Below, one piece after another: positions 1-64,000 of a stretch of DNA of 64,000 nt. Made by a program: the position numbers and the translations under genes. Origin of the DNA: Minisyncoccota bacterium (lineage in GTDB: Bacteria > Patescibacteriota > Minisyncoccia > Phycocordibacterales > UBA9973); contig JBAYVZ010000002.1 in NCBI GenBank assembly GCA_041674285.1, positions 14,600 through 78,599 on the forward strand, given 5' to 3'. How positions within the stretch are numbered: the first letter of the stretch is position 1; each line of letters starts with the position of its first letter. A model generated the notes under the pieces. That model saw only the letters and a program-made list of their open reading frames with translations, searched no databases and was not told where the DNA came from.

Positions 1-319
1 TGCTGCTATCATGTCATTAGTCCCTACCATTGGCACAGCCTTTATAGCAATACCTACAATTTTATATCTATTATTTATGGGGATGAATATTGATGCGATA
101 GGCTTGACTGTGTGGTGCATTGCCATAGTTGGCACAGTAGACAACTTCCTAAATCCACTAATAGTAGGCAAACAGACGAATCTACATCCGATACTCGTAC
201 TATTCTCAGTATTAGGAGGTATTGCATTGATGGGTCCTATGGGCATACTCATCGGTCCACTAGCAGTCAGCCTACTCCGAGCACTTTTCCTAATATACAG
301 AGAGGAAATCAAACAATAA
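1..319 (+). CDS. AI-2E family transporter (PerM/YdiK-like), C-terminal part; 5' end lies outside the window
   Basis: ORF open to the window edge; C-terminal TM helices with the DNFLxPxxVG...HPxxVLxSVLGG pattern typical of AI-2E/UPF0118 permeases; hairpin terminator follows. Confidence 0.55.
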   Translation, partial: AAIMSLVPTIGTAFIAIPTILYLLFMGMNIDAIGLTVWCIAIVGTVDNFLNPLIVGKQTNLHPILVLFSVLGGIALMGPMGILIGPLAVSLLRALFLIYREEIKQ

Positions 320-323
320 AAAA

Positions 324-358
324 ATCCCCACAGGTCCGACCTGTGGGGATTTTTTTTA
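324..358. terminator. bidirectional rho-independent terminator
   Basis: ccccacaggt/acctgtgggg 10 bp stem followed by a T-run; sits between convergent genes. Confidence 0.7.
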
Positions 359-592
359 TTCAGATTTTGCTTCAGCTTTTACATGTATTACCTTTGGCTT
401 CTTTGGTACAATCAGCATCATTGCAAAGTATCCTAGTATTCCAGGGAATATTCCAGTGAACACACCAAACACTAGATAGAATACACGGAACAGTACAGGG
501 TCTGTATCAAAGTATTCCCCTAGACCGCCCATGATTCCTGCTACTATCTTATTATCCTCACTTCTGTATAATTTCTTTTCGTATGTTTTCAT
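356..592 (-). CDS. PspC-domain membrane protein
   Basis: 78 aa; IAGIMGGLGEYFDTDPVLFRVFYLVF followed by a TM helix matches the PspC domain. Confidence 0.7.
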   Translation of the reverse strand: MKTYEKKLYRSEDNKIVAGIMGGLGEYFDTDPVLFRVFYLVFGVFTGIFPGILGYFAMMLIVPKKPKVIHVKAEAKSE

Positions 593-620
593 ATATTTAT
601 TATATATTATTTTTAATCTA
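584..620. repeat. 37 bp direct repeat, copy A (spans stop-spacer-start junction)
   Basis: tgttttcatatatttattatatattatttttaatcta; 36/37 identical to 1474..1510. Confidence 0.9.
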
Positions 621-1482
621 AAACTGAAGGATCTCGCCGAACATGAAGATTGATATTCATTGAGTCTAAAAGATTCATATCTTCAACATCTAATGAAAAA
701 TCAAATACATTAAGATTCTCTTTAATTCTTTCTATGTGAACAGATTTTGGTAAAGGTATCACACCATGCTCTATCGCCCATCTGATAAGTATCTGTGTTT
801 TGGTCTTGCCATGCTTTTTAGCAATCTCTTCGATATTAGGATTTTCGTGCCCTACACTTTTTGGATCGACAGACGGAGCAAGAGGAGAATGAGCTTCAAC
901 AACAATTTTATTTTGATTGCAGTAGTCTAATAAATCTTTTTGATACAAGAATGGATGAAACTCAATTTGATTCACCATAGGCAAAACAGTTGCGTATGTT
1001 TTCATTTCCTCCAGATGACCAATAGTATAATTTGAAACTCCAATCGCTTTTGCTTTGCCAGATTTATAGATATCTTCCATTCCTCTCCAAGTCTCTTTTC
1101 TCTTATTAAGACTCATATAACTTGTACCTGCCTCATTTGGCTCGACGCTTGCAGTAGGCCAGTGAACTAAATATAGATCTACATAATCTAGTCCCAATTT
1201 TTCAAGAGATACCTCTATAGCTTTTAAAGTGCTCTCATACCCTTGATCTAGATTCCAAAGCTTTGTAGTGATAAACAATTGCTCTCTAGGAATTCCGCAA
1301 TTCTTGATAGCCATTCCAACGCCTTCCTCGTTCTGATATATCATAGCCGTATCTATGTGACGATACCCCGTATGAATAGCAGATATAACTGCACTCTCAA
1401 CCTCTTCCCCCTCTTTTACACGAAAAACTCCAAATCCAATATTGGGAATATCAAGACCGTTATGTAATTTAATGTTATTCAT
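613..1482 (-). CDS. aldo/keto reductase (2,5-diketo-D-gluconate reductase-like)
   Basis: 289 aa; AKR N-terminal GFGVFRV and IDTAxxYxNE motifs; about 280 aa TIM-barrel length. Confidence 0.85.
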   Translation of the reverse strand: MNNIKLHNGLDIPNIGFGVFRVKEGEEVESAVISAIHTGYRHIDTAMIYQNEEGVGMAIKNCGIPREQLFITTKLWNLDQGYESTLKAIEVSLEKLGLDYVDLYLVHWPTASVEPNEAGTSYMSLNKRKETWRGMEDIYKSGKAKAIGVSNYTIGHLEEMKTYATVLPMVNQIEFHPFLYQKDLLDYCNQNKIVVEAHSPLAPSVDPKSVGHENPNIEEIAKKHGKTKTQILIRWAIEHGVIPLPKSVHIERIKENLNVFDFSLDVEDMNLLDSMNINLHVRRDPSVLD

Positions 1483-1510
1483 ATATTTATTATATATTAT
1501 TTTTAATCTA
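1474..1510. repeat. 37 bp direct repeat, copy B
   Basis: tgttattcatatatttattatatattatttttaatcta; pairs with 584..620 and brackets the AKR gene. Confidence 0.9.
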
Positions 1511-1784
1511 CTTTTTCAAGCTTCTTGTAAAGTGTCCCCGTAAACAACAGAATCAATATACCAATAGATAGCAGTACAAGTGGATGCTCTTTAAAGAAAT
1601 GGACATCTTCCAAGAAGAATCTCATCCCCTCGATTATAGCAGTCACTCCAAAAGTCAGCAGAAACATAAACAGTAGTGGGTACCTGTCGAACACAGGCTG
1701 TGTATATTTACCAGCTTTATGATTTATATGCTTTATAATATTCTCTGCCTTTTGGATTGGGTCTTGTGTATTCATATATATCAA
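1503..1784 (-). CDS. small hypothetical membrane protein
   Basis: 93 aa ORF with two predicted TM helices; no recognised family. Confidence 0.4.
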   Translation of the reverse strand: MIYMNTQDPIQKAENIIKHINHKAGKYTQPVFDRYPLLFMFLLTFGVTAIIEGMRFFLEDVHFFKEHPLVLLSIGILILLFTGTLYKKLEKVD

Positions 1785-1864
1785 TTATACCTAAAACAAG
1801 AAATAAATATATTTGACTTTTTTTATAAATAGTTTATAAATATAAAAAATAATACTCTAAAATT

Positions 1865-2086
1865 ATGGAATTAATAGATTTAGTAGCTCAAAAATTATTT
1901 GAGGAAACGATAAATGAAGAAAACCCCAAAGAATACTTAAATAAGAACTTTAAGGAACTGATGGGTAAATTCAGAGAAGAATTTGGCTTTAAAAAGCTTA
2001 GCAAGGGAGGATTTATCTCAAAATACAAAGGAGCCAAGAATAAAGCTGAGGGAATGATACTGTCACAGCCAAAACGAAAAAAGTAA
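1865..2086 (+). CDS. hypothetical small charged protein
   Basis: 73 aa ORF followed by a strong hairpin terminator at 2089..2127. Confidence 0.35.
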   Translation: MELIDLVAQKLFEETINEENPKEYLNKNFKELMGKFREEFGFKKLSKGGFISKYKGAKNKAEGMILSQPKRKK

Positions 2087-2088
2087 CG

Positions 2089-2127
2089 ATTGCCATGAAT
2101 ACATATCTGTATTCATGGCAATTTCTA
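2089..2127 (+). terminator. rho-independent terminator
   Basis: attgccatgaataca/tgtattcatggcaat 15 bp stem followed by a T-run. Confidence 0.7.
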
Positions 2128-2177
2128 TATATATTGAAAAATAAGTCATTTTAGTATAGAATCCATATGTTATCTAT

Positions 2178-2248
2178 TAGGGGATCGTCTAACGGTAGGA
2201 CAGAAGCCTTTGAAGCTTTTAATCTAGGTTCGATTCCTAGTCCCCTAG
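2178..2248 (+). tRNA. tRNA-Gln (anticodon UUG)
   Basis: Cloverleaf: acceptor tagggga/tccccta, anticodon stem gaagc/gcttt, loop cTTTGaa, T-arm ctagg-ttcgatt-cctag, discriminator G; resembles bacterial tRNA-Gln; no encoded CCA. Confidence 0.85.
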
Positions 2249-2253
2249 CAAAA

Positions 2254-2285
2254 AAGAAAACCCGCCCTCAAAGGCGTGGTTTTCT
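2254..2285 (+). terminator. terminator after tRNA-Gln
   Basis: gaaaacccgcc/ggcgtggttttc stem with a T-run. Confidence 0.55.
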
Positions 2286-2486
2286 TTTGCTAGGGGAAGC
2301 AAATGAACTGCTTCACTTGCGTCTAGGAATCGAAGACCTTGAGCTTGTATTTTGAAATGTTAATTTCAAAATACGCGAAAGGTGTACTGAACCTGTAAGG
2401 TTCGATAAGCTCTAAAGGATTAGTATTTGTAAATAATCGCTACACTCTTATACAAATACTGAACGTACTCGCGGTCCTAGTCCATT

Positions 2487-3533
2487 TTATTTCTCAATAT
2501 TCAAAATCTTTATGAGTGCGAGTTCTAGTGGTAGCTCTTTGATACTACTGTGTCCAGACATTTGATATGCCTCGAGTAATATTAAAAGTGCACGAGATGA
2601 GATATGCTCTGGCTTTTCGAGGACTAGCTCCCCTAGGAATGTTTTATCCTTTTCTGAGAGGGGTATGATACTCGCCATCTTTGGCGCATAGCGTAGCAGT
2701 AATGCAGCACGCATCTTTACAAGTACCATCTTCATATATAGATGCATGTCACTATTCTGTGCAGAGACTGCATTGATAGCCATATACCCCCGCTCGATAT
2801 CATTGTGTGCGAGAGCTCGGAGAAAGTCATCTACTAGTGTGATATCCGGTGAGCCAGTCACTTCGAGGATTTGCTCCAAACTTATTTTTTTACTTTGTGA
2901 GAATGATATGACTTTTTGTAGAGTAGATTGTGCGTCACGAAAAGCTCCATCTGATATGAGTGCGATGACTTCTGCCCCACCTGCCTCGAGTGTATACCCT
3001 TCTTTCTTTGCAGTACTGCTGACCACATCAGCGAGAATTTTCTCTGTAGGTTTTTTGAAAGTAAAAGTCTGACATCGGGATACGATAGTCTCTGGTACTT
3101 TTGATAGCTCTGTTGTAGCGAGGATAAATACCACATATTCAGGTGGCTCCTCTATAGTCTTTAGCAGTGCATTCCATGCCTCTTTTGTCAGCATGTGCAC
3201 CTCGTCGAGGATGTAGACTTTGTATTTATAATCAAATGGCATAGTACGCACACTCTCACGGATATCACGAGCGTCTTCTATCTTTCTGTTACTTGCTGCA
3301 TCCATCTCGTAGATATCATTTACACTTGTACCTAGTTCGCGGGCGATGATACGTGCGATAGTAGTCTTGCCAGTACCACGTGGGCCGGATAGTAGATACG
3401 CATGAGCCACCTTCCCCGCTGCAAAGGCACCTCGGATAGCATTCACGATATGATCCTGACCTATCACCTCGTCAAAATTCTCGGGGCGGTACTTTGTATA
3501 TAGAGCGATATTTGATTCTTCTTTTTTAGACAT
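2487..3533 (-). CDS. dnaX: DNA polymerase III subunit gamma/tau, short form (clamp-loader ATPase)
   Basis: 348 aa; Walker A GPRGTGKTT, DEVHML, SRC motif (VSRCQ), clamp-loader domains I-III; no tau C-terminal domains. Confidence 0.85.
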   Translation of the reverse strand: MSKKEESNIALYTKYRPENFDEVIGQDHIVNAIRGAFAAGKVAHAYLLSGPRGTGKTTIARIIARELGTSVNDIYEMDAASNRKIEDARDIRESVRTMPFDYKYKVYILDEVHMLTKEAWNALLKTIEEPPEYVVFILATTELSKVPETIVSRCQTFTFKKPTEKILADVVSSTAKKEGYTLEAGGAEVIALISDGAFRDAQSTLQKVISFSQSKKISLEQILEVTGSPDITLVDDFLRALAHNDIERGYMAINAVSAQNSDMHLYMKMVLVKMRAALLLRYAPKMASIIPLSEKDKTFLGELVLEKPEHISSRALLILLEAYQMSGHSSIKELPLELALIKILNIEK

Positions 3534-3650
3534 CCCGTTAGAGATAGGTAATGATTACATTACCGTATCGAGTTAACATATAGTAATAAATACGACTTAC
3601 TTTAAATAATATCCCATAGATAGAAATAGAACAAACACATCTCTAACGGG
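3534..3650 (-). mobile_element. MITE-like element, copy 1 (117 bp, 12 bp terminal inverted repeats) inserted at the dnaX start codon
   Basis: TIR cccgttagagat/atctctaacggg; flanked by (a)cat/aacat duplication containing the ATG; internal hairpin ggtaatg-atta-cattacc; first 70 nt about 90% identical to copy 2. Confidence 0.6.
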
Positions 3651-3671
3651 AACATATTTAGAGTATACCAA

Positions 3672-4754
3672 TTAACGTGTTTTTAAAAAAGCAGCCACTA
3701 TTTTATCTACCTCCTCTGCACTATTCGAATCCATCAGTTGCATGCGGAGTTCTTTTGCTCCGGGGAATCCATTGCAGTATGCCTTGTAGTGCTTTTTCAT
3801 TATCGAAAAGCTCTTTATATCACCGAGGAGTTCTTCGTATAGCTTTGTATGCTCTACTAGTACGCGCAGTCTCTCTGGTACTGGTATCTCTATTTTATTC
3901 TCAAGCCAGTATCTATCTTTATATGAAGGTACAAATCGAGAATAAATATTAACAAAAAATTGTTTTATTTTATTTGGACTTGAATATTTTTGAGAATTGA
4001 TATTTTTTATATCTGCGAACATCCATGGGTTGCCGAATATTGCGCGACCGATCATCACACCGTCGCACCCTGTTTCAAGGGCGAGCTGTCTACCGTGTGC
4101 TACATTTCGTACGTCACCATTACCGATGATTTTTGTTTTTACACCCATTTTATTTCGTATCTCTACCACTTTTTTTACATAGGACCAGTTAGCAGGCACA
4201 GATGACAATTCCTTGCGTGTACGAGCATGCACGGTCAGTGTGGCTATATCTTGTGATAGTAGGAATGGTATCCACTCATCAATCTGCACTTGGTTGTACC
4301 CCACGCGAGTTTTCACTGACAATGGAATATCTTTCCCAGCATCCTTTATTCCATCTTTTGCGGCCTGAATAATCTGCGCAGAAATTTCTGGAGTTTTTAT
4401 CATGGCAGCACCTGCACCTTGCTTTTCTATCGATCTATCTGGACATCCCATATTGATATCGATACCGTCATAACCCATCTCGGCTACAACCTTTGCAGCA
4501 ATTCGCATCTGTTCTGGGTGACTAGAAAAAAGCTGGGCGACTATTGGTCGCTCACCTTCTGTATAGGCTAGATCGCGGATCAATTTTTCTCGAGCCACAG
4601 GATGAGCCAATCCGTCCGCAGATACGAACTCTGTCCATGTCACATCTGGCTTGCCGTACTTTGCTATAACACGACGAAAAGCTGGATCAGTGACATCTGC
4701 CATTGGAGCCAATACAAAGAATGGTTTATTTAATTTTTCCAAGAAGTTGTTCAT
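3672..4754 (-). CDS. dusB: tRNA-dihydrouridine synthase
   Basis: 360 aa; LAPMADVTDPAFR N-terminus and FMN-binding TIM barrel typical of Dus. Confidence 0.85.
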   Translation of the reverse strand: MNNFLEKLNKPFFVLAPMADVTDPAFRRVIAKYGKPDVTWTEFVSADGLAHPVAREKLIRDLAYTEGERPIVAQLFSSHPEQMRIAAKVVAEMGYDGIDINMGCPDRSIEKQGAGAAMIKTPEISAQIIQAAKDGIKDAGKDIPLSVKTRVGYNQVQIDEWIPFLLSQDIATLTVHARTRKELSSVPANWSYVKKVVEIRNKMGVKTKIIGNGDVRNVAHGRQLALETGCDGVMIGRAIFGNPWMFADIKNINSQKYSSPNKIKQFFVNIYSRFVPSYKDRYWLENKIEIPVPERLRVLVEHTKLYEELLGDIKSFSIMKKHYKAYCNGFPGAKELRMQLMDSNSAEEVDKIVAAFLKTR

Positions 4755-4921
4755 TATCTTTTGAAGATTTTTTAAATTAATTCTTGAACGGGAACTTGCG
4801 CAGGCGCGACTGGTGCCGAGCAGAGCAGAAAAATTAGCAAATTTTTACGCGTGTCCCGAGAGAGAAGTTAATTTATAAAATCTTGATATGTGTGCTTTTT
4901 GAAAGAAGCTATTTTGAATTT

Positions 4922-5794
4922 TTATTGAAACTTATAAAAAACCTTATTATTAAATCTCATATCGATGTACAGGAGTGTATCATATTTTCCAGTTATTTCA
5001 TCTTTGAATTCTTTTTGAGACATTGCAGTGACTATATCCTCTCCCACTTTTTTCATATCAGTGTCTTTTTTAAAAATAATACGCGGATTGGTAGCACCAT
5101 CCTTATGTTTGAGATAAAGGGAGACAGTATCATCTTCCTCATAAACCAGATATGTGGGATCCAGATTTGCAGATTTTACATCTTCAACTAGTCGAACAAA
5201 TGACCTAAATAAATCAGAATTTATCATCTGACTACCCAGCACAGACTTATTATCAGAAAGGGGTGCGTAGTATTTAAAATATAAATTTCCAGATACGTAA
5301 GGCGCTTTATCAAAGATATACCCTTCATCATTTACAAAATAACAATTCTCGCCTTGGTCCAATGCAGATTCGGGAACCTTTGCCCCGCACCACATATGGG
5401 AGCCTGATCTTTCTTTTATGATGACCTCTAGTGTATTTACATTCTTTACATTCAAAGACAATTTTTCAATACGAGTGAATCTAGATAGTAGCCCATCATA
5501 GATAGAGTCCTGAGGATAGATAAAAGAATTCTTTCTCTGAAAAATATAAAGATACTTTCCAGATATTTTATCATTCACAAAATTTCTCACTTCGTCCTCC
5601 CCTAAGATCTTCGTACCTATCACATCCACCTGGTTAATAGTCATCTTTCTGTATCCCGACAGAAAAGACAGGCCGACGATACTCAATATTAGCAACACAA
5701 AACACAAAATAGAAATGCGAATGTTTGCATTTCTTTTTGTGCGTTTTATTTCTAGTACACGCGGAGATGATAGTATGTCACGCGTCTTAGACAT
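4922..5794 (-). CDS. ftsQ: cell division protein FtsQ/DivIB-like (POTRA domain)
   Basis: 290 aa; N-terminal TM anchor then POTRA-like INQVDVIGTKIL and beta domain; adjacent to serS. Confidence 0.55.
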   Translation of the reverse strand: MSKTRDILSSPRVLEIKRTKRNANIRISILCFVLLILSIVGLSFLSGYRKMTINQVDVIGTKILGEDEVRNFVNDKISGKYLYIFQRKNSFIYPQDSIYDGLLSRFTRIEKLSLNVKNVNTLEVIIKERSGSHMWCGAKVPESALDQGENCYFVNDEGYIFDKAPYVSGNLYFKYYAPLSDNKSVLGSQMINSDLFRSFVRLVEDVKSANLDPTYLVYEEDDTVSLYLKHKDGATNPRIIFKKDTDMKKVGEDIVTAMSQKEFKDEITGKYDTLLYIDMRFNNKVFYKFQ

Positions 5795-5795
5795 A

Positions 5796-7109
5796 TTATT
5801 TTGAGATTAAAGTTTTTCCTCCAAGATATTTTTGCAGAGCTTCTGGAATTTTAATAGAACCATCTTCTTGTTGGTAGTTTTCAATTATAGCAATCAATGT
5901 TCTTCCGATGGCTACTACGGTAGCATCATTCATATGAACTGGCTCTATTTTCCCATCAGCACGACGAACTCTAGTATTTAGGCGTCGAGATTGGAATCCT
6001 CCAGTAAAGTCCGCACTATGAGTTTCGCGATACCTATTCTGCCCTGGCATCCATGTCTCTATATCCATCTGTCTTGTATCTGGGAATCCCATATCACCAG
6101 TACATACAGCGATAACTTGATATGGCAAATTTAAAGTCTGCAAAACATGTTCTTGTATTGATACTAAGAAATTTTGCTCTAGTGTTGAATTCTCAGGCAG
6201 AGAGAAAACCTCCATCTCCAATTTATCAAATTGATGTTGTCTTAAAATTCCATTTGTATCTTTTCCTGCTGTACCTGCCTCACGTCTAAATGCAGTAGAG
6301 TATCCAGCATAACGAATCGGCAAATCACTCTCTTCGAAAATCTGATTCATATGCATAGATCCGAGAGTATGCTCTGCACTACCTATGAGCATCAAATCAT
6401 CATTGGGGAACATATAGTGATCCTCTGGAGTCATGTAGCGAGCCATCTTTACTTGGACAAGGGGCCTGACAAATACAGGAGGTATCACTGGCATAAATTC
6501 AGATACATTTAGAGATAATCCGGCCTTAGTAGCAATCTTCTGTAAAGTTTCTTTATTTGTCAAAAAATCTAAACACATCTGGATAAGAGCAAATTGCAAC
6601 AAAACCAAATCCCCTTTCAAGTATGCAAAACGAGAAGAAGCTACTTCCCCAGCTGTCTCGGTATCTATAATGCCTAGATCCTTACCGAGTTCAAAATGCT
6701 CTTTTGGTGTAAATGGGAATTGTGGTACTTCCCCCCATGATCTTATCACCTGATTTCCAGACTCATCTGGACCCTCGGGAGTATCAACAGATGGGATGTT
6801 TGGAATTTTCAACATTAAAGACTGCCATTTAGACATGACATCTTTTAGTTCTTCATCTTTTTCATTCAAGTCATCCTTTACTATTTTCATCTCGCTGATC
6901 ATCTGGTCGCGAATACTTGCATCACGTTCTATAGCTATGACTTTGCTCATTTTGTTCTGTTCACTTCTTAGACCTTCAACTACAGACATCAGGGCTAGAC
7001 GTTTTTCGTCTATATCAATGAGTTCATTTATATCCACCTTGCTGTTCTTTTTTAGAATACCAGCGATGACCAAATCCTTATTCTCTTTTATGAATTTAAT
7101 TTCTAACAT
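5796..7109 (-). CDS. serS: seryl-tRNA synthetase
   Basis: 437 aa; N-terminal coiled-coil arm (MLEIKFIREN-type) and class II catalytic core motifs. Confidence 0.9.
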   Translation of the reverse strand: MLEIKFIKENKDLVIAGILKKNSKVDINELIDIDEKRLALMSVVEGLRSEQNKMSKVIAIERDASIRDQMISEMKIVKDDLNEKDEELKDVMSKWQSLMLKIPNIPSVDTPEGPDESGNQVIRSWGEVPQFPFTPKEHFELGKDLGIIDTETAGEVASSRFAYLKGDLVLLQFALIQMCLDFLTNKETLQKIATKAGLSLNVSEFMPVIPPVFVRPLVQVKMARYMTPEDHYMFPNDDLMLIGSAEHTLGSMHMNQIFEESDLPIRYAGYSTAFRREAGTAGKDTNGILRQHQFDKLEMEVFSLPENSTLEQNFLVSIQEHVLQTLNLPYQVIAVCTGDMGFPDTRQMDIETWMPGQNRYRETHSADFTGGFQSRRLNTRVRRADGKIEPVHMNDATVVAIGRTLIAIIENYQQEDGSIKIPEALQKYLGGKTLISK

Positions 7110-7144
7110 ATTCCCAGTATAGTAAAAAATGGTAGAATATACAA

Positions 7145-8008
7145 ATGCAAGAAATTCTCAAATTAAAACCTGAGCAATTCCCCAAGGCACTCCTAGAAAT
7201 CCCCCAGCCACCAAAAGAGCTATATATACGTGGAGTACTCCCAAAAGAAAATGAATATGTATTCCTAGCTGTTGTCGGCTCACGCAATCATACAAACTAC
7301 GGTCGCGATATTTGTGAGAAATTAATCGCAGGCCTACGCGGATATCCTATCGTCATCGTATCAGGACTAGCTATGGGTATAGACACTATCGCACATCGCA
7401 GTGCTATGAAGGCCGGACTACTGACACTATCTATGCCGGGATCAGGTCTTGATCCAAAAGTTTTGTATCCGAAGAATAATATAAATCTTGCCGAGGAGAT
7501 AGTGGACAATGGCGGATGCCTACTCGCAGAATTCCCACCGATGATGAAAGCAGAGCTGTATACATTCCCCCAGCGCAACAGATTGATGGCGGGAATTTCG
7601 AAAGCCACTCTCGTAATAGAGGCCGCAGAGAAATCCGGCACCCTGATCACGGCACGCATGGCACTAGACTACAATCGTGATGTCCTCGTCATACCCGGTT
7701 CAGTATTCTCAAATACATCTAGTGGTACCAATAGATTGATCCGCCAAGGTGCCACACCTATCACAAATAGCACCGAACTCCTCGAAGCATTAGGCTTTGA
7801 GGTAGACAAGAGTATGAGTGAAAAAGACAAATATGCAGACTGCGGAGAGGATGAGATGAAGATAATAAAACTCCTCGATGATCCGATGGAGCGCGATGAT
7901 CTAGTCCGAGCATCCGGTATGAATATAGCCAGCGCCAATGCCCTACTTTCTATAATGGAAATAAAAGAATTGATATGTGAGGAACTGGGTGAGATAAGGA
8001 AGATATAA
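7145..8008 (+). CDS. dprA: DNA processing protein DprA (Smf)
   Basis: 287 aa; Rossmann-like SMF domain with GSRNxTxYG and VSGLAxGID motifs. Confidence 0.85.
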   Translation: MQEILKLKPEQFPKALLEIPQPPKELYIRGVLPKENEYVFLAVVGSRNHTNYGRDICEKLIAGLRGYPIVIVSGLAMGIDTIAHRSAMKAGLLTLSMPGSGLDPKVLYPKNNINLAEEIVDNGGCLLAEFPPMMKAELYTFPQRNRLMAGISKATLVIEAAEKSGTLITARMALDYNRDVLVIPGSVFSNTSSGTNRLIRQGATPITNSTELLEALGFEVDKSMSEKDKYADCGEDEMKIIKLLDDPMERDDLVRASGMNIASANALLSIMEIKELICEELGEIRKI

Positions 8009-8016
8009 AATAAAAC

Positions 8017-8050
8017 AAACCCATCCGAATAATCGAATGGGTTTGATAAA
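8017..8050. terminator. bidirectional terminator between dprA and the 8070..8369 gene
   Basis: acccatccg/cgaatgggt stem with flanking A/T runs. Confidence 0.5.
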
Positions 8051-8069
8051 TTTTTAAACAATAAATTTA

Positions 8070-8369
8070 CTAATTTTTAAAAAAACTACGGTAAACAATG
8101 TAAGCCAAGGCTTGAGCCTCTGATACTTTTTGAAAAAGAATTATAGTCTCTTCTTCATCATCATTAAACCGAATAGCTGCTTTATTAGATTCTAGCGAAT
8201 TAAATAAACTATCAGCTCTTGTTTTGCTGGGGTTACTACCCATTAGTTCGATTCTTAATTTATTAAGATCCGCAACTAGAAAACCTTTCTCAAATCCAAA
8301 GTAGGCAGCGAAGCAATTAACTTCTTCAACTTTAGAATCTAACAATGCTTGTTTAATTTTAATATCCAT
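8070..8369 (-). CDS. hypothetical protein
   Basis: 99 aa ORF with no recognised motifs. Confidence 0.35.
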   Translation of the reverse strand: MDIKIKQALLDSKVEEVNCFAAYFGFEKGFLVADLNKLRIELMGSNPSKTRADSLFNSLESNKAAIRFNDDEEETIILFQKVSEAQALAYIVYRSFFKN

Positions 8370-8453
8370 CTTTGTAAATTTTAATTTGTTAGCATTATAT
8401 CACTTTTATACATAAAAGTCAATAGATAAATGACAAATTTTCAAAGGCTAGAT

Positions 8454-8482
8454 TTGCAAAAAAATATTCTTTCGTGTAATAC
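8454..8482 (+). promoter_or_regulatory. sigma70-like promoter for topA (TTGCAA-17-TAATAC, TG-extended)
   Basis: -35 at 8454..8459, -10 at 8477..8482, 17 bp spacer; predicted TSS about 5 nt before the ATG at 8494, so the mRNA is nearly leaderless. Confidence 0.4.
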
Positions 8483-8493
8483 TAGACGAATAT

Positions 8494-10716
8494 ATGAAAC
8501 TTTTAATCGTAGAGTCACCTTCAAAAGCAAAGACAATTGAAAAATATTTAGACGGCGCATATACAGTCCGTGCATCTGTCGGACATATTCGTGATCTTCC
8601 AAAATCAAACAAGCAGGCTATCGATATCGAGGCTGGATTTGTCCCCCACTATGAGATATCCAAGGGTAAAGAAAAAGTAGTACACGAACTCCAAGAGCTA
8701 GCCAAGAAAGCTACAGACATCACACTAGCGACTGACCCGGATCGCGAAGGAGAAGCCATCGCATGGCACATAGAAGAATTACTCAAAGCTGATAAAAAAA
8801 TAAAGGCGCCGATCAATCGTGCGACTTTTCATGAGATCACAAAAGAAGCAGTAGAAGAGGCTCTCGCACATCCAAGACAAATAGATACAAATTTACGTCG
8901 GGCTCAAGAAGCTCGCCGAGTTCTAGACCGTCTCGTAGGATACGATCTATCAGGTGTGATCTGGAAGAAGGTCCGCTACGGTCTTTCTGCTGGTCGTGTA
9001 CAATCCCCTGCACTGCGCATCATCATGGAGCGCGAGCGAGAGATCCGTGCATTCGTACCAGAAAAATATTGGACACTCGAAGGACTCTTTGAATCAAAGA
9101 AAAAAGTGCAGATGACGCTATCATGTGTCGACGAACCTCGCGATGAAAAAATCGTAGAGAACATCATGAATCTCGGTCAAAAAGAAAAATGGTATGTCAC
9201 AGATCTAAAAGCGAGTGAACAGAAGCGCAGTGCTCGTGCACCATTCACTACATCCACACTCCAGCAGGTAGCATCTACTCGCCTTGGTTTTGCACCTTCA
9301 CGTACTATGCAGGTAGCACAAAAGCTCTACGAGCAAGGTCACATCACATACATGCGTACAGATAGTACAAATGTATCCGCTGTAGCCCAAGCTCAAATAC
9401 TGAAAGTCGTAGAGAAAAAGTATGGCAAGGAGTACGCAGAGGCTCACACATACAAGACAAAGTCCAAGAATGCTCAGGAAGCCCACGAAGCAATCCGTCC
9501 TACTCATGTCGAGAATATGAGTGAGGGATCAAATGAAGAACAAAAGAAATTGTACCGCCTCATCTGGGAGCGTGCTATTTCTTCACAGATGACTGATGCA
9601 AAACTCATGAAGACAAAGATAGTAGCGAATATCAAGAATGGAGAGATCCCAGACTTTACTGCAAATGGCTCACGCGTACTATTCCCTGGATGGCTCGCTT
9701 GTGATACAGATGCCCGTGGTGAAGACGTAGAACTACCCGAGGTTGAAGTAGGCGAAGAATTGAAACTCCTAGAACTTAAAAATACAGAAAAATTCACAGA
9801 GCCACCAAATAGGTACAGTGAAGCCGGACTCGTAAAGGAGCTAGAGGCTCGCGGTATCGGTCGTCCATCTACATATGCATCTATCATGCGCACACTCGAA
9901 GAGCGCGGATATGTGAACAAGGAAGGACGCACGCTATACCCTACAGATACTGGAGATGTAGTGTCTAGTTTTCTTGAAGCAAACTTTGCAGAATACATCA
10001 GCGATACATTCACAGCCGAGATGGAAGATGAGCTCGATGATATAGCCAATGGAGATCGCGAATATGTAAAGACTCTAAAAGACTTCTACACACCATTCCA
10101 AAAAGATGTAAAAGAAAAAGATAAACTAGCCAAGGCTACAAATATGGGCGAGGCTCCAGCGGAGATGAAGTGTCCAAAGTGTGAAGGGTCTATGATTGTA
10201 AAGCTCGCTCGCAATGGCAAGTTTTACTCTTGTGCAAATTACCCAGATTGTGATGGCGCACGAACACTCGAAGGCAATGAATTAGAAGGCCCAAAAGAAA
10301 CTGGTGAACTATGTCCCCTCTGCGGAGAGAAGAAGGGCAAGAGTGGCGGTGGAAAGCTAGTAATCCGACAAGGAAAATTTGGAGCATTCATATCTTGTTC
10401 ACGTTATCCAAAATGTAAATTCATAAAAGAAGACGAGGAAGAGAAGAAAAAGAAAATGTCCGGCGTAAAATGTCCTATGTGTAAAGATGGCGAGATGATG
10501 GAGCGCCGAGGACGATTTGGAATATGCTACTCTTGCTCGAATTATCCAACTTGCAAGAATGCGATAAAGACAAAACCTACTGGAAACATCTGCCCTATGT
10601 GCGACAGTCTGATGATGGAAGGTACAAAAACTATTCCAGAGAGATGTAGTAATAAAATGTGTAAGAATCACAACCCACACAAATTAGGAGACGAAATAAA
10701 ATCAAATAAGAAATAA
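8494..10716 (+). CDS. topA: DNA topoisomerase I with four C-terminal C4 zinc ribbons
   Basis: 740 aa; TOPRIM N-terminus (KLLIVESPSKAKTI), active-site region, then CPxC...CxxC zinc fingers. Confidence 0.9.
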   Translation: MKLLIVESPSKAKTIEKYLDGAYTVRASVGHIRDLPKSNKQAIDIEAGFVPHYEISKGKEKVVHELQELAKKATDITLATDPDREGEAIAWHIEELLKADKKIKAPINRATFHEITKEAVEEALAHPRQIDTNLRRAQEARRVLDRLVGYDLSGVIWKKVRYGLSAGRVQSPALRIIMEREREIRAFVPEKYWTLEGLFESKKKVQMTLSCVDEPRDEKIVENIMNLGQKEKWYVTDLKASEQKRSARAPFTTSTLQQVASTRLGFAPSRTMQVAQKLYEQGHITYMRTDSTNVSAVAQAQILKVVEKKYGKEYAEAHTYKTKSKNAQEAHEAIRPTHVENMSEGSNEEQKKLYRLIWERAISSQMTDAKLMKTKIVANIKNGEIPDFTANGSRVLFPGWLACDTDARGEDVELPEVEVGEELKLLELKNTEKFTEPPNRYSEAGLVKELEARGIGRPSTYASIMRTLEERGYVNKEGRTLYPTDTGDVVSSFLEANFAEYISDTFTAEMEDELDDIANGDREYVKTLKDFYTPFQKDVKEKDKLAKATNMGEAPAEMKCPKCEGSMIVKLARNGKFYSCANYPDCDGARTLEGNELEGPKETGELCPLCGEKKGKSGGGKLVIRQGKFGAFISCSRYPKCKFIKEDEEEKKKKMSGVKCPMCKDGEMMERRGRFGICYSCSNYPTCKNAIKTKPTGNICPMCDSLMMEGTKTIPERCSNKMCKNHNPHKLGDEIKSNKK

Positions 10717-10720
10717 AAAA

Positions 10721-10753
10721 ATTCCCGAAGATGTCTTCGGGAATTTTTTTATT
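10721..10753 (+). terminator. rho-independent terminator after topA
   Basis: attcccgaag/cttcgggaat stem followed by T7. Confidence 0.75.
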
Positions 10754-11160
10754 TAATCTAGGCACGGGTTACCCGTGTCCAGGAAATTAGCAGACAAAGC
10801 TAGGGCATGATCTAAATTTTCCTTATCACTTGCCTTAAAAGGTTCTTTTTTAAAAAATGTAAAATCAGACAAATTATGTTTTTTTGATTTGAAATAAAAA
10901 TCAATACATCCATCTCTGTTGAATATGATTTTCACAAAATTCAAATCTTTTTGTGCATAAAAATAGTGCATTGGCTGTTTGATTGAATCAAACATAATTT
11001 GTCGATCACCTACATGTATATTTTTATGCTTTAATGAATTTTTGATTCTACTACTCACGTAGTCTATAGAATGTAGAACTTGAAAGAAAAAATCATCATC
11101 GATTTTATCGTGTAGGCTTGCTACAGGGATAAAAGTCCAAGGTAATTTTGGATTTTTCAT
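10753..11160 (-). CDS. hypothetical protein
   Basis: 135 aa ORF, Phe-rich, no family recognised. Confidence 0.4.
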   Translation of the reverse strand: MKNPKLPWTFIPVASLHDKIDDDFFFQVLHSIDYVSSRIKNSLKHKNIHVGDRQIMFDSIKQPMHYFYAQKDLNFVKIIFNRDGCIDFYFKSKKHNLSDFTFFKKEPFKASDKENLDHALALSANFLDTGNPCLD

Positions 11161-11191
11161 AAAATTGTATTTTTCTTTTTACACTACCATT

Positions 11192-11220
11192 TTGATATAT
11201 TTCGGTCAATCAGCTATACT
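11192..11220 (+). promoter_or_regulatory. sigma70-like promoter (TTGATA-17-TATACT) upstream of rel
   Basis: consensus-like hexamers with 17 bp spacing; about 105 nt leader to the ATG at 11332. Confidence 0.4.
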
Positions 11221-11331
11221 CTATATACCTGTCCCGTATTAAATTTTTGATTAATCTAATTTGAGAAGACATAAAAATACAGGACAATCGTCGTATAGGC
11301 AAGAATATTATAAGTAAAATTTTAGTATGGG

Positions 11332-12810
11332 ATGACAACAGATATTAATGAAATCTATAAAATAGCTCCTAGGCTCAATGATGAAGATAAAGCATTAATA
11401 CAAAAGGCTTATGATGTGGCACACAAAGCTCATGCCGGCCAAATGCGCAAAAGCGGTGAACCCTATTTTATTCACGTATTTGCTACAGCAAAAAATCTAG
11501 CCTCCTTTGGTATGGACGCCAAGACTATCGCTGCTGGATTCCTACACGATACACTAGAAGATACAGACCTTCCAGAAGAAGAACTAATAGCCGAATTCGG
11601 CGAAGAAATAGTAAAACTAGTAAATGGTGTGACAAAGCTCGGTAAAGTAAAGTACCAAGGTCATGCACGACACGTAGAATCACTCCGTAAATTCTTTATG
11701 GCCATGGCAGATGACCTGCGAATACTGATTATTAAACTAGCAGACAGACTACACAATGTGCAGACGCTAGAGCACGTACGCGAAGACAAGAGGAAGAGAA
11801 TTGCATTAGAGACTATCGAGATACACGCACGTCTCGCTGACCGCATAGGTATGAACAGCCTAAAAGGTAATCTTGAAGATGCTGCTTTCCCCTACGCCTA
11901 TCCAAAAGAGTATGCTGAGCTTCAAAAAATATTGGCAAATGTAAAATCAGACAATACAAAAGATTTAGAAATGGTCACAGAAGAACTCACAAAAGAATTA
12001 ATCAACCAAAAAATAAACATTGTAGAGATTTCTCGTCGCTCAAAATATAAATATAGTCTTTGGAACAAACTCGTAAAGTACAATATGGACATTGAGAAGA
12101 TATACGATGTGGTCGCGCTCCGAGTGATTGTGAACAACATCGAGGATTGCTATAGAACTCTCGGTATTGTACATAGCATATGGAAGCCTCTACCAGGAAG
12201 AATCAAAGATTATATCTCCACACCAAAGCCAAATGGATACAGATCTCTACACACTACGATATTCACTGGTACTGGTGGAGTGATAGAAGTACAGATACGT
12301 ACACCCGAGATGCACGCCGAGGCTGTATACGGCATCGCTGCACACTTTATATACAAAGAAACTGGTGGCAAAAACTTTACTATCAAAGGTAGCAAAGATA
12401 GAAAATTTGAATGGCTATCTCAACTCCAAGAATTACACAAGACAGTAGATGACCCAGAGAAATTCCTCCAGCATCTACAGATGGATTTATTCCAGGATCG
12501 AATATTCGTATTTACCCCAAAGGGAGATGTAGTAGACCTACCAAAGGGGTCAACGATTATAGATTTTGCTTATGCCATACACTCTGACATTGGGGATCAC
12601 ACCCAAAGTGCATTGATAAACAATAAAAATGCGAGTCTTGGAACTGTACTTTCAAACCGTGACATCATAGAGATTATTGTGAATCCAAATACAAACCCAT
12701 CCTCAAAATGGCTAGAGTATGCCAAGACAAGTATTGCGAGAAAACACATAAATGCACACTTGAAAGAGAATAGCCTCCTCTCAAAATTCAGATCATTCGC
12801 AAAATTCTAA
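11332..12810 (+). CDS. rel: bifunctional (p)ppGpp synthetase/hydrolase, Rel/SpoT homolog (HD + synthetase + TGS)
   Basis: 492 aa; HD hydrolase motifs (HDTLED), RelA/SpoT synthetase domain, TGS domain (FTPKGDVVDLPKGSTIIDFAY). Confidence 0.85.
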   Translation: MTTDINEIYKIAPRLNDEDKALIQKAYDVAHKAHAGQMRKSGEPYFIHVFATAKNLASFGMDAKTIAAGFLHDTLEDTDLPEEELIAEFGEEIVKLVNGVTKLGKVKYQGHARHVESLRKFFMAMADDLRILIIKLADRLHNVQTLEHVREDKRKRIALETIEIHARLADRIGMNSLKGNLEDAAFPYAYPKEYAELQKILANVKSDNTKDLEMVTEELTKELINQKINIVEISRRSKYKYSLWNKLVKYNMDIEKIYDVVALRVIVNNIEDCYRTLGIVHSIWKPLPGRIKDYISTPKPNGYRSLHTTIFTGTGGVIEVQIRTPEMHAEAVYGIAAHFIYKETGGKNFTIKGSKDRKFEWLSQLQELHKTVDDPEKFLQHLQMDLFQDRIFVFTPKGDVVDLPKGSTIIDFAYAIHSDIGDHTQSALINNKNASLGTVLSNRDIIEIIVNPNTNPSSKWLEYAKTSIARKHINAHLKENSLLSKFRSFAKF

Positions 12811-12814
12811 AAAT

Positions 12815-12850
12815 AAAAAATGTACCAGTTAGACTGGTACATTTTTTATT
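12815..12850. terminator. bidirectional terminator (rel / parB)
   Basis: tgtaccagt/actggtaca stem with A-run and T-run on either side. Confidence 0.75.
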
Positions 12851-13875
12851 TATAGTGAGAAATTTTTTATGTTATACAATTCTTCTTCTACTTTTTGTTT
12901 CTCTTGATCATCTCTGTCGTCTAACATCTCTATCTCCTCTGCTACGATATCATTCACCTCTAGACTCGCACCGATAGGTACCATAGCTTCGAGACCACCC
13001 ACAGAAGCGATATGCCTATCTAGCATTTCAGTGGGCTTCTTGCCTTTTGATTCGACAGATTTCATAACTTCTAAGATATTGCGTAGGTCTTCATTTGTAA
13101 AGAAATCAATAGTGATCTGTCCCCCATTCTGACCTTTTTCTACGTGAACTCTTGTGCCTAGTGCCTCAGCTAGATGTTCTTCCATCTCTAATAGCTCCGG
13201 GTCTAGTATATATTCTTTGTTTCGTACACGATCCACTGCGATACGACGAGCGTACTTTTCTGCGTCACGTACATTCATCTTTTTAAATAATATTTCTTTG
13301 AACAATACCATCTGCTCCTCTGGCTTATCTGCGAGCATCATAATAGGGCGAGTATGACCCTCTGTGATTTTGCGAGCAGAGAGTGCGTCGAGTACTTCTT
13401 GAGGCAATGACAATAGACGAAGAGTATTGGATACATACTCACGACTCTTTCCTACCTTGGTACCCACCTGACCATGAGTGAATTTAAATTCTTCTACAAG
13501 TCGGAAGAATGCGCGAGCGCGCTCTACAGCATTCAGATCTTCACGCTGAAGATTCTCTATGATAGCCAATTCGAGCTTTGCCATATTGTCATCACCCACA
13601 CGGATGACTACTGGTACTTGAGGAAGCCCTGCGAGCTTTGATGCTCGTAGGCGGCGTTCACCAGCGATGAGCTCGTATTCTACTGCGATACCACCATCTT
13701 CTTTTATAACCTCCACGCGAGATACAGTCAGTGGCTGGAGTATGCCGTACTGACGGATAGAGTCAGATAGATCTTTTAACCGGGCCTCTTCGAATTCTCG
13801 ACGTGGCTGAAAAGGGTTGGGCTTGATCTTATCGACATCCACCCAAAATATTGAATTGCTGTATAGTTGTGACAT
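12850..13875 (-). CDS. parB: ParB/Spo0J chromosome partitioning protein
   Basis: 341 aa; ParB N-terminal box (IxPNPFQPRREF) and HTH (GELIAGERRLRA). Confidence 0.8.
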   Translation of the reverse strand: MSQLYSNSIFWVDVDKIKPNPFQPRREFEEARLKDLSDSIRQYGILQPLTVSRVEVIKEDGGIAVEYELIAGERRLRASKLAGLPQVPVVIRVGDDNMAKLELAIIENLQREDLNAVERARAFFRLVEEFKFTHGQVGTKVGKSREYVSNTLRLLSLPQEVLDALSARKITEGHTRPIMMLADKPEEQMVLFKEILFKKMNVRDAEKYARRIAVDRVRNKEYILDPELLEMEEHLAEALGTRVHVEKGQNGGQITIDFFTNEDLRNILEVMKSVESKGKKPTEMLDRHIASVGGLEAMVPIGASLEVNDIVAEEIEMLDDRDDQEKQKVEEELYNIKNFSL

Positions 13876-13913
13876 GCGTGTATTTTAGCATAATTTGAAA
13901 AGTAATTAAAATA

Positions 13914-13942
13914 TTGAAAAATTAATAGAAATCATGTATAGT
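13914..13942 (+). promoter_or_regulatory. sigma70-like promoter for tRNA-Tyr (TTGAAA-17-TATAGT, TG-extended)
   Basis: -35 at 13914..13919, -10 at 13937..13942; tRNA begins at 13971. Confidence 0.4.
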
Positions 13943-13970
13943 AACAATTATATGTAGTTTATACATATCT

Positions 13971-14053
13971 GCGTCGGTGGTGGAGTGGTCTATCACAACA
14001 GACTGTAAATCTGTCGGCTTCGGCCTTCGTTGGTTCGAATCCAACCCGGCGCA
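13971..14053 (+). tRNA. tRNA-Tyr (anticodon GUA), type II with long variable arm
   Basis: acceptor gcgtcgg/ccggcgc (G.U at position 4), anticodon stem acaga/tctgt, loop ctGTAaa, variable arm cggcttcggccttc, T-arm gttgg-ttcgaat-ccaac. Confidence 0.85.
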
Positions 14054-14055
14054 CA

Positions 14056-14095
14056 AAAAATCCCACAAGCTACTGCTTGTGGGATTTTTCTTTTT
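14056..14095 (+). terminator. terminator after tRNA-Tyr
   Basis: tcccacaagc/gcttgtggga 10 bp stem followed by a T-run. Confidence 0.75.
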
Positions 14096-14151
14096 AAGAG
14101 ATTTCACCTTATTTACCAAGGTGACCTCTTTTTTGGTTTACATTCACACGG

Positions 14152-14349
14152 TTAAATTTTAGTTTTTTTACTCTGAGCTTCTTTTTGAGAATCTTCCCCA
14201 TCTAAATGCTTAGATGTCGCAACTTGAACATGGATCTTATTTTTAATTCTTTTTTCTGTTTTGACCCCAGCCCTTTTTCTAATATTATTTTGATGATTAA
14301 AATTCGATCCAGAATTTTTTCTCCTTCTTTTTTTTCTTGTGTGTCCCAT
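14152..14349 (-). CDS. small highly basic ORF (questionable)
   Basis: 65 aa ORF with KKRRRK tract between two terminators; could be an artefact of AT-rich sequence. Confidence 0.2.
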   Translation of the reverse strand: MGHTRKKRRRKNSGSNFNHQNNIRKRAGVKTEKRIKNKIHVQVATSKHLDGEDSQKEAQSKKTKI

Positions 14350-14393
14350 AAAAGTATTAATTTGTTTTATTTTCAGATTATCATCTTTTTAAT

Positions 14394-14436
14394 ATTTGTC
14401 AAAGAAAAACAACGACAGTGTCGTTGTTTTTCTTTG
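14394..14436 (-). terminator. clpB terminator (20 bp perfect stem)
   Basis: tgtcaaagaaaaacaacgac-agt-gtcgttgtttttctttgaca immediately downstream of the clpB stop. Confidence 0.75.
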
Positions 14437-14439
14437 ACA

Positions 14440-17139
14440 TTATTTTGCTGTATAAGGACTTGGTTTTGATACTTTTAGATTAGACTTAATCTTTTTCTTT
14501 TTCATATCAATTACAAGTTCACCATCTTTCATAGTCACGAATACTGCCTCACCTTTTCCTACACCCTTTTCGATTATAAATGTAGCTACATGATTTAGAA
14601 TTTTGTTCTGTATCAATCGAGCCAGTGGTCGAGCACCATAATGAGGATCGTACCCTTCTTTTGCGAGATAGTCCATAGCTTCATCAGATATATCCAATTC
14701 AATACCTTTTGACAATAATCTATTTCGAACAACATCCATCTTGATAGATACAATATTGCGTATTACCTCAGGGGACAAAACATCAAATACGATAACATCG
14801 TCTAGGCGGTTTAAGAATTCTGGGCGGAAATGGTCTTTGAGACTTGCTAGGACTTTGTCTTTTGTATTTTGATAATCTTCTTTGATTGTATTTGTATTGA
14901 ATCCGATACTCTCCATCTTTTCAATCAAATGTGAACCGATATTTGAGGTCATTATTATGATTGAATTTTTAAAGTTTACAGTACGCCCTTTTGAATCTGT
15001 GAGCTTGCCCTCGTCGAGCACCTGGAGGAGTATATTGAAAACTTCTGGATGAGCCTTTTCTATCTCATCAAACAATATGACTGAATACGGTCGGTGGCGA
15101 ATCTGCTCTGTGAGCTGTCCTGATTCATCATATCCTACGTATCCTGGCGGTGAGCCGACTAACTTTGACACACTATGACGCTCCATGTATTCAGACATAT
15201 CAACTCTGATCAATGACTTCTCATCATCAAACATGAATTGCGCCAGTGCTTTTGTCAGTTCGGTCTTTCCTACACCAGTAGGTCCTAGGAATATAAATGA
15301 ACCGATTGGCTTGTTTGGATCTGATATGCCAGCACGTGAACGGCGGACAACATCAGAAATCTTTTTGATTGCTTCATCCTGCCCTACGACACGCTTTCGC
15401 AATTCATCCTCCATATGCGACAGCTTGCTACGCTCTTCTTCTAGCATTCTAGATAGTGGTACACCAGTCCACCTAGCGACAACCTCAGCGATATCTTCTG
15501 TCGTGATTTCTTCTTTCAAAATCCTGCGAGATTTTTGCAATTTTTTAAGTTTTGCCAATTTTAAATCTAAATCTTTCTGGAAATCGGGGATCTGCCCATA
15601 GCGAATCTCTGCCACACGAGCCAGGTCTCCACGCATCTCTGCATTGTCTGCCTCAAAACGAAGAGTTTCTAATTCTTTTTTAATCGCACGAATTTCTACT
15701 ACAGTATCTTTTTCATTCTTCCACTTCAGTTCAAGTTCTTTTGTCTTTTCTTTCAAGTTTGCTACTTCAGAATCGATCTCTTTTATTCGAGCTTTTGTAT
15801 CTTTATTTTCTTTTCCCGAGCGAGATTCCATACTTAGTTCATTAGATAGAGCCTCCTTTTCTATTTCAAAACGCATGATTTTCCTATGCGCCTCTTCGAG
15901 GGCAGCTGGCTTGTTCTCAAGTGAAATCTTGAGCGCAGAAGAAGCTTCATCGATCAGATCAACGGCTTTGTCAGGTAGATATCTACCTGTTATATATCTG
16001 GTCGACAAATTTACCGCTGCGATTATAGCATCATCGGTAATTCTAACCCCATGAAATAATTCATATTTCTCTTTGAGCCCTCGCAGTATCGCGATGGCAT
16101 CATCAGTAGATGGCTCATCGATAAATATAGGCTGAAATCTACGTGCGAGTGCAGGATCCTTCTCTATGTGTTTTTGATATTCTTTTAATGTTGTGGCGCC
16201 TACAGCACGTAGCTCCCCTCGAGCAAGTGCTGGCTTTAGCATATTCGAAGCATCTAGTGACCCCTCAGAGCTACCCGCCCCTACGATAGTATGTATCTCA
16301 TCGATGAATAGGATAACCTTGCCATCTGTCTTTTCAATCTCTTTCATGATACCGCGTAGACGCTCTTCTAATTCACCGCGATATTTTGTACCAGCAAGCA
16401 ACAATCCAAGATCAATAGATACAACTTCTTTATCACGAAGACTCTCTGGCACATCCCCTTTTGCTATTCTCAAGGCCAATGCTTCAGCAACGGCAGTCTT
16501 GCCTGTGCCGGCCTCACCTATGAGTATCGGATTATTTTTTGTACGACGAGACAGTATCTGCATGAGGCGCATAATCTCTGTATCTCGGCCGATAACTGGG
16601 TCGAGCTTATCTTCTCGTGCGAGCTTTGTCAGGCTACGAGTAAATTTAGTTAAAAGTTTTGGCTTTTTCGAGCTACCAGTATCTGTGATATTTTCTTTAC
16701 GAAACATCTCTACAATATTTACAATCTTTTCTCTTTCGATTTTAAATCTTCCGAGCATCTCACGGGCTTCACCTGGAGTCTCCAATAGTGAGATAAATAA
16801 ATGCTCAGTAGATACAAATTCGTCTTTGAGTGTGACCGCGACTTTACTAGAATTTTCAATTGCGGCAGCCAAATCTGGAGTCAGATATATCTGATAAGAA
16901 GGAGAAACTGTATTGCGAGCCTCTGGATTTTCAATCACTTCTGCTACGGTGTCTACCAGTAGCATAGTATCTACATCCATCTTTTCTAAGATAGAGATAA
17001 TCAGTGAATCCTCTTGCACTAGCAATGCAGTTAGCAGATGCAGACCATTTACATGATTCTGCCCACGCTCAATAGCCAGCTCGTGAGCCTTGCGAATTGC
17101 CTCTTTTGCTTTTGTTGTAAAATGATTGAATGGTGGCAT
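14440..17139 (-). CDS. clpB: ClpB-type AAA+ disaggregase chaperone
   Basis: 899 aa; Clp N domain, two AAA+ modules (GEAGTGKTA, GPTGVGKTE), coiled-coil M-domain between them. Confidence 0.9.
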   Translation of the reverse strand: MPPFNHFTTKAKEAIRKAHELAIERGQNHVNGLHLLTALLVQEDSLIISILEKMDVDTMLLVDTVAEVIENPEARNTVSPSYQIYLTPDLAAAIENSSKVAVTLKDEFVSTEHLFISLLETPGEAREMLGRFKIEREKIVNIVEMFRKENITDTGSSKKPKLLTKFTRSLTKLAREDKLDPVIGRDTEIMRLMQILSRRTKNNPILIGEAGTGKTAVAEALALRIAKGDVPESLRDKEVVSIDLGLLLAGTKYRGELEERLRGIMKEIEKTDGKVILFIDEIHTIVGAGSSEGSLDASNMLKPALARGELRAVGATTLKEYQKHIEKDPALARRFQPIFIDEPSTDDAIAILRGLKEKYELFHGVRITDDAIIAAVNLSTRYITGRYLPDKAVDLIDEASSALKISLENKPAALEEAHRKIMRFEIEKEALSNELSMESRSGKENKDTKARIKEIDSEVANLKEKTKELELKWKNEKDTVVEIRAIKKELETLRFEADNAEMRGDLARVAEIRYGQIPDFQKDLDLKLAKLKKLQKSRRILKEEITTEDIAEVVARWTGVPLSRMLEEERSKLSHMEDELRKRVVGQDEAIKKISDVVRRSRAGISDPNKPIGSFIFLGPTGVGKTELTKALAQFMFDDEKSLIRVDMSEYMERHSVSKLVGSPPGYVGYDESGQLTEQIRHRPYSVILFDEIEKAHPEVFNILLQVLDEGKLTDSKGRTVNFKNSIIIMTSNIGSHLIEKMESIGFNTNTIKEDYQNTKDKVLASLKDHFRPEFLNRLDDVIVFDVLSPEVIRNIVSIKMDVVRNRLLSKGIELDISDEAMDYLAKEGYDPHYGARPLARLIQNKILNHVATFIIEKGVGKGEAVFVTMKDGELVIDMKKKKIKSNLKVSKPSPYTAK

Positions 17140-17237
17140 TGATTTTGCGGAATCACATCGCGTACGCCCTTTTGACGCGATGCTCCCGATTCTTAATTTT
17201 GTAATTTTAAATTTTTAAACAAAAACAATATACATAT

Positions 17238-17807
17238 TTATTGCTTAGGAGCAGTATTTAAATCTACTGGTGTATCTGTCTCTTTTGGATCGGCAGGTTT
17301 TACTTCGTCTGTGATTTTTGATTTTGATTGAATTTGTAAAATCACAAAACCATTTCCATAACTTTTTAAAATCTTTGCTTCGAATAAATCTGAGCCTAGC
17401 ATTACTTTGTATGAATCTTCTTTTCCTGTGAGATTATTCATCTCGATCAAAATTAATCCAGAATCAGAGATTACTACACCTTGGCCCAATGGTCTGATGG
17501 GGTCTATCGCTACGATATCTTTATCTTCCTCACTAGGTGTGACAACTACATAATTTTTATCATATACAGACACCAGCACAGCATTATCAGAAAGACTGAT
17601 TCCTTGCTTCTTTTCTTCAGATGGAACCTGAACGGTGGTCACCTTTTCTATCGTTCTCTGAATTACGTTATTAATAGTCTGAGTGGCGCTCTTTGGCATC
17701 TGATTCATCAGAGTCACAGTTACTATACCAGTAGCGATTGATACAACAAACGTTATTAATAAGGTCAATAATATAAGTTGGGTTTTGTTTAATTCTTTGA
17801 TATCCAT
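17238..17807 (-). CDS. hypothetical membrane-anchored/secreted protein
   Basis: 189 aa; N-terminal TM helix then soluble domain; no family recognised. Confidence 0.5.
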   Translation of the reverse strand: MDIKELNKTQLILLTLLITFVVSIATGIVTVTLMNQMPKSATQTINNVIQRTIEKVTTVQVPSEEKKQGISLSDNAVLVSVYDKNYVVVTPSEEDKDIVAIDPIRPLGQGVVISDSGLILIEMNNLTGKEDSYKVMLGSDLFEAKILKSYGNGFVILQIQSKSKITDEVKPADPKETDTPVDLNTAPKQ

Positions 17808-17926
17808 CCCGTTAGAGATAGGTAATGTTTACATTACCGTATCTTGTTAATATATAGTAAAAATACGACTTTCTTTTTTTATAAACCACCCCGAATTAGA
17901 AAGATAACAAGCGCATCTCTAACGGG
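17808..17926 (-). mobile_element. MITE-like element, copy 2 (119 bp) at the start codon of the 17238..17807 gene
   Basis: TIR cccgttagagat/atctctaacggg; atccat duplicated on both sides; internal hairpin ggtaatg-ttta-cattacc. Confidence 0.6.
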
Positions 17927-17959
17927 ATCCATTAGTTCAGTATAGCATAGCAGTCAAGC

Positions 17960-19168
17960 TTATTTCCACTTTTTATATTTATTTAAAATCTTTTCAAGAG
18001 ATGAAATTAGATAGTCTAAGTCTGACTTTTTTGTGTCTCTACCGAGAGTAATACGTATAGAGTCATTATAATTTTCACGGAGCGCACGGATCACATGAGA
18101 ACCCTCGTCGCTATCTGCAGAGCAAGCAGATCGCTCGGATACGGCCATACCCCGCGCGTCGAGCTCTATCACTAGTAGTTCACTTGAAATACCCTCTACT
18201 GTGATATTTATATTATTCGGCAAACGATTTTCAATATCACCATTTAAAAATATTTTATACCCGACTTTTTCTCCGAGGTTCAATAATTTTGAGATAGTAT
18301 AATCACGCAGAGATGTAATTCTAACTATTTCTTTATTTTTAATTTTATTTGTGACGCGCAGGGCCTCTGCCAATCCGGCAATAGCTGGTACATTCTCTGT
18401 GCCAGAACGCAACCCACCCTCTTGTCCACCACCAGCATACAATGGAGACAATTCTATTCCTCTTTTTTTATATAGAACACCTACACCTTTTGGTCCATAA
18501 ATCTTTGTACTATTAAAAGACATCATATCTACACCTAGCCTGTCTACATTTTCAGTATCTAGATAATTCATCACCTGGGCAGCATCTGTATGGAACAAAG
18601 GAAATTCGTGCGTATTTCCGGAATGCTTTTTATAATGCCTAATCTCTTTTGCAATATCACGAATTGGTTGGATTGTTCCAATTTCATTGTTTGCATACAT
18701 CACAGATACGAGGACGGTATTCTCCTTTATCGCATCACGAATTTTTCTTGGGTCTACTATTCCATTTTCTTCGACGCTCACATACGTGACTTCTGCTTCG
18801 CCATGATTCTCGAGCATCTTGCAATTCTCAAGGACCGCAGAGTGCTCGATATTTGTAGTGACGATGTGAGGTATCAAGCTTTTTGTTGATAGCTTTTTGC
18901 TATTTGCACATACTACTCCCAAAATAGCCAAGGCATCAGATTCAGTACCAGAACCTGTAAAAAATATTTCATCCGGCAGAGCATTTATAGAGCTAGCGAT
19001 TGATTTACGAGATTCTTCCACGATATTTCGAGCAAAAACACCCCCACTATATATAGCACTAGGATTAAGCTCGACTTTGCGAGCTTGTTCAGATACAACT
19101 TTTGCTACCCTTTTATCAATAGGGGTCATAGATGCATAATCTAAATAGATTTTCCTCTTTTGAAACAT
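17960..19168 (-). CDS. cysteine desulfurase (class V aminotransferase, IscS/NifS-like)
   Basis: 402 aa; LDYASMTP N-terminus, PLP-lysine region, C-terminal active cysteine (SERSACSAD). Confidence 0.85.
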   Translation of the reverse strand: MFQKRKIYLDYASMTPIDKRVAKVVSEQARKVELNPSAIYSGGVFARNIVEESRKSIASSINALPDEIFFTGSGTESDALAILGVVCANSKKLSTKSLIPHIVTTNIEHSAVLENCKMLENHGEAEVTYVSVEENGIVDPRKIRDAIKENTVLVSVMYANNEIGTIQPIRDIAKEIRHYKKHSGNTHEFPLFHTDAAQVMNYLDTENVDRLGVDMMSFNSTKIYGPKGVGVLYKKRGIELSPLYAGGGQEGGLRSGTENVPAIAGLAEALRVTNKIKNKEIVRITSLRDYTISKLLNLGEKVGYKIFLNGDIENRLPNNINITVEGISSELLVIELDARGMAVSERSACSADSDEGSHVIRALRENYNDSIRITLGRDTKKSDLDYLISSLEKILNKYKKWK

Positions 19169-19315
19169 TATGTACCTACTATATCACGAAACCCCTCCTC
19201 AGTCCTCCTTACAGGAGCTATACACCTTTCGCATCTGAATACAGAATGCTCAAGGTCTTGCGCTTGGGTCCCTATTGTCCCAAGCTCACCCCTTGGCAGG
19301 AGGAGGAAGTTCTCA

Positions 19316-19344
19316 TTGTAAAAAATGATTATTTGTTGTATACT
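19316..19344 (+). promoter_or_regulatory. sigma70-like promoter (TTGTAA-17-TATACT) for the 19356 gene / infB operon
   Basis: -35 at 19316..19321, -10 at 19339..19344; ATG at 19356 is about 5 nt from the predicted TSS. Confidence 0.4.
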
Positions 19345-19355
19345 ACTCACTATCT

Positions 19356-19799
19356 ATGAGTATCACTATCCTTACATATATACTTGGATTTTTTATTGCC
19401 ATTCTTCTTGGATGGATAACTTATCTACATATACGTATGAAGCGTCTTTTTATGGGCACAAAAGCAAAAGACCTCGAGGATGTGATGTACACCCTAGGTA
19501 AGCACACAGAACAACTAGAAATAACACAGAGAGAGATCAATCGTCACCTAGAGCATCTAGACAACAAAATGAAAAAGACTATCCGAGGTGTGGAGACTAT
19601 CCGATTCAATCCATTCCCTGACCATGGCAGCAATCAATCATTTGCTATTTCATTTATAAATGATGAAGGAGATGGAGTAGTTATGTCTAGTCTATACGCT
19701 CGTGATCGAATGAGTATATTTGCAAAACCAATAAAAGGAGGCAAATCAGACTATGAACTTTCTGAAGAAGAGAAAGACGTTTTAAATAAAACAAAATAA
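19356..19799 (+). CDS. hypothetical membrane protein (DUF4446-like)
   Basis: 147 aa; N-terminal TM helix then a charged coiled region; the stop is 5 nt upstream of infB. Confidence 0.45.
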   Translation: MSITILTYILGFFIAILLGWITYLHIRMKRLFMGTKAKDLEDVMYTLGKHTEQLEITQREINRHLEHLDNKMKKTIRGVETIRFNPFPDHGSNQSFAISFINDEGDGVVMSSLYARDRMSIFAKPIKGGKSDYELSEEEKDVLNKTK

Positions 19800-19804
19800 A
19801 CAAT

Positions 19805-21304
19805 ATGTCAGAAAACAAAACACAAACAAATAGACCACCGGTAGTTGTGGTGATGGGACACGTCGACCACGGAAAGTCGACGCTTCTTGACTATATCCGC
19901 AAGTCAAACATAGTAGACGGAGAAGCAGGAGGAATCACTCAGCATATTTCTGCGTATGAGGTAACACACAAAGACGAGGGAGGTGCAGATCAAAAGATTA
20001 CATTCCTAGATACCCCAGGTCACGAGGCTTTTTCTAAAATGCGTGCACGAGGAGCATCTGCTGCTGATATCGCGATTCTAGTAGTATCGGCTGAAGACTC
20101 AGTCAAAGCTCAGACTCTAGAGGCTTACAATACAATCATCGACAGCAAAGTACCCTACATCGTAGCTATCAACAAGATAGACAAACCCAATGCGAACATC
20201 GAAAAGACAAAGATGGACCTAGTAGAAAAAGGTATATACCTAGAAGGTATGGGTGGAGATATACCGTTTGTTCCAATCTCTGCAAAATCAGGAGCAGGCA
20301 TACCAGAACTACTAGATATGATCCTACTCGTCGCAGATATGAACTTATACACAGGAGATAAAAAGTTGGGTGCATCTGGTGTCATCATCGAGGCAAACCG
20401 TGATCCAAAACGTGGAATCACAGCTACCTGTCTAATCAAGAATGGAACTGTTAAAAACGGCATGTTCGTAGTAGCCGGCAATGCGATAGTAGCTACACGT
20501 ATCATGGAAAATTTTCTAGGTAAACCTATAAAAGAAGCCACATTCTCATCCCCTATCCGCCTTGTAGGTTTTGATATCATGCCCGAGGTAGGTAGTACTT
20601 TTGATACTTTTGAAAGTAAAAAAGAAGCAGAAAAATTCCAAGTTGAAATGCGTGAACTGGTAAACAAAAAAGCAAATACAAAAACAGAAAGATTTGAAGG
20701 TAAAGTAATTCCTATTATAGTCAAGACAGATGTAGCAGGCACAGCAGAAGCTCTAGAAAAGGAAATGTCTAAACTAAACACAGCAGATATATCTTTCAAG
20801 ATTATTTCTTGCGGAGTAGGTGCCATATCTGAGACTGATCTGAAGATGGCAAGCTCTGACAAAGAGAGTGTCGTCGTAGGATTCACAGTCAAGATGGATA
20901 GAGGTGCTGCAGATCTGAACGAGACATTGAAGGTAAATGTGCAGAGTTTCGACATTATCTATAAACTCACAGACTGGCTAAAGGAGCTCGTAGAAGAGCG
21001 CCGCCCAAGATCAGAGACCCAAGAAGTCACAGGTGCGGTAAAGATATTGAAGACTTTTAGTGCTACAAAGGACAAGCAAGTAATCGGTGGAAAAGTCACA
21101 GAAGGCCGTATCACCCTAGGTGGTATCGTGCGTATCATACGTCGTGAAAATGAGATCGGCCGTGGCAAGATAGTAGAGCTACAAGCTGGTAAAATAAAAT
21201 CCAAGGAAGTTCTAGAAGGTAATGAATGTGGAATGCAAGTTGAATCTAAAATAGAGATATCTGGAGGAGATGTACTAGAAGCATTCACAACAGTTATTAA
21301 GTAA
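19805..21304 (+). CDS. infB: translation initiation factor IF-2 (short form, G-domain onward)
   Basis: 499 aa; GTPase motifs GHVDHGKST, DTPGHEAF, NKID; beta-barrel domains at the C-terminus. Confidence 0.9.
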   Translation: MSENKTQTNRPPVVVVMGHVDHGKSTLLDYIRKSNIVDGEAGGITQHISAYEVTHKDEGGADQKITFLDTPGHEAFSKMRARGASAADIAILVVSAEDSVKAQTLEAYNTIIDSKVPYIVAINKIDKPNANIEKTKMDLVEKGIYLEGMGGDIPFVPISAKSGAGIPELLDMILLVADMNLYTGDKKLGASGVIIEANRDPKRGITATCLIKNGTVKNGMFVVAGNAIVATRIMENFLGKPIKEATFSSPIRLVGFDIMPEVGSTFDTFESKKEAEKFQVEMRELVNKKANTKTERFEGKVIPIIVKTDVAGTAEALEKEMSKLNTADISFKIISCGVGAISETDLKMASSDKESVVVGFTVKMDRGAADLNETLKVNVQSFDIIYKLTDWLKELVEERRPRSETQEVTGAVKILKTFSATKDKQVIGGKVTEGRITLGGIVRIIRRENEIGRGKIVELQAGKIKSKEVLEGNECGMQVESKIEISGGDVLEAFTTVIK

Positions 21305-21396
21305 TTTTTAATGATAAATTTTAAATTTTATAAATAATCATTAAATGTTTCAATTTTTAAAAATTAAAAAATTAAAAATTCAAAAATTTTAACCTT

Positions 21397-21723
21397 ATGG
21401 CAAATCACAGAGACGAAAAAATAACATCAAGAATACGAGAACTGGCAGCTACCTTTATTGAGAAAGAAGGTGGTATTTCTTCATTAATCACTGTCACTGG
21501 AGTAGAGATGACTCCAGACGGCAGGAATGCAAAGATATTAATAACCGCACTTCCAGCAGACAAAGAGCAAGCTGCATATGGATTCGTGAAGAGAAATCTT
21601 GGTGAAATGCGTACATTTATCATGAAGCAACTCAAGATTCACCCTATTCCATATCTTGATGTAGCAATCGACCTCGGAGAAAAGAATCGCCAAAAAATTG
21701 ACGAATTACTCAAAAACGGTTAG
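21397..21723 (+). CDS. rbfA: ribosome-binding factor A
   Basis: 108 aa KH-like RbfA fold; conserved infB-rbfA gene order. Confidence 0.75.
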   Translation: MANHRDEKITSRIRELAATFIEKEGGISSLITVTGVEMTPDGRNAKILITALPADKEQAAYGFVKRNLGEMRTFIMKQLKIHPIPYLDVAIDLGEKNRQKIDELLKNG

Positions 21724-21750
21724 TATGTAAAGGCACAATGATGTAATGAA

Positions 21751-21822
21751 GGCCTAGTGGCCAAGTGGTAAGGCAAAGATCTGCAAAATCTTTATACGGC
21801 GGTTCGATTCCGCCCTAGGCCT
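21751..21822 (+). tRNA. tRNA-Cys (anticodon GCA)
   Basis: acceptor ggcctag/ctaggcc, anticodon stem aagat/atctt, loop ctGCAaa, T-arm ggcgg-ttcgatt-ccgcc. Confidence 0.85.
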
Positions 21823-21853
21823 CAGGGTGCATTAGGTATTGAAAAGTAAATAT

Positions 21854-21937
21854 GCCGGGGTGGCGAAATTGGTAGACGCACTTGCCTTAGGAGCAAGCGA
21901 GGTTACACTCATGGAAGTTCAAGTCTTCTCCCCGGCA
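21854..21937 (+). tRNA. tRNA-Leu (anticodon UAG), type II
   Basis: acceptor gccgggg/ccccggc, anticodon stem cttgc/gcaag, loop ctTAGga, long variable arm, T-arm ggaag-ttcaagt-cttct. Confidence 0.85.
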
Positions 21938-21941
21938 CAAT

Positions 21942-21972
21942 AAAAAAGACCCTTTAGTGGGTCTTTTTTATT
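21942..21972 (+). terminator. terminator after the tRNA-Cys/tRNA-Leu pair
   Basis: aaaaaagaccc-tttagt-gggtctttttt. Confidence 0.75.
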
Positions 21973-22116
21973 GTGCACACGATTTATTCGTGTGACACAA
22001 AAATACTTTTTTGTGTGGGGAGAAGCTTGAAAGACGGAGGCTGTCGAGCCGAGTCGGGGTCGCGCAAATTTTCACCATAAAATTATGTGTGACCAAGTCT
22101 TCTAATTTAAATAAAA

Positions 22117-22150
22117 AAGACCCCAGTTTCTCAACTGAGGTCTTTTTTCA
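22117..22150. terminator. bidirectional terminator
   Basis: agaccccag/ctgaggtct stem (one mismatch) with A-run and T-run on either side. Confidence 0.55.
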
Positions 22151-22165
22151 TTTAGTTTACTGCTA

Positions 22166-22567
22166 CTATCGTAGCAAGGTAACTTCTTTACCGATAACTC
22201 TTACTGCAACAATGGTGCTATCGTTGATGATACTACTTGCAGTAGCACTATCAACCTCCAAATTGTATGCAAGTCCATCCTTGGAATTAATTTTTAAAGA
22301 CAAATTCCATGAATTTAAGGGTATCGCATAGGATACACTCATAGGTATCCCAATAATTTCAATAGGTGTACCTTGCAATTCGCCATCCTCCCCAATGGAA
22401 AACCCAGGGTCGATGTCTTTTTGTGGCTCCAAAGATATGGAATCTTTTTTAGCTTTCTCGGCAGCCTCCCACTCCTTGAGTTTTTTACCAGACATACTCT
22501 CACCACCACAACTCATCATTACGGCCATCATCCCGACAGCGGCAATGTAAAAGATTAACTTCTTCAT
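22166..22567 (-). CDS. hypothetical lipoprotein
   Basis: likely start MKKLIFYIAAVGMMAVMMSCGG (signal peptide plus lipobox Cys); about 133 aa. Confidence 0.45.
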   Translation of the reverse strand: MKKLIFYIAAVGMMAVMMSCGGESMSGKKLKEWEAAEKAKKDSISLEPQKDIDPGFSIGEDGELQGTPIEIIGIPMSVSYAIPLNSWNLSLKINSKDGLAYNLEVDSATASSIINDSTIVAVRVIGKEVTLLR

Positions 22568-22664
22568 GCTTTTTATAAATAATTTGTGTATATTATACAC
22601 CTAAAATGCATTTTTGTCAATATATCTATTCAACCTTTATTTATCAATAAATCCCCTCTTTTTC

Positions 22665-22693
22665 TTGCATTTTACCCCCAAATAAGGTAGTAT
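22665..22693 (+). promoter_or_regulatory. sigma70-like promoter for secG (TTGCAT-17-TAGTAT); leaderless transcript predicted
   Basis: -10 ends 6 nt before the ATG at 22700. Confidence 0.4.
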
Positions 22694-22699
22694 ATACAT

Positions 22700-22933
22700 A
22701 TGACGATTATTGCTAACCTATTACCGTATATACAGATTATCTTGTCTGTTATTTTGGTTGTTGCTATATTACTCCAGCAATCCGACAGTGGTGCCGGTGG
22801 TGCTTTTGGAGGCGGAGACAGTGGTGCTCTATTCCACACACGCCGCGGATTCGAAAAGATCCTATTTATAACTACAATTATAATCAGCATACTTTTTGCT
22901 GCTTCAGCTTTTATTGCGATACTCGTTAAGTAA
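22700..22933 (+). CDS. secG: preprotein translocase subunit SecG
   Basis: 77 aa; two TM helices flanking a Gly-rich loop (LLQQSDSGAGGAFGGGDSG). Confidence 0.75.
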   Translation: MTIIANLLPYIQIILSVILVVAILLQQSDSGAGGAFGGGDSGALFHTRRGFEKILFITTIIISILFAASAFIAILVK

Positions 22934-22993
22934 ATCGTTTACTTAATTATTAAACTCACATAGCGGGGATACCCCTCTCTATTCTATTTTACA

Positions 22994-24802
22994 ATGCAAT
23001 CATTTTTTTCATTTATAAAAGATTTCAAATTACCAAACAAAACAGAAATTAAAAATTCTTTTAACAGACTGACTCCAAAGCAACTGGCTTTATTCTTTTT
23101 ATCCTGCGTAGTGGCTCTGTCTATGTTCACGACTATTCTAGCAAAGGTAAACAATTACTACATGGTATCCATCCCAAAAACTGGTGGTAGCATGTCCGAA
23201 GGTATAATAGGAATACCTACATTCGTGAATCCAGTACTGGCAGTATCTAGTGCAGACAAGGACATGACTACACTAGTATATTCAGGACTTATGAGAAAGA
23301 TGCCCGATGGATCTATCATTCCTGACCTTGCAAAATCATACGAAGTTTCGAACAACGGATTAACATATACTTTTACACTAAAAGACAACCTATCATTCCA
23401 CGACAAGGAACCTCTATCTGCAGATGATATTATATTCACAATAGAGAAGATTAAGGATCCATTGATAAAGAGCCCACGAAAAGCACAGTGGGATAGTATA
23501 GAAGTATCAAAAATAGACGAAAAGACCGTGGCTTTTTATCTAAAACAGCCATACGCATCATTCCTAGGGAACAATGCGACTTTGGGAATACTGCCGAATC
23601 ATATATGGAAAAATATTGGATCTTCCGAGTTCCCTCTTTCGGGATTCAATATCAAAGCTATAGGTACAGGTCCATACATGATCGATAGTATTTCAAAAAG
23701 CAAAGACGGGACTCCCGAGACATACTCACTTTCTCGATTTAAAAAATTTGCATTAGGTGCTCCGAATATAAAAACAGTAGATATAACCTCATACTCAAAT
23801 GAAAAAGATTTAGTTGATGCATTATTAGGTGGTGACATAGACCAAGCTGGAGGAATAAGCCCTGAAAATACAGACAAGGTGATTAAGAATGGATACACAG
23901 TTCACACATCCACCCTACCTCGTATGTTTGGATTATTCTTTAATCAAAACAAGAACAATATTTTCTCGGATAAGGCGGTAATCAATGCAATGGAAAAAGC
24001 CCTAGACAAGCAATCCATTGTAGACACAGTGCTATATGGTCACGGCACTACGATAGATAACCCTATCCCAGCAACAATATTGTCAAAAGAAATAATAAGT
24101 GAATCTTATTCAATTGATGAGGCTAACAAGATTCTAGACAATGCTGGTTGGATAAAAGGTGAAGACGGATACCGCACAAAAGGTGGAACCACAAGGACGG
24201 TAACTACTACATCAAAGGTCAAAGGTAAAACTGTAAAGAAAACCAGCACAGTTTCCACTGGACCCAAGATTGCGCTGTCTTTCTCAATAACAACTGGAGA
24301 CGATACAGAGCTAGATCGTGCTGCAAGCATAATAGCAAGCCAGCTAAAAGAGATCGGGGTGCGAGTTGAGATAAAGAATTATGACATGGGGGCATTAAAC
24401 AATCTGATCCGTTCCAGGGATTATGATAGTCTATTTTTTGGTCAGATTGTAAACAATGACTCAGATCTTTATGCCTTCTGGCATTCATCACAGAGGACAG
24501 ACCCCGGACTGAATATTGCCATGTACTCAAATTCTACAGTTGACGCAATACTCGAAAAATCAAGTAAAACATTACAAGAAGAAGAAAAAGAAAATCTTTA
24601 TAAAATTTTTATAAAAGAATTCAAAAAAGACAAACCAGCATTATTTATATATTCACCACAGTATATATACGCAACGAAAAATGACGTAACCAATGTAGTA
24701 CTACCAGCACTCAATGCATCGTCTAATCGTTTTGTATCTATATACACATGGTACGCAGAAACAGACCGTGTATGGAGAATATTTGCTAAAGAAAATAATT
24801 AA
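22994..24802 (+). CDS. ABC transporter substrate-binding protein, family 5 (peptide/nickel, OppA-like)
   Basis: 602 aa; N-terminal TM/signal anchor then SBP_bac_5-like domain. Confidence 0.7.
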   Translation: MQSFFSFIKDFKLPNKTEIKNSFNRLTPKQLALFFLSCVVALSMFTTILAKVNNYYMVSIPKTGGSMSEGIIGIPTFVNPVLAVSSADKDMTTLVYSGLMRKMPDGSIIPDLAKSYEVSNNGLTYTFTLKDNLSFHDKEPLSADDIIFTIEKIKDPLIKSPRKAQWDSIEVSKIDEKTVAFYLKQPYASFLGNNATLGILPNHIWKNIGSSEFPLSGFNIKAIGTGPYMIDSISKSKDGTPETYSLSRFKKFALGAPNIKTVDITSYSNEKDLVDALLGGDIDQAGGISPENTDKVIKNGYTVHTSTLPRMFGLFFNQNKNNIFSDKAVINAMEKALDKQSIVDTVLYGHGTTIDNPIPATILSKEIISESYSIDEANKILDNAGWIKGEDGYRTKGGTTRTVTTTSKVKGKTVKKTSTVSTGPKIALSFSITTGDDTELDRAASIIASQLKEIGVRVEIKNYDMGALNNLIRSRDYDSLFFGQIVNNDSDLYAFWHSSQRTDPGLNIAMYSNSTVDAILEKSSKTLQEEEKENLYKIFIKEFKKDKPALFIYSPQYIYATKNDVTNVVLPALNASSNRFVSIYTWYAETDRVWRIFAKENN

Positions 24803-24844
24803 CAATTTAAAAAGTATCCGCCAATGGCGCGATAAACAACAATT

Positions 24845-26833
24845 ATGAATGAAATAAAAAAACCGACAAGAAATGAAGAGAGGAAAACTGTTGGAGGCGG
24901 TCGTCCGATGCGGACACCACAAATACGTGTAGCACAAAAATCAAGCACTCCTCAACCAACAAAACCAACACAGAATACAAATCAAAACAATAAAAACAGA
25001 GGACCCCAGCAGAGAAACAATCAAAACCCAAAAAAGATAAACCGTGGAAGTTATCAATATGGGAGCAAAAATGGTGGTCGTCGCCCCCATGCTACACCTG
25101 GTGCGCACGCACCAAGACCTAGCACAAAAAAGCAGTCGACAATACCAGCCCCAGCAGAAGGAGTTGTGCGTATTATTCCACTTGGTGGAGTAGAAGAGAT
25201 CGGCAAGAATATGACAGCCATCGAAATCGGTAATGATATAATCGTCATCGATGCTGGGATGCAATTTAAGACTGAAGATACGCCAGGTATCGACTATATA
25301 ATCCCAAACACTACATATCTAGAAGAGCGCAAGGATAAAATCCGAGCTATGTTTGTGACCCACGGCCACCTAGACCACATAGGAGGTATCCCCCTCGTTA
25401 TGAGCCGTATCGGGAATCCCCCATTATATTCTAGAAATCTATCTATCTTATTGATGAAAAAGAGACAAGAAGAATTTCCTCATCTACCCGCATTAAAAGC
25501 TGAGATAGTAGAAAAGGATTCTGTGGTCACAGTAGGAAATATTCGCGTCAGATTCTTTGGTGTAACACACACAGTACCTGACTCTATGGGTATCATAGTA
25601 GAGACACCATATGGCTCAATAGTAACACCAGGAGACTACAAGTTAGACCAGATAGATGGAGTAGTATCAGATGAAGAAGAAAAAGAGTATGCATTTTTTG
25701 ATAAAGAAAATGTACTATGTCTCCTTACTGACTCTACAAATATCGAAAATGAAGGATTCTCACTACCTGAATCTCGAGTGAATGAAGGCCTAGGGAATCT
25801 CCTTACAAAATGCAACGGTCGTATAATTATCGCGGCTTTTGCTTCACATATAACCCGCCTAGTAAAGATTGTAGAAAAAGCAGAGTCACTAGGTAAAAAG
25901 GTAGTACTCGAAGGTAGGTCACTGAAGACAAATATGGAAGTATGTGAACAAGCAGGATTATTCACTCCGCAAAAAGGCACGATCATCCCCGTTGAAGATA
26001 TCGGCAACTACCCTCCGAACAAGATAGTAGTATTGATGACTGGTGCCCAAGGTGAAGAATTTGCCGCACTGAATCGTGCCGCAAATAAGACTCACAAGAA
26101 ATTCACAATTACAAAAGGAGACACTATTATCTTGTCTGCTTCTATTGTGCCAGGAAACGAAATATCTGTTCAAAAACTAAAAGACAATCTAGCTCGTCAC
26201 GGAGTAAAGATCATCAGTTACCGTACATCTGAGGAGACTATCCATGCTACAGGTCACGGAAACCAAGAGGATGTAAAATGGCTACACCGCAAGACTCACC
26301 CAAAATTCTTTATCCCAATACACGGATGGCACTCTATGCTTGTAAAACACAAGGAGATAGCTATGGAACTAGGAATGTCCGAAGACAACGTTATTGTTCC
26401 TGATAATGGATCTCTAATTGAAATCACTGACAACGGAACAAAGATTGGTGTTAGAAAAGAAAAAGCACCAGCGTCCCCTATGATGGTTGATGGATTCTCT
26501 GTCGGTGACGAACAAGAGGTAGTTATTCGTGATCGTGTCATGCTTGCACAAGATGGTATGTTTGTTCTTATTGCTACCATAGATTCTGTAAGCGGTAAAC
26601 TAAGGAAATCTCCAGATATAATCTCTCGTGGATTTATCTATCTAAAAGAAAACCAGGACCTACTACACCAAGTAAGATTGATAATCAAAAAGACAATCGA
26701 GGAAGGGACTCGTGATACCCACCCAGCAAATTTTGATTTAATCAAAACAACACTAGGTGACAATATATCTAAATTCCTATTCCAAAATACAGCAAAGCGA
26801 CCATTGGTGATACCGGTACTATTATCTGTATAA
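24845..26833 (+). CDS. rnj: ribonuclease J with a ~110 aa basic Q/N/P-rich N-terminal extension
   Basis: 662 aa; metallo-beta-lactamase HxHxDH (VTHGHLDHIGG), beta-CASP and C-terminal domain. Confidence 0.85.
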   Translation: MNEIKKPTRNEERKTVGGGRPMRTPQIRVAQKSSTPQPTKPTQNTNQNNKNRGPQQRNNQNPKKINRGSYQYGSKNGGRRPHATPGAHAPRPSTKKQSTIPAPAEGVVRIIPLGGVEEIGKNMTAIEIGNDIIVIDAGMQFKTEDTPGIDYIIPNTTYLEERKDKIRAMFVTHGHLDHIGGIPLVMSRIGNPPLYSRNLSILLMKKRQEEFPHLPALKAEIVEKDSVVTVGNIRVRFFGVTHTVPDSMGIIVETPYGSIVTPGDYKLDQIDGVVSDEEEKEYAFFDKENVLCLLTDSTNIENEGFSLPESRVNEGLGNLLTKCNGRIIIAAFASHITRLVKIVEKAESLGKKVVLEGRSLKTNMEVCEQAGLFTPQKGTIIPVEDIGNYPPNKIVVLMTGAQGEEFAALNRAANKTHKKFTITKGDTIILSASIVPGNEISVQKLKDNLARHGVKIISYRTSEETIHATGHGNQEDVKWLHRKTHPKFFIPIHGWHSMLVKHKEIAMELGMSEDNVIVPDNGSLIEITDNGTKIGVRKEKAPASPMMVDGFSVGDEQEVVIRDRVMLAQDGMFVLIATIDSVSGKLRKSPDIISRGFIYLKENQDLLHQVRLIIKKTIEEGTRDTHPANFDLIKTTLGDNISKFLFQNTAKRPLVIPVLLSV

Positions 26834-26834
26834 A

Positions 26835-28013
26835 ATGACGATCCAAAAGATACACAAAACATATATCCTGTCTTTCCTATTTGCTCTACATGTGGCCATC
26901 GCTGCATATATAAATTCGAGCTTCCTTACACAGATAGTATCTGAGAAATATGTAGGGCTGATATTCTCTATAGGGTCTATCATCTCACTTGTTTTCCTGT
27001 CCCAGAGTTCATCTATATTGAAAAGTTTTGGGAACAGAAAACTTGCATTATCTTTTATTTCGATGAATATATTGGGGGTACTGGGGATGATTTTATCGAA
27101 CCATCCGATACTCACCGGTATATCTTTTGTTGTTTTTAATGTTACAAATATATTATTCTTTTTCTGTATTGATATATTTGTAGAACATTTTAGCGAAAGG
27201 AGCACGATAGGAAAAGCTCGAGGAGTGTACCTGACTGTGTACAATATAGGATGGATGACTTCCCCATTTATTACAGGATTTCTAACTACATTAGGATATG
27301 GATACACTCCTGTATATATGATGTCATTGTTAATTGCATTAATAGTGATGATCGGATTTATATTCTGGATACCGTCATTCACAGATGCATCGTATGCCAA
27401 GGTACCATTTACCCAAGCTTACAAATTCCTCCGGGAAAAGCATCACCTTGGAGCTATCAATATAATCAATTTTATATTGCAATTCTTCTATGTGTGGATG
27501 GTCATATATACACCTATATACTTGATAGAACATATTGGTTTTACATGGAAGAGTCTATCTGTGATATTCACAGTCATGCTCATACCATTTGTAGTCATGC
27601 CTATCAGTATCAGTAGAGCGATAACACGATTTAATTTACACAAGACAAAGCTGATAATAATAGGGACATTGATTATGAGTTCTGCTACTGTACTCATTGC
27701 TTTTAATCATACGAATAGCATAGTATTGTGGGCAGTGCTCCTATGTATGACTCGCATTGGTGCATCGACAGTAGAAGCAGTATCAGAGATATACTTCTTT
27801 ACTCACGTAAAAGAAGAAGACGCTCACCTACTATCACTATTCCGAGATATGGCCCCACTATCCTACCTAGTAGCACCATTATTAGGAACTGCGGTACTGT
27901 CACTACTACCGTTTAATTATTTATTCATAGCATTAGGTATAATAGTACTATCTATACTATACTATGTACCTAGACTAAAACATTCATCAGATGAACTTCA
28001 CTTATCCAATTAG
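26835..28013 (+). CDS. MFS transporter
   Basis: 392 aa; about 12 predicted TM helices in two 6-helix halves. Confidence 0.6.
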   Translation: MTIQKIHKTYILSFLFALHVAIAAYINSSFLTQIVSEKYVGLIFSIGSIISLVFLSQSSSILKSFGNRKLALSFISMNILGVLGMILSNHPILTGISFVVFNVTNILFFFCIDIFVEHFSERSTIGKARGVYLTVYNIGWMTSPFITGFLTTLGYGYTPVYMMSLLIALIVMIGFIFWIPSFTDASYAKVPFTQAYKFLREKHHLGAINIINFILQFFYVWMVIYTPIYLIEHIGFTWKSLSVIFTVMLIPFVVMPISISRAITRFNLHKTKLIIIGTLIMSSATVLIAFNHTNSIVLWAVLLCMTRIGASTVEAVSEIYFFTHVKEEDAHLLSLFRDMAPLSYLVAPLLGTAVLSLLPFNYLFIALGIIVLSILYYVPRLKHSSDELHLSN

Positions 28014-28716
28014 AATAAACAGATACCTAGCGCTCAATAACTACGCCACTCGAAAAGGCGCAGATGTACTTGTCGAAAAAGGACACGTATTGATAAATGG
28101 CAAGAAAGCTATACTAGGAGACCTAGTGTATGAGAATGACGAGGTGGAGGTACGAGAGAGCGCAGTAAAACGTGATTATGTATATTATGCATATAACAAA
28201 GCTCGAGGAGTATCTACTAATCCAGAAAAAGGATGCAAGGATATCCTAAAAATTACAAAATTTAATGAAAAAGTATTCCCTGTCGGACGCCTAGACAAAG
28301 ATTCTCACGGATTGATTATCATGACAAATGATGGACGTATAACAGACAGACTGCTCTCCCCTAAATACATCCACGAAAAAGAATATGTAGTAAAACTCAA
28401 ATTAGATTTCTCTGATATATTCCTAGACATGATGGGGACAGGAATAAGAATCGATGGTTTTACCACAAAGAAATGTAAGATATGGCGCGCCACAAAGGCT
28501 GGTAAGCCAAGTACTGACACATTCAAGATAATCCTCACAGAAGGCAAGAAACGTCAGATTAGACGCATGTGTGAGGCCCTACACCATGATGTCCTAGACC
28601 TATTCCGTACACGTATTATGAATATCCAGATCGGAAAGATCGCAGATAGTGATTACAGAAAGATAGAGGGTCAGGAGCTTAAAGATTTCCTAGGCCTATT
28701 GGGTATAGAAAAATAG
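27991..28716 (+). CDS. pseudouridine synthase, RsuA/RluB family (S4 domain + catalytic domain)
   Basis: 241 aa; S4 RNA-binding N-terminus, catalytic Asp motif (PVGRLDKDSHGLII). Confidence 0.8.
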   Translation: MNFTYPIRINRYLALNNYATRKGADVLVEKGHVLINGKKAILGDLVYENDEVEVRESAVKRDYVYYAYNKARGVSTNPEKGCKDILKITKFNEKVFPVGRLDKDSHGLIIMTNDGRITDRLLSPKYIHEKEYVVKLKLDFSDIFLDMMGTGIRIDGFTTKKCKIWRATKAGKPSTDTFKIILTEGKKRQIRRMCEALHHDVLDLFRTRIMNIQIGKIADSDYRKIEGQELKDFLGLLGIEK

Positions 28717-28727
28717 TTTAAATAGAT

Positions 28728-28768
28728 ACGAACAAAAGCCCCGGCATACTGCCGGGGCTTTTTTGCAC
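28728..28768. terminator. bidirectional terminator
   Basis: gccccggca-tac-tgccggggc followed by a T-run. Confidence 0.8.
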
Positions 28769-28769
28769 T

Positions 28770-30743
28770 CTAATTAGCCTTCTTACAAGAACTGTTAATC
28801 AACTCCCTCGTCTTTGGTCCTACTAATCCATCACCAGTGACACCAAATTTGTTTTGCATTTTAACAACTATTGATTTTGTATTTGGTCCAAATATTCCAT
28901 CCTCTTTGACTGGTCCGTATCCTAGTCTGTTCATATGAGATTGGAGTATCTTTACATCACTGACTACATTCTTGGTATATGTATTGTACACACCGTCTCT
29001 GGCTCCAGATCTGATCTTTTGAGTTAATGCAGTACACTTTGTATTTGGAATTGTAGTTGGTGTAGGAACAGTGACTGGTACTACGACAGGAGCGGGTGCA
29101 ACTACGACTGATACAGCAGGGGCAGAGTATCTTGAAGATGAAGAAGAACTTCCATATCTTCTAGGGCACGATGATGTAGTAAATGTATCGTCAGATCCAT
29201 TTGTAGTACCTGCTGTGTTAGTAGAGAAAGCACGGTAGTGATATGTAGTATTACATGAGAGTCCTGTGATATCTGCAGTATATGCACCAGTACTGTATGA
29301 ACCTGATTCAGATGATGTAGATCCGTAGCTGTCTGTTAGGCCATAGTGGAATCCACGGGCAGTGTTGTTCTCACCTCCTGTGTTTGTGATGTTACCACCT
29401 AGTGTCGCAGTCTCAGTAGTGATACTGGATGCAGATGTAGTGGAGATTGTAGGGGCACATGCTGTAGTAGTGAAAGTAGAATCAGAGCCATTGGTCGTAC
29501 CTGCTGTATTTGTAGCAAATGCACGGTAGTGATACAGAGTGTTACATGATAGTCCTGTGATATCTGCAGTGTATGCACCAGTACTGTATGAACCTGATTC
29601 AGATGATGTAGATCCGTAACTGTCTGTTAGACCGTAGTGGAATCCTCGAGCAGTGTTGTTCTCACCTCCTGTGTTTGTGATGTTACCACCTAGTGTCGCA
29701 GTTGTGGCAGTTACGCTAGATGAAGATCCGGTGGTGATTGTGGGGGCGACAGTATATGTGATATCTGCGGTCCAAATATTCATATTAGAACTTCCAACTG
29801 CAATTTTTGTTCCATCAGCTGACAAAGCAACTACAGATGAATCTCTAGATCCAGCAGATGTTTGACTTGTCCACGTAGCTCCGCTATCACCTGATATATA
29901 AACATAATCACTATACCCAGATGCTGCAATCTTAGTACCATCAGAAGACATAGCTACCGATGCCCACTGACGACTACCAGAAGAATTACTATTTGTAGAC
30001 CAAGTCACTCCACTATCTGTGGATGTATATATATAACCACCACTATCTGCTGCTGCAATTTTTGTACCATCAGAAGACATAGCGATTGAGGACCACTGAC
30101 GACTACCAGAAGAATTACTATTTGTAAACCAAGTCACTCCACTATCTGTGGATGTATATATATAACCACCACTATCTGCTGCTGCAATTTTTGTACCATC
30201 AGAAGACATAGCAACTGATGTCCAATTCCTATCCCCTGCAGCATTTAAATTATTGGTCCAATTGGCACCACTATCCCCTGAAGTATAAACTTTTTCATAA
30301 TATCCCAAAGCTACTAGCTTTGTACCATCGGAAGATGAATCAACACCTTTCCAATAACGAGAAAATCCGGAAGGTGCCACTGGGTCAGAAACTATCTGTG
30401 TCCAAGTAGCTCCACTATTTGAAGAAATATAAAGATAATCATTATAAGCTGATGCTATCAGTTTTGTTCCATCAGAAGATGAAGAGATTGAATTCCAGTT
30501 TTTACTACCTGAAGAATTTCCGTTTGTAGACCACGTTACCCCACTATCCGTAGAAGTATAAATATAACCAAAAGATACTGCAGCAGCGAGCTTTGTACCA
30601 TCGGAAGAAGAAGCTATGGCATTCCACGATGCAACACCAGAACCTGTATGCTCTGTCCAAGTAGCAGATACAGCAGAAGCTTGCATTGGCAAGAGACTCA
30701 CGACTAGAAACAAGATAGATAAAATTGAATAAAATTTTTTCAT
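28770..30743 (-). CDS. secreted cell-surface protein: BNR/Asp-box beta-propeller + two Fn3-like repeats + C-terminal peptidoglycan-binding domain
   Basis: signal peptide MKKFYSILSILFLVVSLLPMQASA; at least 6 SxDxGxTW Asp-boxes; duplicated 97-aa Fn3-like modules; PG_binding_1-like C-terminus; TGnTATAAT promoter element upstream. Confidence 0.7.
   Translation of the reverse strand: MKKFYSILSILFLVVSLLPMQASAVSATWTEHTGSGVASWNAIASSSDGTKLAAAVSFGYIYTSTDSGVTWSTNGNSSGSKNWNSISSSSDGTKLIASAYNDYLYISSNSGATWTQIVSDPVAPSGFSRYWKGVDSSSDGTKLVALGYYEKVYTSGDSGANWTNNLNAAGDRNWTSVAMSSDGTKIAAADSGGYIYTSTDSGVTWFTNSNSSGSRQWSSIAMSSDGTKIAAADSGGYIYTSTDSGVTWSTNSNSSGSRQWASVAMSSDGTKIAASGYSDYVYISGDSGATWTSQTSAGSRDSSVVALSADGTKIAVGSSNMNIWTADITYTVAPTITTGSSSSVTATTATLGGNITNTGGENNTARGFHYGLTDSYGSTSSESGSYSTGAYTADITGLSCNTLYHYRAFATNTAGTTNGSDSTFTTTACAPTISTTSASSITTETATLGGNITNTGGENNTARGFHYGLTDSYGSTSSESGSYSTGAYTADITGLSCNTTYHYRAFSTNTAGTTNGSDDTFTTSSCPRRYGSSSSSSRYSAPAVSVVVAPAPVVVPVTVPTPTTIPNTKCTALTQKIRSGARDGVYNTYTKNVVSDVKILQSHMNRLGYGPVKEDGIFGPNTKSIVVKMQNKFGVTGDGLVGPKTRELINSSCKKAN
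29150..29730. repeat. 291 bp tandem duplication (2 copies) encoding the Fn3-like modules
   Basis: cacggtagtg anchors at 29231 and 29522; copies about 90% identical. Confidence 0.85.
29936..30225. repeat. 129 bp near-identical tandem repeats (2.2 copies) inside the BNR-protein gene
   Basis: taccatcagaagacatagc... units at 29936, 30065 and 30194; about 96% identical; encode 43-aa BNR blades. Confidence 0.9.
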
Positions 30744-30787
30744 GTAATGGCAATAAATAATTGTAATATACATACTATTATACAATA

Positions 30788-30828
30788 CCCACAAAAAAAC
30801 ACCACGAATGTGGTGTTTTTTTGTGGGT
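30788..30828. terminator. bidirectional terminator (rpsR / BNR-protein gene)
   Basis: acaaaaaaacaccac-gaat-gtggtgtttttttgt. Confidence 0.75.
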
Positions 30829-30829
30829 A

Positions 30830-31030
30830 TTATTTTGCTACGTATGGTAGTAGACCCATGAATCTTGCGCGCTTTACAGCTTCTGCTAGCTTGCGTTGAT
30901 TTTTAGCTGTGACACTTGTGCGTCGGCGAGCCATCATCTTTGCAGCTGGAGACAAGAAACGTTTTAGCAATTCGATATCTTTATAATCGATATGCTTTAT
31001 GTTGTTTGAACTAAAGTAATCTTGTTTCAT
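30830..31030 (-). CDS. rpsR: 30S ribosomal protein bS18
   Basis: 66 aa; [12 protein letters not shown]...[18 protein letters not shown] matches the S18 signature. Confidence 0.85.
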
Positions 31031-31147
31031 CCCGTTAGAGATAGGAAGTCCTGAGACTTCCGTATCTTATTGATTATTGTTAATAATATAGACCTGAGTA
31101 TTTTTTGATACTACCCGATAAAGACATAACGAAACATCTCTAACGGG
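31031..31147 (-). mobile_element. MITE-like element, copy 3 (117 bp) filling the ssb-rpsR intergenic space
   Basis: TIR cccgttagagat/atctctaacggg; tttcat duplicated on both sides; internal hairpin ggaagtc-ctga-gacttcc (compensatory changes relative to copies 1 and 2). Confidence 0.6.
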
Positions 31148-31160
31148 ATTTCATAATTTT

Positions 31161-31610
31161 TTAGAATGGGATATCCTCTACATTGATTGCATCATCTGGG
31201 TATTCGATACTGTCCATTGATGAATCTTCTTTTGGAGCTGGTGCCCCAGGAGTAGAAGGTCTTGGGCTACCAGATGGTGATCCAGTAGAACCAAATTGTA
31301 CACGGTCAGCGATGACTTCAGTGCGATACTTCTTTGTACCAGTGCCTGCATCATCCCAACTTCTTGTCTGCATTCTTCCTTCAATCATAACCTGACTACC
31401 CTTTTTCATGTATTGAGCCACTGTTTCTGCTTGGCGTCCGAATACTACGATATTGTGATAATCAGCAGCTTCTTGTTTTGCACCATTTGCATCTTTCCAG
31501 ACACGATTAGTTGCTACAGAGAAACTACAAACTTTGATTCCAGAAGGCAGTGCCTTTATCTCTGGATCACGAGTCAAATTTCCGATAATAAATGCTTTGT
31601 TTAAGTACAT
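31161..31610 (-). CDS. ssb: single-stranded DNA-binding protein
   Basis: 149 aa; OB-fold N-terminus, Gly/Pro-rich linker, acidic C-terminal tip DIPF. Confidence 0.85.
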   Translation of the reverse strand: MYLNKAFIIGNLTRDPEIKALPSGIKVCSFSVATNRVWKDANGAKQEAADYHNIVVFGRQAETVAQYMKKGSQVMIEGRMQTRSWDDAGTGTKKYRTEVIADRVQFGSTGSPSGSPRPSTPGAPAPKEDSSMDSIEYPDDAINVEDIPF

Positions 31611-31724
31611 CCCGTTAGAAGCAGGAAATGTTTACATTTCCGTTACTTGGTTATTGTTATAATATCGACATAAATAGAATATTATTTATATTTACCCGCT
31701 CTAGCCATAAAAGCTTCTAACGGG
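31611..31724 (-). mobile_element. MITE-like element, copy 4 (114 bp) filling the rpsF-ssb intergenic space
   Basis: TIR cccgttagaagc/gcttctaacggg (perfect 12 bp, variant sequence); tacat duplicated; hairpin ggaaatg-ttta-catttcc. Confidence 0.6.
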
Positions 31725-31733
31725 ATACATATA

Positions 31734-32207
31734 TTATTCTAGCACGAGAGCGTCGATTTCTTTATCAACAGCCTCTTCATCGATCGGAGCCATCTCTGCC
31801 TCTGTCTTTGTGTGCGCTGGCTTGCGGCGTGGACCGTCAGCTTTGTATGCACGCTTTTGAGACATAGTATTCTCGCGAACAGTCTTGATCATGATGTAGC
31901 GGATGAATGTCTCATTCTTGTCCATCATGTCTTTGATAACAACTGCAGCTTCTGTATTTGTCTCAAACTTTACCCAGCCAAAGTATCCATAAGAAAACTT
32001 TTGCTTTTTGTTCATAATACTGCGACTCATTTCATATGCTAGTTCCATCATACGAGGATACTCATCTGAAATAAATGTCACACCTTTTGCAGTTAAAATA
32101 TCTTTAAATGCTGTAACTTCTGCACCTAGATTCTCTTCTGCGATAGAAGGAACCATAAGGTAACCTATCTCATACACACTTGTACGAGCTTTTGTTTCAT
32201 TTTCCAT
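31734..32207 (-). CDS. rpsF: 30S ribosomal protein bS6 with acidic C-terminal extension
   Basis: 157 aa; S6 fold-like N-terminus (YEIGYLMVPS); conserved rpsF-ssb-rpsR order. Confidence 0.65.
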   Translation of the reverse strand: MENETKARTSVYEIGYLMVPSIAEENLGAEVTAFKDILTAKGVTFISDEYPRMMELAYEMSRSIMNKKQKFSYGYFGWVKFETNTEAAVVIKDMMDKNETFIRYIMIKTVRENTMSQKRAYKADGPRRKPAHTKTEAEMAPIDEEAVDKEIDALVLE

Positions 32208-32341
32208 GATTTTTGCGTAAAAATACGCTTATAATTACTACTTTTAAAATACTGTTGTTGTGGACCTTTGTATCCCCGTTTTCAGTACGAGGATAAACGA
32301 CAGTAGAGTTATATTAGCAGAAAAACCCTATTTTGGCAAGG

Positions 32342-32411
32342 CCCGTTAGAAGCCGCCCCCGATAGTAATCGGGTGACTACGGTCACCCTGGGGCGACCTG
32401 CTTCTAACGGG
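32342..32411 (-). mobile_element. MITE-like element, copy 7 (70 bp, GC-rich interior)
   Basis: same TIR as copy 4 (cccgttagaagc/gcttctaacggg); flanked by caagg direct repeat; interior forms nested hairpins (cccga-tagtaa-tcggg, gtgac-tacg-gtcac); not at a start codon. Confidence 0.55.
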
Positions 32412-32417
32412 CCAAGG

Positions 32418-33260
32418 TTATATTTTGAACACCCTTTTAGCATTGGCTATGATAGTCTCTGCCACTACTTCAGGGTCCAGACCCTTTATCTCAGCGATTT
32501 TTTTTGTGATTTCTTGTACATATACGGGTTCATTGCGCTTGCCTCTATAAGGCTTTGGACTGACATATGGCGAGTCCGTCTCTGTCATGATCATATCAAT
32601 CGGAGTCTGCCTTATCACCTCATCATAGTCATGGGTGAATGTGACTACCCCTGTAAAAGATAGAGTAAAACCAAATTCTACAAATGCACGAGCGACATCT
32701 GGTGAACCAGCAAAAAAGTGCACATCCCCTTTTACCTTGGCATGTTGTTTTAAAATTTCTAGTGAATCAGCATATGCATCATATGTCTTATCCTCGGGAT
32801 TATTGCGGATGTGGAGCATCAGTGGCTTGCATACTTCATTTGCGATTTCAATTTGTCCGATGAATGCTTCTTTTTGTTTTTGTATTGTCTCTGGAGTACA
32901 CCTGTAATAATCCAATCCGCACTCACCGACTGCGACTACTTTTGGATCACGGAGTAATCCTATGTATTTTTCTTTATCAAAAATTTCTCCACGAGAAGTG
33001 AATTCTATTCCACCCTCACCCAATTCCTTTTCATCGTGATATGAGGCGCCAGTATGTATCGGATGCAGTCCGATGATGGCATATACGCCCTCATTATATT
33101 CATGTGCCATCTCCACCGCCTTGCGACTTGTGTCTATCTGTGTACCCACATTTATCACCCATGTATCCGCATCGAGTGCCCTACGAATAACAGCATCACG
33201 ATCTTCATCGAATGCCTTGAAATTCACATGTGAATGTATGTCTATATATTTTGGTGTCAT
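32418..33260 (-). CDS. tatD: TatD family metal-dependent hydrolase/DNase
   Basis: 280 aa; IDIHSHV N-terminal His pair and TIM-barrel TatD motifs. Confidence 0.85.
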   Translation of the reverse strand: MTPKYIDIHSHVNFKAFDEDRDAVIRRALDADTWVINVGTQIDTSRKAVEMAHEYNEGVYAIIGLHPIHTGASYHDEKELGEGGIEFTSRGEIFDKEKYIGLLRDPKVVAVGECGLDYYRCTPETIQKQKEAFIGQIEIANEVCKPLMLHIRNNPEDKTYDAYADSLEILKQHAKVKGDVHFFAGSPDVARAFVEFGFTLSFTGVVTFTHDYDEVIRQTPIDMIMTETDSPYVSPKPYRGKRNEPVYVQEITKKIAEIKGLDPEVVAETIIANAKRVFKI

Positions 33261-34745
33261 TTAATCCTTTCTTAAAAATAGTGGGACCTCCGGCTTTTTA
33301 TTTTCTTTTATTAAAGCTTTTAGTTTTACATTTGTCTCCGGCATTATTGGATTGAGCATTCGCGCGATAGTATAAAGTTCAAGTATCATTTCAGAAATTA
33401 ATTGCTTACCTTTTTCTGGGTCAGTTTTTACAACCTTGAATGGCTCAGTAGTTTGAATTTTTTTATCCAATTCTTGTATTTTATCCCAAATACTATCAAC
33501 TGCTTTTTTGATATCAAAAGATTCATACAGAGAAAAGTATTCAGAAAAATCTGTTCTTTCTGGAATCTCAGGACACTGGTCTAAATATTTTTCAGAGAGA
33601 GTTAATAATCTTGAAGAAAGATTCCCCAATCCATTCGCAAGGCCACTGTTGTATGAATCTTTGAATCTTTCGATAGTGAATGGTGAATCTTCAAATGAAG
33701 ACACTTCACGAAGAAGGAAATAGCGCAGTGCATCTGTGCCGTATTCGGATACGATATCCTGCGGATCAACTACATTACCCAATGTCTTGGACATCTTCAG
33801 TCCTCCATCAGCTGTGATGAATCCATTGATCACTATCTGCTTTGAATTTGGCACTCCTGCAGCCATGAGCATTGACTGCCACATTGCACTCTGAAAGCGT
33901 AGATTATCCTTGCCACAGTATTGTGTGGGTGAACCATTGACCCAGTATTTCTGGAATTTTTCACTTGCGACAAGTGCATCGAGTGTATCTACTCCATCGT
34001 CGGCCAAGGTAGAGATATAGTTTGTAAGTGCATCGAACCATACATACATCACATGATCAGAGTCATCTGGCACGGGTATACCCCATGGCATCTTGGTAGC
34101 GAGGCGTGAAATAGAAAAATCTTGTAGACCTCTTGCGACGAATGCTTTGATCTCGTTGTAGCGGAAATCTGGCACGACAAAATTTGGATTTGCATTATAA
34201 AAATCTGTGAGCTTTTCTGTAAAAGCAGAATACTTGAAGAAATAATTTTCTTCTTCGATGACTTCAAGTGCGCGTCCAGGATGATCCGGACACTCCCCAT
34301 TTACCAGTTCACTATCAGACTTTTCAGACTCACAACCTACGCAGTATTTTGTCTGATAATTTTTCTTGTAGATATAACCATTCTCTTTACACTTCATCCA
34401 AAAACTTTGTGCAATCTTCTCATGCCTCTTGTCAGTAGTACGGATAAAATGTATATCATCGGATAATCCAAAGATATTTACAGACTCGCGAAAATTTTGA
34501 AAACTATGATCGACGAATTCTTGCGCAGTCAGGTTTTGTGATTGTGCTTTCTCGTAGATCTTCATACCGTGCTCGTCTGTACCAGTATTGAAATACACAT
34601 CAAAATCATTGAGCTTTTTGTATCGTACTATCGCATCCGCACGCACAAATTCCAATGCATGCCCCATATGGAGATTTGCATTTACGTATGGTAGTGTAGT
34701 TGTCAGGTAAAATGGTTTTTTATTCATATTAATTCGTTCGGGCAA
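33261..34745 (-). CDS. metG: methionyl-tRNA synthetase
   Basis: 494 aa; HMGH (NLHMGHAL) and KMSKS (KMSKTLGN) class I motifs. Confidence 0.9.
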   Translation of the reverse strand: MPERINMNKKPFYLTTTLPYVNANLHMGHALEFVRADAIVRYKKLNDFDVYFNTGTDEHGMKIYEKAQSQNLTAQEFVDHSFQNFRESVNIFGLSDDIHFIRTTDKRHEKIAQSFWMKCKENGYIYKKNYQTKYCVGCESEKSDSELVNGECPDHPGRALEVIEEENYFFKYSAFTEKLTDFYNANPNFVVPDFRYNEIKAFVARGLQDFSISRLATKMPWGIPVPDDSDHVMYVWFDALTNYISTLADDGVDTLDALVASEKFQKYWVNGSPTQYCGKDNLRFQSAMWQSMLMAAGVPNSKQIVINGFITADGGLKMSKTLGNVVDPQDIVSEYGTDALRYFLLREVSSFEDSPFTIERFKDSYNSGLANGLGNLSSRLLTLSEKYLDQCPEIPERTDFSEYFSLYESFDIKKAVDSIWDKIQELDKKIQTTEPFKVVKTDPEKGKQLISEMILELYTIARMLNPIMPETNVKLKALIKENKKPEVPLFLRKD

Positions 34746-35799
34746 GAATCTTTTTCTTTTCTATATCATCTAGGAATTCCAGTAGACACACAGCACCAGG
34801 AATAGCGAGTATCACACCCCAGAATCCAGCCAATTCAAAACCGATAATCACAGCGAGTATCACCACGAGTGGAGATATACCTACCACCTTTTTGATTATC
34901 AATGGGGCGATGAGATATGTCTCAAATTGATGCAGTATTATATATATCACAAAACTCATGATAGCCATAGGTATACCACCAGATAGGAACCCAAACATGA
35001 TAGCCGGCACCATAGCCAGATATATACCAAAAGGAATCAACTCAAACAATGCAGTGATGATCGCTATGACCAGAGAGTACTGTACTCCGAGTATGGTCAG
35101 TGATAGGTATGCGAGCATTCCTATAATCACACCTAGTAGCAGCTGACCCTGCATCCATAGACCAATCTTTCTCTCTGTCCTCTGCCATAGAGATATCGCA
35201 TATTCCTCATGAGCATCAGGGATAACTATTCTTAGGAAATTCTCAATACCTTTTTCTTTTGCCGAAAGATAAAAAGATATAATCACGATTAGGATTAGAT
35301 TGAATACACTACCAAAAGCATTCCCAGCTACTTCAAAGAATCCACCAGAGAAAGTAGATATCAGATTCTGAGTACTCTTTATCAAATCAGGCAGAGAGGC
35401 TTTACTAGAGGATATTGTCTTTACTACATTTTGAGCTCCACTAATAGTATCTGTCTGGAAACTATTTAGGATACTACTATTGGGTATGTATTTGCCTAGC
35501 TGAGCTACGAGACCAGACATCTCACTCACAAACACAGGTATAAAGATAGAAGACAACCACACTAGCAGACTGATAGTAACAGTATAAATCAGGAAGACAG
35601 CGAGAGTTCTATTTGGGATGAACTTCCGTAATTTCAAGAATGAGAACTCTACAAAAGAAGCCAACACTATAGACGTCAGAGTGACGAGTATAATATTCGT
35701 CAATTTGAATAATGCCAACATTATCAAGATAAATACAAAAATCCGCACCAATGTACTAGTAGATATGCTAACCTCATGTTTTGTAATATGTTCACTCAT
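34729..35799 (-). CDS. AI-2E family transporter
   Basis: 356 aa; 7-8 TM helices with PF01594-like C-terminal core. Confidence 0.7.
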   Translation of the reverse strand: MSEHITKHEVSISTSTLVRIFVFILIMLALFKLTNIILVTLTSIVLASFVEFSFLKLRKFIPNRTLAVFLIYTVTISLLVWLSSIFIPVFVSEMSGLVAQLGKYIPNSSILNSFQTDTISGAQNVVKTISSSKASLPDLIKSTQNLISTFSGGFFEVAGNAFGSVFNLILIVIISFYLSAKEKGIENFLRIVIPDAHEEYAISLWQRTERKIGLWMQGQLLLGVIIGMLAYLSLTILGVQYSLVIAIITALFELIPFGIYLAMVPAIMFGFLSGGIPMAIMSFVIYIILHQFETYLIAPLIIKKVVGISPLVVILAVIIGFELAGFWGVILAIPGAVCLLEFLDDIEKKKILARTN

Positions 35800-35826
35800 A
35801 ATTATGATTATAACACAATTTACAAC

Positions 35827-37107
35827 TTAAAATGACAATATTTTTTTATAGGACTCAGAATCTTTATCTGGGCCGATCATAGCTAGGGTCAGATTTTTGT
35901 CTACAAAAATCTTTTGGGCCATTTTCTTTATATCTGCAGATGTAACCTTTTCAATCAATTTGATTCTCTCTTCTACTGTCTTCATATCCCCCTTCATCAG
36001 CTCTTGTGTGCCATAGTAGCTAGCGATATCATCTGTAGCTTCTAGTGCCATCTTCATATTGCCAGAGAGAAATGACTTTACTTTTTTCAATTCTAAATCA
36101 CTGACTAATTCAGTTTTTAACTTTGCGCATTCTTTTAAAATTTCTACTATCACTTCTTTTGTACGAGCATTGTTTACACCTGCAGATATTTGGAATACTC
36201 CATGATCGGAAGATGTACTATTATAACTACGCACATAATACGCCACGCCCATCTCCTCGCGAAGCTTTATAAATAGTCGTGAGCTCATACCCGCACCGAG
36301 TACACCAGACAGTACAGATAGTATCGGATTACGTGGATCAAACATGTCAAAGGTACGTACACCTAATACAAAGTGAGTCTGATCTGTGGTCTTGTGTTTT
36401 AGTAGCACTTTTGGTTCACTCTGTTTAACAACAGTCTTCTTTTTTTTACCTTTTGCTGATGCAGAGATGTCACCAAAATATTTCTTAACCTCTTCATTAA
36501 CTTCTTTTTCAGTCACATTACCAGATACAACTATCACAGTGCTACCTGATACGTAGTGTGCATTTTTGTATTTTACAAAATCACCCCTTGTCATCTTTTT
36601 AATATTTTCTTTTGGACCGGCGATATTCCACCCGGCAGGTTGATCCCCGTAGAGTGCCTCAGCAAACATATCCTGCACATGACTCTGAGGCATGTCCTCG
36701 TACATATTTATCTCCTCGATGATCACACCCTTTTCTTTTTCCATCTCACTCTCAGGGAAAGTAGAGTTCAGATAGATATCAGAAACCACATCGAAAATCT
36801 GTTTGAATTTTTTACTATCGGCCTTGGCGTAGTACCCTGTCATCTCGTGATCAGTAAAGGCATTATATTGTGATCCGAGTGCATCGAGCTCGTGGGATAT
36901 AGATTGTGCCGTAGGTCGCTTTATAGTCCCCTTGAAGCACATATGCTCCAAAAAGTGAGAGATACCATTGATATCCCTAGTCTCATAGTCAGATCCAGTA
37001 CCTACCAGTACTAGCACTGTAACAGTGGGATTATCCTTCATAGGGACAGTAACCACCCGCAATCCATTCTTTAAAATTTTCTTTTTTGGTTTTAACATAT
37101 AGTCCAA
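35827..37107 (-). CDS. M16 family zinc peptidase (insulinase-like)
   Basis: 426 aa; inverted zinc motif HxxEH (SHFLEHM) and two M16 domains. Confidence 0.8.
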   Translation of the reverse strand: MDYMLKPKKKILKNGLRVVTVPMKDNPTVTVLVLVGTGSDYETRDINGISHFLEHMCFKGTIKRPTAQSISHELDALGSQYNAFTDHEMTGYYAKADSKKFKQIFDVVSDIYLNSTFPESEMEKEKGVIIEEINMYEDMPQSHVQDMFAEALYGDQPAGWNIAGPKENIKKMTRGDFVKYKNAHYVSGSTVIVVSGNVTEKEVNEEVKKYFGDISASAKGKKKKTVVKQSEPKVLLKHKTTDQTHFVLGVRTFDMFDPRNPILSVLSGVLGAGMSSRLFIKLREEMGVAYYVRSYNSTSSDHGVFQISAGVNNARTKEVIVEILKECAKLKTELVSDLELKKVKSFLSGNMKMALEATDDIASYYGTQELMKGDMKTVEERIKLIEKVTSADIKKMAQKIFVDKNLTLAMIGPDKDSESYKKILSF

Positions 37108-37147
37108 TATATCATAAAAATACTCATTTTTAAGGTTTTTCTATTTA

Positions 37148-37176
37148 TTGACAAAATACCTCAAAAGGTGTATAAT
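37148..37176 (+). promoter_or_regulatory. consensus sigma70 promoter (TTGACA-17-TATAAT, TG-extended)
   Basis: perfect hexamers at 37148..37153 and 37171..37176; about 20 nt leader to the ATG at 37203. Confidence 0.6.
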
Positions 37177-37202
37177 ATACAAAAAATTAAACCCAATTAA
37201 CA

Positions 37203-37871
37203 ATGAAAAATTTATTCAAACTTATGTTGCTATGGGCAACTAGAATTGCTATTTTGACTTTTGTACTATTTACTATTATTGAGATTACTGTGAACAATCT
37301 ACCAGGCAGGTTCATTAATCTTAAAGATTTACTTGATAACTTTTCCCTTGAACTAAGATGGGACCGGATATTATATTCTGTTATCATTTCCGTAGTTTCT
37401 TATATGCTAGTATTAATTTACTCTAAAATAGACTACAAAAACCTACCCGAAAGATTCCATTTTTTATCATTAACTGAAAAAAATTGGAAACAAGAGAAAA
37501 GTAGCTTGAGAGTTGAAGTAATATTTGGTTTGATATGGGGACTTGTTTATGTTGTAATAAAAGACGTAAAGGGCATCCAAATAACGACTGAAATTTCTAT
37601 GACAAAAGATTTTTTTTATTGGATTGCAATAGCTCTTGTAGCTATATATTCTTTATTTGAAAGATCGACGCTAAGGTCCTTAATTTTTGCATTATCTTTT
37701 ATTCTTACAATTACCATTGGGGTAAATTTTCTAAAGGATATGAACGATACTATTACTTTTAGAGATCCACTATTTAATTATATCCTTACTTTAATTATTA
37801 TTGTTATTTTTAGAATAATTAGAATATGTGTGAATTTTATATTTAAGACACACGATTTTGAGAAAGATTAG
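37203..37871 (+). CDS. hypothetical polytopic membrane protein
   Basis: 222 aa; about 6 predicted TM helices; no family recognised. Confidence 0.45.
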   Translation: MKNLFKLMLLWATRIAILTFVLFTIIEITVNNLPGRFINLKDLLDNFSLELRWDRILYSVIISVVSYMLVLIYSKIDYKNLPERFHFLSLTEKNWKQEKSSLRVEVIFGLIWGLVYVVIKDVKGIQITTEISMTKDFFYWIAIALVAIYSLFERSTLRSLIFALSFILTITIGVNFLKDMNDTITFRDPLFNYILTLIIIVIFRIIRICVNFIFKTHDFEKD

Positions 37872-37889
37872 GTAGAGATATAACACCAA

Positions 37890-37925
37890 AATAAAAAGTC
37901 CGGAGCACATTGTGCCCCGGACTTT
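37890..37925. terminator. bidirectional terminator
   Basis: gtccggag-cacattgtg-ccccggac followed by a T-run. Confidence 0.7.
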
Positions 37926-37927
37926 TT

Positions 37928-39225
37928 TTATCCCAATTTTTCTTTTATATAATCCACGAGTTCTATGATCGCAATACGTTCCTGAGTGCCAGTATCACGA
38001 TCTCGGATAGTCACTGTATCATCAGTCAGAGTATCAAAGTCGATGACTATACACCATGGTGTACCTATCTCGTCTTGTCTTCTGTATCTCTTTCCAATAT
38101 TTCCATTGTCATCCCACATCACACGGCCGAATTCATTCTTGAGCGTGCCGTATACCATACGAGCTTTTTCGATGAGTTCTGGCTTGTTCTTCAATAGTGG
38201 TGACACAGCGCAGACAACCGGTGCTATATGCGGAGCAAATTTTAGATAGCTACGCACCTCCCCATCCTTGTCATCTTCCATATATGCAGATGTCAGCAGT
38301 GCGAGTACGGTACGATCTACACCAAAAGATGGCTCAATAACATGAGGGATAAATTTTTGAGCAGTCTCCTCATCTTGATATGAAAGATTATGAATTTTTA
38401 AATCAAAATCTGTTCTATATGCAAGACCATATAGTTCCTTTCTCCCAAAAGGAAAATCAAACTCAAAATCCACAGTACGTGAAGAGTAGTGAGCAAGGTC
38501 CCCCTCTGCTACTTCTAGCTCGTGAACCTTTGTCATATCGATGCCGATACTATCCATCCACTCTATCATCTCCTCTTTAAAGAAAGTAAAATACTTTTCC
38601 CAATCATCAGGTCGGACAAAATACTCTATCTCCATCTGCTCTATCTCGCGCACACGAAATATAAAATCGCGAGGGGTGATCTCATTGCGGAAAGCTTTAC
38701 CGATCTGACCGATACCAAATGGTAGCTTTGGATGGAATGAGTCTACAATATTTTTGAAGTTTACAAATATACCCTGTGCGGTCTCTGGACGTAGATATAC
38801 AGTCGCTGCACTATCCTCTACTGCACCAATCTTTGTAGAGAACATCATATTAAAATTACGAGCTTCACCTGTCGGAGCACCACAATCATCACACTTGCCT
38901 GATACAGCTAGATTATCTTCACGGAATCTTTTTTTACATTTTGTACATTCTACAAGTGGATCAGTAAAAGTATCCACATGGCCAGAGGCCATCCATACAC
39001 CTGGATGCATCAATATAGCAGCATCCACTTCATACATATCATTGCGAGACGAGACAAATTTCTTTCTCCATCCATCCTTGATATTATTCTTCAACATGAC
39101 ACCTAGTGGACCATAGTCAAATGTACCCGCTAGACCTCCATATACCTCAGAGCCTGATATACAAAGCCTCTTCGTTTGCAGAGAGAGATTATCTTCTCCA
39201 TTAGTTTATCATCGTTTTTATCCAT
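37928..39225 (-). CDS. glyS: glycyl-tRNA synthetase (class II, GlyQS type) with apparent 1-nt frameshift near codon 24
   Basis: N-terminal 32-codon ORF (39130..39225, MDKNDDKLMEKIISLCKRRGFVYQ...) and main ORF 37928..39097 both match GlyRS (RRGFV / SGSEVYGGLAGTFDYGPLG); restoring one C near 39155 joins them. Confidence 0.75.
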
Positions 39226-39342
39226 CCCGTACGAAATAGGAAATGTTTACATTTCCGTATTTAATTATAGTTATCATTAATAATACCGACTAAGTCTATT
39301 ATTAGAAATCCGTAGAAACATGACATACACATTTCGTACGGG
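39226..39342 (-). mobile_element. MITE-like element, copy 5 (117 bp) at the glyS start codon
   Basis: TIR cccgtacgaaat/atttcgtacggg (third variant); atccat duplicated; hairpin ggaaatg-ttta-catttcc. Confidence 0.6.
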
Positions 39343-39351
39343 ATCCATATA

Positions 39352-41238
39352 CTACTTTATAACACGTTCATCGCCGGATTTAAAGACCGGATCATTTTTA
39401 AGATTTGTATTCAGTGGCCCCCTACTACTACGTACAGTTGCACCCGCAAAAGTATCCTGCCCCACTAAAACCACACTCTTTATTATCTCTGGTATTGTAC
39501 CTACCTGAGATAGAGATGGGACAAAAGATACTACGAAGTCCGCCTCGCGATTATTGGAGCCAGATCCAGTATTTGGGCTGACGCTACCGATCTTCCAGAT
39601 GACTTCACGAGATACATCATTGTAAGATATATTCTCAGTATTCCCAGACACACGACCTACATATTTTACATATAGAGGTAGAGTCGCTCGAGCCTCTGCT
39701 CCAGATATTGAATTGGTGGAATTTGATAATACCCAACTTATTTTATACCTAGTCTCAGTCTCTGCTTTTGGAGGTAGCGACCCTGAAACATAGCTCATAC
39801 TAGCGGCTAACTGCATATCAGACATTATCTTGATTATCTTTTTTGAAAAATTATTCACAGCCACAAAACCATTCCCGGAATCTGACTGCATTCCTTTTAT
39901 ACTAACCTCGACTACTATCTGAGGACTGCTTATTTTTGAATCTGCTCCTACTAATGACACGGGGATAAAATCAAAATTCAACCGACCTTGCTCTCCTGGT
40001 GCTACATAAGACAAATCGGGCATAGTATTTTTATTCCAAATAATCTGACTAGAAGTAGAATCATAGAATCCAGATGGAGCAGATACAGCACTCTTATCCA
40101 AAACATTTCCAGATATTTTTGCACTAATCTGTACGTCCGAGATAGAAGCAGGTAGATTGTTTGACCATATAATATCAGCACTCACTCTCTGCCCTCCAGA
40201 TACACTCGGTATATCCACATCATTGCCACCAATCACCACTCTAGCATCTAGGAATGGTCGTACTATGCTGATAGTCTGCAAGAATGAATTGTATACTACA
40301 TCCACAGATGACTTACCTGCCTTTTTTGTCCCGACATACACGTGAAAAGCTTGCTCGTCTCCATCCTGACCCACCATATGACCAGTCACAGATAATTTAA
40401 ATGGAGTAGTTTTTGTTAGATCTTTTAGGCTCCACATTGTGTTGCCATTTGTAGGTGATGGACTAGCACTATCAAACACAAATCCCTGAGGGTAGCTAAC
40501 TTCTAGTACAGTTTCCTCTTCTGGTAGATTTGTATTTAAGGTAGCATTTATATTAAAAGTAAAAGGCTGATTTGCACTGGTCTGTGTAGGTGAGTCTACA
40601 ATCAGAGATATAGGAGAAGAATTAATAGTCACAGGATATATAGACTCTTTTGTGAATATTGCATTGGATCCAGCTGGATGGTATTCCAATTTTATTTTTA
40701 CATTGCGAACTAGACCCTGATCTCCATAGAGAGTCACTTTGAATAATCTTTCTGCGCGGGCCCCCGCAGGTATAGTACCTATAGACTCGCGAGCGAGGCG
40801 CACCACCTCGGTAGGATTGTCACTAGCACCTCTGGGATACTCGATCACCAGATTGGCAAGTTCTAGATCTGCTTTGTTTCTATTTACGATCTCCACTTGT
40901 AGAGGCAACTCACTGCCCCCTTCTGTAAAGGCATTGCCTAGGACTGTGATATCTATATTGTCATTGGATACAGAGCTAGCTCCACGGAAAAACATATAAG
41001 CAGCGAATCCAATAGCAAATACAAAAAATATAAGAGTGGCGATAAAAAACTTTTTAAAAAATGTTGTTGGTTTTGTTTTTGTCATTTCTAATTCTTTTTC
41101 TTTGTTCCAATTCGTATTTGCTTCGTGATGCACGGGGTGGAGCACTCCCTGTCGATCGTGCGAAGATAGAGTAGAGGACCTGTCGTATAACCTCCTTTTT
41201 ACATCTTCTATTTTACTTATATTTTCATTTTCTTTCAT
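39352..41238 (-). CDS. hypothetical membrane-anchored protein with large extracytoplasmic beta-rich domain
   Basis: 628 aa; cytoplasmic N-terminus, single TM helix (FFKKFFIATLIFFVFAIGFAAYMFF), then about 520 aa Ser/Thr/Asn-rich domain. Confidence 0.5.
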   Translation of the reverse strand: MKENENISKIEDVKRRLYDRSSTLSSHDRQGVLHPVHHEANTNWNKEKELEMTKTKPTTFFKKFFIATLIFFVFAIGFAAYMFFRGASSVSNDNIDITVLGNAFTEGGSELPLQVEIVNRNKADLELANLVIEYPRGASDNPTEVVRLARESIGTIPAGARAERLFKVTLYGDQGLVRNVKIKLEYHPAGSNAIFTKESIYPVTINSSPISLIVDSPTQTSANQPFTFNINATLNTNLPEEETVLEVSYPQGFVFDSASPSPTNGNTMWSLKDLTKTTPFKLSVTGHMVGQDGDEQAFHVYVGTKKAGKSSVDVVYNSFLQTISIVRPFLDARVVIGGNDVDIPSVSGGQRVSADIIWSNNLPASISDVQISAKISGNVLDKSAVSAPSGFYDSTSSQIIWNKNTMPDLSYVAPGEQGRLNFDFIPVSLVGADSKISSPQIVVEVSIKGMQSDSGNGFVAVNNFSKKIIKIMSDMQLAASMSYVSGSLPPKAETETRYKISWVLSNSTNSISGAEARATLPLYVKYVGRVSGNTENISYNDVSREVIWKIGSVSPNTGSGSNNREADFVVSFVPSLSQVGTIPEIIKSVVLVGQDTFAGATVRSSRGPLNTNLKNDPVFKSGDERVIK

Positions 41239-41256
41239 AAAAAAATTATAACATTT

Positions 41257-41847
41257 TTATAGTCCACTTTCACGCAATGCACGATTGATATGTGATATTA
41301 TGGATTTCTTTTCAGATAGCAATTTATGTATCTTGTCTTTATCAAATATGCCACCGATATAATCATGCATATCATCGCTATCACCGACATAACCCAGAGA
41401 GTGCACTATAGATAGTACGGTGTGAAGCTCCAATGCAGACAATGACTCATGATTAAAATTCTCATCATCCAATAATAAGAATGATTGGATAATCAAATCA
41501 AAAACTTCATCATTCCCCTCCTCGCCACGACACAGGCGATCGATCAGTGCAGATACCCTAGACATGAAGACAATAGATTCTTTTTTACTACGAGCCAAAG
41601 GGAAGGATGATATGGTTGTAGCCGAAGTCACTCGCCAGATATCTCGGCCTTTTACTAGATCAATCTTGGCATAGGACATATCTTGCAGTGTATATCGGAG
41701 CTTGGATTTTGCGAGCCTAATACCACCGGCCATAGCACGGACTAGGCCTAGCTCTCTAGTATATATAGATAGCATCTTATTAGCCTCACCGCTTGCGCGT
41801 GAAGATATGATGAACCCATGTGTGTGATAGATATGATGCTGAGCCAT
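41257..41847 (-). CDS. recO: DNA repair protein RecO
   Basis: 196 aa; N-terminal OB-fold pattern GxIIxxRxxGExNKxLxIYTRExGLVRAxAxGIRxxKSK typical of RecO. Confidence 0.6.
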   Translation of the reverse strand: MAQHHIYHTHGFIISSRASGEANKMLSIYTRELGLVRAMAGGIRLAKSKLRYTLQDMSYAKIDLVKGRDIWRVTSATTISSFPLARSKKESIVFMSRVSALIDRLCRGEEGNDEVFDLIIQSFLLLDDENFNHESLSALELHTVLSIVHSLGYVGDSDDMHDYIGGIFDKDKIHKLLSEKKSIISHINRALRESGL

Positions 41848-41849
41848 AT

Positions 41850-42278
41850 TTATTTATTTAAATTATCTAAATATTTTCTCACTTCTTTCATAATCACCTT
41901 TTGATCATCAAATGTAAAAGTCTCCATAGCTTCATCGTATGTCACCCATTTAAAGTCTACTATTTCGCCTTCTTGGATTTTCACATCGACTTGTAGTGCA
42001 TAAGCGATAAAATATTCATTCACCTTGTGGCGAATATCTCCACTATGATTGAAATCATATTCTTCTATGAGGGTAGGTAGTTCAGCAAATTTAAATTCTG
42101 TAATACCTGTCTCCTCCTGCAGTTCTCGGATAGCAGCAGTTTTAGAATCTTCCCCCTCTTCGAGATGCCCTTTTGGAAAACTCCAATTGCCAGACAATTG
42201 TTTTATTAATAGAAATTTATCTTCCTCGCCATCCTTGCGTAGTACGAGGATAAATCCCGCAGAGTGCTCTGTAATCAT
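41850..42278 (-). CDS. NUDIX hydrolase
   Basis: NUDIX box GHLEEGEDSKTAAIRELQEETGI. Confidence 0.8.
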   Translation of the reverse strand: MITEHSAGFILVLRKDGEEDKFLLIKQLSGNWSFPKGHLEEGEDSKTAAIRELQEETGITEFKFAELPTLIEEYDFNHSGDIRHKVNEYFIAYALQVDVKIQEGEIVDFKWVTYDEAMETFTFDDQKVIMKEVRKYLDNLNK

Positions 42279-42316
42279 ATATCCAGTTTACCACACAAGA
42301 CATCTTTATTAAAAAA

Positions 42317-42350
42317 GGTAAATATTGATGCGATAGCATCAATATTTACC
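42317..42350. terminator. hairpin terminator, paralog A (14 bp stem)
   Basis: ggtaaatattgatgc-gata-gcatcaatatttacc with flanking A6/T4; the 3' arm contains the stop codon of the 42346 gene. Confidence 0.65.
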
Positions 42351-42843
42351 TTTTGTATTTACTATGTAAACTATAATCTTTAGCTAATTTAAAAGTTTTC
42401 ACCCCATCTTCAATTCCTATTTTCTTAACATAATCAACAAACTCTTTTGGTAATGGTGACGGGCCCACCCAGACACTCTTTTGAACCATAATATAATCAA
42501 ATGATCTTAATTGTTTTCTTAGCCAATTACGCTCCGAATTCTTACTAGAAGGCACATCGAACATTAATAGCAAATTCTTTGGTGCCCCGTCTTTAAATGG
42601 TGATTCAAAATTTTTGAATTCTAGATATTTTTTTATCTTGCACTCCTTTCCCTTCTTTGTTATAAACCAACCATTTTCGTCTTTATCTATTAATCCATTT
42701 TTCTTTAATTGATATGCTGTAGACTTAAGAGAGTTGTAATTTTTACTTGAAAGACGAGGTATACCAAAAATATTTACACGAACTCCTTTGTAATTTAATT
42801 CAGTATTCCATAATTCAGTTAAAATATTTTCAACCAAACTCAT
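42346..42843 (-). CDS. winged-helix + Cas2-like (PaaX_C-like) domain protein, putative transcriptional regulator
   Basis: 165 aa; N-terminal wHTH (STAYQLKKNGLIDKDENGWFITKKG) and C-terminal LLLMFDVP...RNWLRKQLRSFDYIMVQKSVWV resembling the Cas2 core; no cas1 or CRISPR array nearby. Confidence 0.5.
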   Translation of the reverse strand: MSLVENILTELWNTELNYKGVRVNIFGIPRLSSKNYNSLKSTAYQLKKNGLIDKDENGWFITKKGKECKIKKYLEFKNFESPFKDGAPKNLLLMFDVPSSKNSERNWLRKQLRSFDYIMVQKSVWVGPSPLPKEFVDYVKKIGIEDGVKTFKLAKDYSLHSKYKR

Positions 42844-42875
42844 ATAAATAAATTATAACAAAGGTCTATATAAAA

Positions 42876-42909
42876 AGTAAATACTGATGCGATGGCATCA
42901 GTATTTACT
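42876..42909. terminator. hairpin terminator, paralog B (14 bp stem)
   Basis: agtaaatactgatgc-gatg-gcatcagtatttact; homologous to 42317..42350 with a compensatory T/C to A/G change in the stem. Confidence 0.65.
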
Positions 42910-42914
42910 TTTTA

Positions 42915-43535
42915 TTATTTTAATATATTTTCCACTGCTTGAGTCAAGTCATTTGGATTATCAATAATATATGCAGGACACCCCTTCTCAAGATTTTTCC
43001 TATCATGGAAACCCCAAGTAACAGCAATCGATTTTACACCACAGTCAGTTCCTTCTCTTATGTCACCAAGTGTATCAGTTATAAAAACGGCACTATCTGA
43101 TTCTAATGAATACTTATTAAGAATCATTTTTATTTTATAAACTTTATTTATATGAATATCTCTTCCGAGTATTTCAGTAAAATACTCGGAAATATTTTCT
43201 CGATCAATGATTTTTTTAATAAGATCTGTTGGTGTTGATGAAATAATGCAGATATTAAATTTAAACGAAAGCTCTTTAATAATATCTTTTAATTCTTGTG
43301 GAATTTTCAATCCCCTAGTTTTTATTTCATAATGAAAATCAAAATCTGGATGCTTATTAAACTTCCCCTCATTTTTAGATAATGAATCAAAAATATTACC
43401 ATCAAAACAAGTTTTATAAAAATCTAAAGATAAATCTTCATTAAACTCTTGACTAATCTCGTAGCAAGGGATGAGAGTGTCAACTAATACACCATCAAAA
43501 TCAAACATTACTATTTTTTTAATATCATCTTTCAT
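42915..43535 (-). CDS. HAD superfamily hydrolase
   Basis: 206 aa; motif I FDFDGVLVDT, Rossmannoid HAD core. Confidence 0.8.
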   Translation of the reverse strand: MKDDIKKIVMFDFDGVLVDTLIPCYEISQEFNEDLSLDFYKTCFDGNIFDSLSKNEGKFNKHPDFDFHYEIKTRGLKIPQELKDIIKELSFKFNICIISSTPTDLIKKIIDRENISEYFTEILGRDIHINKVYKIKMILNKYSLESDSAVFITDTLGDIREGTDCGVKSIAVTWGFHDRKNLEKGCPAYIIDNPNDLTQAVENILK

Positions 43536-43536
43536 T

Positions 43537-46500
43537 TTATTTTTCTATCTTTACTACGAATATTAGGTCTCCGATTTTTATTTCATCGCCAGATGTATCA
43601 CCCCATACTACCTCTCTCACTCCTGTAGTCTTTTGGAATTCAGGGAGAAATGTATTTACAATATCTTTTTCTATCTCGCCACACTGCACATATAGAGTCA
43701 CCACATCAGCAGGCATAAGCCCTGTCTTTTTTCGTAGGTCTTGTGCTGCACGGACAAACTCGCGATACTGACCCTCTTTTTTAAGTTCTGGTGTTATCTC
43801 GAAATCCATTACTACATCAGACAAAGACTTATCGCAGACTATTTCTTTTACATTCAATTCATCTTTAATAATCTCTATATACAAAGATGTGAATTCCATT
43901 GGTATACTAAATTTTCCAAGAGGCTGACGCACAGGGACACCAGCTTTTTGACGAGACTGCAGTCCTAGTGTGACTACATCACGAACTTGCTGCATCATAC
44001 CTACAACATCAGAATTTTCATAAGAGAATGCTGACCAATCACAAAGATGTACAGATTCTGCATCGTTTTCATTCTTTAATTTTTGCCATACACTCTCTGA
44101 TATAAATGGTGCGAATGGCGCCAATACAGAAACTGTAGTTTTCAATACAGAGTATAGAGTCTTCTTTGCATTTATATCACCATCTTTTAGGCGATCACGA
44201 GAGCGTCGTAGATACCAAGTAGAAAGATCTTCTATGAACAATTCAAAAGGTCTCGTAGCTCCGGCCATATCGTATGCATCCATAGATACAGTCACCTCCG
44301 ACACGAGGGAGCTTAATCGAGCTAGGATCCATTGATCCAGTACATTTGTATTTTTTTCTAAATCAAGTTCACCATTTTCAATAGATACATCTCTGTAGAG
44401 CTCATAGAATGTAGCTACGTTTTCTAGGCGAGATACGATCTTGCTTGCGATATCCTGGACCCCCTTCTCAGAGAAGTTCACATCTTCACCCTTCATCAGA
44501 GTAGAAGACATCAGATAGAATCGTAATGCATCCACTCCGTATTTATCAAATAGTATCCATGGATCTGGATAATTGTTTTTTGATTTACTCATCTTGCTAC
44601 CGTCCTCGGCTAGTACTGTACCCGTAGTGACGACGTTCTTGAATGGTGCCTCTCCAAATAGCATAGTAGATATAGCATGAGTATAGTAGAACCATGTTCT
44701 CGTCTGAGCTATATATTCAGCAACAAATCCTCCGGGGAAATTATTTTGTTTCCATTCTGGATTCTCGAATGGATAGTGATCCTGAGCAAACGGCATAGAG
44801 CCGGATTCAAACCAGCAGTCTATAACCTCGGGGATTCTCTTGTACTCCCGACCCTCCCCATCTACCAATACTATGTGGTCTATGTATGGACGGTGTAAGT
44901 CTAGATCATAATTTGCATTGTGTGGAAGTGGAGAAAAATCCAATTCAAAATACTCAGCATTGCCTAAGTAGTGAAAGTCTTTTCTATCACGAATCATAGA
45001 CAGTGCTTCATCTGCATTGTACCCACGAGAACCCGCAGATAGTAGCCATGATGGTCCACCATGAGTGACAATCACAATATTTTTATTTTTATATTTTGAT
45101 TCTATCTCATAGATAAAATCCATAACACGATTCTTTAAAGATTGATATGATTCACCTCCAGTATAGGCAAAAGAGAAATTCTCTACAGTCTTTGGTAGTT
45201 TATCGTGATATTCCTTCCAAGTTTTAAAATCTTTATTCCCAATCATAAACTCACCCAATCTCTCATCAACCAAAATAGATTCAGAATCAACTGAGATATT
45301 TTCAGCGAGCACAGAGGCAGTCTCTCTCGCCCTCATGAATGGTGAAGCAAAAATAATATCAATTTTTTTATCTTTAAAATCTTGTGCTGATTTTTTTACT
45401 TGATCAGTTCCATTTTCAGTTAGATGATTTATTTCATTTACATCATCCGAGATCATCCCCCCGATATTGTGAGATGCTTCCCCATGACGCATTACAAAGT
45501 ATTTGTTGCCAGATTTTTTAACTTTTGATTTTAGATCATCAACAGAGCTAGTAAACATCATTTGCCCACTCTCTGATTTCCAGATAGGCAAAGGACTGGC
45601 CCAATATCTATTGCGAGAGATAGTCCAATCCGGTGCATTTTCCATCGTATGATGGAATCTTCCATCTTTTAAGTGTGCTGGGACCCAGTTCATTGATTCA
45701 GCTTTTTCCAGGAGATCCGCTTTTACTTTTTGAATATTTACAAACCATGAAGGTAGTGCGTAGTACAGTAGTGGTGTATCACATCGGTAGCAGTGTGGGT
45801 ATGAGTGCTTTATCTTTTCTTTATCAAAATACGCCCCACTCTCTTGCAAATATTTTATAATATTAATATCAGCTTGAAATCTTATTTTTTCATCTTCACT
45901 TTTTGGTTTTACATATTGACCAGCAAAATCAGTCACTTCTACAGAAAATACTCCGTTTGGTTCTACGTGACGGATAAATGGAATATTGTTTTCTTTGGCT
46001 AGATTCATATCGTCCTCACCAAAAGCCGGAGCTTCGTGAGCGATACCAGTACCTGCATCTGCTGTTATAAAATCCGCATGCCAAACTTTCCAAATATTTT
46101 CTTTATTTGGCATATCTGTATTTTTATAATAATCAAAAACCGGTTCGTATGATAATCCCACTAATTCATTACCAGAAACTTCTTTTATGATTTCTGGATT
46201 TACAAATTTTGTCTTTAGATTTTCAAAAAGATCTTTTGCGATTATGAATGTCTCATCTTTATCTGGAACATTGTTTTTTACATATACATACTGCAAATCT
46301 TTATTTATAGCAATCGCAGTGTTGCCCGGTAGCGTCCATGGAGTAGTAGTCCAAGCTAACAAATAAGTATTTTCAACATCTACTAATTTGAATTTTACAT
46401 ATACAGAAATATCAGTTATATCTTTGTAGCTGTTGTCCATGGCAATCTCAGAGTTTGCAATCGGAGTCTCACATCGTGGACAGTATGCGAGTACTCGCAC

Positions 46501-47022
46501 ACCTTCATAAAGGAGCCCCTTGTTATTCAGCTCACCCAGGGCCCACCAGACACTCTCGATAAAACTATTATCCATAGTCTTGTATGAATTATCGAAATCC
46601 ACCCATCGCCCCATACGCTCGACAGTCTTTTTCCATTCTGATACATAGGTCAATACCTTGCTACGAGCATGTTCCGAGAATTTCTCTATGCCGTATTCTT
46701 CGATAGCTTTTTTACCAGAGATGCCTAGATCTTTTTCTACGATATTCTCTATCGGTAGACCATGACAATCCCAACCCCATCTACGAGGTACAGAGTAACC
46801 ACGCATAGTCTGATATCTACCTACGACATCTTTTGCAGTAGATCCTAGAATATGGCCATAGTGCGGGAGTCCTGTAGCAAAAGGTGGTCCATCATAGAAA
46901 ACATACTTCCCTTTTGGTGCTTCCTTTTCGATACTCTTTTTAAAAGTATCGTTTTCTTTCCAAAACGATAGTATCTTTTCCTCGCGCTCTGCATTTTGTG
47001 ATTTTATATTTTTTTCTTCCAT
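43537..47022 (-). CDS. ileS: isoleucyl-tRNA synthetase (type 2) carrying an inserted histidine-phosphatase (PGAM/SixA-like) domain
   Basis: 1161 aa; PPFATGLPHYGHIL (HIGH), KMSKS (KMSKSKNN), editing domain; about 200 aa insert at aa ~500-700 with RHGEASHN, SPFMRARETA and VTHGG motifs. Confidence 0.9.
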   Translation of the reverse strand: MEEKNIKSQNAEREEKILSFWKENDTFKKSIEKEAPKGKYVFYDGPPFATGLPHYGHILGSTAKDVVGRYQTMRGYSVPRRWGWDCHGLPIENIVEKDLGISGKKAIEEYGIEKFSEHARSKVLTYVSEWKKTVERMGRWVDFDNSYKTMDNSFIESVWWALGELNNKGLLYEGVRVLAYCPRCETPIANSEIAMDNSYKDITDISVYVKFKLVDVENTYLLAWTTTPWTLPGNTAIAINKDLQYVYVKNNVPDKDETFIIAKDLFENLKTKFVNPEIIKEVSGNELVGLSYEPVFDYYKNTDMPNKENIWKVWHADFITADAGTGIAHEAPAFGEDDMNLAKENNIPFIRHVEPNGVFSVEVTDFAGQYVKPKSEDEKIRFQADINIIKYLQESGAYFDKEKIKHSYPHCYRCDTPLLYYALPSWFVNIQKVKADLLEKAESMNWVPAHLKDGRFHHTMENAPDWTISRNRYWASPLPIWKSESGQMMFTSSVDDLKSKVKKSGNKYFVMRHGEASHNIGGMISDDVNEINHLTENGTDQVKKSAQDFKDKKIDIIFASPFMRARETASVLAENISVDSESILVDERLGEFMIGNKDFKTWKEYHDKLPKTVENFSFAYTGGESYQSLKNRVMDFIYEIESKYKNKNIVIVTHGGPSWLLSAGSRGYNADEALSMIRDRKDFHYLGNAEYFELDFSPLPHNANYDLDLHRPYIDHIVLVDGEGREYKRIPEVIDCWFESGSMPFAQDHYPFENPEWKQNNFPGGFVAEYIAQTRTWFYYTHAISTMLFGEAPFKNVVTTGTVLAEDGSKMSKSKNNYPDPWILFDKYGVDALRFYLMSSTLMKGEDVNFSEKGVQDIASKIVSRLENVATFYELYRDVSIENGELDLEKNTNVLDQWILARLSSLVSEVTVSMDAYDMAGATRPFELFIEDLSTWYLRRSRDRLKDGDINAKKTLYSVLKTTVSVLAPFAPFISESVWQKLKNENDAESVHLCDWSAFSYENSDVVGMMQQVRDVVTLGLQSRQKAGVPVRQPLGKFSIPMEFTSLYIEIIKDELNVKEIVCDKSLSDVVMDFEITPELKKEGQYREFVRAAQDLRKKTGLMPADVVTLYVQCGEIEKDIVNTFLPEFQKTTGVREVVWGDTSGDEIKIGDLIFVVKIEK

Positions 47023-47039
47023 GTTATTTACGGAGCAAA

Positions 47040-47335
47040 TTATTTTCTTTTCGAACGGTCTGGCCTCGTGTAATCACGAGGAGATCCGAGGACCTGAGAA
47101 AAGAATATAATTTGCGAAGTACTATATTAATAATATTAAATGAAAAATCGCCCTTGAATAATGTCCCGTCGGGACACATTCCAAGGGCGATTTTTTACCG
47201 CGGTACCACCTTGCTTACTTCTCATTTACTGGGTTCTACTTTTGCATAGGTTGGACCTCTGCAGATTTCTTCCCAAGACTCCAGGGTGATAGCCCCTTCG
47301 ACATCTGTATATACAGAATAACCATAAAGCACTAA
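47040..47335 (-). promoter_or_regulatory. T-box riboswitch leader of ileS
   Basis: minus-strand AAGCAAGGTGGTACCGCGG (T-box consensus, rc of 47198..47216) directly upstream of a terminator hairpin aatcgcccttg/caagggcgatt + U-tract (47143..47195); AUC triplet present in the candidate specifier region. Confidence 0.7.
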
Positions 47336-47372
47336 AAAAGCAAGATTTTCATCTTGCTTTTTTATTACATTT
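47333..47372. terminator. terminator after argS
   Basis: aagcaagat-tttc-atcttgctt with flanking A/T runs. Confidence 0.7.
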
Positions 47373-49080
47373 TTTCTGGAGTTTTGATACCTAGAAGATA
47401 AAGGCCGTTTTGCATTGTAGTGTGGAATGCAGATACGAGAGCCACACGATACGGTGCATATGGATCATTCTTGTTCACTATCACAGTATTGCCATAGAAA
47501 GAGTTGAATGCAGATGCGAGCTCGGTCAGATACGTAGCGATATGATGGGGTTCTAGTTGTTCATATGCATGCGCTACTACCTCTGGGAATCTGTACAGAG
47601 TCTTTTCCAAAACAGTGATATCAGATGGTATGTCTGTATACGCTACGCAAATACCCTCGCCCTCGGCTTTCTTGTGGATACCATTTGCGCGCACTGCTGT
47701 GTACTGCAGATATGGACCAGAGTCACCATCAAAAGAAATAGATTTTTCAAAATCATAGATGATATCAGATCCGAGTGATGAACGGAGGATAGAATATTTC
47801 AGTGCGGCTACTCCTACAGTCTGAGCGATATTATCTTTCTCCTCGGCAGATAGCTCACGCTCGGCTACCTTTTCTCGAACTACATCCATAGAATCCTGGA
47901 GAAGTGATTCACCTGTGACTACATTACCCTTGCGAGAAGACATCTTGCCAGAGGCGAGGCGCATCATACCATGAGTGATATGCTTCATCTTTTTCTCAAG
48001 ATCTGGATGCATGAGTGATATAGCCTGTTGAACTACCTTCATATACTCGCCCTGCTCAATAGCTGTAGTCACTATAGATAGATCGAGGTTTTCTTCCTTT
48101 TCGAATTTTGTCATTGTCAGACCGATCTCCTTTGTCTCGTATAGTGGCAGACCACTACTAGTGATGAATACTCGAGTGTGTAGTTTTGGATTGTATTTAT
48201 CTGCTTTGAATACTATTGCACCATCAGACTCCTCGAATACATTTGGAGTATTCGCACGGACGATCTTCTCACCGATTGGAGCCATGACAGACTCGAAGAA
48301 ATAGTGATTGAATTTTGTACCTAGAAGTGAATAGATTTTTTCAAAGGCAGCGAGTGTCACTTCTCTACCCCATGCGTAGATTTTATTTATCTCTTCATCA
48401 CTCTTGTCATAAACTTTTTTATTTATCGCATCTATAGCACTCTTTGCATCAGGATTATTCTCGTACTCATCACTACCTTTTGCATACTGCACTCCTATAT
48501 ACTGTGCCTTTTCTGAGACAGAAAGATTCTCATCTGGCATACCAAAATTCTGCAATCCATATATCGCTTTTGCTACGTGTAGACCCACATCCCCTTGATA
48601 GTTCGCACGAACAGTCTTTGCACCAGAGAATTCTACGATACGAGCGATAGATTCACCAATAGCATTGGTCATAAGGTGCCCGATATGAAATGGCTTGAAT
48701 GGATTCGGATCTGTATACTCCACCATTATTTTCTTGCCATTAGACAATTCATTTTTCCCCCAATTTTCTTTTTTATTCAAAATATCTTTTACGCTACCGA
48801 CAAAGAATTCACGTGATAGGTAAAAGTTTATAAATCCTGCCCCTGCTACTTCTATTTTTGAGATTTCTTTTGGAAGATTCTTTTCAATCTCAATCTTTAT
48901 CTCGTCTGCGAGAGCGCGAGGATTCTTACCAGATTGCTTTGCATAGGCCATGGCTACATTTGTAGAGTAGTCTCCATTATTCAAATCAGCAGGATGCTCC
49001 AGGGTAATAGCCGTAGCCTCGATTCCGAGGTTCTTTAGAGCTTCTAGTATTGTATTTTGTATCTGTATTTTTATATTCAT
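47365..49080 (-). CDS. argS: arginyl-tRNA synthetase
   Basis: HIGH (PFHIGHLMT), DALR anticodon-binding C-terminus; start taken at MNIKIQ (49080), 1 nt after the dut stop. Confidence 0.9.
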   Translation of the reverse strand: MNIKIQIQNTILEALKNLGIEATAITLEHPADLNNGDYSTNVAMAYAKQSGKNPRALADEIKIEIEKNLPKEISKIEVAGAGFINFYLSREFFVGSVKDILNKKENWGKNELSNGKKIMVEYTDPNPFKPFHIGHLMTNAIGESIARIVEFSGAKTVRANYQGDVGLHVAKAIYGLQNFGMPDENLSVSEKAQYIGVQYAKGSDEYENNPDAKSAIDAINKKVYDKSDEEINKIYAWGREVTLAAFEKIYSLLGTKFNHYFFESVMAPIGEKIVRANTPNVFEESDGAIVFKADKYNPKLHTRVFITSSGLPLYETKEIGLTMTKFEKEENLDLSIVTTAIEQGEYMKVVQQAISLMHPDLEKKMKHITHGMMRLASGKMSSRKGNVVTGESLLQDSMDVVREKVAERELSAEEKDNIAQTVGVAALKYSILRSSLGSDIIYDFEKSISFDGDSGPYLQYTAVRANGIHKKAEGEGICVAYTDIPSDITVLEKTLYRFPEVVAHAYEQLEPHHIATYLTELASAFNSFYGNTVIVNKNDPYAPYRVALVSAFHTTMQNGLYLLGIKTPEKM

Positions 49081-49081
49081 A

Positions 49082-49504
49082 TTACTTTTTTCCCGTACTA
49101 CCGAATGCACCCTCACCACGGACTGACTCACTCAATATATCAACTTCCTCTAATTCTGCAATAGCTACTGGGTAAATGATGAGCTGGGCGACTTTGTCAC
49201 CCTCTTCTACTGTATACGGTTCACTACCTAGATTCACTAGATGTGTATTGTACTCTCCACGGTATCCAGCGTCATATACACCACCCATAGTATGGAGTCC
49301 TGCACGAGATACACTACTCTTGTCCTTCACTATCGCAGCATACCCAGTCGGGAATTCGAGTCCAAATCCATGAAAGAAAATATGATGTGCCCCCGGTTGT
49401 AATACCACTGTCTCCATCGCATACATATCCGTACCTACATCCCCCGGATTGGCATACTGTGGCAGCTTTGCATTCTCTTTTAATTTTTTAATTTTTATTT
49501 TCAT
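49082..49504 (-). CDS. dut: dUTP diphosphatase
   Basis: 140 aa; dUTPase motifs (GDVGTDMYA, SRAGL, GVYDAGYRGE). Confidence 0.85.
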   Translation of the reverse strand: MKIKIKKLKENAKLPQYANPGDVGTDMYAMETVVLQPGAHHIFFHGFGLEFPTGYAAIVKDKSSVSRAGLHTMGGVYDAGYRGEYNTHLVNLGSEPYTVEEGDKVAQLIIYPVAIAELEEVDILSESVRGEGAFGSTGKK

Positions 49505-49995
49505 GATAGAAATAATTCCTTAACTTCTTTACTATGCATTGCTCCTACAAAATCATTTGGGTTTTCTTTTAACTCTCTCAATAGTTCTTCTTTTGTGAAC
49601 CATTTTAATTGTTCCACTTCACTCTCTTGGGCAGTCAATTTTTTTTCTCTTGAGAATTGTGCAGTGAATATCTGTAAAAATCTTTTTCCAGCAGTAGTAT
49701 CACCGTACATTTTTTTTGACATAGTAAGAGGTACATCATTCACTCCTATCTCCTCCTCCATTTCCTTGTATGCATTGCTCTCATATGTCTCGCCTTCTTC
49801 TACGGTTCCAGCTACTGCTGCACTCCATAATCCTGGATTATTTTTTTTATCCAATTTTCTTTGTTGCATCAAGACATCACCATTCTCATCTGTAATCCAT
49901 ATAGATGTTATACGAATAATATCCTCAGGGTTTCTATCTGATCTATCTTTATAACCTATTATCTCATCTTGCTCATTTACTACTGGGATCTTCAT
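49501..49995 (-). CDS. NUDIX hydrolase
   Basis: NUDIX box GTVEEGETYESNAYKEMEEEIGV. Confidence 0.75.
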   Translation of the reverse strand: MKIPVVNEQDEIIGYKDRSDRNPEDIIRITSIWITDENGDVLMQQRKLDKKNNPGLWSAAVAGTVEEGETYESNAYKEMEEEIGVNDVPLTMSKKMYGDTTAGKRFLQIFTAQFSREKKLTAQESEVEQLKWFTKEELLRELKENPNDFVGAMHSKEVKELFLS

Positions 49996-50071
49996 ATAAA
50001 GTAATTATACACATAAAAAGGCAAACAAAAAGTCCCTTCTTTTTATCGAGAGGACTTTTGCTTTAATGGTG

Positions 50072-50407
50072 TCAACGTTTAATGATATGTTCTGCTGTGA
50101 AGAAATACTCCTCAAATAGTGCTTGGGTTATTGATTCGTAAGCAATTAAATTTGCTAAATCATCAAAAGCCCTAACAACTTCTCGGTATGTATATTCATC
50201 AATTTCTTCTTTTGCTCTCCATGAGTATTCAAAGCAGTCATTTTTAGTAGCTTCAAAATCTTCTTTTGAGAAAAAATTATCTTGATAGATAACACGAGAA
50301 AAATAAGCGAGATCAATTTCTTTATTGATCAGCTTTCCAAAAACATAGTTTCTGAAAAGATCTAAGCTGTGGTTTGACATAAAATTGGGATTTAATTTTA
50401 CCTTCAT
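50072..50407 (-). CDS. hypothetical protein
   Basis: 111 aa acidic ORF; no family recognised. Confidence 0.35.
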   Translation of the reverse strand: MKVKLNPNFMSNHSLDLFRNYVFGKLINKEIDLAYFSRVIYQDNFFSKEDFEATKNDCFEYSWRAKEEIDEYTYREVVRAFDDLANLIAYESITQALFEEYFFTAEHIIKR

Positions 50408-50437
50408 ACTACCCCTATACCATATATTGTCAATACC

Positions 50438-51157
50438 TTACTTTTTGGGTACCTTTTTGATTTTTGGGAGGGATTTGATTGCTTTGGCGTACACTTCCTC
50501 ATGTATATCTTCTCGAGTACGCAGAGTATTTTTGATAGAGCAATCCACCTGTACATAATTCTTTTGTGTCTTGGCTAGCCACAGTGCACTCGCACGAGAA
50601 TTCTCGAGAAAATTATTATCCTTTTCATGGACATCCTGCTTCTTGCCTAGATAAGCACGTGCATCCTTTTTATTCCTCTCGGCCATTAAAGCTTTACTGA
50701 TAGCTATAGGTAGACTCAGGTAGAATATCACATCCGGTCTTGGTATCTTGAATACTTCATGCTCCATCTCGTCTAGCCACTCTATGAATGCTTGGCGCTT
50801 TTTTGTATTCTTTATCTTTCCACCTTGATGGATCTGATTGGCACTCACATACCTATTCGCAATCACGATATAGCCCTTTGCGAGCCAATCCTCCATCTGC
50901 CCCTTGGACTCAAATCTATCTGCCGCGTACAGGACCGAGGCGATCTTTGGGTGAACATTCACAAAATTGTAGTACTGCTCGGAGAGGCAGTGCCCGATGA
51001 ATTTACCAAAAAAGTTCTGATAGTATTCTGGAAAATCTACAGTCTTTACTGTATAACCATCCCACTTTAATCTCTTCATCAATAAATCCACCTGAGTAGC
51101 CTTACCACTACCATCTGTACCATCTATCACTATTAGTTTTCCTTTTATTTTTTTCAT
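50438..51157 (-). CDS. tmk: thymidylate kinase
   Basis: P-loop IVIDGTDGSGKATQ, DRF-like motif (AADRFESK), LID region; start taken at MKKIKGK. Confidence 0.75.
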   Translation of the reverse strand: MKKIKGKLIVIDGTDGSGKATQVDLLMKRLKWDGYTVKTVDFPEYYQNFFGKFIGHCLSEQYYNFVNVHPKIASVLYAADRFESKGQMEDWLAKGYIVIANRYVSANQIHQGGKIKNTKKRQAFIEWLDEMEHEVFKIPRPDVIFYLSLPIAISKALMAERNKKDARAYLGKKQDVHEKDNNFLENSRASALWLAKTQKNYVQVDCSIKNTLRTREDIHEEVYAKAIKSLPKIKKVPKK

Positions 51158-51161
51158 ATAT

Positions 51162-52031
51162 TTATCCCAAGGGTACTGCATCAGAAATTTCTTCTTGATC
51201 AGGATATTCCTTTCTTATTTTTTCTATATCATCATTATCCATTATAAAATCCAATGCTCCAAGATTTTGATTTAAATGTTCTTCACTACGAGTCTTTGAA
51301 AGAGTTATCACGTATGGTTGAGAAACTAACCAATTGATAGCGATTTGAGCTGGAGTTTTTTTATATTTTTCAGCCATATCTAAAATAATCTGAGGGGCGT
51401 CTTCTGAAAACATTCCTTTTTGTAATGGCCTCCATGCACTAATAAAAATATCATTTTTCTGGCAATATTCAACGACACCTTTCAGCTCTGGCTCCCTAAA
51501 AATCAAATTGTAGTGCACTTGATTGCAAACAATTTTATTATTCGTATAACTTTGAGCTTCTTTTAAACTCTCAACGGTGAAATTACAAACTCCAATATTT
51601 TTTATAAAACCATTTTCTTTTAGAAAATCTAGGGCTCTCATTGTCTCCTGCAATGGGATTTCTGGATTACAAAAATGAATCAGATAAAGATCTAGATAAT
51701 CTACGCCCAATCTTTCCAAGCTTTTCTTGCAAGAATTTATAACACCGTCAAATGAAAGATTTTCTTTTTTTACTTTTGAAGCTATAAATAATGTAGATCG
51801 ATCAAAATCTTTAATAGCTTTACCTATCAATACCTCGGTATAACCATCAGCATATAATTCAGCCGTATCTATATGTGTAATACCAGCATTTATGGCCGCT
51901 TTTATTCCATTTATATCAGCAGAGTCATCGTTTGAAATATCTCTTTCTAATCTACCCCCCATCTGCCATGTACCCAATCCATACACTGGCATTTCAAATC
52001 CTGTATTTAATTTTTTTGTTGGAATTTTCAT
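51162..52031 (-). CDS. aldo/keto reductase
   Basis: 289 aa; AKR motifs (YGLGTW, IDTAELYADG, tetrad residues). Confidence 0.85.
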   Translation of the reverse strand: MKIPTKKLNTGFEMPVYGLGTWQMGGRLERDISNDDSADINGIKAAINAGITHIDTAELYADGYTEVLIGKAIKDFDRSTLFIASKVKKENLSFDGVINSCKKSLERLGVDYLDLYLIHFCNPEIPLQETMRALDFLKENGFIKNIGVCNFTVESLKEAQSYTNNKIVCNQVHYNLIFREPELKGVVEYCQKNDIFISAWRPLQKGMFSEDAPQIILDMAEKYKKTPAQIAINWLVSQPYVITLSKTRSEEHLNQNLGALDFIMDNDDIEKIRKEYPDQEEISDAVPLG

Positions 52032-52032
52032 A

Positions 52033-52455
52033 TTATTTTTCTATATCAAAAAAATTGCGACCAGTTTTATAAGAATCAATACCCTGCATTGTAAAATCAA
52101 AAATAGGACTAGGGAGATTGTCTAGGTCGTACCAGCCCCAGTCTCCAATCTTTTCATTCTCAAAAGTTACAGGCTCACCACTCTCCCATTCAGCATACAT
52201 CTCTATATTCACATAATGCTTTGGGGCATAATTAAAATTATTTGATACATATAAAAACTTAATGTTTTTTACTTCCAAACCACACTCCTCTCTGATCTCC
52301 CGACGAATACATTCTTCAAAAGATTCACCATATTCAAGGTGACCACCTGGCGCAGAATACTCTCCTTCTCCAAAAGAATTCTTTCTTTTACCCAAGAGAA
52401 TTTTCCCATCTTTCAATAGAACTACCCCCATACCCACTTTTGGTCTTTGATCCAT
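52033..52455 (-). CDS. NUDIX hydrolase
   Basis: NUDIX box GGHLEYGESFEECIRREIREECGL. Confidence 0.8.
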   Translation of the reverse strand: MDQRPKVGMGVVLLKDGKILLGKRKNSFGEGEYSAPGGHLEYGESFEECIRREIREECGLEVKNIKFLYVSNNFNYAPKHYVNIEMYAEWESGEPVTFENEKIGDWGWYDLDNLPSPIFDFTMQGIDSYKTGRNFFDIEK

Positions 52456-52459
52456 AAAA

Positions 52460-52951
52460 TTATTTCTCTCCTAATTCTTTTAATGCTTCGGATGCGTAGA
52501 ATAGTACATTGGGCACAAGGCTTGCATTCTCTAATTCTTCCATTGTGAACCATTTTGTCTCGACACCCTTTTCGTGATCAAGAATGGAATCCGCAATTAC
52601 ATCACTATCTGTAGTAGCAAAATACACTAGTGCAATATGCTCATGATCATCAGACACTGGATGTCTACCCATATATCTAGGTGGTATAAGGTATTTATAT
52701 CCACGATTCGACGGACTATCTTCATCCATACCATCTGCGGACCCCACTATTTTAATATCCAGACCAACTTCCTCCTTTACCTCACGGTATGCAGCTTGCA
52801 CAGGATCCTCGTCTAGCTCTATATGCCCACCGATCGATAACCAGAATTTATATTTGTCATGCATACGAAGTAACACTTTGTTTTTATATACAATAAATAC
52901 TTCTACACAAAAATCTATCTTTTCATGAATATGCGCCATACTATTTTTCAA
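52460..52951 (-). CDS. NUDIX hydrolase
   Basis: NUDIX box GGHIELDEDPVQAAYREVKEEVGL. Confidence 0.75.
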   Translation of the reverse strand: MKNSMAHIHEKIDFCVEVFIVYKNKVLLRMHDKYKFWLSIGGHIELDEDPVQAAYREVKEEVGLDIKIVGSADGMDEDSPSNRGYKYLIPPRYMGRHPVSDDHEHIALVYFATTDSDVIADSILDHEKGVETKWFTMEELENASLVPNVLFYASEALKELGEK

Positions 52952-53354
52952 AAATATTTTGCATGATTTCGACTATTTCAGATTCTGATGTATATGGATG
53001 AATTTCAAAATCCTTATTACCGACAATCATAGCAGAAACTTTTTTACCTTCTACTTTTAAATACAGACAATAAATCTTTTTATTTAATTTTTCCGCATAG
53101 GCGATCTCGTACCCGACTCCAAGGGATGGATTGGTGATATCAGCGATGACGATGTCGCACTCCTCTATCAACCCTACATCTCTAGTATATATCTCTTCAT
53201 CAGTCATATTTGTGGATCCGTAGCTTGTCATATTTTTATCTGCTACGAATTCGGAAAGAACTTCACCATAATTAGAAATTTGTTTTACGATAAAGTCATA
53301 CCATACCTGATAATCCCTCCCTCCGCTTATTGACCCTGAGAAATATATTTTCAT
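52941..53354 (-). CDS. 2'-deoxynucleoside 5'-phosphate N-hydrolase (DNPH1/Rcl-like, nucleoside 2-deoxyribosyltransferase fold)
   Basis: 137 aa; MKIYFSGSISGGR...VLSEFVADK...DIVIADITNPSLGVGYEIAYA lines up with the DNPH1 signature (YFCGSIRGGR...PSLGVGYELGRA). Confidence 0.65.
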   Translation of the reverse strand: MKIYFSGSISGGRDYQVWYDFIVKQISNYGEVLSEFVADKNMTSYGSTNMTDEEIYTRDVGLIEECDIVIADITNPSLGVGYEIAYAEKLNKKIYCLYLKVEGKKVSAMIVGNKDFEIHPYTSESEIVEIMQNIFEK

Positions 53355-53357
53355 AGA

Positions 53358-54539
53358 TTATTTACCTCTTAAAATCTTATCCATCTTTACGGCAATCTTT
53401 ATCATATCCTTTTCCTTTCTTCCGCGAGTAGTCTCTGCACATGTACCGAGGCGGATACCAGATGGATCCATCACGGAGCGCTTGTCTCCTGGAATAGTAT
53501 TCATATTCACTATGATGCCTGCCTTTTCTAACTTCTTGCTCGCATCACTACCTGCAACGCCAGCACCATCCATCCATGTATCTACTAGGATCAGATGTGA
53601 ATCTGTACCACCAGAGATGATATGCCACCCGAGCTTTTTCAATTCTTTTGCTAGTGTCTGCGCATTCTTCACTACTTGCTTTGCATACTTTTTGAATTCT
53701 GGTTTTGAAGCTTCAGCCAGTGCTATAGCTACTGCTGCTATATTGTTCTCGTGTGGACCACCGAAAAGTCCAGGGATGACCATCTTGTCGAGTTTCTTGT
53801 CAAAACCTCTCTCGTCTTTTTTAACAAAGAGGAGTGCTTGTCTCGGACCACGGAGAGATTTGTGAGTAGTAGTCATCACAGAGTCAGCATATGGGAATGG
53901 TGATGGATATGCACCACCAGCTACTAGTCCTCCAAAGTGTGACATGTCTACATGAAGTATCGCACCGCATGCATCAGCGATAGCACGGAATTTCTTGAAG
54001 TCTACAGTACGTGGGTATGCAGTGAATCCTGCGACGATTATCGCTGGCTTCTCTTTCTTTGCTATTTCCATGAGTGCATCATAGTCTATCACTTCACTTT
54101 CTCCATCGAGTTCGAATTGCACAGGCTTCCAGAGCTTGCCTGTCATAGACAGTGGGTGTCCGTGTGTGAGGTGTCCACCGGATGTGAGCTTCATACCCAT
54201 GATCTTCTCCCCTAGCGGTACGAGCGCAGAGTACAGTGCAAAGTTCGCAGGAGATCCGGATAGTAGCTGGGCATTCACATGCCAATCAGTATTTTTCAAT
54301 TTGAATAGTTTTAGAGCACGATCGATGCAGAGCTGTTCTACCTGATCTATTATCTCATTGCCACCATAGTAGCGACGGCCCGGGTACCCCTCGGCATATT
54401 TGTTTGTCAGCGTTGAACCCAATGCGGCGAGCACATCCCGTGATACATAGTTCTCAGATGCGATTAGATTCACCACACTCTTCTGACGCTTGTCTTCTGC
54501 CTTTATAAGTTTTTCTACCTGTTTGTCTTTCATTGCCAT
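53358..54539 (-). CDS. glyA: serine hydroxymethyltransferase
   Basis: 393 aa; LIASENYVS, PLP-lysine region (TTTHKSLRGPR). Confidence 0.9.
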   Translation of the reverse strand: MAMKDKQVEKLIKAEDKRQKSVVNLIASENYVSRDVLAALGSTLTNKYAEGYPGRRYYGGNEIIDQVEQLCIDRALKLFKLKNTDWHVNAQLLSGSPANFALYSALVPLGEKIMGMKLTSGGHLTHGHPLSMTGKLWKPVQFELDGESEVIDYDALMEIAKKEKPAIIVAGFTAYPRTVDFKKFRAIADACGAILHVDMSHFGGLVAGGAYPSPFPYADSVMTTTHKSLRGPRQALLFVKKDERGFDKKLDKMVIPGLFGGPHENNIAAVAIALAEASKPEFKKYAKQVVKNAQTLAKELKKLGWHIISGGTDSHLILVDTWMDGAGVAGSDASKKLEKAGIIVNMNTIPGDKRSVMDPSGIRLGTCAETTRGRKEKDMIKIAVKMDKILRGK

Positions 54540-54630
54540 ATAGATTTAAAAAAATTAGGGATTAATATAGGTATTCTATCACAGTAAAAAGATAAACAAA
54601 AAGCCAGTATTTTCCTTGGAAAATCTGGCT

Positions 54631-55101
54631 TTAGTGTGCAACAATCTGTTTTGTGCACAATAATGTGTCGTTATTATCATAGAAGAAATAACGAACACAG
54701 ACATAAGGGTAATCTCCTAATCTTTTCTTTTTAAAGATATAGGTAAAAGAATCTTTGGCGCAAGTGTCTTCAATAAATTTTTCCTTTATAATTTCACCTT
54801 TACGAAAAACAGCTCCCCATGTAGAGATGCATATCCTGCCCCCGACTAATTTCGGGCGAGATATGTACACATCAGAATCATCTGGTCCGCCACGAATATA
54901 AGCTTTTGACTTAAATGGCATTGGGATTTTTAGGCTATCTACGGAATTTGGCCAATAATTTGGCTGTGTTTCTATACTACTTTTATTTAATATTTTCTCT
55001 TGTTCAGTTTTTTTGATAAAAGGGAAAATAACAATAAAAATTAATATAACAAAAATAGTAGACAATTCATTGAACAGCGTATTTTGTTTTATGTCGTCCA
55101 T
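54631..55101 (-). CDS. hypothetical membrane-anchored protein
   Basis: 156 aa; N-terminal TM helix; terminator hairpin downstream. Confidence 0.4.
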   Translation of the reverse strand: MDDIKQNTLFNELSTIFVILIFIVIFPFIKKTEQEKILNKSSIETQPNYWPNSVDSLKIPMPFKSKAYIRGGPDDSDVYISRPKLVGGRICISTWGAVFRKGEIIKEKFIEDTCAKDSFTYIFKKKRLGDYPYVCVRYFFYDNNDTLLCTKQIVAH

Positions 55102-55188
55102 AATGTAATTATTTTAATTAAAATGTACGCCTAAAATACAAAATCGTCAAGGGTGGTGCTCTCTGTATAAAAAAAGTACAATATATCC

Positions 55189-56130
55189 ATGGACAAATAT
55201 CACGCAGATAACATATATCTAGATCTAATAGAAAGGATTAAAAATGAGGGTTCTCAAAAGGGTGACCGCACGGGGACAGGGACATTATCAATATTCGGGC
55301 ATCAGATGCGTTTTGATTTATCAAAAGGCTTTCCACTACTTACAACAAAAAAAGTCCCCATAAAAGCAATCATTCATGAATTGATTTGGTTCGTACGGGG
55401 AGATAGCAACTTGAAATATCTCGCGGACAACAATGTGCACATATGGGACGAGTGGCCATACAAGGCATATCTCATAAGGAACAATATCCCCGTACCTGCC
55501 ACAGGTAGCGAAGAGTGGAGTAAAGGGATAAAAGAATTCATTGAAAAAATAAAAGCAGATGAAGATTTTGCAAAAGATTACGGAAACCTAGGGCCAATAT
55601 ATGGATATCAATGGCGCAACTGGCCTACACCAAATGGTGGACACATAGATCAATTGAAAAATGTCATCGAGCAATTAAAGAAAAATCCAAACGACAGGAG
55701 GATGATAGTATCAGCATGGAATGTAGCAGACATCGATGAGATGGCCAAAGCAGGCCTACCGCCATGCCACTGCCTATTCCAATTCTATGTAGCCAATGGA
55801 AAATTGTCTTGCCAGCTATACCAACGTAGCTGTGATACATTCCTGGGTGTACCATTCAACATAGCGTCATATTCAATACTGATAATGATGATCGCTCAAG
55901 TCACAGGATTAGAGCCTGGTGAATTTGTTTGGACTGGCGGAGATGTACATCTATATAATAATCACATGGAGCAAACAGAAATTCAATTGTCTCGCAGGCA
56001 AGACATTCGCCCTATGCCAAAAATGAAGATTAATCCTGAAATTAAAAATATTGAAGATTTTACTATTAATGATTTCGAGCTTTTAGATTACAACCCACAC
56101 GATTCGATCAAAGCTCCTATCGCAGTATAA
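55189..56130 (+). CDS. thyA: thymidylate synthase (ThyA)
   Basis: 313 aa; active site [11 protein letters not shown], dUMP-binding motifs ([21 protein letters not shown]). Confidence 0.9.
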
Positions 56131-56136
56131 TAATAT

Positions 56137-56637
56137 ATGAAATTATCACTCATCGCAGCCATAGGTCGCAACAATGAACTAGGAAAGGCAAATACCCTAC
56201 TGTGGGATTTGCCCCGTGATATGAAGCATTTCCGTGAGACTACCAGTGGACGGACTATCGTCATGGGTCAAAAGACTTTTGAATCCCTAGGTCGCCCACT
56301 ACCTAGGCGCAGGAATATCGTACTGACAAAAGATGAAGCATTCCACCCAGAGGGGGTGGAGATAGTGTACTCTACAGAGGAGATAGATGAGCTACTGAAA
56401 AACACTGCGACTCCAGATGAAGAGATATTTATAATCGGTGGAGGTCAGATATACAAGATCATGATCTAAAAAGCAGACAGACTATATATCACTCATGTCG
56501 ATATGGAAGACAAAGAAGCAGAGATATACTTCCCTGCTATAGATGAGAACATATGGGGTAAAATAAAGAACGAACATTTTGATGCCGACAATGAAAATAT
56601 ATACAATCTAGATTTTGCAATTTACGAAAGAAAATAA
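56137..56637 (+). CDS. folA: dihydrofolate reductase interrupted by an in-frame TAA at 56467..56469
   Basis: N-part MKLSLIAAIGRNNELG...GGGQIYKIMI and C-part KADRLYITHVDMEDKEAEIYFPAIDENIW are in the same frame and together match DHFR (E. coli ...[27 protein letters not shown]...). Confidence 0.75.
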
Positions 56638-56639
56638 AA

Positions 56640-56675
56640 TAATCCCGACCTAGGTCGGGATTATTTTATTTTATG
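56640..56675. terminator. bidirectional terminator (folA / MazG-like)
   Basis: aatcccgacc-tag-gtcgggatt followed by a T-run. Confidence 0.75.
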
Positions 56676-57003
56676 GATCAATATCTGTTTTTTCTCTAAT
56701 GAATATATCTTTGCCATCTGGAGATTTTGTCTTGATATATTTTCTGTGTTTATTAACCTCAATCTTTCTGACTAACTCTTTTTCCAAATCATAGCCCAGA
56801 ATCTCACACATACCGAGTATGAATATCATCACATCAGCAAGCTCCTCTGCTACTCCGTCTTGATTTTTATTGAATTTAGAAAATGCTTCAGAGAGCTCCT
56901 CATGGGCACGACAAAAATCCAAAGCCATATCGGTAGTATTAAAACCTTTCTCAACCTTATTCCTCATCACTTCTGTTTGTAATTCTTTGAGATCTACTGA
57001 CAT
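56671..57003 (-). CDS. MazG-like nucleotide pyrophosphohydrolase
   Basis: EExxE...EELADVMIFILGMCEILGYDLE pattern of the MazG NTP-PPase domain; start taken at MSVDLKELQ. Confidence 0.55.
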   Translation of the reverse strand: MSVDLKELQTEVMRNKVEKGFNTTDMALDFCRAHEELSEAFSKFNKNQDGVAEELADVMIFILGMCEILGYDLEKELVRKIEVNKHRKYIKTKSPDGKDIFIREKTDIDP

Positions 57004-57010
57004 AAAATTA

Positions 57011-57517
57011 TTATTGATCCTTATAAGGCTCAACTTCATTATTTATAATTACTAGCTCAATACCAGCTTTTTGGAAAATATCTTTTGATTGCTTTGTGGC
57101 ATGATAATCCCGCAATGCCACCACGCGCACGATACCCGAATTGATAATCATCTTTGCGCATGTATAGCACGGGACCATTTTGCAGTACACAGTACCTCCG
57201 TCTATAGACACTCCGGATTTTGCAGCATTTGCAATAGCATTCTGCTCGGCATGAGCAGTACGAATACAATGGCGAGACACTGTACCATCGTCATGAGTGA
57301 CCGTATGCATCTCGTGACCTACTTCATCGCAATGAGGTAAACCTATAGGAGAACCGACATATCCAGTAGAGAGAATTCTTTTATCACGAGTGATGACTGA
57401 GCCAGCCCTACCACGATCACAAGTGCCACGGGTACCAACCATGCCTGCAAGCTCTAAAAAGTATTCATCCCAAGTAGGGCGAATGTGAACATCAGTATGA
57501 TCTTCCGGTGTATTCAT
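57011..57517 (-). CDS. dCMP deaminase (ComEB-type)
   Basis: 168 aa; zinc motifs HAEQNAI and PCYTCAKMII. Confidence 0.85.
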   Translation of the reverse strand: MNTPEDHTDVHIRPTWDEYFLELAGMVGTRGTCDRGRAGSVITRDKRILSTGYVGSPIGLPHCDEVGHEMHTVTHDDGTVSRHCIRTAHAEQNAIANAAKSGVSIDGGTVYCKMVPCYTCAKMIINSGIVRVVALRDYHATKQSKDIFQKAGIELVIINNEVEPYKDQ

Positions 57518-57610
57518 ATATCAGATTATATGCCTTTTATCCATAAAAGCCAAGATAACAAAAGAGCCTTTAATCTTTCGATCAAAGGCTCCTTATTTCG
57601 GTTTAGAAAA

Positions 57611-58237
57611 TTATTTACAACAGAGGATTTCAAGGGCTTTTTGATAAGCCGGTCCATCACAAAGTGTTTTCATGTTTCCCTGAATAAGTACAGGGTCGTT
57701 TACATCACCTGGCTTGTAAGGATCAGATACACAGATTATCTCCCCGCAGTCATAATCACCGGGATCCACATAATGTATAGTGGAACAGAATTCAGACTGG
57801 CCATCCATAAAGGCACCCACCACAGCGTTGTCGCCTCTGTACTTTGGTTTTTTGTCATCACCCAAAATCCGTAAGTCAGCTGGATGAACATTCACAATTT
57901 TCTTATGATAAGTATCAATAAAAGAATTAGGAATAATCAACATAAATCCAGCGAGCAATACCAAGTCAACCTGATAGGTATCCAGTATTGTTTCAATTCC
58001 AAAAAAATACTGGGCTCGTTTTTCTTTTGATGAAAGATCTGTGCGAAATTTTTTCCAATCTTTTACAATACAAGGTATTCCTATTTTTTGAAAATACGAA
58101 ATACCACTGGCACCCTCAGCACTCGACACAGCACAAACGAATTCATAATTTTTATCACAATTCGGGTCTTTCTCAGACAGAAATACACCGGAGCTGCCGC
58201 CGCCAGTAAACAAAATAGCAATTCTAAGTTTTTTCAT
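57611..58237 (-). CDS. formyltransferase-family protein (PurN/Fmt N-domain-like)
   Basis: Rossmann start MKKLRIAILFTGGGS; NVHPADL and TIHYVDPGDYDCGEIIC match the formyl_trans_N catalytic region. Confidence 0.55.
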   Translation of the reverse strand: MKKLRIAILFTGGGSSGVFLSEKDPNCDKNYEFVCAVSSAEGASGISYFQKIGIPCIVKDWKKFRTDLSSKEKRAQYFFGIETILDTYQVDLVLLAGFMLIIPNSFIDTYHKKIVNVHPADLRILGDDKKPKYRGDNAVVGAFMDGQSEFCSTIHYVDPGDYDCGEIICVSDPYKPGDVNDPVLIQGNMKTLCDGPAYQKALEILCCK

Positions 58238-58323
58238 ACGTATTAAATTAAAATGGGTTTTTTGTGATATTACCACAAAATAATAAAAAAACAATGGATC
58301 ATAAATCCATTGTTTTTTTATTA

Positions 58324-59601
58324 TTAAGAAACTTTTTCTAGTTTAATATTTATTAGTCTGATTATGTTGCCGGACAATACTTTTAATTCTACGTAGTCAC
58401 CTACATTTTTATCTCTAATCAGAAAAGTAAAATCTCCTTCTTCATCTATCTTTTGACCGTCTATTTCCAGGATGACATCACCCTCTTTGATGCCTGCTTT
58501 CTCAGCTGGAGAATTTGGCACAATAGCTGTTTCCCCCTTGGATCCTTTTGTAATCCACACACCATAGTCCACAGTCAGACCCTTGCTCTTTTTAATCTCT
58601 GGATTTATCGTGACGTATCTTACTCCTACATAAGGCCTAGATATAGTACCGGTCTTTTTTACAGAATCAATAACACTCTTTATGCTATTGATAGGTAGAG
58701 CAAACCCAATATTCTCAGACCCAGAAACAACAGCGACATTTACTCCAATAACATTAGAATTAATGTCGAGCAGTGGGCCACCTGAATTCCCTGGATTGAT
58801 AGCTGCGTCAGTCTGAATCACTTTACTTAATTTTTCAGATCCGCCCCCGCCAGTCGATGCAGTTACAGACCTAGACAATCCAGACACCACACCCACAGAT
58901 ACAGTATTTTTAAATTGACCCAGAGCATTACCTATAGCTACTACACTCTGCCCCACCTCAATAGTATCTGAGTCCCCTAATTGCAAATATGAGAATTTAT
59001 CCGTTGAAGATACTTTTAATATTGCTACGTCTAGCACATCATCCCGTGCAAGAACCGTCGCATCATATACCTTGCTATTATTCAGAGTGACACTGTACGA
59101 AGCACTAGTATCAGATACTACATGCTTATTTGTGACTATATATCCATCAGAAGATATGAGGAAGCCTGTCCCACTACCAGTCTTTTTCTTCTCCGTACCG
59201 TTCTGGACATAAGTAGGGGTTCTAAATATTCCACCAAAAACATTGGTGTCATTGTAAACTACATCATATTTAGGGACATCTTTCATCCCCACGATAGAGA
59301 CTACAGCTACATTTGATTTACGAACTACGTCTACGACAGTTGGATTCTTTACCTGTTGCGATGCGACAGGCGTAGGCTCAGTATCCAATACAGGCTCTGG
59401 TATATTTGAGTAGACAGAGACAATCTGATTATCCTGACTAGTTATAATAAAATCAATAATTCTATTTTTATTCAAAAAAATAACCAAACAAAAAACCAAG
59501 AGTGTAGCTACTGTGGTCAAAAAACTCACCGCAACAGTTTTGCGTATTTTGCGACTTATAATCTTATTTATTTTTTGAAAATTAATTTTTTGCACAATCA
59601 A
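58324..59601 (-). CDS. htrA: HtrA/DegP-family serine protease with PDZ domain
   Basis: 425 aa; TM anchor, trypsin-like triad motifs (TNKHVV, GNSGGPLL), C-terminal PDZ. Confidence 0.85.
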   Translation of the reverse strand: MIVQKINFQKINKIISRKIRKTVAVSFLTTVATLLVFCLVIFLNKNRIIDFIITSQDNQIVSVYSNIPEPVLDTEPTPVASQQVKNPTVVDVVRKSNVAVVSIVGMKDVPKYDVVYNDTNVFGGIFRTPTYVQNGTEKKKTGSGTGFLISSDGYIVTNKHVVSDTSASYSVTLNNSKVYDATVLARDDVLDVAILKVSSTDKFSYLQLGDSDTIEVGQSVVAIGNALGQFKNTVSVGVVSGLSRSVTASTGGGGSEKLSKVIQTDAAINPGNSGGPLLDINSNVIGVNVAVVSGSENIGFALPINSIKSVIDSVKKTGTISRPYVGVRYVTINPEIKKSKGLTVDYGVWITKGSKGETAIVPNSPAEKAGIKEGDVILEIDGQKIDEEGDFTFLIRDKNVGDYVELKVLSGNIIRLINIKLEKVS

Positions 59602-59606
59602 TAAAA

Positions 59607-60218
59607 TTATCTAATAATGAAAAACCCTAGAACCATAGCTATAAAATTCAATATAGTATGACTAATAGATATAAGTATTATATTTGGCTTATATATATAC
59701 ATCCAGGCAAAACCTATTCCCGCAATAAAAGTCAGAGGTAATACAAATACTGCATTTGCATATATCACATGAATTAAAGCAAACACTAAAGCATTTATAA
59801 ATATCACAATCTTTATATCCTCAAAAGCTTTCAATAGCATTTTAATTAGCACTCCACGGAAAACTATCTCTTGTAAAATACTTATAGGGGCAAATAATAA
59901 TAAAAATTTCTTATTCTCGTACCAATTCATCATCGGATTATGAGGGACTAGGGTCTCGAGCCACAACAAGAAAAAAATTGCACCAAAAGTAAATAGCAAG
60001 TAGGATTTCCAGTCTGACAACCAGTCTTTTTTAAAACCTATGTCTTCATATGTCCAAGCCGCTCTATGTATAACACCGAGAAGCATAATCGCTACAAAAA
60101 ATAAAACCAGGAAACGATAACTACCAGGAATAATATTGAAGTACAATAAAAACACGGGCAAGAGAAACAAATAAAATATCTGGACCAAAACTATTTCTTT
60201 TTCTCTGAATGTGTCCAT
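59607..60218 (-). CDS. CPBP family intramembrane metalloprotease (CAAX protease/Abi)
   Basis: 203 aa; motif EExxxRG (QEIVFRGVL) and FxxxH (FALIHVIY) within a TM bundle. Confidence 0.75.
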   Translation of the reverse strand: MDTFREKEIVLVQIFYLFLLPVFLLYFNIIPGSYRFLVLFFVAIMLLGVIHRAAWTYEDIGFKKDWLSDWKSYLLFTFGAIFFLLWLETLVPHNPMMNWYENKKFLLLFAPISILQEIVFRGVLIKMLLKAFEDIKIVIFINALVFALIHVIYANAVFVLPLTFIAGIGFAWMYIYKPNIILISISHTILNFIAMVLGFFIIR

Positions 60219-60222
60219 GGGA

Positions 60223-60594
60223 TTATTTTAAAATTCTATTTACCTTTTCTACGTCACGAGCGATCTGCTCTACCAGGTCGACGGTCTCATCAAACATCTG
60301 TATGTCGCGTATATATTCTACTATATCAACTTCGATATCTAAGCCATCTGTATTTGGGAAATTGTCATCGGTAACATCTATCAGATACACTTCGAGCTGT
60401 GATTCCTTTTCTCCAAAAGTAGGGACCGGACCAAAGTGTAATGCACCCTTGTATGCCCTACCACCAATATCTACCCATGCGGCGTAAATACCCTCTTCGA
60501 GCATTATCTCTTCGGGGATAGTCAGATTAATCGTCGGGAAACCCAGATTCTTGCCGCGACCGATACCTTTTATATGTCTTGATTGAAATACCAT
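60223..60594 (-). CDS. riboflavin kinase (flavokinase domain only)
   Basis: 123 aa; GxGxGKxLGFPTxN and PTFGE...QLEVYLID match the RibF C-terminal domain. Confidence 0.65.
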   Translation of the reverse strand: MVFQSRHIKGIGRGKNLGFPTINLTIPEEIMLEEGIYAAWVDIGGRAYKGALHFGPVPTFGEKESQLEVYLIDVTDDNFPNTDGLDIEVDIVEYIRDIQMFDETVDLVEQIARDVEKVNRILK

Positions 60595-60617
60595 TTTAAT
60601 ATTTTACACTATTTAGA

Positions 60618-61538
60618 TTAATTTGTAATCTGGACAGATTGATTGATGCGGGCGATTTTATATATAGCAAAACAAAGCACAAAAGCAGCAATTAGCTGAG
60701 ATGCGGACAAGAAGTTATTGTATAGCTTCATATCTATGAGTATGGCCACAAATGGGAATGTGAGTTCTAAAATTGTAGCGATGTGGACTTTTGTCATAGA
60801 CAGACCCTTGTAGTAGATCACCAGGGCAACCATCCCCGTAGACACAGCAATCAAACTAAACAAGCCGAACTGATTCAGGGTCGGTAGAAATAATGAACCT
60901 CCATATCCAAGGACCAAAAGCACAACCAGAGAGATGACACCAGTAAATAAAAATCTATAGAAAGTAGTCACTTCGTGGGAAATTTTTGTCAGTATCATCT
61001 TTGAAAATGTAGTTGATGTACCCCATGCAAATGCAGCACCCACAGCATAGAGTGCGGCTATCACAGTATCCCCTCCTGTAGCCATATTCACATAGCCATC
61101 TTTGAATGTCACAAAAAATGCTGCGATGATAGCAATCACAGCCCACTTTATATATGACTTTTCAAATTTTTCTTTCAATAAAATCGAGGAACTAGTGATG
61201 GCAAAGATAGGCTGAATCTTTTGTAATAAAAATACTACAGAGAAAGATATAAAATGTACTTTCAAAAGTGCAGTAGTAAACCATAGAGTACCGAGTAGAC
61301 CACTGAGTATAGCGACAAGTAATAGTAACCAAAAACTACGCCTATCTATCTTCTCTAAAATAATTTTCTTCCAAACAAAAGGTAGCAGTATGACTAGGCC
61401 TATTATATGTTCAAAAAATATTATAGTTATAGGTGGCAGACTATACAAAGACCTCCTGATAACCCCATCAAAAGCCCATAGTAGCGCAGCAATTATTATA
61501 AATACCGGTCCCCAATTTTTAATTCCCATTTTATTCAT
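60618..61538 (-). CDS. DMT-superfamily (EamA-like) transporter
   Basis: 306 aa; 10 TM helices as two EamA-like repeats. Confidence 0.7.
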   Translation of the reverse strand: MNKMGIKNWGPVFIIIAALLWAFDGVIRRSLYSLPPITIIFFEHIIGLVILLPFVWKKIILEKIDRRSFWLLLLVAILSGLLGTLWFTTALLKVHFISFSVVFLLQKIQPIFAITSSSILLKEKFEKSYIKWAVIAIIAAFFVTFKDGYVNMATGGDTVIAALYAVGAAFAWGTSTTFSKMILTKISHEVTTFYRFLFTGVISLVVLLVLGYGGSLFLPTLNQFGLFSLIAVSTGMVALVIYYKGLSMTKVHIATILELTFPFVAILIDMKLYNNFLSASQLIAAFVLCFAIYKIARINQSVQITN

Positions 61539-61574
61539 ATAGATGATAGTATACTAATAAAATTAATATTTAAA

Positions 61575-61598
61575 AAGCCCCATATTGGGGCTTTTTAT
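61575..61598 (-). terminator. terminator after the 61597..62023 gene
   Basis: aaaaagcccca-tatt-ggggcttttt. Confidence 0.7.
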
Positions 61599-62023
61599 TA
61601 TCTAGATAAAGTTGTCGGTCTAATCTGAACAGAGGTTGCTGTGACTGAGCCATCACTATTTGTAGTACCATTTATCATCACTTGCTTACCTGTGGATACG
61701 TCAGAGATTAAACCTTAAGCAAACTTACTAATCTCAGTAGATGGAGAATACAATACTATCTTGGAACTACCGTCTCGCATCTTTACTACCATACTATTTG
61801 TATCGACAGACAAGACTTCGCCACTCACAAAACCACCACCTCTCATACTCATACCACCTTGACCTCTATTCATAGACCCACCCTTTGCAGAAAATCCAGA
61901 ATCCATACCTCCCTTCATCGTCGAAGTAGAACTACTATTTCCTACAAAAAATCCTACCCCTCCACCAATAATAAATGCAATAATCACTATAACCAAGAAA
62001 TGCTCCTTTTTTATATTTTTCAT
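61597..62023 (-). CDS. small secreted/membrane-anchored Gly-rich protein with an in-frame TAA at 61715..61717
   Basis: 102-aa ORF continues in the same frame for about 38 more codons (GLISDVSTGKQVMINGTTNSDGSV...) up to the terminator; the two halves are internally repeated (GEVLSVD... / GLISDVS...). Confidence 0.4.
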
Positions 62024-62073
62024 ATGTTTAAAATAATTAGTTAAATAATTAATAATACTAATAAAATAAATCG

Positions 62074-63297
62074 TTATTCATACCTCAGGGCTTCAATGGG
62101 ATTGAGCTTTGAAGCTTTTTTTGCAGGATAATAACCAAATACAATACCAATAGCAGCAGAGACACCAAATGACAACAAGACAGAAGATACAGATACAGTA
62201 GTCTGAAGTATCCCCAACTTGGAAACAAGCGCCGAGACACCCCACCCGAGAGCCACACCTATGACACCTCCGATAAATGTCAGCATTATGGCTTCGATTA
62301 AAAATTGACGATTTATATCACGACGCTGTGCACCGATAGCTTTGCGTAGGCCAATCTCCCGAGTACGCTCGGTTACAGTAGTGAGCATCATATTCATGAT
62401 GCCGATACCTCCTACTACCAATGATATACCCGCAACAGCAGCTAGTAATATAGTAAATGTACCAGTGACAGAGGAAGCTGTAGCTATGATATCTGCTTGA
62501 TTCAAAGTAGAAAAATCTGCAGCAGAAGGGTCAGTAATATCATGACGCGACAACAACAGATTAGTAATTTCTGATTGTACGACAGTAGTGGTATCTGCGT
62601 CCTCTGCACTGACAGAGATACTAGACACATACTCATCCCCAGAAAGAAACTTTTGAGCAGTTGTGACTGGAATAAAAATCATATCATCTGAATTCTGAAA
62701 ACCAGATCCACCTTTTGATCGAGTTACACCTATAACTTTAAAATTAATTTGTTTTATTTTTATGGTCTTGCCGATAGGATCAGTATCTTCACCAAACAAA
62801 TCCACCTGAACGGTAGGACCGATGACTGCAACTTTGGCTGAGCTGTCTACATTTTGATCGGTAATAAATGATCCATTATCTACAAATAAATTACGGACAT
62901 CTGAATACGAGGCAGTGGTACCTACTACTGATGTATTTGTATTTGTACCTTTTGCAGATACTTGATATCGACTAGTAACTTCGGGTGATACAGACCGAAC
63001 CCCAACTATACCGGACTGTATAGCATACGCATCATCTAGAGTTAGACTCTTGGCAGTACCTCTACCACCACTAACTTGAAATCCAGGTCCACGAGCCGTA
63101 CCCGGAGTCACTATAATTAAGTTAGATCCGATTGATTGTATTGATGCCTGAATCGAGGACTGAGCCCCTTGACCGATAGCTGTCATAGCGATTACGGATG
63201 CGATACCAATAACGATACCGAGCATAGTCAGACCTGATCGGATTTTGTTACTGGATAGTGCAATCCATGTCTCTTCTAAAATATCTTTTGTTTTCAT
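62074..63297 (-). CDS. ABC transporter permease (FtsX/MacB family)
   Basis: 407 aa; N-terminal TM, large periplasmic domain, 3 C-terminal TM helices (FtsX domain). Confidence 0.8.
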   Translation of the reverse strand: MKTKDILEETWIALSSNKIRSGLTMLGIVIGIASVIAMTAIGQGAQSSIQASIQSIGSNLIIVTPGTARGPGFQVSGGRGTAKSLTLDDAYAIQSGIVGVRSVSPEVTSRYQVSAKGTNTNTSVVGTTASYSDVRNLFVDNGSFITDQNVDSSAKVAVIGPTVQVDLFGEDTDPIGKTIKIKQINFKVIGVTRSKGGSGFQNSDDMIFIPVTTAQKFLSGDEYVSSISVSAEDADTTTVVQSEITNLLLSRHDITDPSAADFSTLNQADIIATASSVTGTFTILLAAVAGISLVVGGIGIMNMMLTTVTERTREIGLRKAIGAQRRDINRQFLIEAIMLTFIGGVIGVALGWGVSALVSKLGILQTTVSVSSVLLSFGVSAAIGIVFGYYPAKKASKLNPIEALRYE

Positions 63298-63414
63298 CCC
63301 GTATGAAATAGGAAATGTCTACATTTCCGTATTTAATTATATTCATCATTAATAATACCGACTGAGTTTATCTTTTAAATCCGTAAAAAATAAAACAAAC
63401 ACATTTCGTACGGG
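63298..63414 (-). mobile_element. MITE-like element, copy 6 (117 bp) at the permease start codon
   Basis: TIR cccgtatgaaat/atttcgtacggg (T.G wobble on the plus strand only); ttcat duplicated; interior about 80% identical to copy 5. Confidence 0.6.
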
Positions 63415-63425
63415 ATTCATATTAT

Positions 63426-64000
63426 TTAAACTTTTGTTTTTTTATCACTGAGAATCAATCCGTCCTTGATATGAATAATCCTATCTGCATGCATAGCGAC
63501 GTCTAGTTCATGAGTAATCAATATAATAGTACGACCATGTTCACGATTTAATTTTTCAAAAGTTCCTAATACTATATCCCCAGTCTTTGAGTCTAGATTA
63601 CCAGTCGGCTCATCCGCCAGAATCAACGTAGGGTCATTCACCAATGCACGAGCAATCGCTACGCGCTGTATCTGCCCACCAGACAACTGATTAGAAAGAT
63701 GGTTAAAATGCTGTTCATCGAGACCCGCGGCCAATAGTGCAGAGCTTGCCCTCTTTATCCTTTCTGATTCTTCAACTCCAGCATATACTAACGGCAAACT
63801 CACATTTCGTATGACAGTAGTACGAGGAAGTAGATTGAATGATTGAAAGACAAAACCGATTTTATCTTTTCTTATATTTGCCAATTCATCATCAGACAAA
63901 GTAGAGACATCTCTATTGTCTAAAAAATAAGAACCTGAAGTCGGATTATCTAATGCTCCCAATATATGCATCAATGTAGATTTTCCTGAACCAGACGGAC
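63426..64000 (-). CDS. ABC transporter ATP-binding protein (MacB/LolD-like), N-terminus outside the window
   Basis: Walker [10 protein letters not shown] at the window edge, ABC signature LSGGQ ([15 protein letters not shown]), Walker [12 protein letters not shown]. Confidence 0.85.

Follow-up and report, generated by a model that had tools for sequence, protein, structure and literature searches.

In form, the repeats analyzed here resemble the Correia/NEMIS elements of Neisseria and the ERIC/IRU elements of enterobacteria. Like the MITEs of the present sequence, these elements are ~100–150 nt long, bear terminal inverted repeats (TIRs) and a short target duplication, and are dispersed in many copies; they likewise lie within transcription units, where their repeats can form a stem in the mRNA. 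RNase III cleaves the hairpins of the Neisseria Correia elements. However, Correia/NEMIS and ERIC/IRU elements duplicate TA at varied intergenic positions, whereas the MITEs of Patescibacteria (CPR) duplicate ATGRA and lie flush with the start codons of leaderless genes. In addition, the probable coding partner of the CPR MITEs is a 278-bp GIY-YIG element and not an IS, unlike that of Correia/ERIC. Similarly, the REPINs of the REPIN/RAYT system are hairpin units of ~100–120 nt with many copies and compensatory stems, but they make no duplication, share a conserved GTAG head and rely on a Y1 HUH transposase, and most of them are located at the 3′ ends of genes. The PATE and IS200/IS605 elements are inserted 3′ of a fixed tetra- or pentanucleotide, which an internal guide recognizes, and lack TIRs and duplications, whereas the flank of the CPR MITEs varies with the target gene.

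The analyzed sequence, hereafter the window, is a stretch of 64,000 nucleotides from a Minisyncoccota bacterium. An earlier note on its sequence had described seven copies of the repeat in one orientation. All seven were recovered, and a degenerate eighth was added. Scores in bits are those of a covariance model, and the repeats listed are the flanking direct repeats.

3534..3650, minus strand: MITE copy of 117 nt (89 bits), start-flush with the gene for a DNA polymerase III AAA+ subunit (2487..3533); repeat ATGT at 3530-3533 and 3652-3655, extra T at 3651, extended -10 box TGGTATACT 6 nt 5′ of the upstream ATG
11233..11331, plus strand: degenerate eighth copy of 99 nt (21 bits, E = 0.016), start-flush with relA/spoT (11332..12810)
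17808..17926, minus strand: MITE copy of 119 nt (91 bits), start-flush with the gene for a 189-aa protein (17238..17807); repeat ATGGA at 17803-17807 and 17928-17932, box TGCTATACT 6 nt upstream
31031..31147, minus strand: MITE copy of 117 nt (93 bits), start-flush with rpsR (30830..31030); repeat ATGAAA
31611..31724, minus strand: MITE copy of 114 nt (84 bits), start-flush with ssb (31161..31610); repeat ATGTA
32342..32411, unstranded: short family member of 70 nt with the inverted repeats common to the family and a G+C-rich interior; 5-bp repeat CCTTG at 32337-32341 and 32413-32417
39226..39342, minus strand: MITE copy of 117 nt (91 bits), start-flush with glyQS (39225 downward); repeat ATGGA
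63298..63414, minus strand: MITE copy of 117 nt (87 bits), start-flush with the gene for a MacB/FtsX permease (62074..63297); repeat ATGAA

The direct duplication of 4–6 bp that had been claimed for each of the seven copies was located in every case, and it is present as a single copy at empty sites. Perfect 12-bp TIRs, as also claimed, were found in six copies; the claim failed for the 63298 copy, which has one mismatch (CCCGTATGAAAT versus ATTTCGTACGGG). Six of the seven copies are indeed flush with the ATG of real genes, for which Pfam identified a DNA polymerase III AAA+ subunit, S18, SSB, class-II GlyRS and a MacB/FtsX permease, in addition to the 189-aa protein. Apart from its insertion, glyQS shows a frameshift near 39130. 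The 70-nt copy is the exception: it borders the rpsF promoter on its upstream side instead of adjoining a start codon, and its plus strand resembles a subfamily of the form GCCGCG...CGCGACCTGC. The relA/spoT copy has lost both the upstream ATG (now ACCTGT) and the subterminal hairpin, but it retains the terminal stem, with two G.U pairs and one compensated pair, and has a TATACT box upstream. Beyond the window but close to it, the contig contains a ninth copy. The motif CCCGTWMGA occurred 14 times, against 0.6 occurrences expected by chance. Over a 71-nt block, the window copies were 61–87% identical to one another; thus, they are not assembly duplications, which the earlier note had named as a possible refutation. 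At the gathering threshold, Rfam 15 matched only four tRNAs and none of the repeats, and a permissive E-value added only chance-level matches.

The family was then followed in Patescibacteria/CPR genome assemblies by means of a search pattern that did not include ATG. At least 110 family loci were found, and among the matches listed, 102 of 105 long copies were directly followed by the ATG of a long ORF, so that the start-codon association noticed in the window is general. As far as sampled, the family is confined to Patescibacteria; no match was found in a viral contig collection that was searched for phage carriage. The target logo, ATGRA, corresponds to the first five bases of the gene, the fifth being A in 69 of 72 sites, and the upstream and downstream repeats agree at positions 1–5 but not at position 6. 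Many of the host genes are leaderless, with a TGnTAnnnT -10 box 6 nt 5′ of the ATG, and -10 hexamers peaked 6 nt before the upstream ATG (26 of 87 copies). Thus, the original promoter and ATG remain upstream of the insertion, while a new ATG is placed flush with its right end. A promoter within the element was rejected, since none of these 87 copies contained a -10-like hexamer at a usable distance from the gene ATG or, indeed, any -10 hexamer inside the element. Nor was a Shine-Dalgarno sequence found in the element.

A preference for ATGRA, even combined with the lethality of insertions within ORFs, accounts for only part of the excess at start codons: the window contains 30 ATGRA sites at starts and 22 in intergenic positions, yet ~97 of 105 copies among the matches listed lie at starts. 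Orientation is similarly biased, with 102 of 105 MITEs among the matches listed lying in the sense of the gene (p = 1e-26), while a 75-nt subfamily was antisense in 7 of 7 cases. Since the ends are symmetric, simple cut-and-paste fails to account for this bias. Avoidance of AUG on the sense strand was ruled out as its cause, because ATG is commoner on that strand (175 versus 89).

Comparison with orthologous loci supported mobility. Empty sites had a single repeat (ATGGA or CCTTG) with a -10 box 6–7 nt before the ATG, indicating that the copies are true and recent insertions with a target duplication of 4–6 bp (mode 5). Moreover, insertions were polymorphic between strains with 99–100% identical Ssb. 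The rpsR site is empty in L114 and L115 and holds an identical copy in strain L117, whereas the ssb site is empty in L117, whose Ssb is 100% identical, and also in L114, L115, L112 and L113. The site upstream of rpsF (32342) is empty, with a single CCTTG, in L111, L114 and L117, and the empty glyQS site of L111 reads TGTTATAAAGTAATAT-ATGGAT-ACAAAC. No copies at all were found in 58 kb of close relatives. At the orthologue of the 189-aa gene, an element was also present in L099, L105 and L044, that of L044 belonging to a different subfamily in the opposite orientation. Tandem arrays of the element were separated by spacers of exactly ATGAAT. In the filled ssb allele, ~25 nt of the ancestral rpsF-ssb spacer are missing. 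Two operon-internal filled sites have lost spacer in this way, such that a -10 box or a stop codon immediately precedes the upstream ATG; this suggests that translation initiated there matters.

The ends of the element form a longer stem than had been described. The upstream repeat is separated from CCCG by one extra base, which is T except in the 70-nt copy, where it is G. This base is complementary to the first base after CGGG; thus, the stem is really 13–14 bp and takes in the A and U of the gene's AUG. TIRs of 12–14 bp were perfect in ~90% of >110 copies. The compensatory changes that the earlier note had seen in the TIR stem and in a 7-bp hairpin recurred over 104 copies from many genomes: pair 10:128 was AU in 51 and GC in 49, and pair 113:118 was CG in 68, GC in 28 and UA in 8. 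Fold z-scores of the elements ranged from −3 to −7. However, the interior sequence was unconserved across copies and gave no consensus helix, with only a weak 3-bp helix within one subfamily, and members of 63–65 nt are plain hairpins. Known self-cleaving ribozymes (hairpin, hammerhead and others) were rejected, given that the core motifs considered (e.g. the hammerhead CUGANGA) are absent, that Rfam gave no match and that the 63–65-nt members are plain hairpins.

A coding relative with the same ends was found at 1336-1613 of L016, where inverted repeats as in the MITEs enclose a GIY-YIG ORF (PF01541, E = 2e-16). This full-length element is 278 bp long and has a sole gene, for a GIY-YIG nuclease of 86 aa that belongs to the UPF0213/YhbQ type. 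Its ends, (T)CCCGTTAGAGAT...ATCTCTAACGGG(A), are the same 12–14 bp TIRs as those of the MITEs. The nuclease ORF can start either at the duplicated upstream ATG, running through the left repeat (MNPVRD..), or at an internal ATG. Its C-terminus, FLSLTG, is encoded by the right repeat, and the TGA that closes it overlaps the regenerated host ATG as ATGA. Each of the copies in L120, L127 and L128 has a length of 278 nt, lies behind a promoter-ATGAAT and overlaps the host gene through ATGA. More than 3000 homologues were found, nearly all of them either 86 aa long with a terminal FLSLTG or 95 aa long with MNPVRD as the N-terminus. The MITEs and the full-length element share ~23 nt of the 5′ end, ~20 nt of the 3′ end, the block TTTACGGAAA and the target, and fragments of the ORF are still present in MITE interiors; the subterminal hairpin of the MITEs is absent from the coding partner. 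An A at position 4, which the TGA/ATG overlap needs, was found in 37 of 42 full-length copies compared with 48 of 80 MITEs (p = 0.0016). No full-length GIY-YIG copy was present in ~83 kb of the window's contig (the window and the adjoining ~20 kb). The element, including its repeat string CCCGTTAGA, had no description in the full-text literature searched, a coverage outside which most subscription journals fall. Thus, the 278-bp element is apparently undescribed, and the earlier remark that the repeats correspond to no described element or Rfam family agrees with both searches.

The short upstream ORFs of the MITEs can be read in the same light. They open at the upstream ATG and are non-conserved, as previously stated, and their MxPVR beginning corresponds to the N-terminal extension of the nuclease. 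The left-repeat variants GTT AGA and GTA CGA both read as Val-Arg codons. A conserved peptide was ruled out, since the ORFs range from 1 to 41 aa and share only the repeat-derived PVR. In-frame read-through in the style of the Rickettsia palindromic elements was also ruled out, as every frame contains stops and the lengths, which include 117, 118 and 119 nt, have no period of 3 nt. The upstream ATG itself was lost in 17 of 104 copies, a decay no slower than that of repeat positions 4–5; together with the relA copy, in which the stem is kept, this argues against dependence on the short ORF.

Taken as a whole, these observations are best explained if the repeats are MITEs of a 278-bp GIY-YIG mobile element that is widespread in Patescibacteria (CPR), a reading that we consider likely. 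The repeats are small and gene-less, with TIRs, duplications with corresponding empty sites, and dispersed polymorphic copies. Since the 278-nt elements share TIRs, subterminal sequence and target with them, the window copies are internally deleted, non-autonomous derivatives on this explanation. The mobile-element interpretation of the earlier note is thereby upheld, through the empty sites, the polymorphism between near-identical strains, the ATGAAT tandem arrays and the coding partner with the same ends. The GIY-YIG protein would mobilize both full-length and deleted copies. The nuclease is probably structure-selective, acting on a hairpin or cruciform formed by the repeats, which would account for the inner repeat positions that drift yet stay complementary. 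On the other hand, it could be cargo and not the mobilizing enzyme, given the hydrolytic chemistry of GIY-YIG nucleases and a duplication length typical of DDE transposases. Host genes behind full-length copies would be translated by termination-reinitiation at the ATGA overlap. In MITE-bearing genes, ribosomes may load at the 5′-terminal upstream AUG and translate the short ORF over the left arm, thereby melting the 13–14 bp stem in which the A and U of the true AUG are paired. Translation would end in the A+T interior, which is rich in stops, and reinitiation or unmasking would bring the true AUG into use.

Alternatively, the copies could act as processed leaders, in which an RNase III-like endoribonuclease specific to double strands or hairpins cuts the base of the stem and frees a leaderless mRNA that begins with AUG, the flush stem thus making insertion tolerable. 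The AUG-flush stem of 102 of 105 copies among the matches listed fits this proposal, as do its length and high stability, the cleavage of Correia hairpins in Neisseria, the lack of a Shine-Dalgarno sequence or promoter in the element, and subfamilies that lie at gene starts in either internal orientation. The dispensable upstream ATG also fits, above all in the relA copy, whose stem has G.U and compensatory pairs. However, an apparent excess of G.U over A.C mismatches (27 versus 12) was mostly due to the constraint that the search put on the last two G's; without those positions the count was 15 versus 12, and another count gave 8 versus 7. G.U and A.C mismatches were therefore equally common, giving no sign of selection for RNA over DNA pairing. 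Furthermore, both arms of full-length copies are coding and lie 278 nt apart, indicating that the repeats are not primarily for RNA processing, and the operon-internal filled alleles, with the upstream ATG right behind the -10 box or stop, also speak against it. We therefore regard a processed leader as unlikely.

Another explanation is an ordinary IS-derived MITE, moved in trans by a conventional (e.g. DDE) transposase, with the GIY-YIG ORF as a passenger or secondary invader, as homing genes are in introns. Duplications of 4–6 bp are typical of DDE transposases, and their variable length together with TIRs is the classical signature of these enzymes. GIY-YIG nucleases hydrolyze DNA, with neither strand transfer nor transposase activity known among them. 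Other small GIY-YIG ORFs, in L096 and L005, lie between quite different palindromes, suggesting that the ORF moves between carriers. Nevertheless, a search of ~0.9 Mb of CPR sequence revealed no IS-sized partner with such inverted repeats. FLSLTG, which the right repeat encodes, is the C-terminus of thousands of GIY-YIG proteins, and many have a repeat-derived PVR near the N-terminus; the full-length element is fixed at 278 nt, uses the target of the MITEs and has left fragments of its ORF in them. An IS origin is, in our judgment, improbable.

It is also conceivable that the copies have been exapted as regulatory RNAs, that is, as structured cis-acting leaders under purifying selection that mask the AUG, stabilize the 5′ end through a hairpin or provide the site of a common factor. 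Orthologous copies were far more conserved than neighboring coding sequence. The glyQS copies of the window and L060 differed at 2 of 118 positions, compared with 18.5% in the flanking coding sequence (p = 1e-8), and two other orthologous copies were 97% and 98% identical where the adjacent coding sequence was 81% and 88% identical, respectively. Identity jumped sharply at the element borders. Such conservation is unlike decaying selfish DNA. The strong orientation bias, the covarying subterminal hairpin that the coding partner lacks and the pairing of the A and U of AUG in the stem point in the same direction. However, the similarity of orthologs could instead be due to copies that recently spread laterally to one and the same favored target, and regulation agrees poorly with presence or absence between strains of identical Ssb, the lack of copies in 58 kb of close relatives, functionally unrelated host genes, and an interior without conservation, consensus helix or Rfam match. 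Thus, exaptation as a general explanation seems quite unlikely. As for the cis-regulatory leader masking the start codon that the earlier note had offered as its other option, the paired A and U of the AUG and the highly conserved orthologous copies on one side, and the equal numbers of G.U and A.C mismatches on the other, leave it as no more than a possible reading.

Lastly, a single-stranded DNA hairpin element of the REP/REPIN-RAYT or IS200/IS605 (PATE) type, moved by an HUH tyrosine transposase, is very improbable: the ~118-nt size, hairpin ends and compensatory stems do resemble REPINs, but it is largely refuted by the true duplications at empty sites, which HUH elements do not make, and the repeats have no fixed flanking tetranucleotide, no GTAG head (their head is CCCGT) and no Y1 transposase gene that we could see, nor was a RAYT gene seen in a non-exhaustive look at the window. 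Guide pairing as in IS200/IS605 was rejected, as no column covaried with the variable target base (maximum mutual information 0.12, below the 95% shuffle value of 0.16).

Returning to the MITEs and their 278-bp GIY-YIG element, we tentatively propose, as a serious possibility that falls short of being probable, that the latter is a new kind of autonomous element, one of the smallest known. It would comprise a single 86-aa structure-selective nuclease between TIRs and would live as a parasite of the start codons of leaderless genes, borrowing the host promoter and first AUG, encoding both ends of its protein in its repeats and restoring the host start by the duplication and the UGA/AUG overlap. 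The 118-nt copies of the window would then be deletion derivatives that far outnumber it, and some of these may have been adopted as conserved 5′ leaders. If this is true, the element is designed around the initiation codon of leaderless genes, with TIRs that also serve as the initial and final codons of the nuclease, a duplication that regenerates the start and a stop/start overlap that returns the ribosome to the host gene. By this novel route, a transposon could enter essential genes (ssb, rpsR, dnaX-like, glyQS) and leave a minimal-genome host alive. The reading would also point to what part of the very large, uncharacterized UPF0213-like GIY-YIG family does in the cell. The element accounts for annotation errors that recur in CPR genomes, where 95-aa "MNPVRD" proteins are called and gene starts are misplaced. 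Furthermore, the insertions provide natural presence/absence markers between CPR strains, as well as a natural experiment on translation that starts behind a stable hairpin in bacteria without Shine-Dalgarno sequences.

Comparison with other known systems places the element further. Integron attC sites, which have RYYYAAC/GTTRRRY cores, follow cassette ORFs on the 3′ side and make no duplication, were rejected by inspection, since GTTAGAG and GTACGAA do not fit GTTRRRY and the elements lie 5′ of housekeeping genes with duplications. Among GIY-YIG proteins, the structure-selective nuclease Slx1 falls into one group with the UPF0213 family (YhbQ/YazA; PMC7017083). The partner ORF matches the Pfam GIY-YIG domain as these UPF0213/YhbQ/YazA/Slx1 URI nucleases do, but it has no PHD/zinc-finger domain. 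Its closest solved structure is that of the UPF0213 protein BH0048 (1ZG2), with weak similarity (E = 5e-4). The partner ORF has repeat-encoded ends, whereas YhbQ/YazA have no described mobile context in the literature searched. The GIY-YIG homing genes (T4 seg, the I-TevI type and the in-frame ORFs of fungal mitochondria) are like the 278-nt element in that the nuclease is the sole product and the host gene stays intact. However, homing genes have a large DNA-binding domain and one cognate site, without TIRs or duplication, while the 278-nt element has a bare 86-aa catalytic domain, TIRs and duplications, many unrelated target genes and deletion derivatives; the GIY-YIG domain was present in the full-length relatives only, and the window copies have no such ORF. 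Lastly, the Rickettsia palindromic elements, the introner DNA transposons, and T4 gene 60 and the mitochondrial "byp" elements are similar to the CPR element in that the architecture of the insertion itself renders it harmless. The CPR element differs from these in that it is neither spliced nor read through in frame, and nothing points to ribosomal bypassing. Whereas the duplicated target of introners is a splice site, that of the CPR element is the start codon.

The seven copies described in the earlier note were recovered at their coordinates in a single shared orientation, and the claimed flanking direct repeats were present in all of them. They are listed here as they read on the strand that is sense for the downstream genes, the minus strand (genes named by Pfam match), together with a decayed eighth copy matched by a covariance model built from the family.

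3534-3650, minus strand, 117 nt, flanking repeat ATGT, before the gene for a DNA polymerase III AAA+ subunit
11233-11331, plus strand, decayed eighth copy, flush with the relA/spoT ATG
17808-17926, minus strand, 119 nt, flanking repeat ATGGA, before the gene for a 189-aa protein without a Pfam match
31031-31147, minus strand, 117 nt, flanking repeat ATGAAA, before the S18 gene (rpsR)
31611-31724, minus strand, 114 nt, flanking repeat ATGTA, before the SSB gene
32342-32411, 70 nt, flanking repeat CCTTG
39226-39342, minus strand, 117 nt, flanking repeat ATGGA, before the class-II GlyRS gene (glyQS)
63298-63414, minus strand, 117 nt, flanking repeat ATGAA, before the MacB/FtsX permease gene

The covariance model search placed a ninth copy elsewhere on this contig, beyond the window. 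The motif CCCGTWMGA occurred 14 times in the window, compared with 0.6 expected by chance. The 12-bp inverted repeats, previously regarded as perfect throughout, were perfect in six copies, and the copy at 63298 had one mismatch. On the minus strand, the long copies showed the layout upstream sequence, ATGxA, T, CCCG...CGGG, ATGxA and gene. The base preceding CCCG can pair with the one that follows CGGG, and the terminal stem thus extends to 13-14 bp and includes the A and U of the gene AUG. The predicted fold consisted of this stem, an A+T-rich interior and a 7-bp hairpin adjoining the 3′ arm, and folding of each copy far exceeded that of shuffled sequence (z-scores of −3 to −7). The window copies have all the structural features of a MITE.

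The window also contained other repeats. A 674-aa secreted protein (28770-30794, minus strand) carried tandem ~43-aa repeats (SSDGTKL... units, 129-nt period) and two ~97-aa repeats (291-nt period), which account for the families D1, D2 and D4 of the repeat finder. A perfect 33-nt direct repeat, TTCATATATTTATTATATATTATTTTTAATCTA, was present at 588-620 and 1478-1510, 890 nt apart; each copy contained CAT and lay 5′ to a minus-strand gene, and the repeat may have arisen by duplication of a promoter/start region. Two similar G+C-rich palindromes between A-runs and T-runs (319-357 and 14055-14093; AAAAAATCCCCACAGG...CCTGTGGGGATTTTTTTT) look like bidirectional intrinsic terminators, and one adjoins tRNA-Tyr. 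Beyond the window, the same contig carried a '23S rRNA intervening sequence protein' gene (PF05635; L129, 17611-17964) away from any rRNA gene.

The family has a coding partner. Another locus (L016, 1336-1613) contained a 278-nt element that has the inverted repeats of the MITEs and an ORF with a GIY-YIG catalytic domain (Pfam E = 2e-16), whose product had >3000 homologues in a metagenomic protein collection. Almost all homologues were 86 aa (MFYTY...RFLSLTG) or 95 aa (MNPVRDxxV plus the same 86 aa) long. The N-terminal extension corresponded to the upstream duplicated ATG and the left repeat (CCC GTT AGA, read as PVR), the left-repeat variants GTT AGA and GTA CGA being synonymous. The C-terminal FLSLTG was encoded by the right repeat, and the TGA stop overlapped the regenerated host ATG. 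This architecture is shown by the sequences. Further copies of the coding element were located before a 67-aa membrane protein (L120), before a CtpB-like peptidase (L127 and L128) and between purL and purQ (L123, with the variant left repeat CCCATTAGA at its start). Those in L120, L127, L128 and L016 were exactly 278 nt each, and the first three showed the order promoter, ATGAAT, element, ATGAAT, with the ATGA overlap. MITEs and full-length elements shared the first ~23 nt (including the GTTATG block, where the nuclease starts), the last ~20 nt and an internal TTTACGGAAA block, indicating that the MITEs are deletion derivatives. The A at position 4, needed for the stop/start overlap, was found in 37/42 full-length elements versus 48/80 MITEs (p = 0.0016), which fits selection for stop/start coupling only where the ORF is present.

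The nearest solved structure to the nuclease was the UPF0213 protein BH0048 (1ZG2; E = 5e-4); YhbQ/YazA have been grouped with the structure-selective nuclease Slx1 in a review (PMC7017083). Small GIY-YIG ORFs with 36-44% identity to the partner ORF were also located between unrelated palindromes, in L096 (about 5-250; CCCCGCCCCCTA...TAGGGGGCGGGG) and L005 (2208-2462, minus strand), the latter flanked by duplicated hairpin repeats that resemble a tRNA 5′ end and adjoin a tRNA gene. Inverted-repeat-flanked GIY-YIG cassettes may exist in several families.

The copies are true and recent insertions. Orthologous genes elsewhere, with orthology inferred from N-terminal protein similarity, often lacked the element and showed a single ATGxA directly behind a −10 box (L101 versus L039; L056 versus L017; reciprocal pair L091/L098). 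At the glyQS site, the relative L111 read TGTTATAAAGTAATAT-ATGGAT-ACAAAC versus ATGGAT-element-ATGGAT in the window. A single CCTTG was present at the site of the 70-nt copy in L111, L114 and L117. The ssb and rpsR sites were empty in strains with 97-99% identical Ssb; L117, whose Ssb is identical, had the rpsR copy and lacked the ssb and 70-nt copies, and three relatives with 84-95% identical Ssb had no copy in 58 kb. Upstream and downstream repeats matched at positions 1-5 (2-4 mismatches per position, 80 copies), but not at position 6, and the reconstructed target was ATGRA, with A as the fifth base in 69/72 sites (p = 1e-20). Sequence comparison shows present-day insertion polymorphism and insertion at ATGRA with duplication, by which the upstream promoter and ATG are kept and an ATG is regenerated flush with the right repeat. 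In the window, 30 ATGRA sites lay at gene starts, 22 between genes and 418 inside ORFs, and about 97/105 copies were observed at starts, exceeding the expectation from these counts (p = 3e-15). Target preference and the lethality of intra-ORF insertion therefore account for only some of the start-codon bias. Off-start insertions used CCTTG at a promoter edge (window), TAAA (L070) and ATAAG on the purL stop codon (L123).

At ssb and rpsR, both operon-internal sites, the filled alleles were short of 17-25 nt of the ancestral spacer just before the upstream ATG (window 31725-31745 and 31148-31165 versus L114 1020-1090 and 1505-1565, and versus L117). The TGCTAGAAT −10 box is now 5 nt before the upstream ATG at ssb, and at rpsR the ssb stop codon is 7 nt before the upstream ATG; the glyQS and 70-nt sites showed no such deletion. 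L111, a close relative (Ssb 95% identical), had no CCCGT element and carried, in both the rpsF-ssb and ssb-rpsR spacers, a different ~87-nt palindromic insert of TTTCTAG/CTAGAAC repeats (9914-10000 and 10454-10541). Hairpin insertions appear to favour these spacers.

A genome scan was then employed with one genome per species and the hairpin plus 3′ arm as query, leaving out the ATG. It returned at least 110 loci; because the query demanded the hairpin and these loci are the matches listed, subfamily proportions are biased. All matches listed were in Patescibacteria assemblies (Nomurabacteria, Paceibacterota, Wolfebacteria, Komeilibacteria and some labelled Saccharibacteria), and no copy was found in a viral contig collection. 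The family is large and, in the sample examined, confined to CPR bacteria. All sequences were metagenome assemblies; the window was 99.97% identical to ENA contig ERZ27247358 k141_2193188 over the 3.45 kb compared, and its closest named relative was a Nomurabacteria assembly. Among the matches listed, lengths clustered at 114-122 nt (mode 118), with a minor class of 74-82 nt. An ATG directly followed 102/105 long copies, and nearly all such ATGs opened long ORFs. Other subfamilies, including 63-65-nt plain hairpins, had the terminal stem alone in common.

Arrays of two or three elements were separated by exactly ATGAAT. Triple arrays occurred in L067 (3834-4208) and L005 (5899-6278), and the middle L067 unit had a 5′ arm of CCCGTACGAAAT type and a 3′ arm of ATCTCTAACGGG type, a mismatch that suggests recombination between adjacent elements. 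Two intergenic hairpins in L053 (2049-2062 and 2821-2834, plus strand) had loops reading CUCUAACGGGACUG, which equals the element 3′ arm and is complementary to the 5′ arm, followed by a common TTCTCAAGYACTAC motif; they had no Rfam match and no further occurrence among the 116 loci compared.

Some copies were conserved in place. The glyQS copy differed at 2/118 positions between the window and L060, versus 18.5% in the flanking 1 kb of coding sequence, and identity jumped at the element borders. Similarity was 0.90-0.93 in the 40-80 nt on each side and about 0.80 farther out. Element and neighbouring coding sequence were 97% versus 81% identical in L009/L095 and 98% versus 88% in L002/L052, and the nearest paralogue of the glyQS copy in the window's own genome was only 82% identical. 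This pattern would reflect either strong purifying selection in place, and hence an acquired host function, or recent lateral spread of near-identical copies into the same preferred site. The window glyQS itself (39098-39225 and 37928-39097, minus strand) lacked 1 nt that is present in the intact L060 orthologue (CAGGCTCT versus CAAGGGTCC) and is thereby divided into a 31-aa and a 389-aa ORF. The break may come from misassembly, or glyQS may be a pseudogene or an essential gene with a frameshift.

The gene-sense orientation was observed in 102/105 long copies, and the 75-nt subfamily was antisense in 7/7. Opposite-strand pairs existed within single loci, indicating that orientation tracks the gene and not the replication strand. 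Since the ends are symmetric, this bias calls for either a mechanism that inserts in one orientation or selection acting on transcripts. The covariation noted earlier was real as to compensatory changes: across 104 copies, they occurred at five positions of the terminal stem (e.g., AU in 51, GC in 49) and at two or three of the hairpin (CG in 68, GC in 28, UA in 8). However, G.U and A.C mismatches were about equal (8 versus 7 in the 104 copies; 15 versus 12 in a second count, minus two positions fixed by the search pattern itself), so that selection for sense-RNA pairing is not demonstrated, and RNA and DNA are not told apart.

Upstream of most window genes, an extended −10 box of the TGnTAtAAT type lay 5-9 nt from the ATG, and there was no Shine-Dalgarno sequence. 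In element-bearing genes, the box preceded the upstream ATG. Among 87 copies from many genomes, TANNNT hexamers peaked sharply 6 nt before the upstream ATG (26/87; 16/26 with TGn), and none was at a usable distance within the element. Because of this distribution, transcripts most likely start at or near the upstream ATG and run through the element.

From the sequences, we propose that the GIY-YIG protein mobilises both full-length and MITE forms. It may recognise the conserved outer 9 bp and a hairpin or cruciform geometry. Such recognition would account for inner repeat positions that differ between MITE subfamilies but keep their complementarity, and for the retention of the FLSLTG version by nearly all coding copies. 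Host genes behind full-length copies would be translated by termination-reinitiation at AUGA. Behind MITEs, ribosomes might start at the 5′-terminal AUG and translate a leftover short ORF across the left arm, which might melt the stem and expose the true AUG. The spacer loss at ssb and rpsR, which puts the upstream ATG behind a −10 box or the ssb stop, argues for this step. However, it is weakened by the loss of the upstream ATG in 17/104 copies. This ATG decayed no slower than other duplicated positions, and the old relA copy has lost it and still has a stem, in which G.U pairs and one compensatory pair occur. The main rival to melting by short-ORF translation is that the hairpin is removed endonucleolytically, recreating a leaderless mRNA.

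Among known systems, the window copies fitted neither attC sites nor any Rfam family, and they differ from REPIN/RAYT and IS200/IS605 hairpin elements in their target duplications and in showing no guide covariation. The partner shares only its catalytic domain with free-standing GIY-YIG homing endonuclease genes; unlike them, it has no DNA-binding domain, carries inverted repeats and duplications, and is located at many unrelated genes. We found no description of such an element in the full-text literature searched, which leaves out most subscription journals, and an earlier description is possible. In our view the element is a MITE whose partner, target and expression logic are unusual, and the partner has a substantial chance of being a minimal transposon of a new class.

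Follow-up and report, generated by a model that had tools for sequence, protein, structure and literature searches.

Several kinds of small mobile or structured element are known from bacterial genomes. The Correia element (CREE), whose host is Neisseria, has a 26-bp inverted repeat (TATAGTGGATTAA..) and a TA duplication. REP and REPIN elements, which are moved by RAYTs, are recognised by a GTAG or CGTC tag at the 5′ end of a 20–40-nt palindrome, and are not known to make a target duplication. Palindromes derived from IS200/IS605 elements have neither inverted terminal repeats nor a duplication, and their insertion site lies 3′ of a set sequence of four or five nucleotides. Integron attC sites have R″ (RYYYAAC) on the 5′ side and R′ (GTTRRRY) on the 3′ side, and are accompanied by cassettes and an integrase.

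The 64-kb window considered here, which is the whole stretch of DNA that was analysed, contains seven copies (c1–c7) of a small element, two of them within the rpsF–ssb–rpsR operon. The element has the general properties of a MITE. It is short and non-coding, with terminal inverted repeats (perfect 12–16-bp arms); its target-site duplications can be read against empty sites (c5 against strain L002, c6 against the related species L125); and its copies are dispersed and vary in presence or absence. An autonomous relative with the same ends and a transposase was not found within ~1 Mb of loci. Bacterial MITEs, such as CREE and the ERIC/IRU elements of enterobacteria, are alike in their size (~100–150 bp), inverted repeats, lack of an ORF, short target duplication, many copies, strain polymorphism, location within transcripts, and long RNA hairpins. 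However, CREE and ERIC are unrelated in sequence and have a TA duplication, whereas here the duplication is mostly a 4-bp TGNN, the target is a start codon, and the element itself provides the base with which the rebuilt codon begins. Furthermore, no parent insertion sequence is known here, and the family is hosted by Patescibacteria and a small number of further uncultured phyla. CREE itself is ruled out by its different ends, duplication, and host.

REPIN/REP elements share inverted conserved ends, a variable spacer, a long hairpin maintained by compensatory changes, many copies, and short versions with a single hairpin. In contrast to them, the ends of this element, (T/C)CCCGTTAGA, are not themselves palindromes, carry no GTAG or CGTC tag, and are flanked by true target duplications, which sets the element apart from that class. 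It also lies at gene starts, while REPs are mostly found after genes, and no RAYT gene was found among the ORFs between neighbouring copies, as judged by eye. Palindrome-associated elements derived from IS200/IS605 are ruled out by the perfect inverted ends and real duplications. Rickettsia palindromic elements (RPEs) are likewise small mobile palindromes of a reduced genome, which persist despite the shortage of spacer DNA because they leave the host gene functional, but RPEs are in frame and are translated in the protein, whereas the start-codon duplication keeps this element outside the protein. Finally, integron attC sites are alike in length (57–141 nt) and in having a conserved structure but variable sequence, with only the ends conserved, and the GTTAGAR/YTCTAAC of the element matches the core consensus GTTRRRY/RYYYAAC at 6 of 7 positions. 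They are ruled out nevertheless: the GTTAGAR...YTCTAAC order is the opposite one on either strand, syntenic core genes flank the copies, and there is no integrase.

The two spacers of the rpsF–ssb–rpsR operon

All three genes lie on the minus strand, as do the features described within their spacers. They are rpsF (ribosomal protein S6; Ribosomal_S6, PF01250; 31734–32207, stop TAA at 31736–31734), ssb (single-stranded DNA-binding protein; SSB, PF00436; 31161–31610, stop TAA at 31163–31161), and rpsR (ribosomal protein S18; Ribosomal_S18, PF01084; 30830–31030). These identities are Pfam labels, while the spacer layout is a direct reading of the sequence. The 123-nt rpsF–ssb spacer consists of TAT (31733–31731), ATG (31730–31728), TA + T, and a core running from CCCG to CGGG (31724–31611), followed by the ssb ATG at 31610. 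The 130-nt ssb–rpsR spacer consists of AAAATT (31160–31155), ATG (31154–31152), AAA + T, and a core at 31147–31031, followed by the rpsR ATG at 31030. The initial annotation had read both spacers as stop codon, 3 or 6 nt, ATG, element, and downstream ATG, and as filled by these parts; this holds, each spacer being made up of 3 or 6 nt, a duplicated start-codon segment, and a single element.

Copy c4, in the first spacer (31611–31724; 114-nt core; 94.7 bits), has its 5′ arm at 31724–31713 and its 3′ arm at 31622–31611, with an internal hairpin, GGAAATGTAAACATTTCC, adjoining the 3′ arm. We take the element to include its terminal base pair, T(31725)/A(31610). The old ssb start codon and the left copy of the target duplication (A + TGTA) occupy 31726–31730. 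The working start codon and the right copy occupy 31606–31610, where A 31610 is the last base of the element and TGTA is the repeat, giving the direct repeat ATGTA/ATGTA. The old ATG opens a 9-codon ORF (31730–31701) that passes through the 5′ arm. Element-free orthologous sites at the ssb start read ..ATGTAC/ATGTAT.., and the Ssb N-terminus, MYLNK, is kept in relatives that lack the element.

Copy c3, in the second spacer (31031–31147; 117-nt core; 119.2 bits), is built in the same way, with arms at 31147–31136 (5′) and 31042–31031 (3′), and an internal hairpin, GGAAGTCTCAGGACTTCC, that shows compensatory changes relative to the other copies. The old rpsR start codon and left duplication copy (A + TGAAA) lie at 31149–31154, and the working start codon (the A of the element + TG) and right duplication copy lie at 31025–31030. 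Here, the old ATG opens a 4-codon ORF (31154–31140) that stops at a TAG within the 5′ arm. Relatives without c3 read ..TTTATGAAACAAGAC at the rpsR start.

The arms of the two operon copies are perfect 12-mers (CCCGTTAGAAGC/GCTTCTAACGGG and CCCGTTAGAGAT/ATCTCTAACGGG), in agreement with the 12-bp stem first described. That stem had been taken to end directly at the downstream AUG. The predicted minimum-free-energy fold instead adds 2–3 pairs to the arms, taking in the A and U of the AUG, and at ssb all three bases of the codon are paired (A-U, U-A, and, for the G, G-U). The stem is thus predicted to bury the downstream AUG instead of merely stopping there, and a 14–15-bp stem would hide both the ssb and the rpsR start codon in the mRNA. 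The operon copies fold with energies between −37 and −40 kcal/mol, which corresponds to z-scores from −4.1 to −4.7 relative to dinucleotide-shuffled sequences; none of 200 shuffles was as stable.

On the operon strand, the sole promoter-like site lies 5′ of rpsF (32311–32339, minus strand: TTGCCA, 17 nt, TAATAT, with a preceding TG). A palindromic terminator lies 3′ of rpsR at 30784–30831; the scan put it on the plus strand, and its minus-strand reading, made by hand from the sequence, is CACCAC-ATTC-GTGGTG followed by seven T. For this strand, the scan listed neither a promoter- nor a terminator-like site within c3 or c4, and separate transcripts from an internal promoter were rejected on this ground. 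Both elements must therefore tolerate read-through. As originally proposed, c3 and c4 would both be transcribed as part of a single rpsF–ssb–rpsR mRNA.

Mobility and insertion at start codons

Strain and species comparisons show, at the level of sequence, that both operon spacers are occupied by small, non-autonomous mobile elements of a MITE/REPIN-like kind. The sister strain L002, which has an identical Ssb protein, lacks c4 and c5. Its rpsF–ssb spacer reads TAG + 28 nt + ATGTAC, and at the position of c5 it has a clean empty site (..ATAGCCTTGCCAAAA.. against ..ATAACCTTG[G CCCG..CGGG]CCTTGCCAAAA..). Copy c3 is present in L002, identical at 117 of 117 positions, and missing from L125, L127, and L128. 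Another clean empty site, for c6, is found at glyS in the related species L125 (..AAAGTAATATATGGATACAAAC..). The 58 kb of syntenic DNA examined in three related species contained no copy.

The remaining five copies, also on the minus strand, lie outside these two spacers. Copy c1 (3534–3650) abuts the start of a DNA polymerase III delta′-like (holB-like) gene (2487–3533); its old ATG is at 3655–3653, with TGGTATACT 6 nt upstream. Copy c2 (17808–17926) abuts the start of a gene for a 189-aa protein (17238–17807) and is flanked by ATGGAT/ATGGAT, with TGCTATACT 6 nt 5′ of the old ATG. Two copies have variant arms: c6 (39226–39342; CCCGTACGAAAT), which abuts the glyS start codon between flanks ATGGAT/ATGGAT, and c7 (63298–63414), which lies between an ABC-transporter ATPase gene and an ftsX/macB-like permease gene (62074–63297), with flanks ATGAAT/ATGAAA. 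Copy c5 (32342–32411) is a short, G+C-rich version of 70 nt with the same arms as c4 (z = −7.3). It sits directly 3′ of a tatD-like stop codon, abutting the −35 box of the rpsF promoter, where there is no start codon. The window contains 10 exact matches to the 9-mer CCCGTTAGA, all of them in inverted pairs, while ~0.3 occurrences would be expected by chance (our own calculation from base composition).

The initial annotation had proposed a purpose-built cis-regulatory module of the operon, serving translational coupling or RNA processing. The exact placement of the element between stop and start codons fits this idea, as do the sequestered start codon, the trimming, in this lineage, of ancestral 28-nt spacers to 3 and 6 nt, and the presence of other hairpin inserts in both spacers of related species. 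But the same element precedes the holB-like, 189-aa protein, glyS, and ftsX-like genes, varies among strains, is flanked by target duplications, and occurs in >100 other species, while three related species have this operon without it. An origin as an operon module is therefore very improbable and already largely refuted; a weaker form of the idea would be a later recruitment of the elements to set SSB and S18 levels. The ‘uORF ATG’ is not a designed uORF: the direct repeats and element-free orthologues reveal it as the original start codon, which remained in place when the element inserted. The upstream ORFs themselves exist, with 4, 9, 17, 22, and 24 codons in the five window copies read, but their lengths vary and they use three frames relative to the element; a conserved leader peptide is rejected on this ground. 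Their common MNPVR/MDPVR beginning arises because the duplication and arm sequence produce those residues.

In Patescibacteria, the comparisons show that the element is, as a rule, inserted into start codons at A|TG. Of the two duplication copies, the left retains the old ATG, while the right and the last base of the element (A or G) form the start codon now in use. A perfect 4-bp repeat at offset 1 was found in 103 of 147 copies. In 13 of these 103, the element ends in a base other than the one that precedes the left repeat, and at least eight of the 13 have the form ATGAAC|..|GTGAA, in which the old start is ATG and the new start GTG. Of 105 start codons abutted by the element, 92 begin an ORF of 50 codons or more, compared with 27% of random ATGs.

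Possible routes of translation across the element

The element is probably a mobile start-codon element that is passed by a ribosome relay, and a tolerated parasite rather than a regulator of the operon. Ribosomes that finish rpsF would restart at the old AUG 3 nt further on and read 9 codons, and those that finish ssb would restart 6 nt further on and read 4 codons; both would thereby enter the 5′ arm, so melting the stem and freeing the real AUG of ssb or rpsR for the same or another ribosome. The distance from the upstream stop to the old AUG is similarly small at c6 (3 nt) and c7 (5 nt). The genome has no Shine–Dalgarno sites, and it has leaderless-type −10 boxes and commonly leaderless-type gene starts; this makes the relay the most likely translation route, and ssb and rpsR would most likely be translated after ribosomes starting at the old AUG have opened the stem. 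The suggestion, made from the outset, that the AUG is sequestered and that upstream translation may open the stem is thus reasonable on the predicted fold. Start codons would be safe sites for such a parasite where spacer DNA is scarce.

A similar logic is known from masking-hairpin coupling (for example RNA-phage coat/replicase and erm leader peptides) and from split ribosome-binding sites (T4 gene 38), where a start is hidden in a stem and an upstream ribosome reads the other arm. Here, by contrast, a single transposition would create the arrangement, which is repeated at many unrelated genes.

Several observations weigh against the relay. A recognisable old start codon has been lost in ~10 of 91 oriented copies, which means that the relay cannot be universal. 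Selection for upstream ORFs that reach the new start was rejected, as the apparent difference (23/81 against 15/162) disappears after frame correction: with the frame closed by the arm TAG excluded, the comparable figures are 23/81 and 15/81. Short residual spacers are only weakly enriched (42% against 30%, p = 0.048). The sense-strand fold is more stable by 1.4 kcal/mol (p = 0.02), although as a strand test for RNA folding this is weak, and G-U pairs are rare and, with one unconstrained position set aside, matched by A-C.

Alternatively, the stem might be cut by an RNase III-like enzyme, leaving ssb and rpsR mRNAs that start a few bases before the AUG. A leaderless-adapted host may be able to read such mRNAs efficiently, and the element would then resemble an intron that is excised without re-ligation. 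Correia elements of Neisseria and the intervening sequences of 23S rRNA are RNase III substrates, which counts in favour of this route, as do the perfect 12–16-bp stems, extended by 1–2 further pairs, in nearly all copies, the wealth of leaderless-type gene starts, and the absence of the old start codon from some copies. However, the stems fall short of the roughly two helical turns favoured by well-studied RNase III enzymes, and cleavage would uncouple S6 from S18, which function as a pair. We regard processing as rather unlikely. Translational bypassing across the element was also considered, its sole support being the matching codons that flank it on both sides.

Target choice, mobilisation, and spread of the family

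The family has ends of the form Y-CCCG...CGGG-R, with terminal inverted repeats (Y-CCCGTTAGARNN..; 12 bp, CCCGTTAGA..., in the operon copies), a length of ~117 nt, and no coding capacity. Most sampled copies are ~104–134 nt (114–119 nt for the long copies of the window), and short versions measure 24–81 nt. A covarying hairpin adjoins one end. The two ends are constant, whereas the sequence between them varies greatly. Pairing is conserved (97% of cells paired), and the observed covariation was reached by none of 500 shuffles; it affects stem positions 10–13 and, in the subterminal hairpin, each of the seven base pairs, with nearly all changes Watson–Crick. At the Rfam gathering threshold, the window yielded only four tRNAs; with the limit relaxed to E ≤ 10, the operon gave sub-threshold matches that amount to noise, the best having E-values of 1.7–5.4. 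A literature search that included the end sequences as text, and covered few subscription journals, found no description of the family.

A scan of species genomes located at least 119 loci, with Patescibacteria the majority among the matches listed. The family has evidently multiplied recently in this Nomurabacteria-like genome, and the comparisons show that many candidate-phyla lineages carry it. In Patescibacteria, 92 of 129 copies abut the beginning of an ORF of 50 or more codons, as against 1 of 24 in other phyla, where the copies are found at GTAAA targets away from start codons. Called starts account for 375 occurrences of ATGRR, and the rest of the non-coding DNA for 1349. The start-codon association in Patescibacteria far exceeds what motif preference predicts.

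Such an association need not imply targeting. A loose preference for ATGRR combined with selection might suffice, if insertions within genes are lethal, those in promoters or leaders are harmful, and only those that rebuild a start survive. No extended motif was found 5′ of the target ATG (≤0.3 bit per position), c5 occupies a non-ATG site, copies in other phyla behave as described above, and both orientations exist, all of which suit this explanation. On the other hand, the duplication always starts at the TG of ATG, although several other offsets would preserve the gene; all six ATG-type copies of the window are at true starts despite differing second codons; and in non-coding DNA there are ~6 non-start ATGs per start. 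We consider selection without targeting possible but doubtful. We are equally tentative about a stronger form of the start-codon reading, that the elements may have evolved homing to start codons as safe havens, together with a self-contained harmlessness (a ‘translational intron’ for bacteria with leaderless starts, no Shine–Dalgarno sites, and hardly any spacer DNA). The old AUG would serve as ribosome entry, the first base of the new AUG would be supplied by the element, and upstream translation or cleavage of the fold's stem would hand the ribosome on. Orientation is strongly biased (46 against 4), and neither this bias nor start-codon specificity is accounted for by an upstream sequence consensus.

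As for the mobilising enzyme, ends lying 0.2–6 kb apart in the ~1 Mb of loci, a small sample biased to short copies, enclosed no transposase-like ORF, and solitary ends yielded no autonomous partner. Among the window proteins scanned with Pfam and the available gene labels, no transposase domain was seen. The element might move as a single-stranded hairpin, through a REP-associated tyrosine transposase or other HUH enzyme, or through a recombinase acting on joined ends, with no DDE enzyme involved. Watson–Crick covariation in the stem and subterminal hairpin speaks for such a model, which also fits the minimal hairpin versions of 24–30 nt, the constant ends with variable interior, and the orientation bias. 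Against it stand the real target duplications seen at empty sites, which REP/REPIN and IS200/IS605 elements are not known to make, and the absence of a GTAG or CGTC tag. Nor was any RAYT or HUH enzyme gene seen in the ORFs between neighbouring copies, judged by eye rather than by domain scan. We regard these routes as unlikely.

If the start-codon reading is true, active small transposable elements are present even in the most streamlined bacterial genomes, where they persist at start codons, the sole position at which duplication repairs the damage. Homing to start codons with host accommodation, if true, would be a target specificity not described for bacterial transposable elements. For gene callers and operon predictors, 120-nt ‘spacers’ in such genomes would be insertions, and some GTG starts would be made by the element. 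The genes for SSB, S18, glycyl-tRNA synthetase, and a clamp-loader subunit are essential, and their AUGs, predicted to be buried in 14–15-bp stems without Shine–Dalgarno sites, would offer a natural, repeated test case for translation initiation. Because copies vary among close strains, the family is usable as a strain marker for uncultured Patescibacteria. A viral collection gave only two matches to the element.

Palindromic elements in the rpsF-ssb-rpsR spacers

The ribosomal operon on the minus strand comprises rpsF (32207..31734, stop TAA at 31736-31734), ssb (31610..31161, stop TAA at 31163-31161) and rpsR (31030..30830), which match Pfam Ribosomal_S6, SSB and Ribosomal_S18, respectively, on the public contig. 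Read on that strand, the rpsF-ssb spacer consists of TAT, an ATG (31730-31728), TA-T and the 114-nt core of element copy c4 (CCCGTTAGAAGC...GCTTCTAACGGG, 31724-31611), followed directly by the ssb ATG. The ssb-rpsR spacer likewise consists of AAAATT, an ATG (31154-31152), AAA-T and the 117-nt core of c3 (CCCGTTAGAGAT...ATCTCTAACGGG, 31147-31031), followed by the rpsR ATG. These coordinates, together with arms that are perfect 12-mers in both copies, bear out the initial annotation, which had described both spacers as made of the elements. It had also placed a 12-bp stem ending directly at the downstream AUG. The 12-bp arms stand, but the AUG is not merely adjacent, as the predicted continuation of the c3 and c4 stems pairs its A and U. 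Predicted fold energies for the two are -37 to -40 kcal/mol (z -4.1 to -4.7).

Once variant arms are counted, the window holds seven copies, and the exact arm 9-mer occurs ten times, always in inverted pairs. The six long copies abut genes for a DNA polymerase III delta'-like protein (c1, core 3534-3650), a 189-aa protein (c2, 17808-17926), rpsR (c3), ssb (c4), glyS (c6, 39226-39342) and an ftsX-like permease (c7, 63298-63414). They align with a mean column identity of 73% and have in common a hairpin beside the gene-proximal arm, in which compensatory changes are present. The remaining copy, c5 (32342-32411), is a short 70-nt form directly 3' of a tatD-like stop codon. Near position 39153 on the minus strand, glyS has one A fewer than in the public contig (GTATATCAAGGCTCTGAG vs GTATATCAGGCTCTGAG), which leaves the window gene broken into a stub of 31 codons and an ORF of 389; on the public contig, it is intact (432 aa).

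Target duplication and the start codon

All six long copies are flanked at both sides by a direct repeat that opens with a start codon: ATGT at c1, ATGGAT at c2 and c6, ATGAAA at c3, ATGTA at c4, and ATGAAT (left) with ATGAAA (right) at c7. The repeats are insertion duplications, because empty sites confirm them. In the sister strain L002, whose Ssb protein is identical and whose ssb DNA is 97.6% identical, the c5 site reads ATAGCCTTGCCAAAA, while the window has ATAACCTTG and CCTTGCCAAAA on either side of G CCCG..CGGG. In the related species L125 (GCA_026396015.1; Ssb 95% identical), the glyS site reads AAAGTAATATATGGATACAAAC, while at c6 the window has TATATGGAT and ATGGATAAAAAC around CCCG..CGGG. 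The ATG before each element, which had been taken for the start of a uORF, is therefore the old start codon, the left half of the repeat around each long copy. The initial annotation was confirmed in its observation and right only in part in its interpretation. Copy c4 is also missing from L002, and c3 is common to both strains (117/117 identical), which makes it older than c4 and c5. For three related species, 58 kb of syntenic sequence was examined by pattern search and by covariance model, and neither found a copy. A further strain-level difference in the neighbourhood of the operon is the presence in L002 of two additional genes between metG and tatD (1477-1848), one with a DUF559/MTES_1575 endonuclease-like domain.

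A species-genome collection was scanned with CCCGTTAGAR-N(85-115)-YTCTAACGGG, a pattern that leaves the flanks unconstrained, and at least 119 loci matched. The matches listed are overwhelmingly from Patescibacteria, including Saccharibacteria, many Paceibacteria lineages (Nomurabacteria among them), Uhr-, Falkow-, Kerfeld-, Levyi- and Berkelbacteria, and Kazan; a minority are from Omnitrophota, Planctomycetota and a few further phyla. In 105 of the 147 copies with paired ends, ATG, GTG or TTG directly abuts exactly one end (chance expectation about 9%). Of these 105 start codons, 92 open an ORF of 50 codons or more, against 27% of random ATGs. When the loci and the window were scanned again slightly more broadly (153 copies), such an abutting start was found in 92/129 copies from Patescibacteria and 1/24 from other phyla.

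A perfect 4-bp flanking repeat is present in 103 of the 147 copies, and in all but one of these (102/103) an extra base on the left is complementary to the first base past the right end. In 13 of the 103, the nucleotide preceding the left repeat is not the same as the one that follows the right end, and at least eight of these 13 read ATGAAC-element-GTGAA. On the simplest reading, the element has the form Y-CCCG..CGGG-R and makes a 4-bp duplication, and the new start codon takes its first base from the last base of the element; the C..G-ended subfamily therefore changes ATG starts to GTG. At locus L025 (5893-6284), three elements lie in tandem with ATGAAT between each, one with variant arms (CCCGTAGT), which implies repeated insertion at a regenerated target. 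There are also minimal forms, hairpins of only 24-30 nt that keep the ends of the family.

Among the 24 copies from outside Patescibacteria, the flanks are mostly GTAAAC-element-GTAAA. The same ends, flanked in this way or by GCAAAC and GCAAA, occur in Omnitrophota, Planctomycetota and delta-proteobacteria (loci L009, L024, L043, L045, L060, L086, L104 and others). These copies lie near, not at, a start codon, and several have an AAGG(T/G)GA-like ribosome-binding sequence or an ATG a few bases downstream.

Two readings of the start-codon position are kept: either start sites are truly recognized, or the element has become adapted to do no harm at these sites alone. By rough gene calls, ATGRR occurs in the loci 375 times at called starts vs 1349 times elsewhere in non-coding DNA, and plain ATG 858 vs 4922 times. 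All six ATG-type copies in the window lie at true starts, with four different second codons, and no sequence consensus was found upstream of the target ATG. In every case, the duplicated segment begins with the TG of the ATG, although the gene would survive other offsets too.

The elements are a widespread family of small mobile palindromes that occupy and rebuild start codons in Patescibacteria, two copies of which fill the spacers of an essential operon by happenstance. A start codon as target is genuinely unusual for such elements. They have the descriptive features of MITEs, a known parent element excepted, and resemble REPINs in architecture and covariation but have target duplications and no REPIN tag. 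Membership tests rejected a Correia element, an attC site and an IS200/IS605 derivative. Rfam holds no family for the element, no transposase for it was found among the loci and window proteins looked at, and the literature, searched also for the end sequences as text, gave no description; as far as could be found, the family is undescribed.

Structure, transcription and translation

The window copies were used to build a covariance model, which found 49 relatives among the first 100 sources. Pairing cells reach 97% on the resulting alignment, which, being fitted to the model, favours structure. Outer stem positions 10-13 and each of the seven pairs in the subterminal hairpin show changes on both sides, and shuffle and slid controls came nowhere near the observed covariation. 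On this comparative sequence evidence, a folded single strand is under selection. It could be RNA or DNA, since G-U pairs are scarce and show no strand bias after removal of one unconstrained position, and the sense strand is more stable than the antisense by only 1.4 kcal/mol. In 46 copies, the hairpin lies at the end nearer the gene, and in 4 at the far end, an orientation bias that points to either directional insertion or selection at the RNA level.

The single promoter-like site on the operon strand (32339..32311) directly abuts c5, and a sequence scan of that strand found no promoter- or terminator-like site inside c3 or c4. Both elements therefore very probably lie in one rpsF-ssb-rpsR mRNA, in line with the transcription through both copies originally proposed. 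A terminator palindrome lies at 30784-30831; the scan lists it on the plus strand, and the minus-strand reading was taken from the sequence. In antisense reading (31044-31061, plus strand), the c3 internal hairpin followed by GTATCTTATT scores as terminator-like, and a polar effect of reverse-oriented elements could add to the 46:4 orientation bias.

No Shine-Dalgarno-like sequence was found before genes at the gene starts of the window, L001 and L123. An extended -10 box, TGnTAnAAT, ends 5-7 nt before the ATG at many gene starts (e.g., 3656-3671 and 17933-17950), which suggests that leaderless mRNAs are widespread in this organism; TGnTATACT lies 6 nt upstream of the old ATGs of c1 and c2. 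A buried AUG without a Shine-Dalgarno sequence would therefore need help for initiation. The preferred mechanism is a relay, in which a ribosome starting at the old AUG would melt the c3 or c4 stem and so serve translation of rpsR or ssb. The old AUG follows the upstream stop codon at a distance of 3 nt in c4 and 6 nt in c3. Its ORF in c4 has 9 codons and runs through the 5' arm; that in c3 has 4 codons and enters the 5' arm, stopping at the arm TAG. In three relatives, the two operon spacers are about 28 nt, with conserved sequence, and their shortening to 3 and 6 nt in the window lineage is consistent with closer coupling to the old AUG. In the family as a whole, however, short residual spacers are only weakly enriched, and about one copy in nine lacks the old start codon. 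The main alternative to the relay is that a double-strand-specific nuclease cuts the stem, leaving near-leaderless mRNAs.

Other structured inserts occur at these positions. Both L125 spacers (9912-10000 and 10454-10541) carry a different palindromic repeat with GTTTCTAG / CTAGAAC units, and the ssb-rpsR spacer of a third relative, L128 (GCA_040384425.1), contains a G+C-rich hairpin (7398-7462); together they suggest that the spacers are insertion hot spots for small structured sequences. The rpsF leader (32208-32310, minus strand) contains a hairpin (..ATCCTCGTACTGAAAACGGGGATACAAAGGTCCA..), conserved in L002, in L125 and, less strictly, in L127, which matches no Rfam family and may be an S6:S18 autoregulatory leader. 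Elsewhere in the window, a 165-aa protein (42346-42843, minus strand) matches the Cas2-like central domain of PaaX and CRISPR_Cas2.

Follow-up and report, generated by a model that had tools for sequence, protein, structure and literature searches.

What kind of DNA is the GC-rich palindrome that separates tatD from rpsF in the window, that is, in the whole 64-kb stretch analysed here? An earlier note had taken it for a short variant of an element whose other copies sit at start codons. Read directly, positions 32342–32411 (forward strand) have the layout CCCGTTAGAAGC, CGCCCC CGATAGTAATCG GGTGACTACGGTCACC CT GGGGCG ACCT, GCTTCTAACGGG. The arms CCCGTTAGAAGC and GCTTCTAACGGG pair at 12 of 12 positions (13 of 13 including the G/C tip) and enclose a 46-nt interior with two hairpins; its GC content, 0.65, bears out the description as GC-rich and compares with 0.27–0.32 for the long copies, of which the window has six, and with about 0.39 for the genome and the window as a whole. 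The left 13-nt terminal inverted repeat (TIR), G + CCCGTTAGAAGC, extends from 32341 to 32353 (+), its tip G pairing with C32412; the right one, GCTTCTAACGGG + C, extends from 32400 to 32412 (+). Between them lies the GC-rich interior proper (32354–32395, +), in which an inner helix of 6 bp, CGCCCC/GGGGCG (32354–32359 with 32390–32395), closes two mini-hairpins in the predicted folds: hairpin 1 is CGAT-AGTA-ATCG (approximately 32360–32371), and hairpin 2 is GGTGAC-TACG-GTCACC with a C(UACG)G loop (approximately 32371–32388). The stretch from the inner helix to the right arm, ACCT (32396–32399, +), is unpaired and is a conserved mark of asymmetry; B-type long elements likewise have CCT ahead of the gene-proximal arm. 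The nested hairpins proposed earlier thus stand, but the enclosing pairing gccgcccc/ggggcgac has to be replaced by the 6-bp helix followed by unpaired ACCT.

The element, 70–72 nt in size, has no transposase gene of its own. Its exact 12-mer occurs only four times in the window, namely, in its own two arms and in the two of long copy 4, with which the earlier note had matched it. Compared with shuffled sequence, the predicted RNA fold is very stable on either strand (−53.5 kcal/mol, z −7.9 for plus; −52.8 kcal/mol, z −6.7 for minus), and so is the DNA fold (z −8.3 and −8.7 for the two strands); the strands are equally stable. A search of Rfam over the whole window at the gathering score returned four tRNAs only, and at E ≤ 10 there was no plausible match between 31500 and 32600.

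The sequence CAAGG stands at 32337–32341 and again at 32413–32417, with one additional C, 32412, before the second copy. The direct repeat had been noticed before, and its five letters are there; however, the true duplication most likely comprises 4 bp, CAAG (32337–32340 on the left, which is CTTG on the gene strand and becomes CAAGG with G32341; 32413–32416 on the right, adjoining the tatD stop codon at 32418–32420), while G32341 and C32412 form the terminal pair of the 13-bp inverted repeat. In family statistics the copy falls into a rare class twice, by its G/C tip and by its CAAG duplication.

The orthologous tatD-rpsF-ssb-rpsR region was compared across relatives of graded TatD identity to the window (L211, 95%; L002, 94%; L003 and L004, 93%; L006, 89%). 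In L003, L004, L006, and L211 the tatD-rpsF site is uninterrupted and has a single CTTG (...AACCTTGCCAAAA...), the four together reading ...TATA[A/G]CCTTGCCAAAA[T/C]A[G/A]GGTTTTTCTGCTAATAT...; L005 has another upstream neighbour, yet TTGCCAAAA is likewise uninterrupted there. At the same site the window reads ...TATAACCTTG-G[CCCG...CGGG]C-CTTGCCAAAA, which is the element plus the duplicated CTTG. The empty sites in relatives show the direct repeat to have arisen by duplication of the target. Long copies 3 and 4 are missing from L002, L005, and L211, where the spacers before ssb and rpsR measure 23–28 nt, and since relatives lack these elements, all three in the operon are recent arrivals in the lineage of the window. 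Judged by the aligned genomes, then, 32341–32412 is an insertion relative to close relatives, with duplication of its target.

The surroundings offer little indication of a local function. A promoter-like site for rpsF, TTGCCA-17 nt-TAATAT with a TG-extended −10, was found by consensus scan at 32311–32339 (minus strand) and might drive rpsF; the motif is also kept at the empty sites of the relatives. Its −35 hexamer overlaps the left copy of the duplication, so that the insertion split CCTTG|CCAAAA and the duplication restores TTGCCA. The element therefore directly precedes an intact −35 box and follows tatD, whose stop codon is only 6 nt off, while the rpsF ATG (32207) is 134 nt from the nearest element end; a position upstream of rpsF and not at an ATG had been described correctly, the distance of 130 nt had not. 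No T-run follows the element, and a small native hairpin with a T-run persists downstream of it. The copy at 32341–32412 is probably neutral selfish DNA, at most contributing a stable 3′-UTR hairpin to the tatD transcript. At nearly the same tatD-rpsF position L002 carries a different palindrome, of 80 nt (CCCCGGTAGTGAATTTTGGCAT...).

Seven copies of the family, six long and one short, are present in the window, with arms that are perfect or pair at 11 of 12 positions. The long ones are all on the minus strand, and each abuts a start codon: copy 1 (3534–3650) that of the gene at 2487–3533, copy 2 (17808–17926) that of the gene at 17238–17807, copy 3 (31031–31147; arms CCCGTTAGAGAT) that of rpsR, copy 5 (39226–39342; arms CCCGTACGAAAT) that of hisS, and copy 6 (63298–63414; arms CCCGTATGAAAT / ATTTCGTACGGG, 11/12 paired) that of the gene at 62074–63297. 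Copy 4 (31611–31724), 114 nt long with an AT-rich interior between the 12-nt arms of the short copy, lies between the rpsF stop codon and the ssb ATG, which is included in its duplication. In all six the duplication, (A)TGNA, regenerates the ATG, and all six are closed in 6/6 frames.

In order to see how far these ends reach, one genome per species was scanned with the pattern CCCGTTAGARRY-N40-100-RYYTCTAACGGG. The termini CCCGTTAGA...TCTAACGGG were found in more than 120 genome stretches, mostly from Patescibacteria; among the matches listed, the hosts include Saccharibacteria, Paceibacterota, Nomura-, Kaiser-, Kerfeld-, Moran-, and Berkelbacteria, and others. Some host MAGs are labelled Omnitrophota, Planctomycetota, and Delta- and Gammaproteobacteria; mis-binning is possible, yet several of these copies have GC-rich flanks. 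More than 200 copies share these termini around interiors that belong to several unrelated classes and measure from 4 nt to approximately 100 nt, which agrees with the proposal of a conserved arm and an exchangeable interior. Family members are between 28 and 123 nt long; the minimal ones are hairpins of 28–30 nt, consisting of arms and a loop of 4–6 nt. Nested copies occur (L069, L083), and in L088 and L207 minimal hairpins stand as doublets that resemble REPINs.

In 140 of 224 non-redundant copies the 4-bp duplication is clean and accompanied by a complementary pair just outside CCCG/CGGG; the remaining 84 have no clean duplication. The consensus of the duplication is T-N-N-A, with T at position 1 in 125/140 and A at position 4 in 123/140, and C-N-N-G as a minor class. 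The terminal pair is T/A in 76 of the clean copies, C/G in 61, and G/C, the pair found in the window, in 3. Identity at the fifth base is enriched modestly and symmetrically (74 and 71 observed, 52 expected), and the sixth downstream base is mismatched. Accordingly, the 140-copy statistics disfavour a 5-bp duplication with one non-templated base (the complement of the first), as well as a 6-bp duplication, and favour 4 bp with a variable terminal pair. On this basis we take the family to end in a 13-bp TIR, Y-CCCGTTAGA...TCTAACGGG-R, in which the tip pair varies and outside which the 4-bp duplication lies. Even near-identical copies may differ in this pair, as transposon ends seldom do.

The short GC-rich form was looked for in metagenomes with the pattern arm-CGCCC-N20-45-GGGCGACCT-arm; the columns that this search fixes (arms, CGCCC, GGGCGACCT) are necessarily conserved and are given no weight in what follows. 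The scan yielded 79 stretches with 66 distinct elements, so that GC-rich interiors, whose recurrence the earlier note had wished to see checked, do recur. Their common layout is CGCCC, a highly variable hairpin 1, a hairpin 2 of the form GYGnC-UACG-GYCRC, CYY-GGGGCG, unpaired ACCT, and the arm; the subfamily can be written as arm - CGCCC - variable hairpin - UACG hairpin - GGGGCG - ACCT - arm. Most of the 66 have the arm AGAAGC/GCTTCT; since this is the commonest arm of the short and B-type subfamilies, the match of the short copy to the arm of copy 4 does not indicate local kinship. More than 12 different hairpin-1 stems exist, and all pair when each element is folded alone. In an alignment of 45 elements, 92.6% of the cells pair, compared with 86.0% after shuffling (reached in 0/500 shuffles) and 37–51% with slid partners; double-change cells number 77 as opposed to 18.8 in shuffles (again 0/500 reach the observed value), and compensatory changes are found in 5/5 hairpin-1 pairs. 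The short subfamily is, hence, widespread and structurally constrained. Its consensus had no BLAST match in plasmid and phage collections, and a scan of viral contigs gave 4 stretches in 2 contigs only.

The lengths of the short copies range from 64 to 75 nt and cluster at 66, 69, 72, and 75 nt. Of the copies whose length is a multiple of three, 47/57 lie in long ORFs, as opposed to 0/9 of the other lengths (Fisher p = 2.5e-6); the nine latter (64, 65, 67, 67, 68, 70, 70, 70, and 71 nt) are all intergenic. All 47 in-gene copies are free of stop codons in the host frame, and 41 of them use the frame CCC GTT AGA..., from either strand, encoding PVRSRP...GRPASNG or PVRSRSPQGDRST..RAASNG. Stop-free reading in 4/6 frames is seen in 44 of the 66 short elements; this is the maximum, because TAG/TAA closes the third frame of the arms. 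Inside genes neither orientation is preferred (24 vs. 23), and with strands that fold alike this fits a role of the fold at the DNA level. Survival within genes thus goes with a length divisible by three and the absence of stop codons; length and frame suggest that the inserts are translated. The copy in the window, with its 70 nt, a total gain of 76 nt to the site, TAG and TAA in hairpin 1, and two open frames only, could presumably persist only between genes.

Ten of the hosts were assigned by Pfam: PheT, ArgRS, PurD, a beta-CASP RNase, TsaD, MurB, Fpg (with two inserts), Ddl, FtsW/RodA, and an RluA-type pseudouridine synthase. In RsmH of a Nomurabacteria MAG the insert reads ...KLENID|PVRSRPLEHESATITLGRPASNG|IDGIIFDLG and appears as an extra loop in the alignment to the MraW structure (PDB 1m6y). 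Three diverged genomes share an occupied rsmH site where the duplications have decayed but the arms are still perfect; the arms may thus be maintained to some extent after insertion, or the site may be a hot spot. A search with the 46-aa encoded peptides gave almost no matches.

The long forms have a different address. Among family elements with CCT just before one arm (n=49), an ATG comes next in 34, and at most 6 show the opposite orientation (p = 8e-6); copies that are short or C/G-tipped are mostly away from ATG. Strict targeting of ATG, doubted already in the earlier note, can be dismissed, given the T-N-N-A duplication (with its minor C-N-N-G class) and the many copies elsewhere. Siting at start codons is best explained by a weak T-N-N-A preference combined with loss of gene-breaking insertions and selection for orientation. 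The strong locking of the orientation of the long forms to the gene implies selection on the function of the gene-proximal end; the selected orientation would place there a module, ACGG-hairpin-CCU-arm-AUG, that is compatible with expression. In long copy 4, the one long copy scanned, no sense-strand promoter was found by consensus. From the duplicated ATG upstream a short ORF runs into the 5′ arm, and one may speculate that its translation keeps the stem melted.

Taken together, 32341–32412 is very probably a recently inserted, non-autonomous, MITE-like palindrome of a large TIR family and, within it, of the short GC-rich subfamily. Kinship with the long copies, which the earlier note had proposed, follows from common termini, terminal geometry, and target duplication, together with a site that is empty in the closest relatives. 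It might be objected that the element is an unrelated hairpin sharing the 12-mer with copy 4 by chance, as the exact arm occurs in only two elements of the window and a loose search (≤2 mismatches) gave 5 matches where 2.3 are expected. Yet both arms are exact, terminal geometry and duplication are the same, the site is empty in relatives, and the 66 homologous copies elsewhere contradict the idea that the variant has no further genomic copies; the chance of such a coincidence is practically negligible. A cis-acting RNA of this locus, serving tatD as terminator or stabiliser or else belonging to the leader or regulation of rpsF, would account for a very stable stem-loop directly after the tatD stop codon and upstream of the rpsF-ssb-rpsR ribosomal operon, and stems of MITEs such as Correia and ERIC can affect mRNA processing (PMC10969869). 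We consider it very unlikely: the closest relatives have no element at the site, yet retain the native hairpin, its T-run, and the promoter; being upstream of the predicted −35, the element is not in the rpsF transcript; there is no T-run behind it; homologous copies lie in unrelated contexts, mostly intragenic; and Rfam has no match. Most improbable is also that the in-gene copies go untranslated, either removed from the mRNA like mini-introns or skipped by the ribosome in the manner of “byp” elements, with the window copy as a stray. GC-rich structured inserts with short direct repeats in essential genes of AT-rich genomes, and a structure conserved by covariation, do recall such systems; however, neither splicing nor bypass would impose stop-free lengths divisible by three on 47/47 in-gene copies, and a signal at the RNA level should be strand-specific, whereas both orientations are equally common. 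Readings as a terminator, a CRISPR repeat, or a DNA-uptake sequence were rejected on account of the target duplication, the sites left empty in relatives, and the way the copies are distributed. An integron attC site is rejected as well, as the order is reversed (GTTAGAA ... TTCTAAC vs. RYYYAAC ... GTTRRRY), the arms have no bulged bases, and a target duplication is present.

How the palindrome moves is a separate matter. A 4-bp duplication, sharp termini, young perfect and nested copies, and presence/absence among strains are features of a non-autonomous transposon mobilised in trans; an enzyme supplied from elsewhere would recognise the palindromic ends, or else a folded single strand, and integrate the element at staggered cuts 4 bp apart. 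No autonomous partner was found between the termini in 8-kb loci, nor did distant pairs of termini enclose a gene; 972 ORFs from 203 element-bearing loci, when clustered, formed housekeeping families only, with no transposase-like family enriched. To our knowledge, many accepted MITEs are also without a cognate transposase. Unusual features are the variable tip, the covariation of the fold, and the shared rsmH site, and they would also be compatible with a mechanism specific to structure and acting on single strands. In it the palindrome, folded and single-stranded, would be moved by an enzyme of the HUH, RAYT-like, or another structure-specific type, or by way of an RNA intermediate, and would not derive from a classical DDE element. 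The entire element is a hairpin, with minimal copies reduced to arms and a loop of 4–6 nt; compensatory changes maintain the interior fold in lineages that are still mobile; the C(UACG)G loop of one hairpin is typical of RNA; REPIN-like doublets exist; and no DDE transposase was found in the loci searched. All the same we regard this mechanism as unlikely, for the regular 4-bp duplication is a hallmark of staggered-cut DDE integration, while the GTAG/CGTC tags of REPs are absent and the perfect arms are without the bulged bases used by such enzymes. As far as we know, IS200/IS605 and REP/RAYT systems produce no target duplication. Whatever enzyme moves the staggered-cut, MITE-like element that we prefer, its GC-rich interior may have been selected such that stops were removed and a tolerated loop rich in Pro, Arg, Ser, Gly, and Ala is encoded while the fold required for mobility is kept.

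As to kind, there is precedent. TIRs, a duplication of fixed length, small size, multiple copies, and presence/absence polymorphism are features of MITEs, and all are found here. Correia (CREE), ERIC, and RUP elements are non-autonomous, approximately 100 nt long, numerous, and polymorphic among strains, have TIRs and a short duplication, and usually lie just upstream of genes (PMC10969869). Stems of Correia elements and other MITEs become part of mRNAs, and Correia has no identified transposase; with repeats of 26 bp, a TA duplication, proven promoters, and IHF sites (PMC10969869), it differs from the present family, whose long copies in the window stand exactly at ATG and whose short form is compatible with coding. 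Rickettsia palindromic elements (RPEs; Ogata et al. 2000, as summarised in PMC10969869) are palindromic selfish DNA of approximately 100–150 bp, found in frame in unrelated genes as well as between genes, and no transposase is known for them. The short form resembles RPEs, as portrayed there, in its in-frame position in housekeeping genes of small, AT-rich, reduced genomes, in the peptide loop, and in occurring also between genes (PMC10969869). It differs in its 64–75 nt, the sharp 13-bp terminus, the 4-bp T-N-N-A duplication, and a double hairpin open in 4/6 frames, and the family differs in being apparently cross-phylum and in having a sister subfamily locked to start codons; the resemblance is one of behaviour only, and its hosts belong to Patescibacteria and further uncultured phyla, not to Rickettsiales.

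Among transposons, piggyBac has a TIR of approximately 13 bp beginning with CCC and a 4-bp duplication, TTAA, with variants such as TAAA, TCAA, and GTAA, and the transposases of IS1380 are its bacterial relatives (PMC10813416). The short TIR of the family, likewise starting with CCC, and its 4-bp duplication framed by T and A are loosely similar, but a variable base pair precedes CCC and the duplication is T-N-N-A, not TTAA; resemblance of the ends may thus provide a lead toward kinship, though not membership.

Outside these groups, the GC clusters and double-hairpin elements of fungal mitochondria, as well as byp elements, are short, GC-rich mobile inserts of AT-rich genomes, sometimes in coding regions and with short direct repeats. 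These are organellar and have other termini than the family considered here. Ribosomes bypass byp elements, whose lengths are not known to be tied to multiples of three, whereas the multiple-of-three rule of the present family indicates read-through translation. REPs, extragenic palindromes of 20–40 nt that are mobilised by RAYT and sometimes form inverted doublets (REPINs), have GTAG/CGTC tags and imperfect stems. The minimal hairpins and doublets of the family look similar, but it has perfect arms and a regular 4-bp duplication; with these and the YCCCG termini, an assignment to REP/RAYT was rejected. In Rfam and the literature searched the family is not described, although literature coverage was incomplete and an earlier description is possible. 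The kind, a MITE or RPE-like coding palindrome, is known already, whereas the combination appears new: an apparently cross-phylum terminus, modular interiors, a stop-free, in-frame GC-rich form, and, in CPR genomes, a start-codon-locked AT-rich form.

The single copy at 32341–32412 is ordinary selfish DNA and the entry point to an interesting family. In CPR genomes, which are very small and consist almost wholly of coding sequence, selfish DNA must solve a problem of siting, and with the same ends this has apparently been achieved twice, by an in-frame, stop-free GC-rich loop and by an AT-rich form locked to start codons. In its widest form the proposal, which we put forward as tentative and rather doubtful as a whole, is that of an apparently undescribed, possibly cross-phylum family of palindromes with two “safe harbours” in compact genomes, oriented long forms that regenerate the ATG and short forms that are read through in frame, perhaps mobilised in folded, single-stranded form by a novel, possibly host-encoded enzyme. 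If the twofold solution to siting is confirmed, selfish DNA within coding genes, known mainly from Rickettsia, would extend to a huge uncultured radiation, and unexplained inserts of 22–26 residues rich in Pro, Arg, Ser, and Gly in essential CPR enzymes would be accounted for. Annotators would be warned of duplicated ATGs and spurious short upstream ORFs, the elements would provide markers at the strain level, and for enzymology the question would be what recognises YCCCGTTAGA palindromes.

Between tatD and rpsF, where the window carries its short GC-rich element, a relative with a 94% identical TatD (L002) has a different palindromic element of 80 nt at almost the same position (CCCCGGTAGTGAATTTTGGCAT...ATGCCAAAATCTACTAACCGGG, 10846-10925); this suggests that the terminator/-35 hairpin is a hot spot at which related palindromes insert. 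In the relative L003 (3664-3750 and 4201-4284), and likewise in L004 and L006, the start codons of ssb and rpsR are preceded by filler of a third type: a palindrome, rich in CTAG and about 85 nt long (..ACTAGTGACTAGGGTCTAGAAATTTCTAGAACCTAGAACCTAG..CCCTAATTT-ATG). The same start-codon niche is taken by different element families.

The long elements, such as the window copy at 31611-31724 and those of L053, L107 and L108, contain a degenerate internal copy of the 3′ arm (..CTAnnCGGG..) located 8-25 nt past the 5′ arm, which makes an alternative small hairpin possible. Their upstream duplicated ATG starts an ORF of 4-10 codons that runs into the 5′ arm. A composite form is present in two stretches from GC-richer host genomes (L088, 3720-3819; L207, 2491-2590); there, two minimal hairpins of 28 nt enclose a 34-nt spacer with a hairpin of its own, the whole being bounded by CTTGY and RCAAG, a layout reminiscent of REPIN doublets.

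All relatives share the roughly 100-nt leader that forms the 5′ UTR of rpsF (32208-32310, minus strand), in which the hairpin CCUCGUACUGAAAACGGGG precedes AUACAAAGGUCC. This leader is a candidate for S6:S18 autoregulation; an Rfam match to it was absent even at E <= 10.

Compared to the matching ENA contig (L001), the window differs by two substitutions and one absent A. The absent A, at about 39154, shifts the frame of hisS (37928-39225, minus strand), which then reaches a stop within about 31 codons; in the ENA annotation the gene encodes an intact HisRS of 432 aa. A homopolymer resolved differently in assembly or consensus is the probable cause. A secreted-looking protein of 674 aa (28770-30794, minus strand) consists of repeats of about 43 residues (..SSDGTK..YxSxDSGxTW..) and two of 97 residues, which at the DNA level are tandem repeats of 129 and 291 nt (families D1, D2 and D4).

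Inside genes, three diverged genomes carry the element at the same site of rsmH (L014, 2403-2471; L186, 2320-2388; L193), directly 5′ of the sequence for the (V/I)DGIIFDLG strand; the 12-nt arms of these copies are still perfect, while the flanking duplications have diverged. The Fpg/MutM ORF of L129 (347 aa) holds two element-derived inserts in one protein, one degraded (HPVRNPPSRQSGTASAASGRLISNGVN) and one fresh (DPVRGRSPRGGRSRPAKGGRAASNGVD), which shows repeated colonisation by the element and its decay into ordinary coding sequence.
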